From: Bdellovibrionota bacterium FG-2
GTDB taxonomy: Bacteria > Bdellovibrionota > UBA1018
Direction of reading: 5' to 3'
NCBI GenBank assembly: GCA_051382305.1
Contig: JBBCAV010000053.1
Span: 1-34,479, forward strand
Length of the DNA stretch: 34,479 nt
The notes under the pieces were generated by a model. That model saw only the letters and a program-made list of their open reading frames with translations, had not been told where the DNA came from and ran no database searches. Positions 1 through 34,479 of the stretch are shown here, piece by piece. Position numbers and translations under genes: made by a program. The first letter of the stretch is position 1. The number at the start of each line of letters is the position of its first letter.

Positions 1-149
1 GTCTAACGACGAGCGGGGAATTAACTGCACATTTACCGACATCAAAAATTTCGTTAGACTCACTTTAATGTCCATGATTGAGGAATATAGAAAACAATTG
101 CCGGGGCATCATGTCTCAAACTGCAAAGTCGTTTGTTGCGTAGGGATTC

Positions 150-1042
150 GTGCTCCGTAGCATTCTCTTCTTTTTTCTCGTGGGTAGTCTTGGGCGCTCT
201 TGGTCATGGGGCGCAGCGCTTCAGACGAAAAGGGAGAAATTTGAAATCCCCTCCGGTGCGACCCTTGAGGCCCAGATCCTGGTTTGGCCTTCGGGGGCCG
301 GGAAGGTAAGCCCGAAAAATAAGTCCCCCGCGATCCTAGTCTTTGGAGGGTTTCAAAATGCTGCAAAAGTTTTGGACCTTCTAACGCCCCATCTCGCAAA
401 GCTCGGAATCACTGACGTGGTCCTTGCAAGTTTCGATTACCCCTTCGATCCGCCCCGGAAATTTGAGTTTCCTGGAAGTCTCAAACTTGCCCCGCAGGCC
501 AAACAAATGATTCACCAAACCGTTGATGGCATTGATGCCTTGAGGGTTCATCTCATCAATAAATGGAACGTCGATCCTCATCGAATCACGCTCATTGGCG
601 CGAGTCTCGGCGCGCCCTTTACGGCACTAGCCGCGCAGCCTGGACTTTTCCCAGGACTCGTTTTTGTCCATGGATTTGGTGAGATCCAGAAAACCGCTCA
701 GTTTCAACTTGAGCAATCGTGGCGGCGCGGCTCGTGACTCCTGTAGCATGGCTCTTAAGCGAAGTGGGCGAATGGTATTTCGATGTTCCTCGCCCCGAAG
801 AAGCCGTCAGGCAATTGACGGATGAAACTAAGGTATTCATGATTAGCGCCGAAAATGATCGCTTCATCCCTCAAAGCGCGTCTGAGGCGCTTTGGGATTC
901 TGTCCTGCAATCGAAAACGCGTGTTCGTGAGCGGTGGGTGATGTCCGGAGATCACGTGCAGCCAGGGCCAGGGGGCGAGGCGCAGATTGGCGTGATACTC
1001 TTTAAAGTCTGTGCTTGGCTTAAAGCGCAAGGACTGCTTTAA
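150..1042 (+). pseudogene. Alpha/beta hydrolase, probably exported, split by a frameshift near 715-735 (ORFs 150..737 and 719..1042)
   Basis: The first ORF has a hydrophobic N-terminus and the nucleophile elbow GASLG. The overlapping ORF in another frame supplies candidate catalytic Asp (ENDRFIP) and His (GDHVQP). Together they make one hydrolase of about 297 aa. A sequencing indel cannot be excluded. Confidence 0.7.
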
Positions 1043-1078
1043 TTAAAGAAGGTTTGAAAGCCCAAGGAGGGGATTTCT

Positions 1079-2458
1079 ATGGGGACTGTGATCAAGACGC
1101 CGCAAAATACGCCCATGAACACGGACGCGGCTATTCCCAATTTGCCGCATATGCCTAACTTGCCAAATCTTCCGAATAACACGAACCTCGCGCAGGCGCC
1201 CGTGCGTACTCCCGAACGCGTGCCTGAGCGCGTGCCTGAGAGGATCAATAACGCCGCGGCTACCCCTGCCCATATTTTTGATGCGATTGAATCGATCTAT
1301 GTTGCCAATCAGCAGTTGGAAATGGCGTTGAGAAAAGAACAAACGCGCGCGCGCGGCTTGGAAAATGAACTCAATCAGGAGCGCACCCAAAACCACGCAC
1401 TGATGACCGAAGCGAACCAGAAAATCAGGGATTTTGCGGCGTGGATGGAAAAGCTTAAGTCTGAAGTTGTGCTTCGTCAAACTCGCGAAGAGAAGCTTCA
1501 AGAACATGTGAAATCTCTCTCCGGCACGGCTTCTGAAATGCAAAGCGAACTGACGAACACCCGAAACGTTTTGTTTCGCGAGCGTAAGAAAAACGAAACT
1601 GAAGTAGAGACGCTGAAGGCTGGGATGGAGCAGGAACAGCGACGGGTCAGAGAACTCGAAGAAGAGCTGCGCCGGTTGCACATGACACATGAGGGCCTTC
1701 AAAACGAACTCAAGCGCGATATTCATGGGCTTCAGATGCGAGAGCAAAAACTTAAAGCCGAACTCGAGCAGCAGACGACAAGGCGAGAAAAAAACCATGA
1801 AAGATTGGAGCAGGTGAGTTCGGAGCTTTCCGCGGTTAAATCGGAGGCGGATAAAATGCGCCAGCGGTTAGAGGCGGCGGCAGGCGATTTGACGCGTTAT
1901 AAAGCTGCGTGGAATGAAATGTTGCAGCACGAGCGTAAACTCAAGCAGGTTATTACCGATGATCGCGCAAAAATGGGTAAGATTGGCGAAGATTTGATAC
2001 GCACGCAAGAGGACAATACTCGTTCGAAACTCGAAGCTCAAAAAGCGCGCGCGGAAACCCGCGAAATTCAAGACGCGATGCAGGCACGTGTCGCTGAGGC
2101 GGAGCGTCGTTGCGGGGATCTCTACGATCGTCTATCGACTCTTCAAACCAGTAGTGAAGAGATTCGCTCTAACTCCGTGAAAATCAAAAATAAAAATGAG
2201 ATGATGGAGAATGCGGCGGACCACACGATGAAAAATCTCGAAGCACCGCGTCCAGCGCCGAAGCTTCCTCCTGCCTCCGAACTCAGACGTGCGCGGATTG
2301 CGCTAGAGAAGGTTCCGTTTGATCAATTGGAGCAACAAAAAGGCTCGGAAATGATCGAGCACATTAACTTTGCGTTTGACGAAGAAGGCGCCCTGAGGCG
2401 CGTGACTCCTGCCCAAAACGATGCGGGAAAAGAGATCCCGGAATTCCCTCAGTTCTGA
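1079..2458 (+). CDS. Long coiled-coil hypothetical protein with Pro-rich N-terminal repeats
   Basis: 459-aa ORF with a strong RBS (AAGGAGGG). It is E/K/R/Q/L-rich and heptad-like over roughly aa 65-385, with no recognisable catalytic motif. Confidence 0.8.
   Translation: MGTVIKTPQNTPMNTDAAIPNLPHMPNLPNLPNNTNLAQAPVRTPERVPERVPERINNAAATPAHIFDAIESIYVANQQLEMALRKEQTRARGLENELNQERTQNHALMTEANQKIRDFAAWMEKLKSEVVLRQTREEKLQEHVKSLSGTASEMQSELTNTRNVLFRERKKNETEVETLKAGMEQEQRRVRELEEELRRLHMTHEGLQNELKRDIHGLQMREQKLKAELEQQTTRREKNHERLEQVSSELSAVKSEADKMRQRLEAAAGDLTRYKAAWNEMLQHERKLKQVITDDRAKMGKIGEDLIRTQEDNTRSKLEAQKARAETREIQDAMQARVAEAERRCGDLYDRLSTLQTSSEEIRSNSVKIKNKNEMMENAADHTMKNLEAPRPAPKLPPASELRRARIALEKVPFDQLEQQKGSEMIEHINFAFDEEGALRRVTPAQNDAGKEIPEFPQF
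1136..1246 (+). repeat. Intragenic degenerate tandem repeats: 9-nt x5 (PNL/PHM/PNL/PNL/PNN) and 12-nt x3 (PERV/PERV/PERI)
   Basis: cccaatttg ccgcatatg cctaacttg ccaaatctt ccgaataac at 1136-1180; cccgaacgcgtg cctgagcgcgtg cctgagaggatc at 1211-1246. Confidence 0.8.
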
Positions 2459-2491
2459 TTGTTGGTGTTCTTGTTATTCCCCTGTTAGTCC

Positions 2492-2519
2492 TTGTGATTC
2501 AGAGTGAATTGAGTAGAAT
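2492..2519 (+). promoter_or_regulatory. Putative sigma70 promoter of the tpl operon
   Basis: TTGTGA(2492-2497)-16 nt-TAGAAT(2514-2519), upstream of an AAGGGG RBS and the ATG at 2552. Confidence 0.35.
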
Positions 2520-2536
2520 CCCCTCAAACCGAATAA

Positions 2537-3952
<1,416 letters not shown>

Positions 3953-3976
3953 TTAATTGTTAGAAGGAGCTAGAAC

Positions 3977-5725
3977 ATGGACATAGCAGGAAGTCGGATT
4001 CTCATTCTCGGCGGCCCTGGATTAGTGGGGATGGCCGTCGTACGCAGGTTCTTATTTCACAAGCCTGAGTCGTTGGTCATCACAGCGTTGACGAAAGCCG
4101 AAGTCGATAGCGCGCTCAAAGAACTCGAGCCGGTTGCAGGAAAAACCAAGATTACTGGAAAATGGGGCAATGTTTTTGTGCGCTCCGAGTTTAAAGATTT
4201 ATCGCGCGCCGAGATTCTGGGAAACCCCGCACGACTCAGTCGTTTCGTCTTGGATACGCTGGAGCCGCTAAACGACGAGATTTTGAATGCTTCGACGCTT
4301 TATGACTTTGTGAAAGAGTATAAGCCTCATACGATTATTGATTGTATCAACACGGCTACGGCGCTTGCCTATCAAGACGTGTTTGAAACCTCACGGCAGA
4401 CCTATGCGATGCTCAAAGACTCGACCGTGAGTTCAAGCCCTGAGTTCAAGACAAGGGTTGAAACGTTGTTGGGCACGCAGTATACGCCGCAGTTGATTCG
4501 GCATATTCAGATTCTTTGGGAGTCGCTCACGGATGTTGGCGTGCAAACTTATCTTAAAGTGGGAACCACAGGAACCGGCGGAATGGGGCTCAATATTCCC
4601 TATACGCATTCTGAGGATAAACCCTCACGCGTATTGTTGGCAAAATCCGCAATCGCGGGCGCGCAGACGATGCTGCTTTTCTTATTAGGCCGTACCGCGC
4701 GTGAGCATGGTTCAACCTCGCAATGGTCCCCAGATCGCAACATCAAGGCGGGTTCTCCGATTATTAAAGAGGTCAAACCTGCGGCCGCCATTGGTTGGAA
4801 AGAAATCAGCTTTGGCAGAATCAGACGCAAAGGCAAGCCCGTCGAGCTTTTCGATCAAGATCCGAGCTGCGCTTTAGGGGTTGAGGAGATTTTGGCTCCT
4901 CGCACTCAAACATGGAAACGCGTGGAGAATGATTATCTGCAAGCCCCTTTCATCGATACGGGCGAAAACGGTATTTTCTCGCGGGGCGAATTTGAAGCCA
5001 TTACGGATGAAGGGCAGATGGAATTTATTACGCCTGAAGAAATCGCAGAAACCGTGGAAGCCGAAATCATGGGCGGCAATAGCGGCTCTGATTGCGTGAG
5101 TGCGTTGGACTCTGTGGTTTTAGGCCCGACTTATCGGGCCGGTTTCCTAAGAGCGCGCGCGGTGGAGAAGTTGCGCCAATTGGAAGACACCAATGGCGTG
5201 CCCAGTGTGGCTTTTGAAAACTTGGGCCCTCCAAGGCTTTCGAAATTGTTGTTTGAGCTGCATCTTATTACTCAGGAAATGGGCTTGCTGGAGGCCCCTA
5301 AATTTGACGCCGCTGAACTTGGCAAACGCTGTGAGGAGCGAATCTTAAAGAACGCAAAATTGCGAGCGGCGATTCTCTCTGTCGGTATTGCCATTGTATT
5401 GAGAAACGGGCGCGTGTTGCGGGGACCAGAGCTTGTGATTCCGAGTCGGTGGGATATTCCGAAGGATGGCGTTGTTGGAGCAAAGCATCTAGACCAGTAT
5501 GCAGCTCAGGGCTGGCTTGATTTGCGAGAAGCGAATATGAAGTCTTGGCTTACTCGTTTGGCTGCACTTCGAGATGAAGCGATGCGAGCGGATAACGAAA
5601 ATACCGGCTCGGCTTATGTGCGAAACCGCACCCATTGGGAAACCGTGGCCAAACAGGGGTCGCTAGGGAGCGTCGTGAGTTGGGTCTTCTTGCGTGAAGA
5701 AGACGGGGAGCGAGTCAAACGCTAA
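3977..5725 (+). CDS. Uncharacterised NAD(P)-binding Rossmann-fold protein (SDR-like), 582 aa
   Basis: N-terminal ILILGGPGLVG dinucleotide-binding motif, IIDCIN strand and Gly-rich GTTGTGGMGLNIPYTHSE block. AAGGAG RBS. Its stop overlaps the iorA start (TAATG). Confidence 0.75.
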   Translation: MDIAGSRILILGGPGLVGMAVVRRFLFHKPESLVITALTKAEVDSALKELEPVAGKTKITGKWGNVFVRSEFKDLSRAEILGNPARLSRFVLDTLEPLNDEILNASTLYDFVKEYKPHTIIDCINTATALAYQDVFETSRQTYAMLKDSTVSSSPEFKTRVETLLGTQYTPQLIRHIQILWESLTDVGVQTYLKVGTTGTGGMGLNIPYTHSEDKPSRVLLAKSAIAGAQTMLLFLLGRTAREHGSTSQWSPDRNIKAGSPIIKEVKPAAAIGWKEISFGRIRRKGKPVELFDQDPSCALGVEEILAPRTQTWKRVENDYLQAPFIDTGENGIFSRGEFEAITDEGQMEFITPEEIAETVEAEIMGGNSGSDCVSALDSVVLGPTYRAGFLRARAVEKLRQLEDTNGVPSVAFENLGPPRLSKLLFELHLITQEMGLLEAPKFDAAELGKRCEERILKNAKLRAAILSVGIAIVLRNGRVLRGPELVIPSRWDIPKDGVVGAKHLDQYAAQGWLDLREANMKSWLTRLAALRDEAMRADNENTGSAYVRNRTHWETVAKQGSLGSVVSWVFLREEDGERVKR

Positions 5726-7404
5726 TGCCGGAAAATATGCAAGGCCGCCAGAGTCTGATTCTCCAGGGCAACGAAGCCATCGCGCTTGCTGCAGTTCATG
5801 CGGGTGTGAGTTCGGCCTACGCTTATCCAGGCACGCCCTCGACGGAGATCATGGAGTATCTGCTGAAGCTAAAGGCCAAGCAGTGGTTTCCTCATGCCGC
5901 GTGGTGCGCCAATGAGAAGACGGCCTACGAGCAAGGACTTGGGGTTTCTCTCGTGGGTAAACGAGCCCTGGTCGCAATGAAGCATGTGGGTCTTAATGTG
6001 GCGGCCGATCCGTTCATGAGTTCAACGCTCGTTTCGCTACAAGGGGGGCTGGTGCTTGTAGTCGCCGATGATCCGGGGATGCACAGCTCGCAAAACGAAC
6101 AAGATACCAGGATTTTCGCGGATTTTGCGCATATTCCGTGTCTTGAGCCCGCGACTCCTCAGCAAGCCTACGACATGACGTTTGAGGCTTTTGATTTGTC
6201 GGAGCGTTTCGGGGTGCCGATTCTTCTCAGATTGGTGACCAGACTTTCGCATTCAAGATCGGCCGTGAATGTGCGAGCAGGCGATCCGGGGCGCGAGATT
6301 CGTGAAAAAACGCCCAAAAAAGCGGCGAACGCCGCGAACTGGATTCTCATGCCCGCCAATGCAAAACGGCAATGGCATGCACTTTTGGAGAAGCAACGTG
6401 AGTTTCAAGAATTCTCAGAGCAGACCCCTTACAATACGCTTGAAAATACGGGTGAGGTTTCGGAGCTGGGCGTGATTACGACGGGGATTGCGCGCGAGTA
6501 TTTTCTAGAAGAAAAAGCAGAACTCGCCGCGCTTTCGGGGGCACCCGCGCATCTTCATGTTGGGGTTTATCCGTTTCCGGCTGAGAAGATTCGGAAGCTG
6601 GCGGCGCGCTCCAAGAGGATTGTGGTTTTAGAAGAAGGTTATCCCTTTGTGGAGCGGTATTTGCGAGGAATCCTTGAACCCGCTGGGGCGCAGTCTCTAA
6701 CGATTGAGGGAAAACTGTCAGGCCTTTTGCCTATCGAAGGAGAAATGACTCCCGAATTGGCGCGACAAGCTCTGGGATTGCCACCTCGCAAAGGTGCGAG
6801 TTTCGAATCTTTCGGCCTATCACTTAAGGGTCGGCCACCTCAGCTTTGCAAGGGTTGCCCTCATGGTGATATGTTCGCGGCCCTTAAGCCAGCACTTGCG
6901 GCGTTCCCGCAGAGTTTGGTGACCTCTGATATTGGTTGTTATACTTTGGGGGCCTTGGAGCCCTATTCGGCCATTGAAAGTTGCGTCTGTATGGGGGCAT
7001 CGATTGGAATGGCTAAGGGCGCTGCCGAAGCTGGGTTTTATCCGGTGGTGGCAGTGCTTGGAGATAGTACATTTTTACATTCCGGGATGACGGGGCTTTT
7101 GGACGCCGTGAGCGCGAACACGAATCTGACTCTTGTTATTTTGGATAACGAAGCGGTGGCCATGACAGGGGGGCAGAAGACGTTGATTCCCTCAAAGCGT
7201 TTAAAAGATGTCGTCTTAGGCTTAGGGGTTTCGCCTGATCATTTGAAGATCGTCGAGGCGCATCGGACAAAGATTAAGGACAATACCGAAATTTTGCGCA
7301 AAGAAATTGAGTATCCTGGAATCTCCGTCGTGATTGCGGTGCGGGAATGCGTGGAGACGGCGGTCAGGAGTAAAAAACAGGCAGTGCAAGGGAGCGCGTT
7401 GTGA
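5725..7404 (+). CDS. iorA: Indolepyruvate:ferredoxin oxidoreductase subunit alpha
   Basis: GNEAIA, YPGTPSTEI, NEK, MKHVGLNVAADP, DDPGMHSSQNEQD, LCKGCPH, DIGCY and the TPP motif GDSTFLHSG...LDN..AMTGGQ. Confidence 0.93.
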   Translation: MPENMQGRQSLILQGNEAIALAAVHAGVSSAYAYPGTPSTEIMEYLLKLKAKQWFPHAAWCANEKTAYEQGLGVSLVGKRALVAMKHVGLNVAADPFMSSTLVSLQGGLVLVVADDPGMHSSQNEQDTRIFADFAHIPCLEPATPQQAYDMTFEAFDLSERFGVPILLRLVTRLSHSRSAVNVRAGDPGREIREKTPKKAANAANWILMPANAKRQWHALLEKQREFQEFSEQTPYNTLENTGEVSELGVITTGIAREYFLEEKAELAALSGAPAHLHVGVYPFPAEKIRKLAARSKRIVVLEEGYPFVERYLRGILEPAGAQSLTIEGKLSGLLPIEGEMTPELARQALGLPPRKGASFESFGLSLKGRPPQLCKGCPHGDMFAALKPALAAFPQSLVTSDIGCYTLGALEPYSAIESCVCMGASIGMAKGAAEAGFYPVVAVLGDSTFLHSGMTGLLDAVSANTNLTLVILDNEAVAMTGGQKTLIPSKRLKDVVLGLGVSPDHLKIVEAHRTKIKDNTEILRKEIEYPGISVVIAVRECVETAVRSKKQAVQGSAL

Positions 7405-7967
7405 GGTTTGATCTTGTGCTGGCAAATGTGGGCGGACAAGGCGGGCTTTCGATTGCCGCCGTGGTCGCGGTTGCGGCCCGGATGCAGGGGTTGTTCGTAA
7501 AACAGTCTGAAGTGCATGGCATGTCTCAGCGCGGAGGCGCGGTGAGTGCGCATCTTCGTCTCTCAGACCAAGAGGTGGCAAGTCCCTCGATTCCGCTGGG
7601 GGCAGCTTCGATGATCGTGAGTTTAGAACCCATGGAGAGTGTTAGATACTTGCAATATTTGTCGTCTCAGGGGCGCGTGGTGAGTGCGATTGCGCCGGTG
7701 GTGAATATTCCGGATTATCCACGTATCGAAGAATTGCTTTCAAAGTTAAAACAGTTACCGGGAGCCGTCTTGGTGGATGCCGATCAGTTGGCACGAGTTG
7801 CGGGCTCGGCTCGGACCGCAAATATGGTGATGTTGGGCGCGGCCTCAAACTTTTTGCCGCTTAATTCGGAGTCTCTTGAAGCGGCGATCCGGGAAATTTT
7901 CTCCTCAAAAGGAGAGGCCGTTGTTGTACAAAACCTCAAAGCCTTTGCGCTGGGGCGTGGAGTGTAG
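7401..7967 (+). CDS. iorB: Indolepyruvate:ferredoxin oxidoreductase subunit beta
   Basis: VGGQG, SEVHGMSQRGGAV and NMVMLGA motifs. The GTG start overlaps the iorA stop (GTGA). Confidence 0.92.
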   Translation: MRFDLVLANVGGQGGLSIAAVVAVAARMQGLFVKQSEVHGMSQRGGAVSAHLRLSDQEVASPSIPLGAASMIVSLEPMESVRYLQYLSSQGRVVSAIAPVVNIPDYPRIEELLSKLKQLPGAVLVDADQLARVAGSARTANMVMLGAASNFLPLNSESLEAAIREIFSSKGEAVVVQNLKAFALGRGV

Positions 7968-7970
7968 GGT

Positions 7971-10172
7971 TTGGATCGCCAAAAAATTCAAAGCATTTTT
8001 CAAAACGCGCGTGAGCAGGGACGAGAGAGTTTACTCGAAGCTGAAGGGCTTGCTCTTCTTGAAACCCTTGGGATAAAAGTGCCGCATACTTTGTCGCTCG
8101 GTGTTTTAGCTAACGAAAGCCTTAAAGGCTTTGGCGAAAAGATTGTTCTTAAGGCCATTTGCCCGGGGCTGATGCACAAGACTGAAGCGGGCGCCGTGAA
8201 GATAGTTGCCAATTCTGCAGACGTTTTGAATGCGCAGATGCTCGAGATGCAAAATCGGCTCAAGACCTTGGGGGGTATCGCGCCCTGTGAAGGTTTTCTC
8301 ATCGAAGAGTTCGTTCCTCATGACGCAGCAATGGGAAGCGAGTGGATGTTTGGCGTGAGTTTTAGTCCCGAATTTGGACCCGTAGTGACGCTGTCTCCAG
8401 GGGGGGTGCAAGCCGAATATCTGGCCAAAGTCTTGGATCCCGAAAGACGGTTACAAGCGTTCACGCCGAGTGGAGATGGCGCAAAGCTAGGTGCAAGCGG
8501 TTTAGCGGGTTTGGATCTTGTGACCAAACGTTTTCGCGGAAAAGACGCGTTGGTTTCGCTTAGCGAGTTTGTGCGGGTCACCCAGATTCTTCAGGAATTT
8601 GCGCAGAATTTCGTTCCTCATGATGTTTTAGAACTCGAAATCAATCCACTCGTCGTGTCCCAAGGCGCACTTGTGGCGGTCGATGTCGTGTGTCGATTGA
8701 GTGCGGGTTTGAATCCAGAGGTGGGACAGGCCGTGGCAGAGCTCCCTCAGAAACCGTTAGAGAAAATTCAAGCCTTGCTCCAGCCTTCTTCAATTGCCAT
8801 TGTCGGTGTTTCGGAGCGCATGAATCCGGGACGGGTGATTCTGCAGAATATTCTGCGAGCGGGTTTTCCTCGGGATAAAGTGCTGCTCATTAAAGAGGGG
8901 ATCCCTTCACTTGATGGATGTGCTTGCGTTTCGATGCTCAAGCAAAAAGTGGATCTTCTTATCTTGGCGGTTTCGGCAGCTCAAATTCCGGCGATCATTG
9001 AAAGCATTATTAAAGAGGATTGGGCTCACGCGATCATGGTGATTCCGGGTGGGTTTGAAGAAAAGCAAGGGGGCGAGCAGGGGAGTCAGCGCATTTGGCG
9101 CGCGCTTGGAGAGGTGCGCAAAACTCCGTCAAAAGGGCCCCTTATTAACGGAGGCAATTGCCTAGGAATTCGCTCGCTGCCGGGGCGCTACAACAGCATG
9201 TTTATTCCTGAAGAGAAACTGCCCACGTCCCAGGCATTAGAGAGTCCTGTTGCGTTGATCTCTCAGAGCGGGGCTTTTGTAATTTCTCGGATGAATCATC
9301 TCGCTCATCTTAATCCCAGGTACTCCATCTCAATTGGAAACCAAATGGATTTGACGGCCGGGGATTATCTTGAAGCGCTTGAGAATGATCCCGCGGTTCA
9401 GGTTTTTGGAGTTTATGTCGAAGGGTTTCGCCCGTCAGATGGCCTCAAATTTGTGACGATCGCTAGACGGCTCGTTGCGCAGGGGCGGAGCGTGATTCTG
9501 TATCGATCGGGGCGTACCTCGGCCGGTGCGCTTGCGTGTGCCTCTCACACGGCGTCCGTTGCAGGGGATTACCCCTTGATGGCCGCACTTTGTCGTGAGG
9601 CGGGAGTTCTTTTGGCCGAGAGTTTTGAGGATTTTGAAGATTTGGTGAGGGTCAAAACCCTTTTGAAGGGTCGGAAGACTCAGGGTGTGCGTTTGGGTGC
9701 AATCTCCAATGCTGGATTTGAGTGTGTGGCGTTTGCCGATCATTTTAAGAAGAATTCAGAAATGATCAGTCTCGCAATCTTTTCTGAGCAAACAAATCAA
9801 ACGCTTGAAGGGGTTCTTGTGAAGGCGGGAGTGTCAAACATTGTCGACATTCATAACCCCTTGGATATCACTCCGATGTGCGGAGATGAAGCGTTTGTAG
9901 CGGCGGCGCGCGCGGTGATTTTGGATGAAGGTGTTGATGCGGTCGTGGTGGGGTGTGTGCCGCTGACCCCCGCTCTTTCGACGAACGGAGATTCGGGATT
10001 TACCCGCGAATTGATTAAGCTTTGGAATTCGACTACAAAACCTTGGGTTTTGGTTGTTGAGGGCGGCGCAACTTATGAGGGTTTTGTGAGTGCATTGGCG
10101 GAGGCGGGGATTCCCGTTTTTCGTAATGCGGATCGTGCGGCGAGGATTTTGAGACTGCTACTGGGAAATTGA
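7971..10172 (+). CDS. ADP-forming acyl-CoA synthetase (acetate--CoA ligase family), beta-alpha fusion
   Basis: N-terminal ATP-grasp (VLK, HKTEAGAV, FGPVV, ELEINPL), then the CoA-binding domain (PSSIAIVGVS, GGNCLG), SQSGA, SIGNQMD, phospho-His ASHTAS and HNPLD. Confidence 0.88.
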   Translation: MDRQKIQSIFQNAREQGRESLLEAEGLALLETLGIKVPHTLSLGVLANESLKGFGEKIVLKAICPGLMHKTEAGAVKIVANSADVLNAQMLEMQNRLKTLGGIAPCEGFLIEEFVPHDAAMGSEWMFGVSFSPEFGPVVTLSPGGVQAEYLAKVLDPERRLQAFTPSGDGAKLGASGLAGLDLVTKRFRGKDALVSLSEFVRVTQILQEFAQNFVPHDVLELEINPLVVSQGALVAVDVVCRLSAGLNPEVGQAVAELPQKPLEKIQALLQPSSIAIVGVSERMNPGRVILQNILRAGFPRDKVLLIKEGIPSLDGCACVSMLKQKVDLLILAVSAAQIPAIIESIIKEDWAHAIMVIPGGFEEKQGGEQGSQRIWRALGEVRKTPSKGPLINGGNCLGIRSLPGRYNSMFIPEEKLPTSQALESPVALISQSGAFVISRMNHLAHLNPRYSISIGNQMDLTAGDYLEALENDPAVQVFGVYVEGFRPSDGLKFVTIARRLVAQGRSVILYRSGRTSAGALACASHTASVAGDYPLMAALCREAGVLLAESFEDFEDLVRVKTLLKGRKTQGVRLGAISNAGFECVAFADHFKKNSEMISLAIFSEQTNQTLEGVLVKAGVSNIVDIHNPLDITPMCGDEAFVAAARAVILDEGVDAVVVGCVPLTPALSTNGDSGFTRELIKLWNSTTKPWVLVVEGGATYEGFVSALAEAGIPVFRNADRAARILRLLLGN

Positions 10173-10191
10173 ATGAACGAGGAGAGAGACG

Positions 10192-11571
10192 ATGGAACGC
10201 AAACGCTGTATTTTTGAGCCTTTTAAAATCAAGGTCGTGGAACCCCTCGCAATCAAAACTCGCGAGCAGCGAGAAGTGATTCTAAAAAAGGCGGGCTGTA
10301 ACTTATTCTTGGTCGCTGCTGAAGATGTCACGTTTGATTTTCTCACGGACTCGGGCACGACCGCGATGAGTGCCAATCAGTGGGGCGCAATGATGGTGGC
10401 GGATGAGAGTTACGCGGGCTCTCGCAGTTTTCATCGCTTTGAAAAAGTAGTGCGCGGATTAACGGGGTACACAAGCGTGCTCCCCACCCATCAAGGACGA
10501 GCCGCTGAAAGGCTTTTGTTTTCTTACCTTGTGAAACCCGGGATGAAGATTCCTTCTAACAATCATTTTGATACGACGAGGGCGAATATCGAGCAATTGG
10601 GAGGTCAAGCCGTAGATCTTGTGATTGCCGAAGGTAAGGATCCGACATCTCGTCATCCTTTCAAGGGCAACATTGATCTCGTGAGGCTTGAATCTTTTTG
10701 TCGCGAGAATGTGGGCAAAATTCCTTGTGGAATGATCACGATTACCAATAACACGGGCGGGGGTCAGCCTGTTTCTCTAGAGAATATGAGGGCCGTGGCC
10801 GCGATCTATCATCGTTACGGAATTCCTTTTATTATGGATGTTTGCCGTTTTGCGGAAAACAGTTACTTTATTAAGGAACGAGAAGAAGCGCTTTCGGGGC
10901 GAAGCGTGCGAGAAATTGCGCAAGAAACTTTTTCGTTGGCTGATGGCTGCATGATGAGCGCGAAGAAAGACGGGCTCGTGAACATCGGGGGCTTTATTGC
11001 GTTGAAAGACTCCCAATGGGTGGACGGCCTTCGTAGTTTGCTCATATTGACTGAAGGGTTTCCCACTTACGGCGGGCTTGCGGCACGAGACCTTGAGGCT
11101 TTGGCCGTGGGGTTAGAAGAAGTTTTGGATGAGTCTTATCTGAGTTATCGAATTGCCGTGATCCGCTATGTGGCGGAAGGACTCAATCGGATAGGGATTC
11201 CGACGGTGCAGCCGCCGGGCGGGCATGCGGTGTATATTGATGCCAAGGCTTTCTTGCCTCATATTGCGCCCGAAAAGTTTCCGGGGCAGGCGTTGGTGTG
11301 TGAAATTTATCTGGCCGAAGGCATTCGAAGTTGTGAAATTGGCTCCGTGATGTTTGGGAAAAAGTCGGGTGAAAACATATTTATTCCTTCGGCCATGGAG
11401 TTGGTACGTTTGGCGATTCCGAGAAGGGTATACACTCAAAGCCATTTTGATTATATTTTGGAAGGAATGGAGGAGCTTGTCGGGCGCAAAGACAAACTTC
11501 GAGGGGTTCGCATGACGTATGAGCCGCCATTCCTCAGGCATTTTACCGCGCGCTTTGAAATGCTGCACTAG
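10192..11571 (+). CDS. tnaA: Tryptophanase (tryptophan indole-lyase)
   Basis: Same fold as tpl but with Trpase-type residues: HFDTTRAN, MSAKKD, EIGS and LRHF. GGAG RBS. Confidence 0.92.
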   Translation: MERKRCIFEPFKIKVVEPLAIKTREQREVILKKAGCNLFLVAAEDVTFDFLTDSGTTAMSANQWGAMMVADESYAGSRSFHRFEKVVRGLTGYTSVLPTHQGRAAERLLFSYLVKPGMKIPSNNHFDTTRANIEQLGGQAVDLVIAEGKDPTSRHPFKGNIDLVRLESFCRENVGKIPCGMITITNNTGGGQPVSLENMRAVAAIYHRYGIPFIMDVCRFAENSYFIKEREEALSGRSVREIAQETFSLADGCMMSAKKDGLVNIGGFIALKDSQWVDGLRSLLILTEGFPTYGGLAARDLEALAVGLEEVLDESYLSYRIAVIRYVAEGLNRIGIPTVQPPGGHAVYIDAKAFLPHIAPEKFPGQALVCEIYLAEGIRSCEIGSVMFGKKSGENIFIPSAMELVRLAIPRRVYTQSHFDYILEGMEELVGRKDKLRGVRMTYEPPFLRHFTARFEMLH

Positions 11572-11586
11572 AATATCTGAGGTTCA

Positions 11587-11940
11587 ATGGACGATCGGCG
11601 TAAAGACCATCGCAAGAAGATTACTTTTCCCGTTTTGGTTTTGGGGGATGGGGTTTCTTCGCCCTTTCGCGTAGAAGTTTTGGATCTGAGTGCTGGGGGG
11701 ATGGGGCTTCTCTTTAAGAAGTCGGTAGAAAAGGACTCCGTGTTGTAACTCGAGTTTCAGCTCCCCAGTCATGCTGGGCCTTTTCGTGTGGCGGCGATTG
11801 TGAGGGGGGTTCGAATGACTTCGGCTGGCGTTGAAGACAACACTCCTCGATTTGCTGTAGGAGTTGAGTTTTTGAAACTCACCGCCGTGCAAAGAGAAGC
11901 TTTAGAGGCAGAGGTAGTAGGGTCTCTTTTCATGATTTGA
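11587..11940 (+). pseudogene. PilZ domain protein with in-frame nonsense codon (TAA at 11746-11748)
   Basis: Hand translation: MDDRRKDHRKKITFPVLVLGDGVSSPFRVEVLDLSAGGMGLLFKKSVEKDSVL*LEFQLPSHAGPFRVAAIVRGVRMTSAGVEDNTPRFAVGVEFLKLTAVQREALEAEVVGSLFMI. The RxxxR and DxSxxG motifs are present. Absent from the ORF track. Confidence 0.85.
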
Positions 11941-11988
11941 AGATTGGGCTTGATTCCGACCCCTGCTTCTCCTAGCCTAAAAGTCACC

Positions 11989-12342
11989 ATGTCGTCGGAA
12001 CAAGAAGACAGAGATCGCAGGAGAAAGCCGCGTAAGAACATTACGCTTCCTATTACCGTGTCCGGGCCTACCTTGTCTCGGCCGCTTCGGTGTTCGGCTT
12101 TGGATTTAAGCAGCGAGGGCATGCGTTTCCAGAGTGCGGCTCAGTTTGCGGTAGGGACGGTTGTTATCCTCTCATTTTCCGTTCCCCAAGGGGTGCGTCA
12201 GTTTCGAATTTCGGCAAGAGTGAATTCGATAGCGCCAGACAAGGGCGCTCGCTCAATGATTGGGGTGAAATTCCTTAATTTACACGAAGATGAGCGTCGT
12301 TATCTCGAAGTTCACGTCGTTGGAAAATTGTTCCTTATATAG
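11989..12342 (+). CDS. PilZ domain protein (c-di-GMP receptor)
   Basis: RRKPR (RxxxR), DLSSEG (DxSxxG) and IGVKF. The ATG at 11989 is preferred to the TTG at 11944. Confidence 0.88.
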   Translation: MSSEQEDRDRRRKPRKNITLPITVSGPTLSRPLRCSALDLSSEGMRFQSAAQFAVGTVVILSFSVPQGVRQFRISARVNSIAPDKGARSMIGVKFLNLHEDERRYLEVHVVGKLFLI

Positions 12343-12407
12343 CCTGATTTGGGCTGGTCGTTTATTGCCTAATTGGCTAGGGTGGTCGCATGTTTGAGGG
12401 AGAATTT

Positions 12408-14360
12408 ATGACTCATCGCGCGAATGTTGGACTCTTGGCTTTAAGTGTTTTTGTCGTTTCATTTTCAAGCTGTAAGACGGTCGAGAAGAAAGTCGAATTC
12501 AGCATTTTCCATACAAATGACATTCATTCGCAGATGCATGCGCCACGCGGAAGTGAATTGCATCTTGGTGGAATGGCTAAAATGGCGACCCTGCTTAAGA
12601 CTTTGCGTGCCGCCACTCCATTTTCCCTTACGCTCGATGCGGGAGATTGGTCAGAGGGTTCTTGGTACTACAATCTGGATACCGGGGGCAACATGCTCCG
12701 AGTCTTGGATGCCATGGACTACGATACTGTGACGTTAGGGAATCACGATTATTTATCAGGGCCCGCGCGTTTGGCTTCGACCGTGGCCGAGGCCCATCCT
12801 CGTTTTCCTATTATAGCTTCCAATATTGATTTTTCATTGGCGCCAGAGCTTGAGTTTGAGTTTCGCAAAAATATTGCGCCTTATACTATTTTGGAACGTT
12901 TTGGGGTGAAGGTGGGCTTGATTGGGCTTACGACCGTGGATTACGCTTTTGCGCCGTATTTTAAGCCTCTCGTTGTTACTGATCCTCTGGCTTCAGCGGT
13001 CGCAACGGCCAAGCTGGTCAGGCCTCAAGTTGATCTACTATTTTTAATTTCGCATAATATGTTTTCGACCAGTGTCGAATTAGCCAAAGCCGTTCCCGGC
13101 GTTGATGCCGTATTTAGTGGGCACTCGCATGTGAAACTTTCCAAGGCGGTGGTGGTCAAGAATGCGGGACGAGAGGTGCCTGTTGTGGAAACAGGCTGTT
13201 TCGGTGAGTTTTTAGGAGAGCTTAAAATGGCCTATTCTCCCAACACAAAGAAAATTGATTTTAAGGGCTACGCGCTACATCCGGTGCTCTCCTCTTTGGA
13301 TGAAGATGTGGGTGTTGCCCAGATTGTGGCGCAGGAAGACCAGAAGATTGCCAATCTTTATGGCAGCGATCCGCAAGCGGTGGTGGCGCAGACTGAATTT
13401 AGATTGGAGCGTGCCGATTCGTCGCAAGCGTCTTTGGGGCATCTCGCAACCAAATCTTTTCGCAGGGCAGTGGGCGCTGATTTGTCGATGGATTTGCAGT
13501 CACTTTTGGGCTTTCCCATTCCAGTAGGTGGGGTGCGGGTATTTGATATGCACGATGTGGTGCCTCATATCTTCAATCCAAAAACGGGTAAAGATTGGAC
13601 GGTTCAGATTTGGGAAGCGCGAGCCCAGGATCTTGTGTTCGTGTTAAACGCCTTCTTATCTGTTCCTGATATGTTTATCGAAGGCAAATCGCAATTCTTG
13701 GCGGTGGATGGGGCGGAGTTGGTTTTAGATCCTAAGTCTTCGAGCAACCCCGTTTCGAAACTTACAGAGATTAAGATCAATGGCGAGGAAATTGATTTGG
13801 CAAAAACCTATCAGGTCGCGCTGACGGATGGGTTGCTGTTGGCTTTGAAACTCGCTAATGAAAAGTTTCACCTTGGAATCGATCTCTCAAGCGTGGTGGA
13901 TTCTCAAATAGAAGGGTGGAGAGCGGTTTTGGATTATTCGATTCAGGAAAAGACGCTTAACCCCGAGCGCTTGCGGGAAAATGGTCGAGTGTGGACGACG
14001 CTTCCCGATCTTGCCGTTTATCCCTTTGGAATTAGTTGGACGGGTACGGCGCTTCGAGTTGAGGTTCAGAACGATGGCAAGGCTGCCGCTCAAGGCGGCA
14101 AGGTGGTTTGCGCCAGTGGTAAGGCCAATGACTATTCTGCTGATAAAACTTCGGAGCAGGTCTATACGCCGATTGGAAGTGGTGAGATTTTGTCTCTAAA
14201 TTCGGGTGAGAAAACGAAGATTGAGATTCCTTGGGTTCCCGCGAAATCTGGTTTTTGGCCGATTCGTTGCGTTGTTGAGTCTCTCACAGAGGATGGCTAT
14301 CAGGGCAATGATGCGGCGGAGAAGATTATCTGGAATGCAGCTCCCGCTGCTACGCCTTAG
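12408..14360 (+). CDS. 5'-nucleotidase/UDP-sugar hydrolase family lipoprotein with extra C-terminal Ig-like (CARDB-like) domain
   Basis: Lipoprotein signal ending FSSC. Metallophosphoesterase motifs HTNDIHS, LDAGD, GNHD, SH and GHSH. C-terminal VEVQNDG...IPW..GFWPIRCVV...N. GGGAG RBS before the ATG at 12408. Confidence 0.85.
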   Translation: MTHRANVGLLALSVFVVSFSSCKTVEKKVEFSIFHTNDIHSQMHAPRGSELHLGGMAKMATLLKTLRAATPFSLTLDAGDWSEGSWYYNLDTGGNMLRVLDAMDYDTVTLGNHDYLSGPARLASTVAEAHPRFPIIASNIDFSLAPELEFEFRKNIAPYTILERFGVKVGLIGLTTVDYAFAPYFKPLVVTDPLASAVATAKLVRPQVDLLFLISHNMFSTSVELAKAVPGVDAVFSGHSHVKLSKAVVVKNAGREVPVVETGCFGEFLGELKMAYSPNTKKIDFKGYALHPVLSSLDEDVGVAQIVAQEDQKIANLYGSDPQAVVAQTEFRLERADSSQASLGHLATKSFRRAVGADLSMDLQSLLGFPIPVGGVRVFDMHDVVPHIFNPKTGKDWTVQIWEARAQDLVFVLNAFLSVPDMFIEGKSQFLAVDGAELVLDPKSSSNPVSKLTEIKINGEEIDLAKTYQVALTDGLLLALKLANEKFHLGIDLSSVVDSQIEGWRAVLDYSIQEKTLNPERLRENGRVWTTLPDLAVYPFGISWTGTALRVEVQNDGKAAAQGGKVVCASGKANDYSADKTSEQVYTPIGSGEILSLNSGEKTKIEIPWVPAKSGFWPIRCVVESLTEDGYQGNDAAEKIIWNAAPAATP

Positions 14361-14862
14361 TTTTACGGGGCGTGCTGAGGACTTTTTTCTTTAATTCTTC
14401 TTTGTATTTTCGGACTCGATTCAGCAGCGTTCCTTTTTCTTCAGCGGCACCTAAAATTTGAGCGGCCAGTAGGCCTGCGTTCCAAGCGCCATTGATCGCA
14501 ACACAGGCAACCGGAACCCCCTTGGGCATTTGAACCATTGAGAGCAGCGCATCGCTGCCAAAAGGATAGCCCGTCGTGTTTGGTGGTGCGAGGGGCACGC
14601 CGATGACGGGGAGTTCGCTTACGGCAGCTAGAAATCCAGCCAGATGGGCCGCCGCCCCAGCCCCCGCGATGAGGACGCGCACGCCGCGTGCACGAGCGTG
14701 GCGGGCAAATTCTAGGGTTTCCTCGGGTGTTCGATGGGCAGAAAGGACAAACGTCTCGTGCCGAATTCCAAAAAGGGCAAGGGCGCGAGCGGATTCTTCC
14801 ATGATGGGGCGATCCGATTCACTGCCCAAAATAATGGCTACCGGGATGGTTCTTTTTTGCAT
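14350..14862 (-). CDS. purE: N5-carboxyaminoimidazole ribonucleotide mutase
   Basis: GSESD, SAHRTP, AGAGAAAHLAG, PVIGVP, SMVQMPKGVPVA and NAGLLAAQIL. GGAG RBS before the ATG at 14862. Confidence 0.95.
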   Translation of the reverse strand: MQKRTIPVAIILGSESDRPIMEESARALALFGIRHETFVLSAHRTPEETLEFARHARARGVRVLIAGAGAAAHLAGFLAAVSELPVIGVPLAPPNTTGYPFGSDALLSMVQMPKGVPVACVAINGAWNAGLLAAQILGAAEEKGTLLNRVRKYKEELKKKVLSTPRKTKA

Positions 14863-14867
14863 AATGG

Positions 14868-15974
14868 CTAATCTCCAAAACAAATTCCCAGATCGCGGGC
14901 CGTAAGCATGGTGTCGCAATTGGGAGGGACTGTTTTCATTCGTTTGATGGCGTCTTCAAGCGGGACGTATTGCACCGTTGGGGGATCCAGCGCAACCATG
15001 ATACCTGATTGGCCTTCTTCAATCGCGCGAACAGCGGCAGCGCCAAATCTCAAAGCAATGAGTCGATCAAATGTTGTGGGACTGCCTCCGCGTAAAAGGT
15101 GTCCTAGCACGACGAGGCGAGTTTCTTTCCCCGTTTTTTCCTGAAGCAGGGCCGCGACTTTTTCGCCAACACCGCCCAGCCTTTCTGCTTTTCCTGCCTC
15201 TTTTTCAATGACAGATCGCGAGCCCTGTTTCGCAATCGCGCCTTCGGCCACGACCACGATCGCATATTTACGCCCGTTTTTTTCGCGGGCTACGAGATCA
15301 GCGGCGACCTTGTCCAAATCATAGGGAATCTCGGGAATCAAAATCACGTCCGTTGCTCCAGAAATCCCGGCATTCAGTGCGATCCATCCCGCATAGCGGC
15401 CCATGACTTCAACGACCATGAGTCGGTGATGGGAATCTGCGGTGGAATGCAGACGATCCATACATTCTGTAGCAAAAGCCAGGGCCGTGTCGAAACCAAA
15501 GGTGATGACGGTTTTTTCCAAATCATTATCGATGGTCTTGGGAACTCCAATGACACGAAGGCCCTTCTTAGAGAGGACGTTGGCTATAGCAAGCGAGCCG
15601 TCACCGCCGATGCTAATGAGTGAGTCAATGCCGTAGCGTGCGAAGGCTTCAATAAGCTCGTCGGAGCGATCAACTTCTCGGGTTTTTCCCGCTGCATCCG
15701 TGACGGGATATCTGAGCGGACTGCCACGATTTGTCGTTCCCAAGATGGTCCCGCCGAGATGAGTAATCCCCTTTACGTCTTCTCGAGAAAGCGTGAACAC
15801 CCCGCCGCTGGGGTAGGCGCCAGGATTGAGCATTCCGTTGTAGCCGTCTCGAATTCCTAAGACCTCCCACCCTCGTTTGAGTGCTGAAATAACGACGGCG
15901 CGAATCACTGCGTTGAGGCCGGGGGCGTCGCCCCCTCCGGTACTAATGGCAATGCGTTTGATGGTTGCTGGCAT
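14868..15974 (-). CDS. pfkA: 6-phosphofructokinase (PfkA family, probably ATP-dependent group III type)
   Basis: GGGDAPGLNAVIR, GGTILGT, GGDGS (Gly, ATP-type), PKTIDND, EVMGRYAG and LGHLLRGG. Confidence 0.93.
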   Translation of the reverse strand: MPATIKRIAISTGGGDAPGLNAVIRAVVISALKRGWEVLGIRDGYNGMLNPGAYPSGGVFTLSREDVKGITHLGGTILGTTNRGSPLRYPVTDAAGKTREVDRSDELIEAFARYGIDSLISIGGDGSLAIANVLSKKGLRVIGVPKTIDNDLEKTVITFGFDTALAFATECMDRLHSTADSHHRLMVVEVMGRYAGWIALNAGISGATDVILIPEIPYDLDKVAADLVAREKNGRKYAIVVVAEGAIAKQGSRSVIEKEAGKAERLGGVGEKVAALLQEKTGKETRLVVLGHLLRGGSPTTFDRLIALRFGAAAVRAIEEGQSGIMVALDPPTVQYVPLEDAIKRMKTVPPNCDTMLTARDLGICFGD

Positions 15975-15980
15975 AATTTG

Positions 15981-16009
15981 AGTGTAGCAAATCGCTCGCC
16001 AAGGCTCAA
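15981..16009 (-). promoter_or_regulatory. Putative leaderless promoter of pfkA-purE
   Basis: Minus strand TTGAGC-17 nt-TACACT (with TGn extension), then 6 nt and the ATG. No SD sequence. Confidence 0.45.
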
Positions 16010-16013
16010 GCAG

Positions 16014-16052
16014 TTGACAGCAGGAGTGTAATCGCATATACATATGTGATTA
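16014..16052 (+). promoter_or_regulatory. Rrf2 operon promoter with overlapping palindromic operator
   Basis: TTGACA(16014-16019)-17 nt-TATACA(16037-16042). The inverted repeat TAATCGCATAT-AC-ATATGTGATTA (16029-16052, 10/11 paired) covers the -10. Confidence 0.65.
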
Positions 16053-16065
16053 TGAGGTCCGCACC

Positions 16066-16485
16066 ATGATTTCACGCACTGGGTTGCTTGCGCTAAAGGC
16101 CCTCACATCACTTGCGGAGCTGGAGCCGCACGAGTTCTTGGGGGCGCGCAGTCTGGCTAAGCAAATCGACGCGCCAGCTAATTATCTGGGTAAGCTTTTG
16201 CAGCGCCTCATTCGCGAGCATTTGGTAAAATCCCAAAAAGGGTTGGGCGGCGGTTTTAGATTGGCTAAAGAGCCCTCGAAAGTTTCGCTGTATGAGGTTT
16301 TGGCGCCCATTGAAGAACTCGAGCGCTGGAAGGGGTGTTTCTTGGGAAGGAAAAAATGTAGTTCCACAAGCCCATGTAATGCCCATGAAGGTTGGAAAAA
16401 CGCGCGCGATCCTTTTTTGGAATTTTTGCAGAAAACCATGCTTTTGGATTTGACTGACAAAGCGATTGAAAAAGAAATACCATAA
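16066..16485 (+). CDS. Rrf2 family transcriptional regulator (likely Fe-S binding)
   Basis: Winged HTH YLGKLLQRL...VKSQKGLGGGFRLAK and three Cys in CFLGRKKCSSTSPCNAH. Confidence 0.92.
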   Translation: MISRTGLLALKALTSLAELEPHEFLGARSLAKQIDAPANYLGKLLQRLIREHLVKSQKGLGGGFRLAKEPSKVSLYEVLAPIEELERWKGCFLGRKKCSSTSPCNAHEGWKNARDPFLEFLQKTMLLDLTDKAIEKEIP

Positions 16486-16504
16486 CAAAGAAAGGGATTA
16501 GTTT

Positions 16505-17143
16505 ATGAAAGCTACTGATATTTTGAGTTCAGAACATCTTGTGATTTTGCAGGTGCTGAGTTGCCTTCAAACCATCGCCGAAGCGGGTGAAAAAGGTGGC
16601 AGAATCGCAGGGGGTTCCGCCCTGGATGCGAAAAATGCGATCGCTTTTATTCAGGGGTTTGCCGATAGCTGGCATCATGGAAAAGAAGAAGATGTCCTTT
16701 TTAAAATGATGGAAGAGCGTGGATTTTCAGCAGACGCGGGGCCCACTTATGTCATGCGCATGGAGCATGATCAGGGGCGTGCGCTCGTGCGCGCGATGAA
16801 AGAAAGCTTAGGGTTGGCCGCTGAAGGAAATTCGACCGCAGTGAAGACTTTTGTGGAGAGCGCGCAGGGTTTTGCCGCCTTGCTTTCTTCTCACATTGAA
16901 AAAGAGGACAGCATTCTCTACAAGATGGCAAATCAAGCGTTGAGTGATGAGGACCAGCAGACGACGCTGGATCGTTTTGCCGTGGTTGAGAGCCAAAAAA
17001 TCACCGAAATGGGCGAGGGCGTGCCGGAGCGATATCTTGCCATTGCCCAAAAACTTGGCGCCCAGTACGGCGTAAAGCTTGAAGGGGTAGAGGACGAGGG
17101 AGAAACTGAAGCCTGCGGCGGAGGCTGTTGTTGCGGACACTAA
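16505..17143 (+). CDS. Hemerythrin-like (HHE) domain protein with acidic Cys/His tail
   Basis: EH, HHGKEE, EHDQGR and HIEKED motifs; C-terminus EDEGETEACGGGCCCGH. Confidence 0.88.
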   Translation: MKATDILSSEHLVILQVLSCLQTIAEAGEKGGRIAGGSALDAKNAIAFIQGFADSWHHGKEEDVLFKMMEERGFSADAGPTYVMRMEHDQGRALVRAMKESLGLAAEGNSTAVKTFVESAQGFAALLSSHIEKEDSILYKMANQALSDEDQQTTLDRFAVVESQKITEMGEGVPERYLAIAQKLGAQYGVKLEGVEDEGETEACGGGCCCGH

Positions 17144-17155
17144 GGCGCGCACTCG

Positions 17156-18490
17156 ATGTTTGCGATTCTTTTTCCAGCACTCTTAAGCACTCTGATTATT
17201 GCAGCCCACTTTTTTAGGTTTGGGGAGCCTGGGCTTGTTTGTGTGGCTTTGCTATCGTCTGCGTTACTTTTGTTTAAGCGGCGCTGGGCTTTGCGGAGTT
17301 TTCAGTTTCTGCTCGCCGTAGCGGGAGTCGTCTGGATCCATACGCTTTTGCGCCTGGCAACATGGCGCTTTGAAATGGGGGAGCCCTGGATTCGATTATC
17401 CCTCATCCTTGGCGGTGTCGCGCTTTTTACGGTCTTTTCCGCCTGGCTCTTGGGGCGAGAAAAATGTTTAGCCCGTTTTCGTTGTGATGGATCTCTATTC
17501 GTTCGGGTTTGGACATTTTCCTTAACGGCTGTTTTGCTGGGCGTGGTTCACGTTGCCGCTAATCGCTCTCCGGTGGGGCCGATGTTGCTGGTGGAGCGTT
17601 TTTTCCCAACCTGGGGATGGCTTGAAGTCTTTTTCCTGGCAGTTTATGCGGCTTTTATTTCGGGAAACATGCTGCAAGTGCGGGGTGTTTCCGTTTTGAG
17701 AAACAAGATTTGGGCTCTGTTTTCTGCCGTATTTTTTGGGCAACTTGTCTTGGGTCTTTGGGGCGTTTTGGGCGAGGTGCCGGAGGCTACGCGTTTTTTA
17801 ATGACGGGTAATCTCCATCTGCCGATTCCCGCGTTGATTCTCGCCGGCCCACTTTTTCGCGGCGGCGGCTTCTTTATGCTTATTTTGTTTGCGGTGACGA
17901 TTCTTTTGGTGGGCCCCGCCTGGTGCAGCCATCTTTGCTACATTGGTGCTTGGGATAGTGTGTTGGCGACAAAAATGAAGAGGCCCAAGAAACTTCCGTT
18001 ATGGCGCGAGTCTTTGAGACGCTGGATTTTACTGGGAGTGGTGGTGCTTGCCTTAGGGCTTCGTTTTATGGGGGTTGAAGGTGTATGGGCGGCCGTGGCT
18101 TCAGCTGTGTTCGGCATTGCGGGCGTGGTGCTCATGTTCGTTGGGTCGCGAAAAACGGGGATGATGATTCACTGTACTTCTTATTGTCCGATCGGCGTCA
18201 TGGCCACGGTTGTGGGGCGAGTTTCACCTTTTCGGTTTAAGATCAATTCAAGCTGTACGGATTGTGGGGCGTGCACTTTGGCTTGTCGTTATGATGCCTT
18301 AAAAAGGGAAGACATTCAAAAGAGACGGGCGGGGATCTCCTGCACGCTTTGCGGAGATTGCATGAGCCGTTGCAAGCCGCAATCATTGGAGTATCAGTTT
18401 TTCGCACTGAAAGGGCCGCGCGCTCGCGCCCTTTTTATCGTACTCATTGTTTCTTTGCATGCCCTATTTTTGGGAGTGGCGCGGATGTAG
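17156..18490 (+). CDS. Polytopic membrane 4Fe-4S protein (NapH/MauN/RdxA-like polyferredoxin)
   Basis: Many hydrophobic segments. WCSHLCY and HCTSYCP motifs, plus two ferredoxin motifs CTDCGACTLAC and CTLCGDCMSRC. Confidence 0.85.
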   Translation: MFAILFPALLSTLIIAAHFFRFGEPGLVCVALLSSALLLFKRRWALRSFQFLLAVAGVVWIHTLLRLATWRFEMGEPWIRLSLILGGVALFTVFSAWLLGREKCLARFRCDGSLFVRVWTFSLTAVLLGVVHVAANRSPVGPMLLVERFFPTWGWLEVFFLAVYAAFISGNMLQVRGVSVLRNKIWALFSAVFFGQLVLGLWGVLGEVPEATRFLMTGNLHLPIPALILAGPLFRGGGFFMLILFAVTILLVGPAWCSHLCYIGAWDSVLATKMKRPKKLPLWRESLRRWILLGVVVLALGLRFMGVEGVWAAVASAVFGIAGVVLMFVGSRKTGMMIHCTSYCPIGVMATVVGRVSPFRFKINSSCTDCGACTLACRYDALKREDIQKRRAGISCTLCGDCMSRCKPQSLEYQFFALKGPRARALFIVLIVSLHALFLGVARM

Positions 18491-18512
18491 AGTGCTTGAT
18501 CACGCTAAGACG

Positions 18513-20306
18513 CTAAGGCTCTAGCTTTCTCTCAAACTGGATTTTGACCTCTTTTGCCAGATGATTGCTGCGATACGTGCACTCAAAGGGTAAGAAGGTT
18601 TTCTCGAAAGGAAATCCCGTACATTGTAGCAGGAGGTCGAATTTTTCCGAACCTTGAATCATTTGACCGGTTCCATTGAGAGTTTGTGTATCTCGGTCCC
18701 ACCGGGCCGGATCAAATACCAATGTGATCTCTGAAGGCTTGTGGTTGAGCGTTGCAAGAGTAACCGAAACCTGCAGGTTTCGCTCTGAAGGTGGAAAGAA
18801 AAGTTCCGAAATATCTTCGGTACGAGAGCGGGACTGAAAAGTTGCGTTGAGCGTGGCCACAACACTGAGTCCTTCAGGCAGTACGGCTTTCCCCTGGAAG
18901 CTTTGAGTTTGGGTTAGCGACAGGGGTGGGTGCAGTACTGAGTCCGGGGGTGTGCTTCCATCGAGTGGGGCGGCGGAGGCTGCCGAAAACTGGCCCTCGG
19001 CAATCGAGCCACCTTTGCTGGTAAAATGTTTGCAGTACCAGGAGGCAACCGTGGCGCTTTGATCGCGCTTGCAGTCAACGCGAAGTTCAACCTTTTGCGT
19101 TTGAAGAGAATAGCTTCCTGACAGAGTACCAGCTTCGCGATTGTAATGAACGCTTTCCAATAAAATGGGGTAAGATCCGTTTAAGGTAAAGCTTGCGGAA
19201 ACCGTTTGGTTTGCATTCGGGAAAAATAGCTCCGTTAACAATGACTGCTGGTCTTTGCGCGGATAGAGAATGCGAAAATCTGCCGAACGGGATTCTCCAT
19301 TTGCAAATTTCAATTGGCCTTTAAAGTTTTCGTCCCGAGAAGCAAGATCGAGTCCATCACCAGGCGCGGTTTCATTGTTTGAGGCGACAACTTTGGTTGT
19401 TGCGACCCATCCCATGGCGCCACTAAGGTGTTGGCAGGTCCAGGCAGGGTCAGTTGGAGTAATCCCTTGTTTGCAATCGAGTAGGAGATTGACCTTTTCG
19501 GTATCTCTTGTGAGTACCGTTTGCCCCGTTAGGGTTCCGACGCGCTGATCCCATTGTGCGCTTGCGTGAGAAATCACGATGGAGTCGCCATAGTTTAGCC
19601 CCACTTCAACTGTTTTTACGGGGTAAAACAGCGATAGGAATTCTTCTTCTGAGGTTCGTCGTGGATCCAAGATGACAAAATTTACCGCAAGCGTCTCACC
19701 GCTTTTGAACTCCGTGGTTCCGATGAAAGATCTCTGCCTGAGACTGAGGGCGGAATCCACGGCCTGAGTATTTGAGTCGGGCTTTTGCGCGCCCGCGCTC
19801 CCGGCTGGATTTGTACCTCCGCGGGACAATGAAAATGTCCCTCCGAAATCAGGCTGGCCCAAGGCTTCAATCGTACCCGTGAATGAATCCCCTTGGATGT
19901 TTCCCGTCAAGGTGAGTTGTTCTGTCGTTCCTGATGAGCGCACAATAGGGATATTCGCCTGAAATTTTCCCGACGTGGGGTCATAATAACTATCCTTGGC
20001 TACGGCAACGAGGGTTTGACGTCCCGTGAAGGTAAGGTTTCCCACGAGGACGGGTTGTTCGTCGGCTTTCGATACTCCGGGGGCCGTGCTGACTTGCGTT
20101 TTTGCGGCTAGAGAAAACTTCAGATCGCCCAAAACGGACTGATCAATGACCGAAGTCACTTGGCCGACATATTCGCCATCGACGGTTTGGAGCTTTCCTA
20201 AGTCCTGCTGGGTTTTTTCGCGTTTCCAATCCTCAAGGGTCCGGTCTTTCGCACAGCCAAGGCCGAAAACGGCTAAAATCATGAATATACCTATTTGTGT
20301 TTTCAT
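18513..20306 (-). CDS. Hypothetical lipoprotein with three ~120-aa internal repeats
   Basis: Signal with lipobox GLGC (Cys18), beta-rich, repeats at about aa 191-306, 325-440 and 467-591. GGAGG RBS; 1 nt from the upstream stop. Confidence 0.8.
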   Translation of the reverse strand: MKTQIGIFMILAVFGLGCAKDRTLEDWKREKTQQDLGKLQTVDGEYVGQVTSVIDQSVLGDLKFSLAAKTQVSTAPGVSKADEQPVLVGNLTFTGRQTLVAVAKDSYYDPTSGKFQANIPIVRSSGTTEQLTLTGNIQGDSFTGTIEALGQPDFGGTFSLSRGGTNPAGSAGAQKPDSNTQAVDSALSLRQRSFIGTTEFKSGETLAVNFVILDPRRTSEEEFLSLFYPVKTVEVGLNYGDSIVISHASAQWDQRVGTLTGQTVLTRDTEKVNLLLDCKQGITPTDPAWTCQHLSGAMGWVATTKVVASNNETAPGDGLDLASRDENFKGQLKFANGESRSADFRILYPRKDQQSLLTELFFPNANQTVSASFTLNGSYPILLESVHYNREAGTLSGSYSLQTQKVELRVDCKRDQSATVASWYCKHFTSKGGSIAEGQFSAASAAPLDGSTPPDSVLHPPLSLTQTQSFQGKAVLPEGLSVVATLNATFQSRSRTEDISELFFPPSERNLQVSVTLATLNHKPSEITLVFDPARWDRDTQTLNGTGQMIQGSEKFDLLLQCTGFPFEKTFLPFECTYRSNHLAKEVKIQFERKLEP

Positions 20307-20307
20307 C

Positions 20308-21000
20308 TTAGAGAACCTCCATTCGAATTCCTGCTAATATTCCTACACCCTCTAATCCAGACAATCCGCCCACGCGCTGTGGAATGGGAACGACAGCGCC
20401 CCCTCCGAGAGTCAAAAAGGATTGAGAAACGCCAACCGCTTGAAGGTTCAAGGGGAGGTTTCCCTGGATTCCGGTCTTAATCATGGCGGAAATTCCAAAA
20501 TCAGAAGCGGCGGATCCCAAAGCTGAGCTTGCGGCGCTGATCATCGTGGGCTGCAGGCTGGCCGAGGCAAAGCTGCTGAGTCTTTTGTAGCTCAATCTTC
20601 TGGGCTTGATCTCTAACCCTACCCCGAGAGAAGTTATGCTGACGTTTTGGCTCACAATCGAGGCGTTTAGCGCCGCCTGGCGTTCCAGGAGAGAATAGGA
20701 AACCTCTGCGATCCATCGGAGTTCTTCGGACGAGGTTTTTGAAAGAAGGGGCAGAAGGCTGATTGAAAGTGGTGGCATCGTTGCCGATTGAAAGCTTGTG
20801 GTGCCCGCGATTTGCGTCGGCCATACTAATTGGGCGGGGGTAAAGTTTGTTGTCGAAATTTGAACTGCCAAAGTGGCAGCAGTCTGCTCTCGGCGTGGCT
20901 TCGAAGCAGACGATAAGTTCAGTTCACTCTTAGGAATAACAAGTTCAGAGGCTGCGAGGCTAGTTTGTGAGATTAGGACTAACAAAATGAGCATTTTCAT
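20308..21000 (-). CDS. Exported hypothetical protein, possible small outer-membrane beta-barrel
   Basis: Signal peptide MKMLILLVLISQTSLA; alternating strands (LGVGLEI, FASASL, ILAGIRMEV); ATGA overlap with the upstream gene. Confidence 0.65.
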   Translation of the reverse strand: MKMLILLVLISQTSLAASELVIPKSELNLSSASKPRREQTAATLAVQISTTNFTPAQLVWPTQIAGTTSFQSATMPPLSISLLPLLSKTSSEELRWIAEVSYSLLERQAALNASIVSQNVSITSLGVGLEIKPRRLSYKRLSSFASASLQPTMISAASSALGSAASDFGISAMIKTGIQGNLPLNLQAVGVSQSFLTLGGGAVVPIPQRVGGLSGLEGVGILAGIRMEVL

Positions 21001-22745
21001 GAAGGGGCTCCTTGGAGGATGGGGACGAGGTGATCTAGGGAAATTCCGGTCGCGACGCCATACTGTTTGATGGCGTCAATATAGTTAAATTGAGCCTGGT
21101 CGAGTGCCGACTGCGCTTGGAGATAGGATTGCTCGACGGAGAGCAGCTGCAAAAAATCAGTCATCGCAAGTTTGTAGTTTCGTTTGGCTTCGTCCAGTGT
21201 TTTTTTAGCCAGTTCAAATGAAGTCTTCGCTGTTCCTATTTGTTCCCAGGCAAGATCCAGACTTTTTCGTGCGCGGATTTGCGAAAGCGAGAGCGTGGTC
21301 TCTAAATCAGCGCGTTGGGCTGCGATTTGGGCAGTTTGGGAATCGAAGTTTCGCCTTTCATAAACGGAGCTCAAGCCACTAAAAAGGGGAATTGAGAGTT
21401 GAACGCCCAGGGTCCAGGTAGTTGCGGTTCCATCAAAAAGTTCGCTCTTTGTATAGGCAGATCGACCCCAGTCGGCGGTTGCGAGAAGTTGTGGCAGATG
21501 CTTGCCCATGGCGACATTACGTTGCTCATCAACTTTGAGCGCCGAAACGGTGAGTTTTTCAAGCTCTGGGAGGCGAGTGGAAGTCGATTCTAACTGTTTT
21601 AGAAGCGCGGGGAGGGCGGGGATCGAAAAGTGAGAGGTCACATCCAAGGTCTCGGCACGCGTCTCGTTGATGAGGGAGGCGAGTTCCGAAACTGCGATTT
21701 GTAGCTGGGTGCGCGCACTATCAATGTTGCCGGAGAGCAGGGATAATTGCGTCTTAGCTTGGAGAACATCAAGGAGTTGTCCCCGTCCAATTTGATAGCG
21801 CTTTTCAGCCGTAGCTAGGGTCTCTTTTTGAATCACGTTACTTTGATTTAACGTATCGAGCTTTCGCTTTTGAAGAATGAGATTGAAAAAGGCGGTAATG
21901 ACCGAGGACTTAATCGCGCGCTCCGTAAGCGTGACGTCCAAGGAGGCCAAGTCTCGATCGTCGCGTGCCTGACTAATCGCTGCAAACATTCCTGAATAGT
22001 ACAGGGGCTGTGCCGCGTGAAGTCCTATAGCATACTGATTATAAGCTTCGCCGTCAAAGCGAGGTGTCCCTACATTTGAGGCATCTTTTTTATAAAGCGA
22101 GGACCCTTGCGCCGCAAGGGTCGGTAGGAGCTGTGAATACGGTGCGCCGGCTAGAACCTCGGTCTGAGCCAGTTTTTCCTGTGCTAATTTTAGGGAGGGC
22201 AAAGAGCCCAGGGCTCTTGTTATGGCTTGCGTAAGGGTAAGCGGCGCTTCGGCCGGCGCGCCCGAAGGCGCGGCCCAGGCGGTAGGCCCCGAAAAACTCA
22301 GTGTAAAATAAATGAGAGCAAGTACGGGGAAAATTTCTCGCAAGGCTCTGAGGCCCTTTTCGAGGGCCTGTTTTTGAGAAGGTGCAATCTGTGAAAAATG
22401 AAAATTAAGATTTTGGCAGGCATTTTCTCGAATCATGGTAATTTTAGAAAGGCCGTTCTTGGTGAGTGTGAGATGGTTTTTGCGACGGTCTTTTTTGTCT
22501 TGGATTTGAGTCACGAGATCTTGTTTTTTTAAGCCTTCTAAGAGGCGAGAGAGCGTAGGCGTGCTGACTCCGATGTTTTCGGCGAGCTCCGTTTGCGTGA
22601 GAGTCTTTTCAGCAAGGTTAGCGAGGAGGCGAAACTGGAGTAGCGTGAGATTTGCGCGCGGAACTTCGCGCATTTTCGAGCGAATAACTGACATTGCCCG
22701 CGGAATGGCATCCAAAAACTCTTCGGCAATATTTGAATCTTGCAT
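20997..22745 (-). CDS. In-frame fusion: MarR-family regulator + signal-like segment + TolC family outer-membrane efflux protein
   Basis: N-terminal MarR (LTLLQFRLL, LTQTELAENIGVSTPTLSRLL, DKKDRR..LTLT..G), then IFPVLALIYFTLSFSGPTAWA-AP, then two OEP repeats (LLPTL, QPLY, KRYQIGRGQLLDVLQA, LPQL, GVQLSIPLFSG). No stop between domains. ATG 22745 chosen as start. Confidence 0.85.
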   Translation of the reverse strand: MQDSNIAEEFLDAIPRAMSVIRSKMREVPRANLTLLQFRLLANLAEKTLTQTELAENIGVSTPTLSRLLEGLKKQDLVTQIQDKKDRRKNHLTLTKNGLSKITMIRENACQNLNFHFSQIAPSQKQALEKGLRALREIFPVLALIYFTLSFSGPTAWAAPSGAPAEAPLTLTQAITRALGSLPSLKLAQEKLAQTEVLAGAPYSQLLPTLAAQGSSLYKKDASNVGTPRFDGEAYNQYAIGLHAAQPLYYSGMFAAISQARDDRDLASLDVTLTERAIKSSVITAFFNLILQKRKLDTLNQSNVIQKETLATAEKRYQIGRGQLLDVLQAKTQLSLLSGNIDSARTQLQIAVSELASLINETRAETLDVTSHFSIPALPALLKQLESTSTRLPELEKLTVSALKVDEQRNVAMGKHLPQLLATADWGRSAYTKSELFDGTATTWTLGVQLSIPLFSGLSSVYERRNFDSQTAQIAAQRADLETTLSLSQIRARKSLDLAWEQIGTAKTSFELAKKTLDEAKRNYKLAMTDFLQLLSVEQSYLQAQSALDQAQFNYIDAIKQYGVATGISLDHLVPILQGAPS

Positions 22746-22777
22746 TGGGTTGTGTATGCAGCATTTTGTTGTGTTTG

Positions 22778-22804
22778 GCAATGATTAACATTGGTAATCA
22801 TTGC
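22778..22804. promoter_or_regulatory. Perfect 10-bp inverted repeat, candidate operator between divergent tolC-like genes
   Basis: GCAATGATTA-ACATTGG-TAATCATTGC. It abuts TTGACG (22805-22810, + strand) and overlaps TTGCCA (22776-22781, - strand). Confidence 0.65.
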
Positions 22805-22841
22805 TTGACGTTTTGCGGGGGGGCCGGTAAAAGGGGCCGGC

Positions 22842-24224
22842 ATGAAAATTCGTTTGAACGCGACACCATTGTTCCTCGGGATAATCTGTGGGCTAATATT
22901 TGGGCTTACCTCGGGCTGTCGCCCAAGTGAGGTTTTGCCCCCAGGGTGCGCCCCCGAGGGCATCACGTTGACCTCCGCAGGTGCCTCAAATGAGGCCTCA
23001 TCGGATGACACTCCTTTTGTTTTGAATCCCGATTCTCTGCGCGATGAAGTTTTGATTAAGAACACAGGCCTCATGCTTGCGGCGAATAACGTGCATCGGG
23101 CGAAAGATAGTGTTTCGATCGCGCGGGGGAACTTGCTCCCCTCCCTTAATCTTGGGGCATTGCTTTATTCGACAACGCAGAGGTCTTTTGTGCTTTCCTC
23201 AGTCGAGGCGGTTCTTCCTTTTTTGGTTCCTTCTAAATGGTTTGATTATTACAAATCCAAGCATCTGTTGTCGGCGGAAATTGGGAGCTTGGACATTATG
23301 CGGGCCAACACTTTTGCCTCAGCCCTTGCTTTGTATTTTACGAGTTTAGGAGACCTGGGATTAAGGGAACTCCTTTTTGAGGAGGCCACTGACCTGGCAG
23401 AGATTGAAGATTTTACGGAATTGGCTTTTCAAGCAGGCGTGGGCTCAGAAGAGGACTATTTGCGAGTCAAGGCGCAAAGGGCGATGGCACAGGTTTCGGC
23501 TTCGAAGCTTGACGAACTTCTAGGGGCGGAGAAGGCAATGATCCGGCATGCCTTGAGGCTGGGCTCTGAGCGTGAGATTCAAATTGAAGCTTACTCGATG
23601 AGTCCCTCTGAATGGGAATTCAAGCCTGTACAGGAGCTGGCTGATCAGGCGCTTCTCCGATCCTTGGAACGGGGTCAACTTGAAGACCTGGAAAAGGCCG
23701 CGAAACTTGATCGCTGGAGCAAGATATTTGGTTTTGTGAGTGCGGCAGGGTTAAGGACGGCGCCGGGCACCGGTGGAGCGGCTTCATTTAGTAACGTTTA
23801 TGCGTCTGAGAGTTTTTCTATCGGATTTGCTAACGTTCCTACGGTTCATCTTTCTCAACGCAATATTGATGAAATCCGTATTCGCGAGACGGAGATTCCG
23901 GCCGAACTGTTGGAAGTGAGTGAAACAAATTTAGGGTCCTTAGTGCAAGGGGCGCAACGTGAAGCGCTGGCACGTGAGGCGTGGGATGCTTTATATCATG
24001 TTGTTGAGACCAAACGCCTGCAGTTCCTCTCAGGGGTTGGAGGGATTGTGCCGTTCTTACAAGCCCGCTCGCAATTGAGACAGGCGGGCATCGAGGTGTT
24101 ACGTGCGCAGATTTTGCTCACCCAGGATCGGATTGTATTGCACCGGATTCTTCGGACCGATCTGTTTGAGAAGATTCCGAGTTGCATGCCGTCTAAAGCG
24201 GCTGCGACAGCTCATCCTGCTTAA
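22842..24224 (+). CDS. Divergent TolC/outer-membrane efflux family protein, probable lipoprotein
   Basis: Lipobox LTSGC; OEP-like features ARGNLLPSLNL, FQAGVGSEEDYLRVKA and QFLSGVGGIVPFLQAR. Confidence 0.72.
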   Translation: MKIRLNATPLFLGIICGLIFGLTSGCRPSEVLPPGCAPEGITLTSAGASNEASSDDTPFVLNPDSLRDEVLIKNTGLMLAANNVHRAKDSVSIARGNLLPSLNLGALLYSTTQRSFVLSSVEAVLPFLVPSKWFDYYKSKHLLSAEIGSLDIMRANTFASALALYFTSLGDLGLRELLFEEATDLAEIEDFTELAFQAGVGSEEDYLRVKAQRAMAQVSASKLDELLGAEKAMIRHALRLGSEREIQIEAYSMSPSEWEFKPVQELADQALLRSLERGQLEDLEKAAKLDRWSKIFGFVSAAGLRTAPGTGGAASFSNVYASESFSIGFANVPTVHLSQRNIDEIRIRETEIPAELLEVSETNLGSLVQGAQREALAREAWDALYHVVETKRLQFLSGVGGIVPFLQARSQLRQAGIEVLRAQILLTQDRIVLHRILRTDLFEKIPSCMPSKAAATAHPA

Positions 24225-27200
24225 GGCTTGCTAGCGCCTCTTTAAGTTCCTTTTGGTGTTTCGTGCCTTCCAGTCGTGAGAGCAAACTGTAGGCGCAAGG
24301 TACGACGATCAAAGTCAGTACCGTCGATAAGATGACTCCACCGATTACGACGATGGCCATGGGGCGCGTGGTTTCAGCCCCAGGGCCCAGGGCAAAGGCG
24401 GCGGGCACCGCCGCCGTCACGGTTGCCACTGACGTCATAAGAATGGGGCGCAACCGAAGGGGGCACGCGTGTAGGAGCGCGTCTTTGACGGCCTTCCCCG
24501 CCACCCTTTGGTGATTGGTGAAATCCACGAGCAGAATCGAATTCTTCTTTACGATGCCCATCAACAATAGCAGCCCAATCATACTATAGATGTTTAGAGA
24601 AATTCCACTCAAGCGCATGGCGATGAAGGCCCCGGTCACACTAAAGGGGAGAGCTAGAAGAATGGTCACCGGTTGGAGGAAACTATTGAATTGTGCGCCT
24701 AGGACCATGTAGGCCACAAAAATGCCCAAAACCAGGGCAAGAATGAGACTCTGGAAAGACTCTTTGAAGGCCTGGGAGTTTCCGGAGAGAACGACGTGAT
24801 AATCTGTGGGGAGAATTTCTTTAGCCGTTTTGTCGATAAATTCCATGGCTTGGGCTTGCGATTTGCCGGGGGTGACGTTGGCAAAAATCGAGACGGCTCG
24901 CTCGCGATTATAACGGCTGATGGTGAGCAGTGTGGGCTGCTCTTTAAGCGTGACCACTTCGGAGAGCTGGACCATTTCGCCGTGGTTGTTTCTCACCCAA
25001 ATTCGGCCGATATCGTCAGGACGGCGGTTGAATTCATCAAGCAGTTTAACTCGGATATCATCTCGGTGGCCGGAGGAATCCGTATAGCGTCCGACGCGTA
25101 AACTTCCCATCAGGGCACTAATGGTGTCGGCAATTTTTTGGATCGTGACTCCACGGGCGGCGGCTTTGACGCGATCAGGGACGACGCGCACCTCGGGCAT
25201 GTTGGGTTTGTAGTCAGTATCCACATCGGTCATCAACCCTGAGCCGTTCATCTTATCCATCATGGATTTGCTGTACTCCGCGATTTTTTCCCAATGGGGT
25301 CCTTGAATCGAGAAAGTAACGGGAAATCCGCGTGAAGAAGTGAATCCCGCTAGCGAAAGATCCATAACCGTGGCGCGCTTGACACCTGGGATTTTTGCGA
25401 GCAGAGAGCGTGCTACACCCATGAATTCTTGCTGAGTGGGGCGCGTTTTAAAGGGTTCCACAATGGGGCGATTTTTGGGATCCTTGAGATTCACGAACAT
25501 GTTGCCTGAATTGACGAGCCCCCCTTGAAAACCGCCGATGGCTACAAAGAAACCATCGACTTCAGGTCGGGCTTTCATCAATTTTTCCGCTTCACGAAAG
25601 GCGGCATCCGTTGCCTCAAGCGATGAGCCTAGGGGCATTTGCAGCGTGACCAAGAATCTGCTTTGATCTTGGGGCGGGACAAATTCTTTTCGAACATCAC
25701 CCAAAAGAAAAAGCGATCCACCAAAGAGCGCGCATGAAGCAATGACGATTTTCCATCGATGATTTAGGCAAACGGCAAGAATACGTCGGTAGGTATTTGC
25801 CATCCAGCTGAGCAGTCGGTCCATATTGCGGCCCAGAAGTCCCATGTCGCCCTGTTTCGCCGTGCTAAGGAACTGGGAGCAGCGCATGGGGGCTAAGGTC
25901 AAGGCTTCAAGAAGTGAGAGCGCGACGGCGACGGACATTGCAATTCCGAATTGATAAAAGAATTTCCCAATGACGCCTTTCATGAAAACGACCGGGACAA
26001 AGATTGCAAGAATAGCTAAGGAGGCGGCGGTGGCCGCGCCGGTGATCTCGCGGGCGCCGACCAGAGCCGCTTTTACACGGCTCATTCCTGATTCATGATG
26101 ACGAACAATGTTTTCCAACACCATGATCGCGTCATCCACGACGATGCCGATGGACAGAGATAGCGCGAGCAACGTGAAGCTGTTGATCGTGAATCCTAGA
26201 AAATAGAGCGCGATGAAGGCGCCAATCAAAGAGGTAGGGATGGCTAAGATGACGTTGAACGCTGAACTCCAAGAGCCTAGAAACAGGTAGCACACGACCG
26301 AGGTGAGAAGCGCGGATAACCCTAGCGTAAAAAGAAGTTCCTTAGTGGAGTCTTCGATAAATTTGGTGGTATCCACAACGGTGGTGAGTTTCATTCCGCC
26401 GGGTAGAAGGTCTTTAAGCTGTTTGATCTTGAGTTTGACTGCTGAGCCGACTGAGACAGCGTTGGAGCCTCGCTGTTTGAGAATACCCAAGCCCACCGCA
26501 GGCTCGCTGTTTGAACGGGAAATCCTCCTGATGTCAGCCAATCCTTCTTCGACTTTGCCAAGTTCTCCGATGCGGATGGGCCGCCAGATAGGGGCGCCAC
26601 TGCGAGCAGGAATCACAAGGTCTCGAACGGCATCCGCGCTGGTGGTTTCGCCCATGACGCGAATATTGGTTTCCTTGGGGCCGTCATTCATGAAACCCGA
26701 AGGCGAAAGGATGTTGCCAGTTATAAGCGCACTCGTGACGTCGTCGACGGCGATTTCGCGCTTACGCATTTCGTTGACGTTGAGCCAGATACGCATATTG
26801 GGATCGACATAGCCACCGAGTCTGACGTCGCCCACGCCACTGACGGTGGTAATCATGTCTTTAAGACGATCGCGGACGAACAGAGTTTTCTCACGCAAAG
26901 TGTTGGGGCCACTGAGCGTGACCCACATGATGGGTTGGTCTTCAGGGTTGGATTTTGTCACTGTGGGTGGGTCAATGTCGGTGGGGAGATTGCGTTGGGC
27001 TTGCGCGATTTTGGTTTGAACTTCTTGGACAGCAACATCGATATTGCGGCTGAGTTCAAATTCAATGGAGGTGGAGGAGGAGCCCTCTTGGCAGTTTGAA
27101 GTGACGGAGCGAATGCCTTCGATGCTCATCACGGCGTTTTCGATGACATCGGCAACGGCAAGCTCCATGGTTTCTGGGGAGGCGCCGACCCAATTGACAG

Positions 27201-27342
27201 ACACTGTGAGAACGGGAAAATCGACGTCAGGAAGTTGACTAATGCCCATCCGCAGAAAGCTGATTGTGCCAAAGACAATGAGCCCGATCATGAGCATCCA
27301 GGCAAAAACGGGTCTTCGAATGGAGATGTCTGAAAGGGTCAT
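24193..27342 (-). CDS. RND efflux transporter permease (AcrB/AcrD/AcrF family)
   Basis: SIRRPVFA, PDVDFP, GIVVDDAIMVLENI (proton relay), GIVKKNSILLVD and RLRPILMTS. About 1049 aa from the ATG at 27342. Confidence 0.95.
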   Translation of the reverse strand: MTLSDISIRRPVFAWMLMIGLIVFGTISFLRMGISQLPDVDFPVLTVSVNWVGASPETMELAVADVIENAVMSIEGIRSVTSNCQEGSSSTSIEFELSRNIDVAVQEVQTKIAQAQRNLPTDIDPPTVTKSNPEDQPIMWVTLSGPNTLREKTLFVRDRLKDMITTVSGVGDVRLGGYVDPNMRIWLNVNEMRKREIAVDDVTSALITGNILSPSGFMNDGPKETNIRVMGETTSADAVRDLVIPARSGAPIWRPIRIGELGKVEEGLADIRRISRSNSEPAVGLGILKQRGSNAVSVGSAVKLKIKQLKDLLPGGMKLTTVVDTTKFIEDSTKELLFTLGLSALLTSVVCYLFLGSWSSAFNVILAIPTSLIGAFIALYFLGFTINSFTLLALSLSIGIVVDDAIMVLENIVRHHESGMSRVKAALVGAREITGAATAASLAILAIFVPVVFMKGVIGKFFYQFGIAMSVAVALSLLEALTLAPMRCSQFLSTAKQGDMGLLGRNMDRLLSWMANTYRRILAVCLNHRWKIVIASCALFGGSLFLLGDVRKEFVPPQDQSRFLVTLQMPLGSSLEATDAAFREAEKLMKARPEVDGFFVAIGGFQGGLVNSGNMFVNLKDPKNRPIVEPFKTRPTQQEFMGVARSLLAKIPGVKRATVMDLSLAGFTSSRGFPVTFSIQGPHWEKIAEYSKSMMDKMNGSGLMTDVDTDYKPNMPEVRVVPDRVKAAARGVTIQKIADTISALMGSLRVGRYTDSSGHRDDIRVKLLDEFNRRPDDIGRIWVRNNHGEMVQLSEVVTLKEQPTLLTISRYNRERAVSIFANVTPGKSQAQAMEFIDKTAKEILPTDYHVVLSGNSQAFKESFQSLILALVLGIFVAYMVLGAQFNSFLQPVTILLALPFSVTGAFIAMRLSGISLNIYSMIGLLLLMGIVKKNSILLVDFTNHQRVAGKAVKDALLHACPLRLRPILMTSVATVTAAVPAAFALGPGAETTRPMAIVVIGGVILSTVLTLIVVPCAYSLLSRLEGTKHQKELKEALASLKQDELSQPL

Positions 27343-27350
27343 TAGTAACG

Positions 27351-27875
27351 CTAGGAAATCTTCGAATCTGTAGAATTCGAAGCGTATTCCAAATCCCATT
27401 TCATAAACGCTTTGACGAAGTCTGCTTCGGTGAGAATTCCGACGAGGGTCTTCCCATCGACCACGGGAAGGCAGCCGTACTTTTGATGAAACATCAGGTC
27501 GGCCGCGACTCTTAAGGGCATGTCGGGAGACGCGGATTTTAGATTCTTGCCCATGATCGTGTGAACTTTAACGCTTCGGTAGAGGGCTTCGGCCTCTTCG
27601 GCATCAAATGCGGCTAGTCGGGAAATGGCCAGCTTCAGAAAATCACGATGGGTCACTAAGCCCACGAGGCGTCCGGTCGCATTGATGATGGGGATATGTC
27701 GGATAGCTTTCCAATTAAAAAGGTCTTCGACGTCTTTGAGGCAATTTTCCTCAGACAGCGTAAGCGGCGCAGGCGTCATGAGGTCTCGAACTAAAGGGGT
27801 AAGAGAGGAGAATGTGGGAACTTTTTTTGCTTTATTTGCCACGACGCGCGTCTTTTTCTTCGAGGGTTTGGCCAT
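27351..27875 (-). CDS. CBS domain pair protein
   Basis: VRDLMT, IRHIPII..GRLVGLVTHRD and GCLPVVD..LVGILTEAD. Lies 8 nt upstream of the RND gene. Confidence 0.9.
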   Translation of the reverse strand: MAKPSKKKTRVVANKAKKVPTFSSLTPLVRDLMTPAPLTLSEENCLKDVEDLFNWKAIRHIPIINATGRLVGLVTHRDFLKLAISRLAAFDAEEAEALYRSVKVHTIMGKNLKSASPDMPLRVAADLMFHQKYGCLPVVDGKTLVGILTEADFVKAFMKWDLEYASNSTDSKIS

Positions 27876-27980
27876 GTCGACATTATGAGGCGAATCACAT
27901 GAAAAGCAAGTCGCTAGGCGTCAGTGTTTCACTCGATGTTCCCGCTAGATAGGTGATTTGAGTGGTCATAAAATAGAGCA

Positions 27981-28343
27981 ATGGCCAAGAAAATCCCCAT
28001 TGTAGATGACTCTCCGTTTCAACGAAAAATGTTAATGCGAGCGCTTGCTTCACTGGGCTTTGAATTTAGGCAGGCAGGGGATGGGAGAGAAGCGTTGACG
28101 GCGCTTAAGACTTTTTCTCCCGATCTTGTATTTGCTGATCTGGTGATGCCCAACATGGATGGGATGGCTCTCTTGAGGGATTTAGCCTCCCATGATTTTA
28201 AGGTACCCATCGTTGTGTTGACCGCAGACATTCAAGAACCGGTGAAAGCCGAATGTATGAAGTTGGGGGTGAAGGCCTTTTTGAATAAGCCCTTTAATGA
28301 GGAGTTACTCTTGGCCACGGTTAAGCAAATCTTGGGTTTATAG
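27981..28343 (+). CDS. Single-domain response regulator (CheY-like)
   Basis: IVDDS, phosphoacceptor ADLVMPNMDG, LTA and FLNKPF. Confidence 0.92.
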   Translation: MAKKIPIVDDSPFQRKMLMRALASLGFEFRQAGDGREALTALKTFSPDLVFADLVMPNMDGMALLRDLASHDFKVPIVVLTADIQEPVKAECMKLGVKAFLNKPFNEELLLATVKQILGL

Positions 28344-28358
28344 AACTATAAAAACATT

Positions 28359-28973
28359 ATGACAATACAACTCACTGAAAAACAAAAAGACGCACTCACC
28401 GAGTTAGTGAACATCGGCGTAGGAAAAGCTGCCGATGTTTTGAACCAAATGATTGAACATCGGGTTGAACTCAAAACTCCTGAGGTTAGGCTAATGGATC
28501 CTGCTGAGTTTGCGCGGGATTTTTGTTCCGGTTTTTTGACTTTATCGACGGTGTCCATGGATTTCTCTGGCGAACTCAAAGGGATTGCGGCGATTTTATT
28601 TCCACCAAAAAGCGCGGCAAATCTGGTTATTACACTTAATGGCGAAGATACGGGCGGGGAGGGGGATATGGACTCCATCCGCGCTAGTACCTTAAGTGAA
28701 GTGGGGAATATCGTGAGCAATAGCGTTTTGGGTTCGCTTGCCAATATCGTCAAGAAGCGGATTCAATATTCGGTGCCTTTTTATGAAGAAGCCCAGCTTC
28801 GACAATCTGTTTTTGGCAAAAAACTTAATTTTGCGACCACTTGCTTGGTCGCGACGGCACAGTTTTCCGTCAATGGTCTTGACCTCAAAGGTGATCTGCT
28901 GCTCGTATTTGAAATTGATTCTATTCAAAAACTTTTGAATGAAATCAATGCGATGTGGGAAGGCCTTGATTAG
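28359..28973 (+). CDS. CheC-family phosphatase
   Basis: Two E-x-x-N motifs: DALTELVNIGVG and STLSEVGNIV. Confidence 0.88.
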   Translation: MTIQLTEKQKDALTELVNIGVGKAADVLNQMIEHRVELKTPEVRLMDPAEFARDFCSGFLTLSTVSMDFSGELKGIAAILFPPKSAANLVITLNGEDTGGEGDMDSIRASTLSEVGNIVSNSVLGSLANIVKKRIQYSVPFYEEAQLRQSVFGKKLNFATTCLVATAQFSVNGLDLKGDLLLVFEIDSIQKLLNEINAMWEGLD

Positions 28974-30548
28974 ATGGGCCTGGGGCCTGCGGACCTTCGA
29001 GTGCTTGAAAGTTTAGGCGCGCTTCCAGATGGGATTTGCGTTGTGGATTCTGAGTTCCGTGTGGTTTATTGGAACTCTGTTTTGGAGCGATCTTCGGGAG
29101 TTCTCAGCGCTGAGATCGTGGGGCAGGAACTCTTTTCCCGCTTTAAGAATCTAAATGTAAGAAAATATCTCGTTCGTTTTAAGGCAGTGATGGATACGGG
29201 GGGGCCCGCGATTTTTTCGCCTGATTTGCATCAATATTTAATCCCGTGCCCACTAGCCAATGGGAAGTTTCAGGTGCAGGAGTGTTTTTTTTCGCGCCTC
29301 ACTTTGAGCAATATTCCGGGGAGCGCTGTTTCTGGGGATTTGGGGGGCTTGACGATTAGGGATGTGACCGCTTCTTACGGGAAGATTCATGAATTAAGAA
29401 GGCTAGCTAATCTCAAAGACAAGTTTTTAGCCGTTTGTTCTCATGACTTAAGGGCGCCCCTAAACGTGATCCTGGGTTTTACAGAGATTTTGGGTTTGGA
29501 TGAGGAGGTCAAAGCCAAGCATACAGAGACCTTGTGCCAGATTCAGGGGGCAGGGGTGTTGCTCCTGAATTTTATTAACGAACTTTTGGACTTAGGACGT
29601 CTTCAGTCTAAAGGCACAAAGAGTGTTAAAGGTGCTTTATTTTTGGCGGATGTGGCGAAAACGAGTTATGACCTCATGCGGGTCTTGGCCGCTGGGAAAA
29701 ATATTCGATTAGTTTTTGAGGACAAAACTAGCAATAGAGGTCCTGTTCGCGGAAACCTTTCTGAGCTCACGCGCATTATTAATAATCTGCTTTCGAATGC
29801 GATTAAATTTACGCCGGCGGCGGGCAAGATTGTATTGGGGCTGGAGTTGAATGCTGAGGCTTCCGAAGTGATGTTCAGTGTTCAAGATTCGGGCAGAGGG
29901 ATTCCGAAAGATAAAGTTCCGGTTCTTTTTGATCGCTATACGACGGCTTCAAGAGCGGGTACGGCCGGCGAAGCCAGTACGGGCATTGGGTTGTCGATCG
30001 TAAAGGAACTGGTTGAAGTTCATCATGGTCGGATCGAAGTAGAGAGTGTAGAGGGGCAGGGGAGCTGTTTTCGAGTGATACTTCCGCTGAGAGCGCTTTC
30101 GAGTTTAGAGCAAAGCGCTCATGCCGAAGTCCTATTTTTGCAAAAGAAGGATTTGCCTCTCGTGACAGACGAAGTCTCGACGACCAAGCGAATTTTAATC
30201 GTCGATGATGATCAGGCCAATCGGCTGCTTCTTCAGGCATATTTGGCAAGGACCTCGCACCTTATTGAGCAAGCGGAGGATGGGGTGTCGGCCTTTGAAA
30301 AGTTTACGACGCGCTCCTACGACATGCTTTTGGTCGACAGGATGATGCCAGGAATGGATGGTCCGACTCTCACGAAAAAAATAAGAGCTTGGGAAAAAGA
30401 GCGCATGAGGACCCCTGTGCCCGTTGTAGTGATCACGGGGCATACCTCGCCAGAGGAGCTTGAAACCGCTTTGAATGCCGGATGTAATTCGTATCTCAAT
30501 AAGCCGGTGAGCCGAGCGAAGCTGCTAGAGACGATCAGTCAGTATTAA
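28974..30548 (+). CDS. Cytoplasmic hybrid sensor histidine kinase (PAS-HisKA-HATPase-REC)
   Basis: PAS (LPDGICVVD...YWN), H-box SHDLRAPL, N-box NLLSNAIKFT, DSGRGI and GIGLSIV. REC with ILIVDDD, VDRMMPGMDG and LNKPV. Confidence 0.93.
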   Translation: MGLGPADLRVLESLGALPDGICVVDSEFRVVYWNSVLERSSGVLSAEIVGQELFSRFKNLNVRKYLVRFKAVMDTGGPAIFSPDLHQYLIPCPLANGKFQVQECFFSRLTLSNIPGSAVSGDLGGLTIRDVTASYGKIHELRRLANLKDKFLAVCSHDLRAPLNVILGFTEILGLDEEVKAKHTETLCQIQGAGVLLLNFINELLDLGRLQSKGTKSVKGALFLADVAKTSYDLMRVLAAGKNIRLVFEDKTSNRGPVRGNLSELTRIINNLLSNAIKFTPAAGKIVLGLELNAEASEVMFSVQDSGRGIPKDKVPVLFDRYTTASRAGTAGEASTGIGLSIVKELVEVHHGRIEVESVEGQGSCFRVILPLRALSSLEQSAHAEVLFLQKKDLPLVTDEVSTTKRILIVDDDQANRLLLQAYLARTSHLIEQAEDGVSAFEKFTTRSYDMLLVDRMMPGMDGPTLTKKIRAWEKERMRTPVPVVVITGHTSPEELETALNAGCNSYLNKPVSRAKLLETISQY

Positions 30549-30557
30549 ACCAATCTC

Positions 30558-30602
30558 AAAAAGCTTCGGGCAGCCCCCATTCTCTGGATGAGGCCGCCCG
30601 AA
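30558..30602 (-). terminator. Putative intrinsic terminator between convergent kinase and porin genes
   Basis: Imperfect GC-rich hairpin TTCGGGC...GCCCGAA (30565-30602). It pairs better on the minus strand through G-U pairs and is followed by GCTTTTT. Confidence 0.55.
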
Positions 30603-30635
30603 ACTAAATGTGAGATCTGAATTTTGGGAATTAAT

Positions 30636-31658
30636 TTAGAACGCCCAAGAGAAGGTCACTCTTGGGATCACATCAGTATCCAAGGTTTCATACTTCACCA
30701 ATTCTACGTTTGGTGAAATATGGACTTCTTTTGCGGGCTGAAAATCCACGCCCGCAATATAGAGCACAGGCTTCTCCGTTGTCGCCTGCCGAATGTAAGC
30801 AGAGTAGCCCATGCCTTTGGAGACCATATCCATCCGGCCAAAGACATTGAGTTTCTCCATGACTTTTGCATCGGCATAGAGTGAGAAGAGGTTGTAACTC
30901 AATCTCGTTTTGGTGGTGGAGGAGTATTTGTTGGCGTAAGAGTAAAGGGCTCCAAATTTGACGGGTTCAAACTTGTAGCCGCCAAACACATGCGACATGT
31001 AATCGTGGGTGTTGGTCTCATAATCTCCGTATACTTCGAAAATGGAATTCGCAATCGGTTCACTGGATAAAGAGAGGTGCGCTTTGCTGCCCTTATTGAT
31101 TTCGTTGTTGACGGAAGCGCCAGCGCCTACGGTGAAGTGATAGCTTAGGAGTTTATTAAAGTAGCTGCCCATCGAGCCTACGCCCAAGGTGCGTGCCACG
31201 CCAATACCGTTCCAAAGGTCTTCGGGAGTTTTTTCGATAAAGCGATAGCCCCAGTTCTTTTCGACGATGAGAACAGTGGGAACCTCCACAAGACCGAACA
31301 TCATCGTGCCGTCTGCATATTTGTAGCGCAATGATGCGTCTTTTACGTAAGGAGTCATTGGCAATGCAGTATAAGCGCCGCCTGTGGTTGTTGTAAAATC
31401 TGCGTTCGCGGTTTCCAATCTAAAACGGCTCGTGAAATTTTCATCAATCGCGTAATCGTAGTTGAAATTGATTCGTCTGATCCAAAATCCTTGCTGACTT
31501 TTGTAGCCCAGGTCCGAGGCTAATCTTGAAGTCGTGTCGTGATTGCTCATGAAATTGTAATAATCCCCGAAAATCACGCCGGAAAATTTGCCTTCGCCGG
31601 CAAAGGCCGAGAGGCTAAGGAGCGAAAAAACTAAGAGTGGTAATAATTTGCGAAACAT
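30636..31658 (-). CDS. Outer-membrane beta-barrel / porin
   Basis: Signal peptide ending SAFA; GFWIRRINFNY and PYVKDA.LRY strands; C-terminal VTFSWAF (Bam-type terminal Phe); GGAGGA RBS. Confidence 0.8.
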   Translation of the reverse strand: MFRKLLPLLVFSLLSLSAFAGEGKFSGVIFGDYYNFMSNHDTTSRLASDLGYKSQQGFWIRRINFNYDYAIDENFTSRFRLETANADFTTTTGGAYTALPMTPYVKDASLRYKYADGTMMFGLVEVPTVLIVEKNWGYRFIEKTPEDLWNGIGVARTLGVGSMGSYFNKLLSYHFTVGAGASVNNEINKGSKAHLSLSSEPIANSIFEVYGDYETNTHDYMSHVFGGYKFEPVKFGALYSYANKYSSTTKTRLSYNLFSLYADAKVMEKLNVFGRMDMVSKGMGYSAYIRQATTEKPVLYIAGVDFQPAKEVHISPNVELVKYETLDTDVIPRVTFSWAF

Positions 31659-31708
31659 AGATGTCCTCCAATGTATTGGCATTGTTGATACTGTTATTGT
31701 TGTTATGA

Positions 31709-32206
31709 TTACTTCCAAGTTCCAGAGCCCACGACCCACTGCTCAGCGGTTGTGCCGACTTTGCAGCCTTTGACCCAGGATTTTTTTGCAGTCGGATCCT
31801 TCTCTCCAAACTTGACCCATTTGTAATCCACCCAGGCGCCAGCGGGAACGGCTTTGACGGCTTTAACGAATTCCATGAAAAGTGGCTTGCCGTCGGGGTC
31901 TGTGTTCGCGGTGAGGTCGGTGTCATCTAATGCAGGCTTTATGGGGTGCATGACCATCTTAGGTCCCATGTCATTGATCCAGACATAATCGGGCTCGCCG
32001 CAGCAGTCATAGCGCATTTCGCGAATCTCATCGAGTGCTCCTTTGCCTTTGGCTTCGACGAGCTTGCAGGCCCAATCAACTTTACCTTTTACAATCGCGT
32101 CAGTGCAGACTGCCTTCTTCTTTCCTGCGGTGCAGTTTTCAGCCGCTCCAAATGCCACCTGGCTTAAAGCAAATACTGCGAATGCTGTACTAACAAAGTA
32201 ACGCAT
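31709..32206 (-). CDS. Secreted stand-alone single Cache (sCache_2-like) domain protein
   Basis: Signal peptide; YVWIND..MVMHP..P.L, DPDGK.LF.EFV, V.YKW.K.G, KKSWV and WVVGSG; six Cys; AAGGAG RBS. Confidence 0.85.
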   Translation of the reverse strand: MRYFVSTAFAVFALSQVAFGAAENCTAGKKKAVCTDAIVKGKVDWACKLVEAKGKGALDEIREMRYDCCGEPDYVWINDMGPKMVMHPIKPALDDTDLTANTDPDGKPLFMEFVKAVKAVPAGAWVDYKWVKFGEKDPTAKKSWVKGCKVGTTAEQWVVGSGTWK

Positions 32207-32233
32207 TTCCTTCTCCTTTTGTTGTGGTTTATA

Positions 32234-33805
32234 CTACGTGTTGTCCGATCCTCGAACGATCCCTTTGAGGGATTCGACGACAGTCTTGAGTCGGTGAGAT
32301 TGAGTAGAGAGTTGGTTGGCCGAGGATGCAATGTCTTGAGAAACTTGGGAATCCTTTTGGGTGGCGCTCTCAAGTTCTCCAACCGCTTTGGTGATTTCAC
32401 CGACTCCCGAGGATTGTTCGCGGGTGGCCATGGTGATTTCGTTGATCATGTCTTTGACTTTGGCAACCTCACTGACGATGTCTTCAAGAACTTGCGCGGT
32501 TTGATTGGCAATTTCGGTGCCCGCTTGGACTTTGGCGACTCCGGTGGAAATAAGTTTTTGAACTTTCGCGTTCGTATCGGTGACGATGTTTTCAACTTTA
32601 TGGATACTTTGATCCAGCATGCTCCCAATCTCTTGGGCCGCGGTGCCGCTCATGCGCGCAAGATTGCCGACCTCTTCGGCAACGACGGCGAAGCCTTTGC
32701 CATGTTCACCAGCGCGGGCCGCTTCGACGGAGGCATTAAAGGATAAAAGTTTGGTTTGAAAAACGATGTCATTAATAACCTTGGTTTTTTCGCCGATGGC
32801 CGCGATGACGTGCGTAATCTCGGTGATTTGGCGGTTACTCTCTTCAATTTCGTGCATAATGGCTTGGTTGCTCGCGCTGATTTCGCCAATGGCAGCAATC
32901 ATTTGCTGGGTTGCAATTTTGCCCTTCTCTGCGACATCGGAACTGGTATTGGAGGCTTCGCCTGATTTTGAGGCATTTTCGGCGCTCTTTGAGATCATGG
33001 CCGTCATTTCTTCCATGGAGGCGGCGGTTTGTTGAATCGCTGAAGCTTGTTCGGTGCTTGAGGAGGCGAGTTGTTGTGAGGCCGTCGCGATGGAAGTTGC
33101 GGAGCCTTCGGTCTGGTTGCATTCTTGTTCTAGTTGTTCAATTGAAGCCTCAAGGGGTCTTGAAATCGCGCTACTAATGATCCGCATAAGGACGAAACCA
33201 AACAGGGAGCCAAAAACAAGGCAGGAGACGACTATGATTGAGCCCACAATGGACACCTTTTGAAGTTTGGCTTCGGCTGCTTTTGCCTGGTCGATATTGA
33301 AGGTGTCGCAGGATTTGAGAATGCCATCGAGTTTCTCAAGGAGCGGAGAGTATTCGGCTGAATAGATTTTTAGAACCGTTTCGGGCGTGCTGGTCTTTAG
33401 CGCTTGTTTTAGCGTCAAATCTAAGGGGCTTAAGAACTTTTTGTCAAATTTGATGAGCGGTTCAAAAGACTTCTGAAGCTCCTCGGGCATTTGAACTTTT
33501 TGAAGGTCTTCAACCTTTTCGCTGATCTTTGTGTCCCATTTCTTCTTGCGACCCCAAACCTCGTCTGAGGGATTGGCTATGTAGTCGGCCATCGCAATGG
33601 CTTTAGACCGAAAATTCGTGCCTAATTCTGCAAAAAGTTCGTTGGTGTGTACGGCTTGTTTAAACTGCGCCTGCATGCCGAACATGAGTTTTACCACGGT
33701 AAGGTAAATGGCGAGAATGCTCGCGGCACCGATGATCAGGGAAATCGCAAATCCTGTAAGTTTCTTGCTCACGGACCAGTGTTTAAGCGTGTCAATGCCG
33801 ATCAT
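32234..33805 (-). CDS. Methyl-accepting chemotaxis protein
   Basis: Two TM segments flanking a helical periplasmic domain; hairpin tip INDIVFQTKLLSFNASVEAARAGEHGKGFAVVAEEV; AAGGAG RBS. Confidence 0.95.
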   Translation of the reverse strand: MIGIDTLKHWSVSKKLTGFAISLIIGAASILAIYLTVVKLMFGMQAQFKQAVHTNELFAELGTNFRSKAIAMADYIANPSDEVWGRKKKWDTKISEKVEDLQKVQMPEELQKSFEPLIKFDKKFLSPLDLTLKQALKTSTPETVLKIYSAEYSPLLEKLDGILKSCDTFNIDQAKAAEAKLQKVSIVGSIIVVSCLVFGSLFGFVLMRIISSAISRPLEASIEQLEQECNQTEGSATSIATASQQLASSSTEQASAIQQTAASMEEMTAMISKSAENASKSGEASNTSSDVAEKGKIATQQMIAAIGEISASNQAIMHEIEESNRQITEITHVIAAIGEKTKVINDIVFQTKLLSFNASVEAARAGEHGKGFAVVAEEVGNLARMSGTAAQEIGSMLDQSIHKVENIVTDTNAKVQKLISTGVAKVQAGTEIANQTAQVLEDIVSEVAKVKDMINEITMATREQSSGVGEITKAVGELESATQKDSQVSQDIASSANQLSTQSHRLKTVVESLKGIVRGSDNT

Positions 33806-33881
33806 GCGTTGCTCCTTAATCCTTTATATGTAAGGTGAGTGTAGACCAGGGTTCTAAAATTAACAGAGAATTTTTTATTCG

Positions 33882-33890
33882 TGGTATAAT
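33882..33890 (+). promoter_or_regulatory. Extended -10 promoter element upstream of the E1-alpha gene
   Basis: TGG-TATAAT (TGnTATAAT) in an AT-rich intergenic region. Confidence 0.5.
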
Positions 33891-33972
33891 CTCATAGATT
33901 CATGACTATGCAATCGGCAGGATTAGTGTTGGTGTGAATTATAAATCTGATTTCCGATTGGAGAAAATACTT

Positions 33973-34385
33973 GTGAAGCCCTTAGAGATTCATCGTGTCA
34001 TGGTAAAAGCGCGTGTTTTGGAAGAACGCCTCGTGCGCATGTACAAGCAAAACGACGGCTATTTTTGGATCGGAGGCCCCGGCGAGGAGGCCTTTAATGT
34101 CCCGTTAGGGATGCTCATTCATAAGGGTCAGGGGTTGGACTATGATTTTTTACAGCTGCATTATCGCTCCAGCGCGATCTTGCTTGCGATGGGGGCACAG
34201 CCCGTTGATTTTATGCGGCAGATGAAAAACACAGCTTTAGACCCTTTTTCAGGGGGGCGAAACTTTGCGAATCACTCTTCAATCAGAAAATGGAATGTGA
34301 CTCCGATCACCTCGACGATCGAAACGCAGTATTCAACCGCGATTGGTTCCGGCATTGCCCAGAAGCGTCATCATGAACAGGGGGG
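33973..34385 (+). CDS. TPP-dependent 2-oxoacid dehydrogenase E1 alpha subunit, 5' part (truncated at chimeric junction)
   Basis: Not in the ORF track. GGAG RBS then GTG; translation includes MVKARVLEERLVRMYKQNDGYFWIGGPGEEAF...LHYRS...DPFSGGRNFANH...ITSTIETQYSTAIGSGIA. It breaks off before the TPP-binding GD motif. Confidence 0.85.
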
Positions 34386-34479
34386 AGGAGCGGAGAGTAT
34401 TCGGCTGAATAGATTTTTAGAACCGTTTCGGGCGTGCTGGTCTTTAGCGCTTGTTTTAGCGTCAAATCTAAGGGGCTTA
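34386..34479 (+). repeat. Exact 94-nt direct copy of 33339..33432 (inside the MCP gene)
   Basis: aggagcggagagtattcggctgaatagatttttagaacc...ctaaggggctta is identical at both places, 1047 nt apart, and runs to the end of the window. Confidence 0.95.

Follow-up and report, generated by a model that had tools for sequence, protein, structure and literature searches.

A distant Ind2 homolog coupled to iorA in a Bdellovibrionota operon, and its probable role as a 2-oxo acid/2-hydroxy acid oxidoreductase

Contig JBBCAV010000053.1 of Bdellovibrionota bacterium FG-2, analyzed here over 34,479 nucleotides (the window), encodes a 582-aa protein with a Rossmann-type N-terminus immediately ahead of iorA and iorB, which raises the question of what such a protein contributes to a pathway that consumes 2-oxo acids. 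In the preliminary description, this protein was regarded as an orphan that might supply a missing deamination or redox step, either as a new type of NAD(P)-dependent amino acid dehydrogenase or as a 2-oxo acid/aryllactate oxidoreductase. The operon and the features of the protein considered below are as follows.

2492..2519, + strand: sigma-70-like promoter match (9 of 12 matches), 33 nt ahead of the operon's first gene
2552..3952, + strand: tyrosine phenol-lyase, a PLP beta-eliminating lyase and first operon gene (TIGR02618, 780.4 bits; cut-off 720.7)
3977..5725, + strand: ATG-initiated ORF for the 582-aa protein, a predicted atypical SDR-fold oxidoreductase of the Ind2 family (PF27054)
4010..4030, + strand: Rossmann dinucleotide-binding motif GGPGLVG (GGxGxxG), residues 12-18
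4556..4609, + strand: family signature KVGTTGTGGMGLNIPYTH, residues 194-211, inside the block KVGTTGTGGMGLNIPYTHSE (residues 194-213)
5725..7404, + strand: short iorA, lacking the ferredoxin-like domain at the C-terminus (TIGR03336)
7401..7967, + strand: iorB (NF005324, 255.7 bits; cut-off 222; PF01558), overlapping iorA by 4 nt
7971..10172, + strand: fused ADP-forming acyl-CoA synthetase with ATP-grasp, CoA-binding, and ligase domains (PF13549, PF13380, PF13607)
10192..11571, + strand: second beta-eliminating lyase, tryptophanase family (NF009709, 644.9 bits; cut-off 285)
11628..11653, + strand: terminator-like hairpin (a consensus match only), 57 nt past the last operon gene, with a 9-pair stem followed by a T-rich tail

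The ORF, its Rossmann start, and the distinctive blocks described previously are all present in the translation; besides the block at residues 194-213, these are DTGENG (327-332), GQMEFITPEEIA (346-357), and LGPPRLSKLL (416-425). The sequence AGAAGGAG lies 8-15 nt 5' of the ATG, and the TAA stop codon shares one base with the iorA start codon (TAATG), in agreement with the proposed translational coupling to iorA. The tyrosine phenol-lyase gene (also matched by PF01212 at 9.8e-81) ends 24 nt before the ORF. The promoter match constitutes weak evidence, given that such sites are no commoner in the region than in shuffled sequence. GC content is 0.50-0.53 over the operon and 0.47-0.54 in the remaining window, with no indication of a foreign islet.

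IorA aligns with positions 4-542 of the 595 positions of TIGR03336 (497.5 bits, under the cut-off of 650.9), and in Pfam it matches POR_N and TPP_enzyme_C only, with no Fer4 domain; the rest of the profile (positions 543-595) finds its matches in ferredoxin-type ORFs at other places in the genome. The acyl-CoA synthetase matches TIGR02717 and NF045494, in both cases under the cut-off, as does the second lyase for the TnaA and TPL equivalog models. Apart from the 582-aa ORF, the operon comprises the lyases, iorAB, and the synthetase; Pfam and NCBIfam searches revealed no methyltransferase in the operon, and no class I/II aminotransferase either, as had been reported. The two lyases, which the preliminary description did not mention, would deaminate Tyr and Trp to pyruvate.

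Far from being an orphan, the 582-aa protein has at least 7,999 relatives at E <= 0.001 (in a word-indexed search in which the best 8,000 candidates were scored), and after clustering at 50% identity, 779 cluster representatives match at the same threshold. Precomputed PF27054.1 annotations, named Beta_methylindole_red_C in the Atlas, are carried by the protein itself and by all 120 relatives among the matches listed, as well as by 95-98% of the members of the three nearest Atlas clusters. The protein thus belongs to a known, barely studied family and is not a new kind of enzyme. A literature search returned no paper naming PF27054, and none combining indolepyruvate ferredoxin oxidoreductase (IOR), a short-chain dehydrogenase, and an ADP-forming enzyme. 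Two family representatives are fused to other domains, one to the C-terminal domain of a 3-hydroxyacyl-CoA dehydrogenase and the other to a rotamase; such fusions are too few to weigh and are possibly artefacts.

The one characterized member of the family is Ind2 of Streptomyces griseus (P0294; Swiss-Prot RecName Beta-methylindole-3-pyruvate reductase), a full-length homolog, and the earlier statement that no function had been demonstrated for such a protein is superseded by it. In BLASTP, residues 1-535 of the 582-aa protein align with residues 1-534 of Ind2 (30% identity over 561 columns, E 5e-67). In an alignment of 78 family sequences, the 582-aa protein keeps all 53 of the invariant or near-invariant (>=90%) positions and Ind2 keeps 48, with four of the five differing positions in Ind2 being conservative (T128S, Y192F, E330D, and M348F). 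The most conserved columns of this alignment coincide with the blocks at 194-213, 327-332, 346-357, and 416-425, and at least 90% of the sequences keep each of G13, G15, and G18 of the glycine motif. Within the signature, K194, T197, G199, G201, G202, M203, G204, N206, T210, and H211 are invariant or at least 90% conserved, and all ten are kept in Ind2; residues 194-211 probably form an active-site loop.

Nevertheless, the deepest split in the family tree separates Ind2, which clusters with actinobacterial sequences, from the clade of the window protein, so that the type of reaction may be transferred from Ind2 and the substrate may not. The 582-aa protein is closer, at 43-49% identity, to a large clade without IOR linkage. 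An Ind2 orthologue proper would share both the clade of Ind2 and an Ind1/ind-cluster context, which is not the case for the window protein; by sequence comparison, it is a distant full-length homolog (paralogue) of Ind2.

An alignment-based AlphaFold model of the protein has a pLDDT of 88.9 and a pTM of 0.87 (a single-sequence model with a pLDDT of 32 was discarded). All of its best structural matches are SDRs (Z 16-18.4, approximately 230 aligned residues), and Foldseek returned SDR structures at E about 3e-6; structure prediction, which had been proposed as a check, thus bears out the Rossmann assignment, and the modelled core is of the SDR fold. PDB searches with the protein sequence and with the family profile gave matches in the Rossmann region only, including the N-terminus of 3pvz (family profile, E 2.5e-7), and no solved relative spanning the whole protein. 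SDR Pfam models gave no match. Reading of the sequence found no YxxxK motif at the conserved K223 (>=90%), where the residue at -4 is Val219; in its place, Y209, T210, H211, and Y192-x-K194 are conserved in the family.

Ind2 is described as reducing the ketone of 3-methylindolepyruvate with NADH to give indolmycenic acid, a 2-hydroxy acid (PMC8246080; PMC5925218), and its gene is located in the gene cluster for the antibiotic indolmycin (PMC8246080). The products described for an Escherichia coli strain expressing ind genes include C-desmethyl-indolmycenic acid, which on our own reading, judged by mass, is indolelactate. Based on the full-length kinship to Ind2, the 582-aa protein most likely interconverts 2-oxo and 2-hydroxy acids, and we favor, with moderate confidence, an NAD(P)H-dependent 2-oxo acid/2-hydroxy acid oxidoreductase, probably of the arylpyruvate/aryllactate type. 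Of the two functions put forward in the preliminary description, the homology to Ind2 therefore favors the 2-oxo acid/aryllactate oxidoreductase.

The protein is predicted to be a cytoplasmic NAD(P)(H)-dependent oxidoreductase in which an SDR-type Rossmann core carrying large insertions is joined to a helical C-terminal domain specific to the family. By analogy with Ind2, the hydride would pass between the nicotinamide and the C2 position of the 2-oxo acid. The likeliest substrates would be arylpyruvate and aryllactate, and pyruvate or other 2-oxo acids are also possible; the "aryl" part of this assignment is weak because the flanking lyases yield pyruvate, not arylpyruvates. The pool of 2-oxo acids would be shared with the enzymes encoded just downstream: IorAB lacking the ferredoxin domain would convert the oxo acid to acyl-CoA, and the ADP-forming acyl-CoA synthetase would then produce ATP. 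Working in one direction, the 582-aa enzyme could supply IOR from hydroxy acids; working in the other, it could dispose of surplus oxo acid and NAD(P)H by forming a hydroxy acid. We infer both the substrate class and the tie to IOR.

The genomic contexts of homologs, whose analysis had been suggested previously, bear on this tie. An IorA-like gene lies inside the examined flanks at 6 of 11 genome loci of homologs, and at only one of 80 metagenome loci (with the same layout as genome locus L003). On the family tree, the IOR-linked homologs are distributed over three well-supported groups, and they show two gene arrangements, and their iorA-iorB neighbors are likewise ferredoxin-domain-less and accompanied by an ADP-forming acyl-CoA synthetase gene. 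The order of Ind2-family gene, iorA, iorB, and synthetase gene recurs with a homolog that is only 35% identical (L099).

It is unlikely that, as in the majority clade, the substrate is a general or housekeeping one with no relation to IorAB and that the place of the gene in the operon is an accident of gene order. This would be consistent with the distribution of the family at large: among sampled family rows flanked by 3 kb or more on each side, 38 have no IorA-like neighbor vs. 8 that do, and in the largest clade of the family (67 rows) none of the 33 rows with such flanks has an IorA-like gene, the sampled contexts there being varied (scpB-rluB at L027, CorA, penicillin amidase). Furthermore, the Ind2-family gene is absent from 7 of the 11 phylum-sample genomes that encode the closest iorAB triads (IorA at least 57% identical), as determined by genome search and by inspection of the iorA flanks, approximately 6 kb each way unless the contig ended sooner; the gene is an accessory one, dispensable for the triad of iorA, iorB, and synthetase gene. 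However, an accident of gene order accords poorly with a linkage that appears in three well-supported tree groups and two arrangements and retains the same four-gene order at 35% identity, or with the one-base overlap with iorA in the window, and the chemistry described for Ind2 concerns the substrate class used by IOR.

Around related triads, the slots are occupied by 2-oxo acid-producing enzymes: one triad (L106) is followed immediately by a class I/II aminotransferase gene, and another (L107) is preceded immediately by the gene for a tryptophanase-like lyase. A non-orthologous replacement of the Ind2-family gene in triads that lack it was considered and rejected; apart from these two, the upstream genes are unrelated (HD domain, DUF3108, radical SAM, tRNA methyltransferase).

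That the enzymes in these two slots deaminate amino acids, and that the 582-aa gene heads the module and is translationally coupled to iorA, would suit the other function suggested previously, a new SDR-fold NAD(P)-dependent L-amino-acid (aromatic) dehydrogenase that converts Phe, Tyr, or Trp to the arylpyruvates consumed by IorAB. In the PDB, the family profile also has weak matches to two amino acid dehydrogenases, those for leucine (E 1.4e-4) and tryptophan (E 0.24), in each case to the NAD domain, although these matches are limited to Rossmann positions 5-151, and no Glu/Leu/Phe dehydrogenase (ELFV) family was matched in Pfam at E <= 0.01, which leaves this function without direct support. 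The only characterized homolog, Ind2, with which the protein has 48 of the 53 invariant residues in common, is described as yielding a hydroxy acid instead of an amine. The supposition that a deamination step is missing is itself weak, since the operon encodes two deaminating lyases and the genome has nine class I/II aminotransferase matches outside the operon. We consider this dehydrogenase very unlikely.

We give equally little credence to an SDR-type acyl-CoA or aldehyde reductase acting downstream of IorAB, which would convert arylacetyl-CoA to arylacetaldehyde or alcohol in competition with the ATP-forming synthetase. The gene does stand beside genes for one acyl-CoA-forming and one acyl-CoA-consuming enzyme, SDR-type CoA-ester reductases exist (cinnamoyl-CoA reductase is among the structural matches of the SDR-fold core, Z 15.8), and a 924-aa representative (P0147) carries the 3-hydroxyacyl-CoA dehydrogenase C-terminal domain ahead of the family region. 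However, P0147 is a single cluster representative and might be a fusion produced by gene calling, no feature for CoA binding was found in the 582-aa protein, and Ind2, with which it shares the invariant residues, is described as acting on a free 2-oxo acid. A role as stand-in for the missing ferredoxin domain of IorA, and thus as an electron-transfer subunit, is rejected because none of the four cysteines is conserved (the commonest, C123, occurs in 42 of 78 sequences) and flavin and Fe-S motifs are absent.

In a bolder proposal, the Ind2-family protein, ferredoxin-domain-less IorAB, and the acyl-CoA synthetase would constitute a self-contained and mobile pathway of four genes, with the Ind2-family protein catalyzing the entry step; we hold this to be improbable, whether in its boldest form (an SDR-fold L-amino-acid dehydrogenase) or in its milder form (an aryllactate/2-hydroxy-acid dehydrogenase). 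If true, the module would represent a transaminase-independent route from amino acids to ATP in the former case and would harvest ATP from hydroxy acids in the latter, and either would provide the first physiological role for PF27054, a family with numerous members.

For the favored 2-oxo acid/2-hydroxy acid oxidoreductase, the wider interest lies in PF27054 being a very large bacterial family whose sole studied member belongs to secondary metabolism. The recurrent siting of some members beside a minimal IorAB and an ATP-forming acyl-CoA synthetase suggests a role in primary metabolism, namely the interconversion of 2-oxo and 2-hydroxy acids at the entry to oxo-acid fermentation. Such a role would bear on the handling of aromatic amino acids or aryllactate in uncultured Oligoflexia and in the unrelated phyla that share the module.

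With classical and extended SDRs such as MalC (6nkh), L-sorbose reductase (3ai1), and UDP-GlcNAc 4,6-dehydratases, the window protein has in common the Rossmann core and the N-terminal glycine motif. It differs in being approximately twice as long, with large insertions in the core (the aligned residues are spread over residues 1-385 of the model), and in its extra helical C-terminal domain, which none of the 50 listed structural matches covers as a domain. It resembles Ind2 in length (582 vs. 570 aa), in being colinear over residues 1-535, and in family (PF27054); the TTGxGGMGxNxPYTH loop, H211, K223, R392, K423, and WxDLR are common to both, and the substrate of Ind2, an indolepyruvate derivative, is of the compound class oxidized by IOR. 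Whereas Ind2 belongs to an antibiotic cluster, the operon of the window protein is catabolic and also encodes lyases, IorAB, and an ATP-forming synthetase.

Aryllactate/phenyllactate dehydrogenases such as FldH of Clostridium sporogenes, of the D-2-hydroxyacid dehydrogenase family, reduce arylpyruvate to aryllactate with NADH, and have been proposed to serve as a branch beside the ATP-yielding oxidative route via 2-oxoacid:ferredoxin oxidoreductase. The reaction and role are the same as those proposed here, but the fold families are unrelated, and the likeness is a functional analogy only: the 582-aa protein has no Pfam or NCBIfam match to the D-2-hydroxyacid dehydrogenase or LDH/MDH families, and the family profile matches one L-LDH chain in the PDB (E 0.2), with only the N-terminal 54 residues covered. 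Peptide fermentation of the archaeal type (Pyrococcus/Thermococcus) uses IorAB and an ADP-forming acyl-CoA synthetase, and in the window iorA, iorB, and the gene for the fused ADP-forming synthetase are likewise adjacent and co-directional. The module differs from its archaeal counterpart in the absence of the ferredoxin-like domain from IorA, both in this operon and at four related loci (530-559 aa), and in the addition of a putative Ind2-family reductase and, in this lineage, of two beta-eliminating lyases.

The open reading frame at window positions 3977-5725 (forward strand, ATG start, 582 aa) is preceded by the Shine-Dalgarno sequence AGAAGGAG and ends in a TAATG junction, where its TAA stop and the iorA ATG overlap by one base. 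Residues 12-18 form the glycine motif GGPGLVG; this motif, the iorA overlap and the four sequence blocks quoted in the preliminary description are all confirmed in the window sequence, and the blocks coincide with the highest-conservation columns of a 78-sequence family alignment. The gene is real and encodes a new member of a catalogued, nearly unstudied enzyme family rather than the orphan it had been taken for: PF27054.1 (the Ind2 family in Pfam) is carried by the 582-aa protein itself and by 120/120 relatives among the matches listed, and at least 7,999 of 8,000 scored candidates in a large protein search are relatives. In an exhaustive HMMER search, representatives of 50%-identity clusters matched in 779 cases at E <= 0.001 (213 at E <= 1e-30). 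The source names of relatives among the matches listed are "short-chain dehydrogenase" or "hypothetical protein", and the ESM Atlas label for PF27054 is "Beta_methylindole_red_C". The protein has no match in a local Pfam copy that lacks the PF27054 model, and NCBIfam gave a weak Rossmann match only. In one family representative (P0147, 924 aa), residues 243-308, ahead of the PF27054 region, match the C-terminal domain of a 3-hydroxyacyl-CoA dehydrogenase, which may be a genuine fusion or an artefact of gene calling.

The name-giving enzyme was reached by tracing actinobacterial family members: Ind2 of Streptomyces griseus (P0294, 570 aa; "Beta-methylindole-3-pyruvate reductase" in UniRef and Swiss-Prot) was found in the cluster of the protein P0281. 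Direct BLASTP aligned it to residues 1-535 of the 582-aa protein (30% identity, 561 columns, E 5e-67), and Ind2 keeps the same residue at 48/53 near-invariant family positions, departing in T128S, Y192F, E330D, M348F, and G577A. According to published work, Ind2 is a ketone reductase that uses NADH to turn 3-methylindolepyruvate into indolmycenic acid (PMC8246080; PMC5925218), and C-desmethyl-indolmycenic acid, which we read from its mass as indolelactate, is also produced by E. coli with ind genes. The best-supported reading is that the 582-aa protein is an Ind2-type oxidoreductase, NAD(P)H-dependent and acting on 2-oxo acid/2-hydroxy acid pairs, that shares its oxo-acid substrate with the indolepyruvate ferredoxin oxidoreductase (IOR) IorAB; family membership and reaction type come from direct comparison, whereas specificity for "aryl" substrates and the connection with IOR are inferred from genomic context. 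Of the two functions proposed in the preliminary description, the second, a 2-oxoacid/aryllactate oxidoreductase, is thus the likely one given the homology to Ind2.

The Rossmann-type assignment is borne out by structure prediction. An alignment-based model (pLDDT 88.9, pTM 0.87) has as its best Foldseek matches SDR-superfamily enzymes (E about 3e-6), both classical and extended (sugar-nucleotide epimerases, dehydratases). An exhaustive VIA-align search placed only SDRs at the top (Z 16-18.4), with ~230 aligned residues scattered across model residues 1-385; none of the chains among the matches listed spans the helical C-terminal region as a domain. G201, G204, G417, and E427 are invariant in the family alignment, and a further 49 positions are kept in >=90% of sequences, including G13, G15, G18, D122, N125, K194, H211, K223, E330, N331, R392, K423, and W513-x-D-L-R517. 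The canonical YxxxK motif was not found at K223. An Fe-S electron-transfer role is disfavoured because the protein has four cysteines, all of them at non-conserved positions.

The gene is the second of six in a co-directional operon with successive gaps of 24, -1, -4, 3, and 19 nt:

Gene 1: tyrosine phenol-lyase (TIGR02618, 780 bits, above cut-off)
Gene 2: 3977-5725, forward strand, 582-aa protein
Gene 3: 5725-7404, iorA, short form
Gene 4: iorB (NF005324, above cut-off)
Gene 5: fused ADP-forming acyl-CoA synthetase (ACS)
Gene 6: 10192-11571, second beta-eliminating lyase (passes the family-level tryptophanase model only)

The second lyase falls short of the equivalog cut-offs for TnaA and for tyrosine phenol-lyase alike. 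A promoter-like site lies 5' of gene 1 and a terminator-like hairpin 3' of the last gene, both consensus matches only, and operon GC content is unremarkable. The window IorA aligns to the IOR_alpha model (595 positions) from 4 to 542, and no Fer4 domain was found in it with Pfam and NCBIfam models; other parts of the genome hold ferredoxin-type ORFs that match the absent positions 543-595. Short (530-559 aa), Fer4-less IorA proteins occur in the window and, at 530-549 aa, at four other genome loci (L003:9759-11357; L008:6047-7663; L009:6246-7838; L099:1912-3560). Just 5' of the operon, positions 1079-2458 encode a 459-aa coiled-coil protein with weak SMC-like matches only, which has a conserved counterpart in that position at the genome locus L006 (72% identity). 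Elsewhere in the window, the ORF at 20997-22781 (reverse strand, 594 aa) joins an N-terminal MarR-type HTH to repeats of the outer-membrane efflux protein (OEP) type; it is either an unusual fusion or the product of a TTG start set too far 5'.

An IorA-like gene lies in the fetched flanks of the homologue at 6/11 genome loci, five of which also have ACS. Gene order is as in the window at L002, L003, and L006; at L008, L009, and L010, from other phyla, the homologues are 43-44% identical and iorAB is divergently transcribed. The order recurs through ACS at L099, from another Bdellovibrionota family, with a homologue only 35% identical. Among metagenome loci, 1/80 has an IorA-like neighbour (L019, with the layout of L003). 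Directly 5' of the homologue on the same strand, an RDD-family membrane protein is encoded at two loci from different phyla (L010:6778-7899; L011:6756-7982), possibly a conserved pair.

In a first tree of 93 rows (L001, L013-L016, and L019 omitted as repeats of genomes already present), the eight rows with IOR linkage are spread over three groups, each well supported, and in the largest clade (67 rows) 0/33 informative rows are linked; an IorA-like gene is lacking in 38 rows that have 3 kb or more on either side, meaning no tblastn match with the window IorA at E <= 1e-8, which other OFOR types would escape. A second tree (mixture model) unites two of the three linked groups (93% SH-aLRT, under the starred threshold of 95) and places Ind2 across the deepest split from the 582-aa protein. 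A function with no connection to IOR is possible, given that IOR linkage is missing from most of the family. The amino-acid dehydrogenase that the preliminary description had put first is a conceivable but improbable alternative, with no positive evidence in its favour.

The 582-aa protein is not a core part of the iorA-iorB-ACS module. In a phylum sample it is present in 7/401 genomes, and an IorA-like match at E <= 1e-30 in 88/401; an IorA with 57% identity or more occurs in 11 genomes, of which only four also have the protein (G000, G263, G173, and G254). Its homologue was absent by tblastn from all 11 fetched iorA regions, namely those of the other seven genomes (L103-L109) and of four with IorA 40-43% identical (L110-L113). 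Every region has iorB 3' of iorA, and ACS then follows in 6/7 of L103-L109, L107 stopping at a contig edge. Directly 3' of ACS, L106 has a class I/II aminotransferase (10679-11812); directly 5' of iorA, L107 has a tryptophanase-like lyase (2237-3661) 73% identical to the second lyase of the window. The remaining triads without the protein have unrelated neighbours. Judging from these varied accessory genes, enzymes producing 2-oxo acids tend to occupy the variable positions of the triad, and the 582-aa protein sits in such a position.

The nearest records to the host are Oligoflexia/Bdellovibrionales MAGs. Its genome, 85% complete, has nine class I/II aminotransferase matches and no [FeFe]-hydrogenase match; the host probably respires, because there are two haem-copper oxidase matches. 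For the proposed Ind2-type oxidoreductase, oxidation of hydroxy acid to oxo acid is favoured by respiration in the host and by the other accessory genes, which have a "feeder" character. Reduction, the reverse direction, is favoured by the known direction of Ind2 and by analogy with fermenters.

Follow-up and report, generated by a model that had tools for sequence, protein, structure and literature searches.

An in-frame marR-tolC gene fusion with an internal signal-like segment in an efflux-type operon of a Bdellovibrionota genome

Positions 20997 to 22745 on the minus strand of the window (the whole 34,479-nt stretch of DNA analyzed here) form a single 582-aa open reading frame (ORF) that begins with ATG at 22745, contains zero internal stops, and encodes a complete MarR (residues 1 to 139), a signal-like stretch (h-region, residues 138 to 151; AWA158|A159), and a complete TolC, in that order. 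MarR acts on cytoplasmic DNA and TolC sits in the outer membrane, and they are normally encoded by separate genes. The marR-tolC fusion was confirmed to be real at the DNA level and, as judged from sequence comparisons, is a recent, lineage-specific, in-frame join in an efflux-type operon. The overall reading that we favor, and regard as probable but by no means assured, is that this recent join arose by net deletion, that such joins recur owing to the tight junction between the two genes, and that they are tolerated since the precursor would resolve itself.

The original prediction of a MarR, a hydrophobic stretch ending in an AxA site, and a complete TolC within one ORF was borne out by the translation, Pfam, TIGR01844, and AlphaFold/Foldseek. 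The junction that it quoted, REIFPVLALIYFTLSFSGPTAWA|AP, is found exactly so at residues 136 to 160. The three parts of the ORF are as follows:

22329 to 22745, minus strand: MarR domain, residues 1 to 139, complete with six helices (Pfam, alignment to the same-genus genome G001, AlphaFold, and Foldseek)
22272 to 22343, minus strand: signal-peptide-like junction, residues 135 to 158 (sequence read directly, hydrophobicity, correspondence to G001, and pLDDT)
21000 to 22271 (stop codon, 20997 to 20999), minus strand: mature TolC/outer-membrane factor (OMF), residues 159 to 582 (Pfam, TIGR01844, and Foldseek)

A longer gene model, starting at an upstream TTG (22781), would yield 594 aa; we favored the ATG at 22745 because the G001 MarR begins at the equivalent ATG. 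Regarding the interval singled out for a read check (22300 to 22400), a contig from a second assembler (Logan) had an identical sequence at a depth of ~8, possibly from the same reads. This contig (record 3 of run X1) spans positions 22218 to 23000 with 0 differences and 0 gaps (word depth, ~8), so that a single independently assembled piece carries the complete MarR part, the junction, the signal, and TolC as far as residue 176. The sequence was found in one run only (X1, in contig form), which may correspond to the window's own source reads; the runs listed as containing it include no RNA run. Positions 22196 to 22217 are outside every listed Logan piece, and the continuity of the frame there rests on in-frame homology to the G001 TolC on both sides. 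The source genome (G000), from an uncultured Bdellovibrio-group bacterium, is a fragmented metagenome-assembled genome (MAG) of 433 contigs that is 85% complete.

We rejected two candidate explanations centered on the AAATTTTCCCC run. A 1-nt assembly error in this run would give no workable gene model, as the hydrophobic core shares its frame with both MarR and TolC; the +1 frame at the run meets a stop at 22298 to 22300 and leaves tolC without a start. A programmed frameshift was rejected on the grounds that there is no in-frame X XXY YYZ heptamer and that the shifted frames have no workable tolC start.

The winged helix-turn-helix (wHTH) of the MarR part (residues 32 to 89) clears the family gathering score, with Pfam matches to MarR_2 (PF12802; residues 32 to 88; E 4.8e-12; 46.3 bits vs a cut-off of 27) and MarR (PF01047; residues 33 to 89; E 1.9e-9; 37.7 bits vs a cut-off of 24.6). 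This part is full length, aligning over residues 1 to 139 to stand-alone MarRs of 138 to 154 aa, and is 78% identical to the 141-aa stand-alone MarR of G001. In the AlphaFold model of the 582-aa fusion (mean pLDDT, 90.5), helices (4-27 ... 122-147) flank the wHTH, and Foldseek matched the MarR part to Rv0880 (4yif_C; TM by target, 0.82 over 142 columns). Among the NCBIfam models, its similarity to MprA and SlyA was weak, and the curated equivalog models were not reached.

The TolC part contains OEP (PF02321) in two tandem stretches from residue 171 (E 1.5e-41; 142.7 bits vs a cut-off of 22), and residues 168 to 567 align to positions 2 to 398 of the 414 positions of the TolC model TIGR01844. 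The score against this model (109.9 bits) falls short of the curated cut-off (225.15), which indicates a distant OMF subfamily and limits the assignment to the broad OMF family, as opposed to the TolC type I secretion subfamily. The identity to the G001 TolC is 77 to 78%. The TolC protomer fold was recovered by Foldseek, whose matches include TolC, OprM, CmeC, and VceC (TM by target: E. coli TolC 1ek9_A, 0.75; 7ng9_A, 0.78; 9j3d_A, 0.84), and 30 of 30 matches in an ESM Atlas search were OEP only. The fusion resembles these channels in its two OEP repeats, its full protomer fold, and a cleavable-looking signal ahead of the mature part. Unlike them, it has no signal of its own at the start of the precursor; the signal-like segment (residues 135 to 158) is internal, behind MarR and 134 residues from the N terminus, and no longer has a Met or an n-region of its own.

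That the joining segment resembles a signal peptide, as had been proposed, agrees with its composition, which has the features of a cleavable one. It comprises a TTG codon for L135 (22341 to 22343), the charged residues R136/E137, an h-region from I138 to F151, and a c-region (SGPTAWA) with a predicted cut after A158 and small residues at -3 and -1 (AWA). The Kyte-Doolittle maximum of the whole protein is the 15-aa window from residue 138 (138 to 152), and the hydrophobic core of 14 aa has the length of a signal peptide, not that of an anchor. Residues 144 to 162 alone have a pLDDT of <50 in the AlphaFold model. The segment corresponds to the G001 TolC signal, MTFSSKIGLIAIFTHALAIAAQA. Residues 135 to 158 include no ATG or GTG, and the sole candidate start is TTG135, which is preceded by the following motif:

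22354 to 22360, minus strand: AAAAGGG, which resembles an RBS and lies 10 nt upstream of TTG135, marking a possible independent tolC start (motif reading)

Comparable motifs are present ahead of other starts in the window (aaaagggg before 22842, aagggga before 2552, and aaggag before 21000), and G001 carries GAGAGTGGA where G000 has AAAAGGG. As a guess based on the motif and TTG135, TolC may also be translated separately. G000 encodes both signal peptidase I and an RseP-type protease.

In E. coli, a MarR-family autorepressor is the first gene of an efflux operon (emrR/mprA-emrAB and marRAB). The locus described here is similarly arranged, with marR heading the operon, a palindrome in its own promoter, and efflux components downstream; it differs in that the repressor has no stop codon and runs on into an exported channel. 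The surrounding features are as follows:

22778 to 22804, strand not assigned: inverted repeat with 13-nt arms that are 92% complementary and separated by 1 nt, a candidate MarR operator in the divergent promoter region
20308 to 21000, minus strand: 230-aa exported ORF in the same operon, whose start overlaps the tolC stop by 4 nt
18513 to 20306, minus strand: 597-aa lipoprotein (MKTQIGIFMILAVFGLGC...), the last operon gene (ORF list)
22842 to 24224, plus strand: 460-aa weak OEP-like gene, divergently transcribed and sharing the promoter region (Pfam OEP; E 1.9e-5; 25 bits)
24193 to 27399, minus strand: RND transporter of the AcrB family, a neighboring efflux component (Pfam ACR_tran; E 1.6e-268)

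The inverted repeat sits 33 to 59 nt upstream of the marR ATG and is nearly identical in G001, whereas its flanks diverge. MarR-family proteins bind palindromic operators as homodimers, usually in their own promoters, and MarR may bind this palindrome. The 230-aa ORF has the same gene order in G001 and a homolog in G015. Homologs of the 597-aa lipoprotein are present in G001, G015, and G017, and the proteins joined to MarR in the MarR-lipoprotein fusions described below are related to it. Neither of these two proteins had a match in Pfam or NCBIfam, and the 460-aa OEP-like gene had no NCBIfam match.

The origin of the fusion was apparent from its unfused relatives. In G001, marR (ending in ...REIFPS and a stop) and tolC (beginning with MTFSSK...) are separate genes with a 4-nt ATGA overlap, and the stretch from the Pro codon to the AxA site is shorter in G000 than in G001 by a net 17 nt. 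A 4-nt stop/start overlap of the MarR gene with the next gene was present in 9 of 15 family loci, and at other junctions the two genes overlap by as much as 11 nt or lie up to 8 nt apart. The prediction had held that the missing spacer spoke against a lost stop codon. This argument finds no support, given that those nine loci already overlap: the lack of a spacer is the ancestral state and no sign of design. The finding that had been set in advance as a refutation, i.e., separate genes in close relatives, was also made, in G001 and across the order, where only 3 of 42 MarR rows (G000, G017, and G054) are in long frames. By this comparison, the marR stop overlapped the tolC start (ATGA) in the ancestor. 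A small net deletion in G000 took out the marR stop codon together with the ATG of tolC and the charged residues that begin its signal peptide, and the last MarR helix now runs directly into the hydrophobic core of the signal. In a relative-rate test against G001, neither half of the fusion was accelerated, with low power for MarR (2 to 8 vs 1 to 4 sites).

Fused MarR rows accounted for 3 of 15 in the family and, with G294 excluded, for 4 true cases of 78 among the 401 phylum genomes sampled. The 482-aa frame of G294 was rejected as a fusion; the frame runs through GC-rich sequence on the upstream side of MarR, and the marR gene has its own stop. The suggested search for the MarR+OEP architecture revealed that the layout is not unique: HMMER detected six further proteins (547 to 604 aa), plus one truncated, with the same junction style, and one of the MarR+OEP proteins (P0050) was present on 3 contigs. 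Near-relative protein searches with the whole protein or residues 1 to 160 recovered MarR+OEP only in the protein itself (P0001), a blank that was misleading because the HMMER scan then found fused relatives. A locus search with a 4-row MarR alignment returned 4 loci (Oligoflexia and Bdellovibrionia MAGs) and no new fusions. The G410 fusion is a single TAA-to-AAA stop loss relative to G361; both there and in the g17 clade, the partner gene retains its own start and an RBS-like motif.

In a TolC tree (from a quick search, with unfused rows hand-picked from relatives and leaving out P0117 [truncated] and P0041 and P0176 [no TolC]), the 8 fused rows require 8 changes, at least 6 of which are forced by well-supported branches. 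P0001, P0064, P0059, and G410 are each placed, with 100% support, next to unfused relatives or within a group of them; the P0064 TolC is 62% identical to the unfused G005 TolC. An old fused clade of P0059 and P0117 is not claimable, with P0059 being 43% identical to P0117 vs 47% to the unfused G052b TolC. MarR-TolC fusions are thus recurrent tip-level events. In our view, the tip position of the fused forms is more readily explained by tolerated accidents than by a regulatory design that has been maintained, and joins probably keep arising in the phylum because the marR/tolC junction is so tight.

Other fusions in relatives also place a signal internally. AcrB and TolC form a single frame in G023, in G018, and in 7 of the 8 species of genus g31; in the remaining species, the start of a contig interrupts the locus. 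Of the AcrB-TolC junctions read, 5 of 5 had neither a stop nor a Met ahead of the hydrophobic core, and the sites were of the AxA type. Given the genus-wide fusion in g31, an internal TolC signal behind a cytoplasmic C terminus evidently works on an evolutionary time scale, as far as sequence conservation can indicate. A MarR-lipoprotein fusion is shared by 6 sequences, with identities as low as 58%, and its 15-aa linker has neither indels nor stops. Together with these long-lived fusions, the recurrence of MarR-TolC joins could equally reflect selection favoring such fusions.

The most plausible fate of the fused precursor appears to be the release of TolC by signal peptidase, because G000 has signal peptidase I and internal TolC signals are kept behind AcrB across a genus. 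We infer the following course. The MarR part would end in the cytoplasm, and the signal would then insert N-in/C-out. Sec would export the TolC part, and signal peptidase I would cut after AWA158 to free a normal mature TolC. MarR would keep a C-terminal hydrophobic tail of ~20 residues and be retained at the membrane for as long as the tail escapes degradation, and part of the TolC supply may be made separately from the in-frame TTG135. We propose that fused genes survive because the precursor resolves itself in this manner.

Several other readings were weighed against that of a tolerated, self-resolving accident. An adaptive polyprotein, the reading of the original prediction, would have been selected to deliver one repressor per exported channel. 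MarR would be passed to the membrane in the role of the channel's "signal peptide," and its release or breakdown through intramembrane proteolysis would make repression report export. None of the results connects the level of the repressor to the export of the channel. The repeated origin of the same layout, the maintenance of the MarR-lipoprotein and AcrB-TolC fusions, the RseP-type protease in G000, and the intact appearance of the candidate operator and MarR are all in line with such selection. However, the same-genus G001 is unfused, all 8 fusions in the tree are tips with unfused neighbors, and survivorship alone would yield a uniform junction style, given that both halves stay intact only when an indel falls after the last MarR helix and before the hydrophobic core. 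A 1:1 coupling is also unenforced in G410 and the g17 clade, where the partner has its own start and RBS-like motif. We therefore consider this adaptive reading unlikely. Loss-of-function mutations in marR, mexR, and emrR are known, and the fusion might similarly be a repressor-weakening allele, in which MarR is dragged to the membrane or destabilized and the derepressed operon is favored under toxic stress. Repeated selection for loss of function would leave just such a recurrent, short-lived, tip-level pattern, and TolC would still be producible via the internal signal or TTG135. Nevertheless, the G000 MarR has no excess of changes relative to G001 (at low power), the candidate operator is conserved, the MarR part is also conserved in the long-lived MarR-lipoprotein fusions, and a plain frameshift or premature stop would be a far commoner route, which makes this explanation quite improbable.

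The two remaining alternatives question whether the fusion exists or functions at all. An assembly or consensus error, or a strain chimera, might have deleted a stop/start that is present in the living cell, and the fragmentation of the MAG, the depth of ~8 in a single run, and the break in the Logan contigs at 22196 to 22217 are compatible with this. We hold such an artifact to be very improbable in view of the identical junction from the second assembler, the in-frame homology to G001 on both sides, the failure of a 1-nt error in the AAATTTTCCCC run to give a workable gene model, and the presence of the same layout in independent genomes and contigs. Alternatively, the fusion may have inactivated both halves of a now decaying locus, for which other TolC paralogs substitute; G000 does contain further TolC-like genes (C141, C236, C133, and C319). 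A dead gene is nonetheless hardly to be expected where 582 codons are free of stops and frameshifts, neither half is accelerated, both domains are predicted as high-confidence folds, and the downstream genes are still tightly coupled.

The Bradyrhizobium cytochrome b-c1 precursor FbcH is one chain that is split by signal peptidase at an internal signal. It likewise holds two functional proteins, and for the marR-tolC product such cleavage is a prediction; the halves of FbcH are subunits of one membrane complex and its fusion is fixed, whereas MarR and TolC act in different compartments and their fusion is sporadic. ToxR and CadC are described as membrane-integrated one-component regulators with a cytoplasmic winged helix, one hydrophobic segment, and a periplasmic part (PMC7888679, PMC6320335). 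They share the part order of the fusion and are a precedent for membrane-held regulators that find DNA. They differ in having an OmpR-like rather than a MarR-type DNA-binding domain and a periplasmic sensor that stays attached, whereas the fusion ends in an outer-membrane channel that has to be released by cleavage; the fusion has none of the OmpR-type wHTH, stable anchor, and attached periplasmic sensor of this type. A literature search (abstract level, in journals without subscription) found no fusion of MarR to an OMF or to another exported protein.

In a broader and, to us, rather improbable proposal, the TolC signal is a natural self-cutting linker that allows the channel to be made as the tail of any cytoplasm-ending operon partner (MarR here and in at least 7 other lineages; AcrB genus-wide). 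In the MarR case, the "signal peptide" left behind in the inner membrane would be a complete transcription factor. Once intramembrane proteolysis freed or destroyed this factor, repression of the efflux operon would read out the amount of channel exported. If true, this export readout would be a mode of feedback undescribed in the literature searched (abstract level), and if the fusion was selected, it would represent a new coupling of a repressor to the export of a product under its control. If the precursor is processed as proposed under the favored reading, a bacterial signal peptide is a built-in separator, and fusions of a cytoplasmic protein to an adjacent exported protein would be nearly harmless, which would explain the repeated MarR-TolC, MarR-lipoprotein, and AcrB-TolC fusions. 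For annotators, this counsels caution against splitting such fusions or throwing them out as errors. The fusion is also a natural test case for how far from the N terminus a bacterial signal still works and for the fate of a folded protein left on a cleaved signal peptide; the genus-wide AcrB-TolC single-chain precursors may be a more robust test system.

The complementary strand of the window carries one uninterrupted frame of 582 codons (22745 to 20997; the encoded protein is P0001). Pfam placed a MarR winged helix at residues 32 to 89 and two outer-membrane efflux (OEP) repeats starting at residue 171, and the NCBIfam TolC model TIGR01844 aligned to residues 168 to 567 with a score under its curated cut-off. 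Residues 1 to 139 matched stand-alone MarR proteins of 138 to 154 aa over their full length. The hydrophobicity maximum of the 582-aa protein was located at residues 138 to 151 (IFPVLALIYFTLSF), upstream of a small-x-small site (SGPTAWA158/A159P). The AlphaFold model (32-row alignment as input; mean pLDDT, 90.5) continued the last MarR helix (residues 122 to 147) into the hydrophobic stretch, and pLDDT fell below 50 only at residues 144 to 162. Foldseek matched the model to TolC-family channels (1ek9; TM-score by target, 0.75) and to MarR proteins (4yif_C; 0.82). Given the agreement of the frame, domain, hydrophobicity, and fold results, the original prediction of a MarR, a hydrophobic segment with an AxA site, and a TolC in a single ORF was correct in every detail. 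Taken singly, each part is an unremarkable member of its family (MarR or OMF).

The source genome (G000) is fragmented (433 contigs; 85% complete; window on contig C53), and the window sequence was present in only one public run (X1, as Logan contigs). A single Logan contig spans 22218 to 23000 with 0 differences from the window, at a word depth of only about 8. A second assembler, possibly working from the same reads, thus recovered the entire MarR and everything from the junction and signal into the start of mature TolC, with neither a stop codon nor an indel at 22300 to 22400. The Logan contigs break, unbridged, at 22196 to 22217 (22 bases), a GC-rich stretch with GGCGCGCC; low depth or strain variation could account for this break, and in-frame homology to the TolC of the same-genus genome G001 flanks it on both sides. 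MarR, the hydrophobic core, and TolC all share one frame; the +1 frame ends at a stop (22298 to 22300) and leaves tolC without a start. Assuming a single-base error in this homopolymer-rich junction therefore yields no workable gene model. That an assembly error created the fusion is highly improbable in view of this result and of the identical second contig, even if the latter came from the same reads. We conclude that marR and tolC are genuinely fused in this ORF and that MarR-TolC joins, this one among them, arose independently several times in Bdellovibrionota.

Searches of near-relative proteins revealed no MarR+OEP protein beyond P0001, and only OEP clusters were among the ESM Atlas matches. 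A HMMER search of 1.84 billion representatives with residues 1 to 230 gave 2,253 matches at E values of ≤0.001, of which the best 150 were listed in a ranking that favored fused forms because the query took in the start of TolC. Six of the best 150 of these 2,253 (P0046, P0047, P0050, P0059, P0064, and P0119; 547 to 604 aa) matched the MarR part; five aligned unbroken through the junction into TolC, and P0064 aligned only to query residue 161. The same 150 included a truncated fused form (P0117), a MarR-lipoprotein protein (P0041), P0176 (described below), the TolC of G001, and 140 stand-alone MarRs (116 to 227 aa). Pfam detected both MarR and OEP in 7/7 fused forms, so that the predicted architecture exists in seven further proteins. 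P0050 has 579-aa members on three contigs. The junctions share one style (i.e., a ...GLxxLxxIF helix, a hydrophobic core, and a small-x-small site).

Within a sample of 401 phylum genomes, 5 of 78 MarR rows had long frames. Four were true, namely, those of G000, G017 and G054 (MarR-lipoprotein), and G410 (MarR-TolC; 552 aa). The G410 fusion corresponds to one substitution (GTT AAA ATG versus GTA TAA ATG in same-genus G361), and its TolC retains its own Met and an RBS-like GAGG. The fifth, at G294:C9 (L032, 3051 to 4262; 403-aa ORF), was rejected: it resembles an N-terminally extended MarR, but its extra part is GC-rich sequence read through ahead of the true marR start, and a 243-aa ORF for an exported protein overlaps it on that strand. 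Counting fusions by the length of the open frame can mislead, as at this locus.

A maximum likelihood tree built from 39 TolC sequences by a quick search showed no clustering of the eight fused rows, which required eight changes; well-supported branches force at least six of these. P0001, P0064, and P0059 each paired with an unfused sequence (that of G001, G005, and G052b, respectively; P0064 and G005 are 62% identical), and G410 was nested within an unfused genus. This one-to-one count and the unfused neighbors indicate that the MarR-TolC joins are recurrent tip-level events. The layout recurs in separate lineages, and same-genus G001 lacks it. The uniform junction style is as expected from survivorship, since both halves stay intact only if the indel or stop loss falls between the last MarR helix and the core.

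In G001, marR and tolC are two genes, 77 to 78% identical to G000 in both halves. Its marR ends in ...REIFPS-TGA and its tolC begins with ATG-MTFSSKIGLIAIFTHALAIAAQA, with the stop and the start sharing the 4 nt ATGA. G000 has neither this stop nor the ATG nor the n-region (MTFSSK), and in it 54 nt separate a conserved Pro codon from the AxA site (71 nt in G001); the signal regions are too diverged for the exact event to be reconstructed. Among 15 MarR loci of the family (from 14 of 75 genomes), 9 overlap the next gene by 4 nt (6 tolC or tolC-like and 3 acrB), 2 have a short spacer followed by a lipoprotein gene, 1 lies at a contig edge, and 3 are fused. In another Bdellovibrionota family, marR-tolC junctions vary between an overlap of 11 nt and a gap of 8 nt. 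These comparisons indicate that the missing spacer is the ancestral condition. The argument that its absence speaks against a simple lost stop codon therefore fails, as 9 of the 15 family loci already overlap by 4 nt.

Two related kinds of fusion are longer lived. In genus g17 and metagenomic relatives, MarR is joined in frame by a 15-aa linker to the operon lipoprotein (lipobox, ...LSSC).

MarR-lipoprotein fusions
L009, 1595 to 2959 (G017)
L019, 3 to 1100 (G054)
Proteins P0041 to P0045

Six sequences with identities as low as 58% preserve this frame, and their linkers contain neither indels nor stops. The lipoprotein part still has its own Met, and the invariant linker residues E-R are encoded in G017 by GAAAGG, which is RBS-like. 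As a side observation, P0176 (362 aa) has a MarR domain, a hydrophobic stretch ending in ...SAHAC (lipobox-like), and about 200 further residues that had no Pfam match at E values of ≤1e-5; judged from its sequence, it represents a third kind of exported partner behind this MarR group.

In the second kind, an AcrB-family RND pump and TolC form one frame of ~1,480 to 1,555 aa in genus g31 and two other families. Order-wide, 9 of 36 TolC-orthologue rows lay in frames of >700 aa, i.e., 7 of 8 g31 species (the eighth is truncated where its contig begins), G023, and G018.

AcrB-TolC junctions read
G036:C181, G039:C14, G037:C53, G040:C17, and G035:C101 (L040 to L044)
G023:C11 (L006)
G018:C163 (L010)

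All seven run from the cytoplasmic AcrB C terminus through an in-frame hydrophobic stretch with an AxA-type site into mature TolC, and 5/5 g31 junctions lack a Met before the hydrophobic core. Possible further cases are G002:C34 (1,483 aa) and G011:C232 (1,343 aa). Because the MarR-lipoprotein and AcrB-TolC fusions persist much longer, a TolC signal behind a protein ending in the cytoplasm is compatible with long-term function in this order. Natural RND-OMF precursors made as a single chain are not known to have been described.

The most likely reading of the fused gene is that two very closely spaced genes joined in a way that the cell tolerates and that resolves itself. Translation from the ATG at 22745 would yield a MarR-signal-TolC chain, in which K130, R133, and R136, positively charged residues in the final MarR helix, would hold MarR in the cytoplasm. 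The 14-residue core would engage Sec, TolC would be translocated, and signal peptidase I would cleave after A158; genes for both signal peptidase I (two above-cut-off matches) and a site-2 protease of the RseP type are present in G000. Mature TolC would then reach the outer membrane by the normal route, leaving MarR with a hydrophobic tail of ~20 residues at the inner membrane until tail removal or degradation. In known MarR structures, the C terminus belongs to the dimerization region, on the far side from the DNA-binding wings; a tethered MarR could thus still bind DNA. Translation of TolC may also begin at the in-frame TTG135 (product start, MREIFPVLALIYFTLSFSGPTAWA), 10 nt downstream of AAAAGGG, which resembles motifs preceding other window genes.

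Sites unique to G000 versus G001 numbered 2 to 8 versus 1 to 4 in MarR and 11 to 18 versus 14 to 20 in TolC, suggesting that neither half evolves faster than its G001 counterpart. A 13-nt inverted repeat (22778 to 22804; GCAATGATTAACA/TGGTAATCATTGC) in the divergent promoter region between marR-tolC and an OEP-like gene at 22842 is nearly unchanged in G001 despite diverged flanks and is therefore a likely MarR operator. With no faster evolution and a conserved palindrome, regulator and likely operator still look functional; a dead gene is unlikely. The original prediction saw an adaptive design coupling repressor level to export, and the recurrence of the joins and the long-lived sister fusions favor it; we consider it rather doubtful given that a relative in the same genus is unfused and that the MarR-TolC fusions occur only at tips. 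The tip pattern would also fit a repressor-weakening allele selected for derepression, to which we assign a small probability.

Downstream of tolC (18513 to 21000, complementary strand) lie genes for two conserved exported proteins, one of 230 aa and a 597-aa lipoprotein, neither with a Pfam or NCBIfam match; both recur beside tolC in G001, G015, and G017. No periplasmic adaptor (membrane-fusion protein) was detected among the 16 window ORFs scanned, despite an AcrB gene (24193 to 27399, complementary strand), and the lipoprotein might be a substitute.

A literature search at the title and abstract level found no description of a MarR-OMF fusion. Compared with ToxR/CadC-type regulators, the fused ORF uses another DNA-binding family, its hydrophobic core is of signal-peptide length, and its outer part must leave; thus, it is not of that type. 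The nearest concept to MarR-signal-TolC is a polyprotein cleaved at an internal signal, of which the Bradyrhizobium FbcH cytochrome b-c1 precursor is an example. The fused ORF is a novel form of the known MarR-regulated efflux operon and belongs to a wider pattern in which the TolC signal peptide serves as an internal linker, most strongly exemplified by the genus-wide AcrB-TolC precursors.
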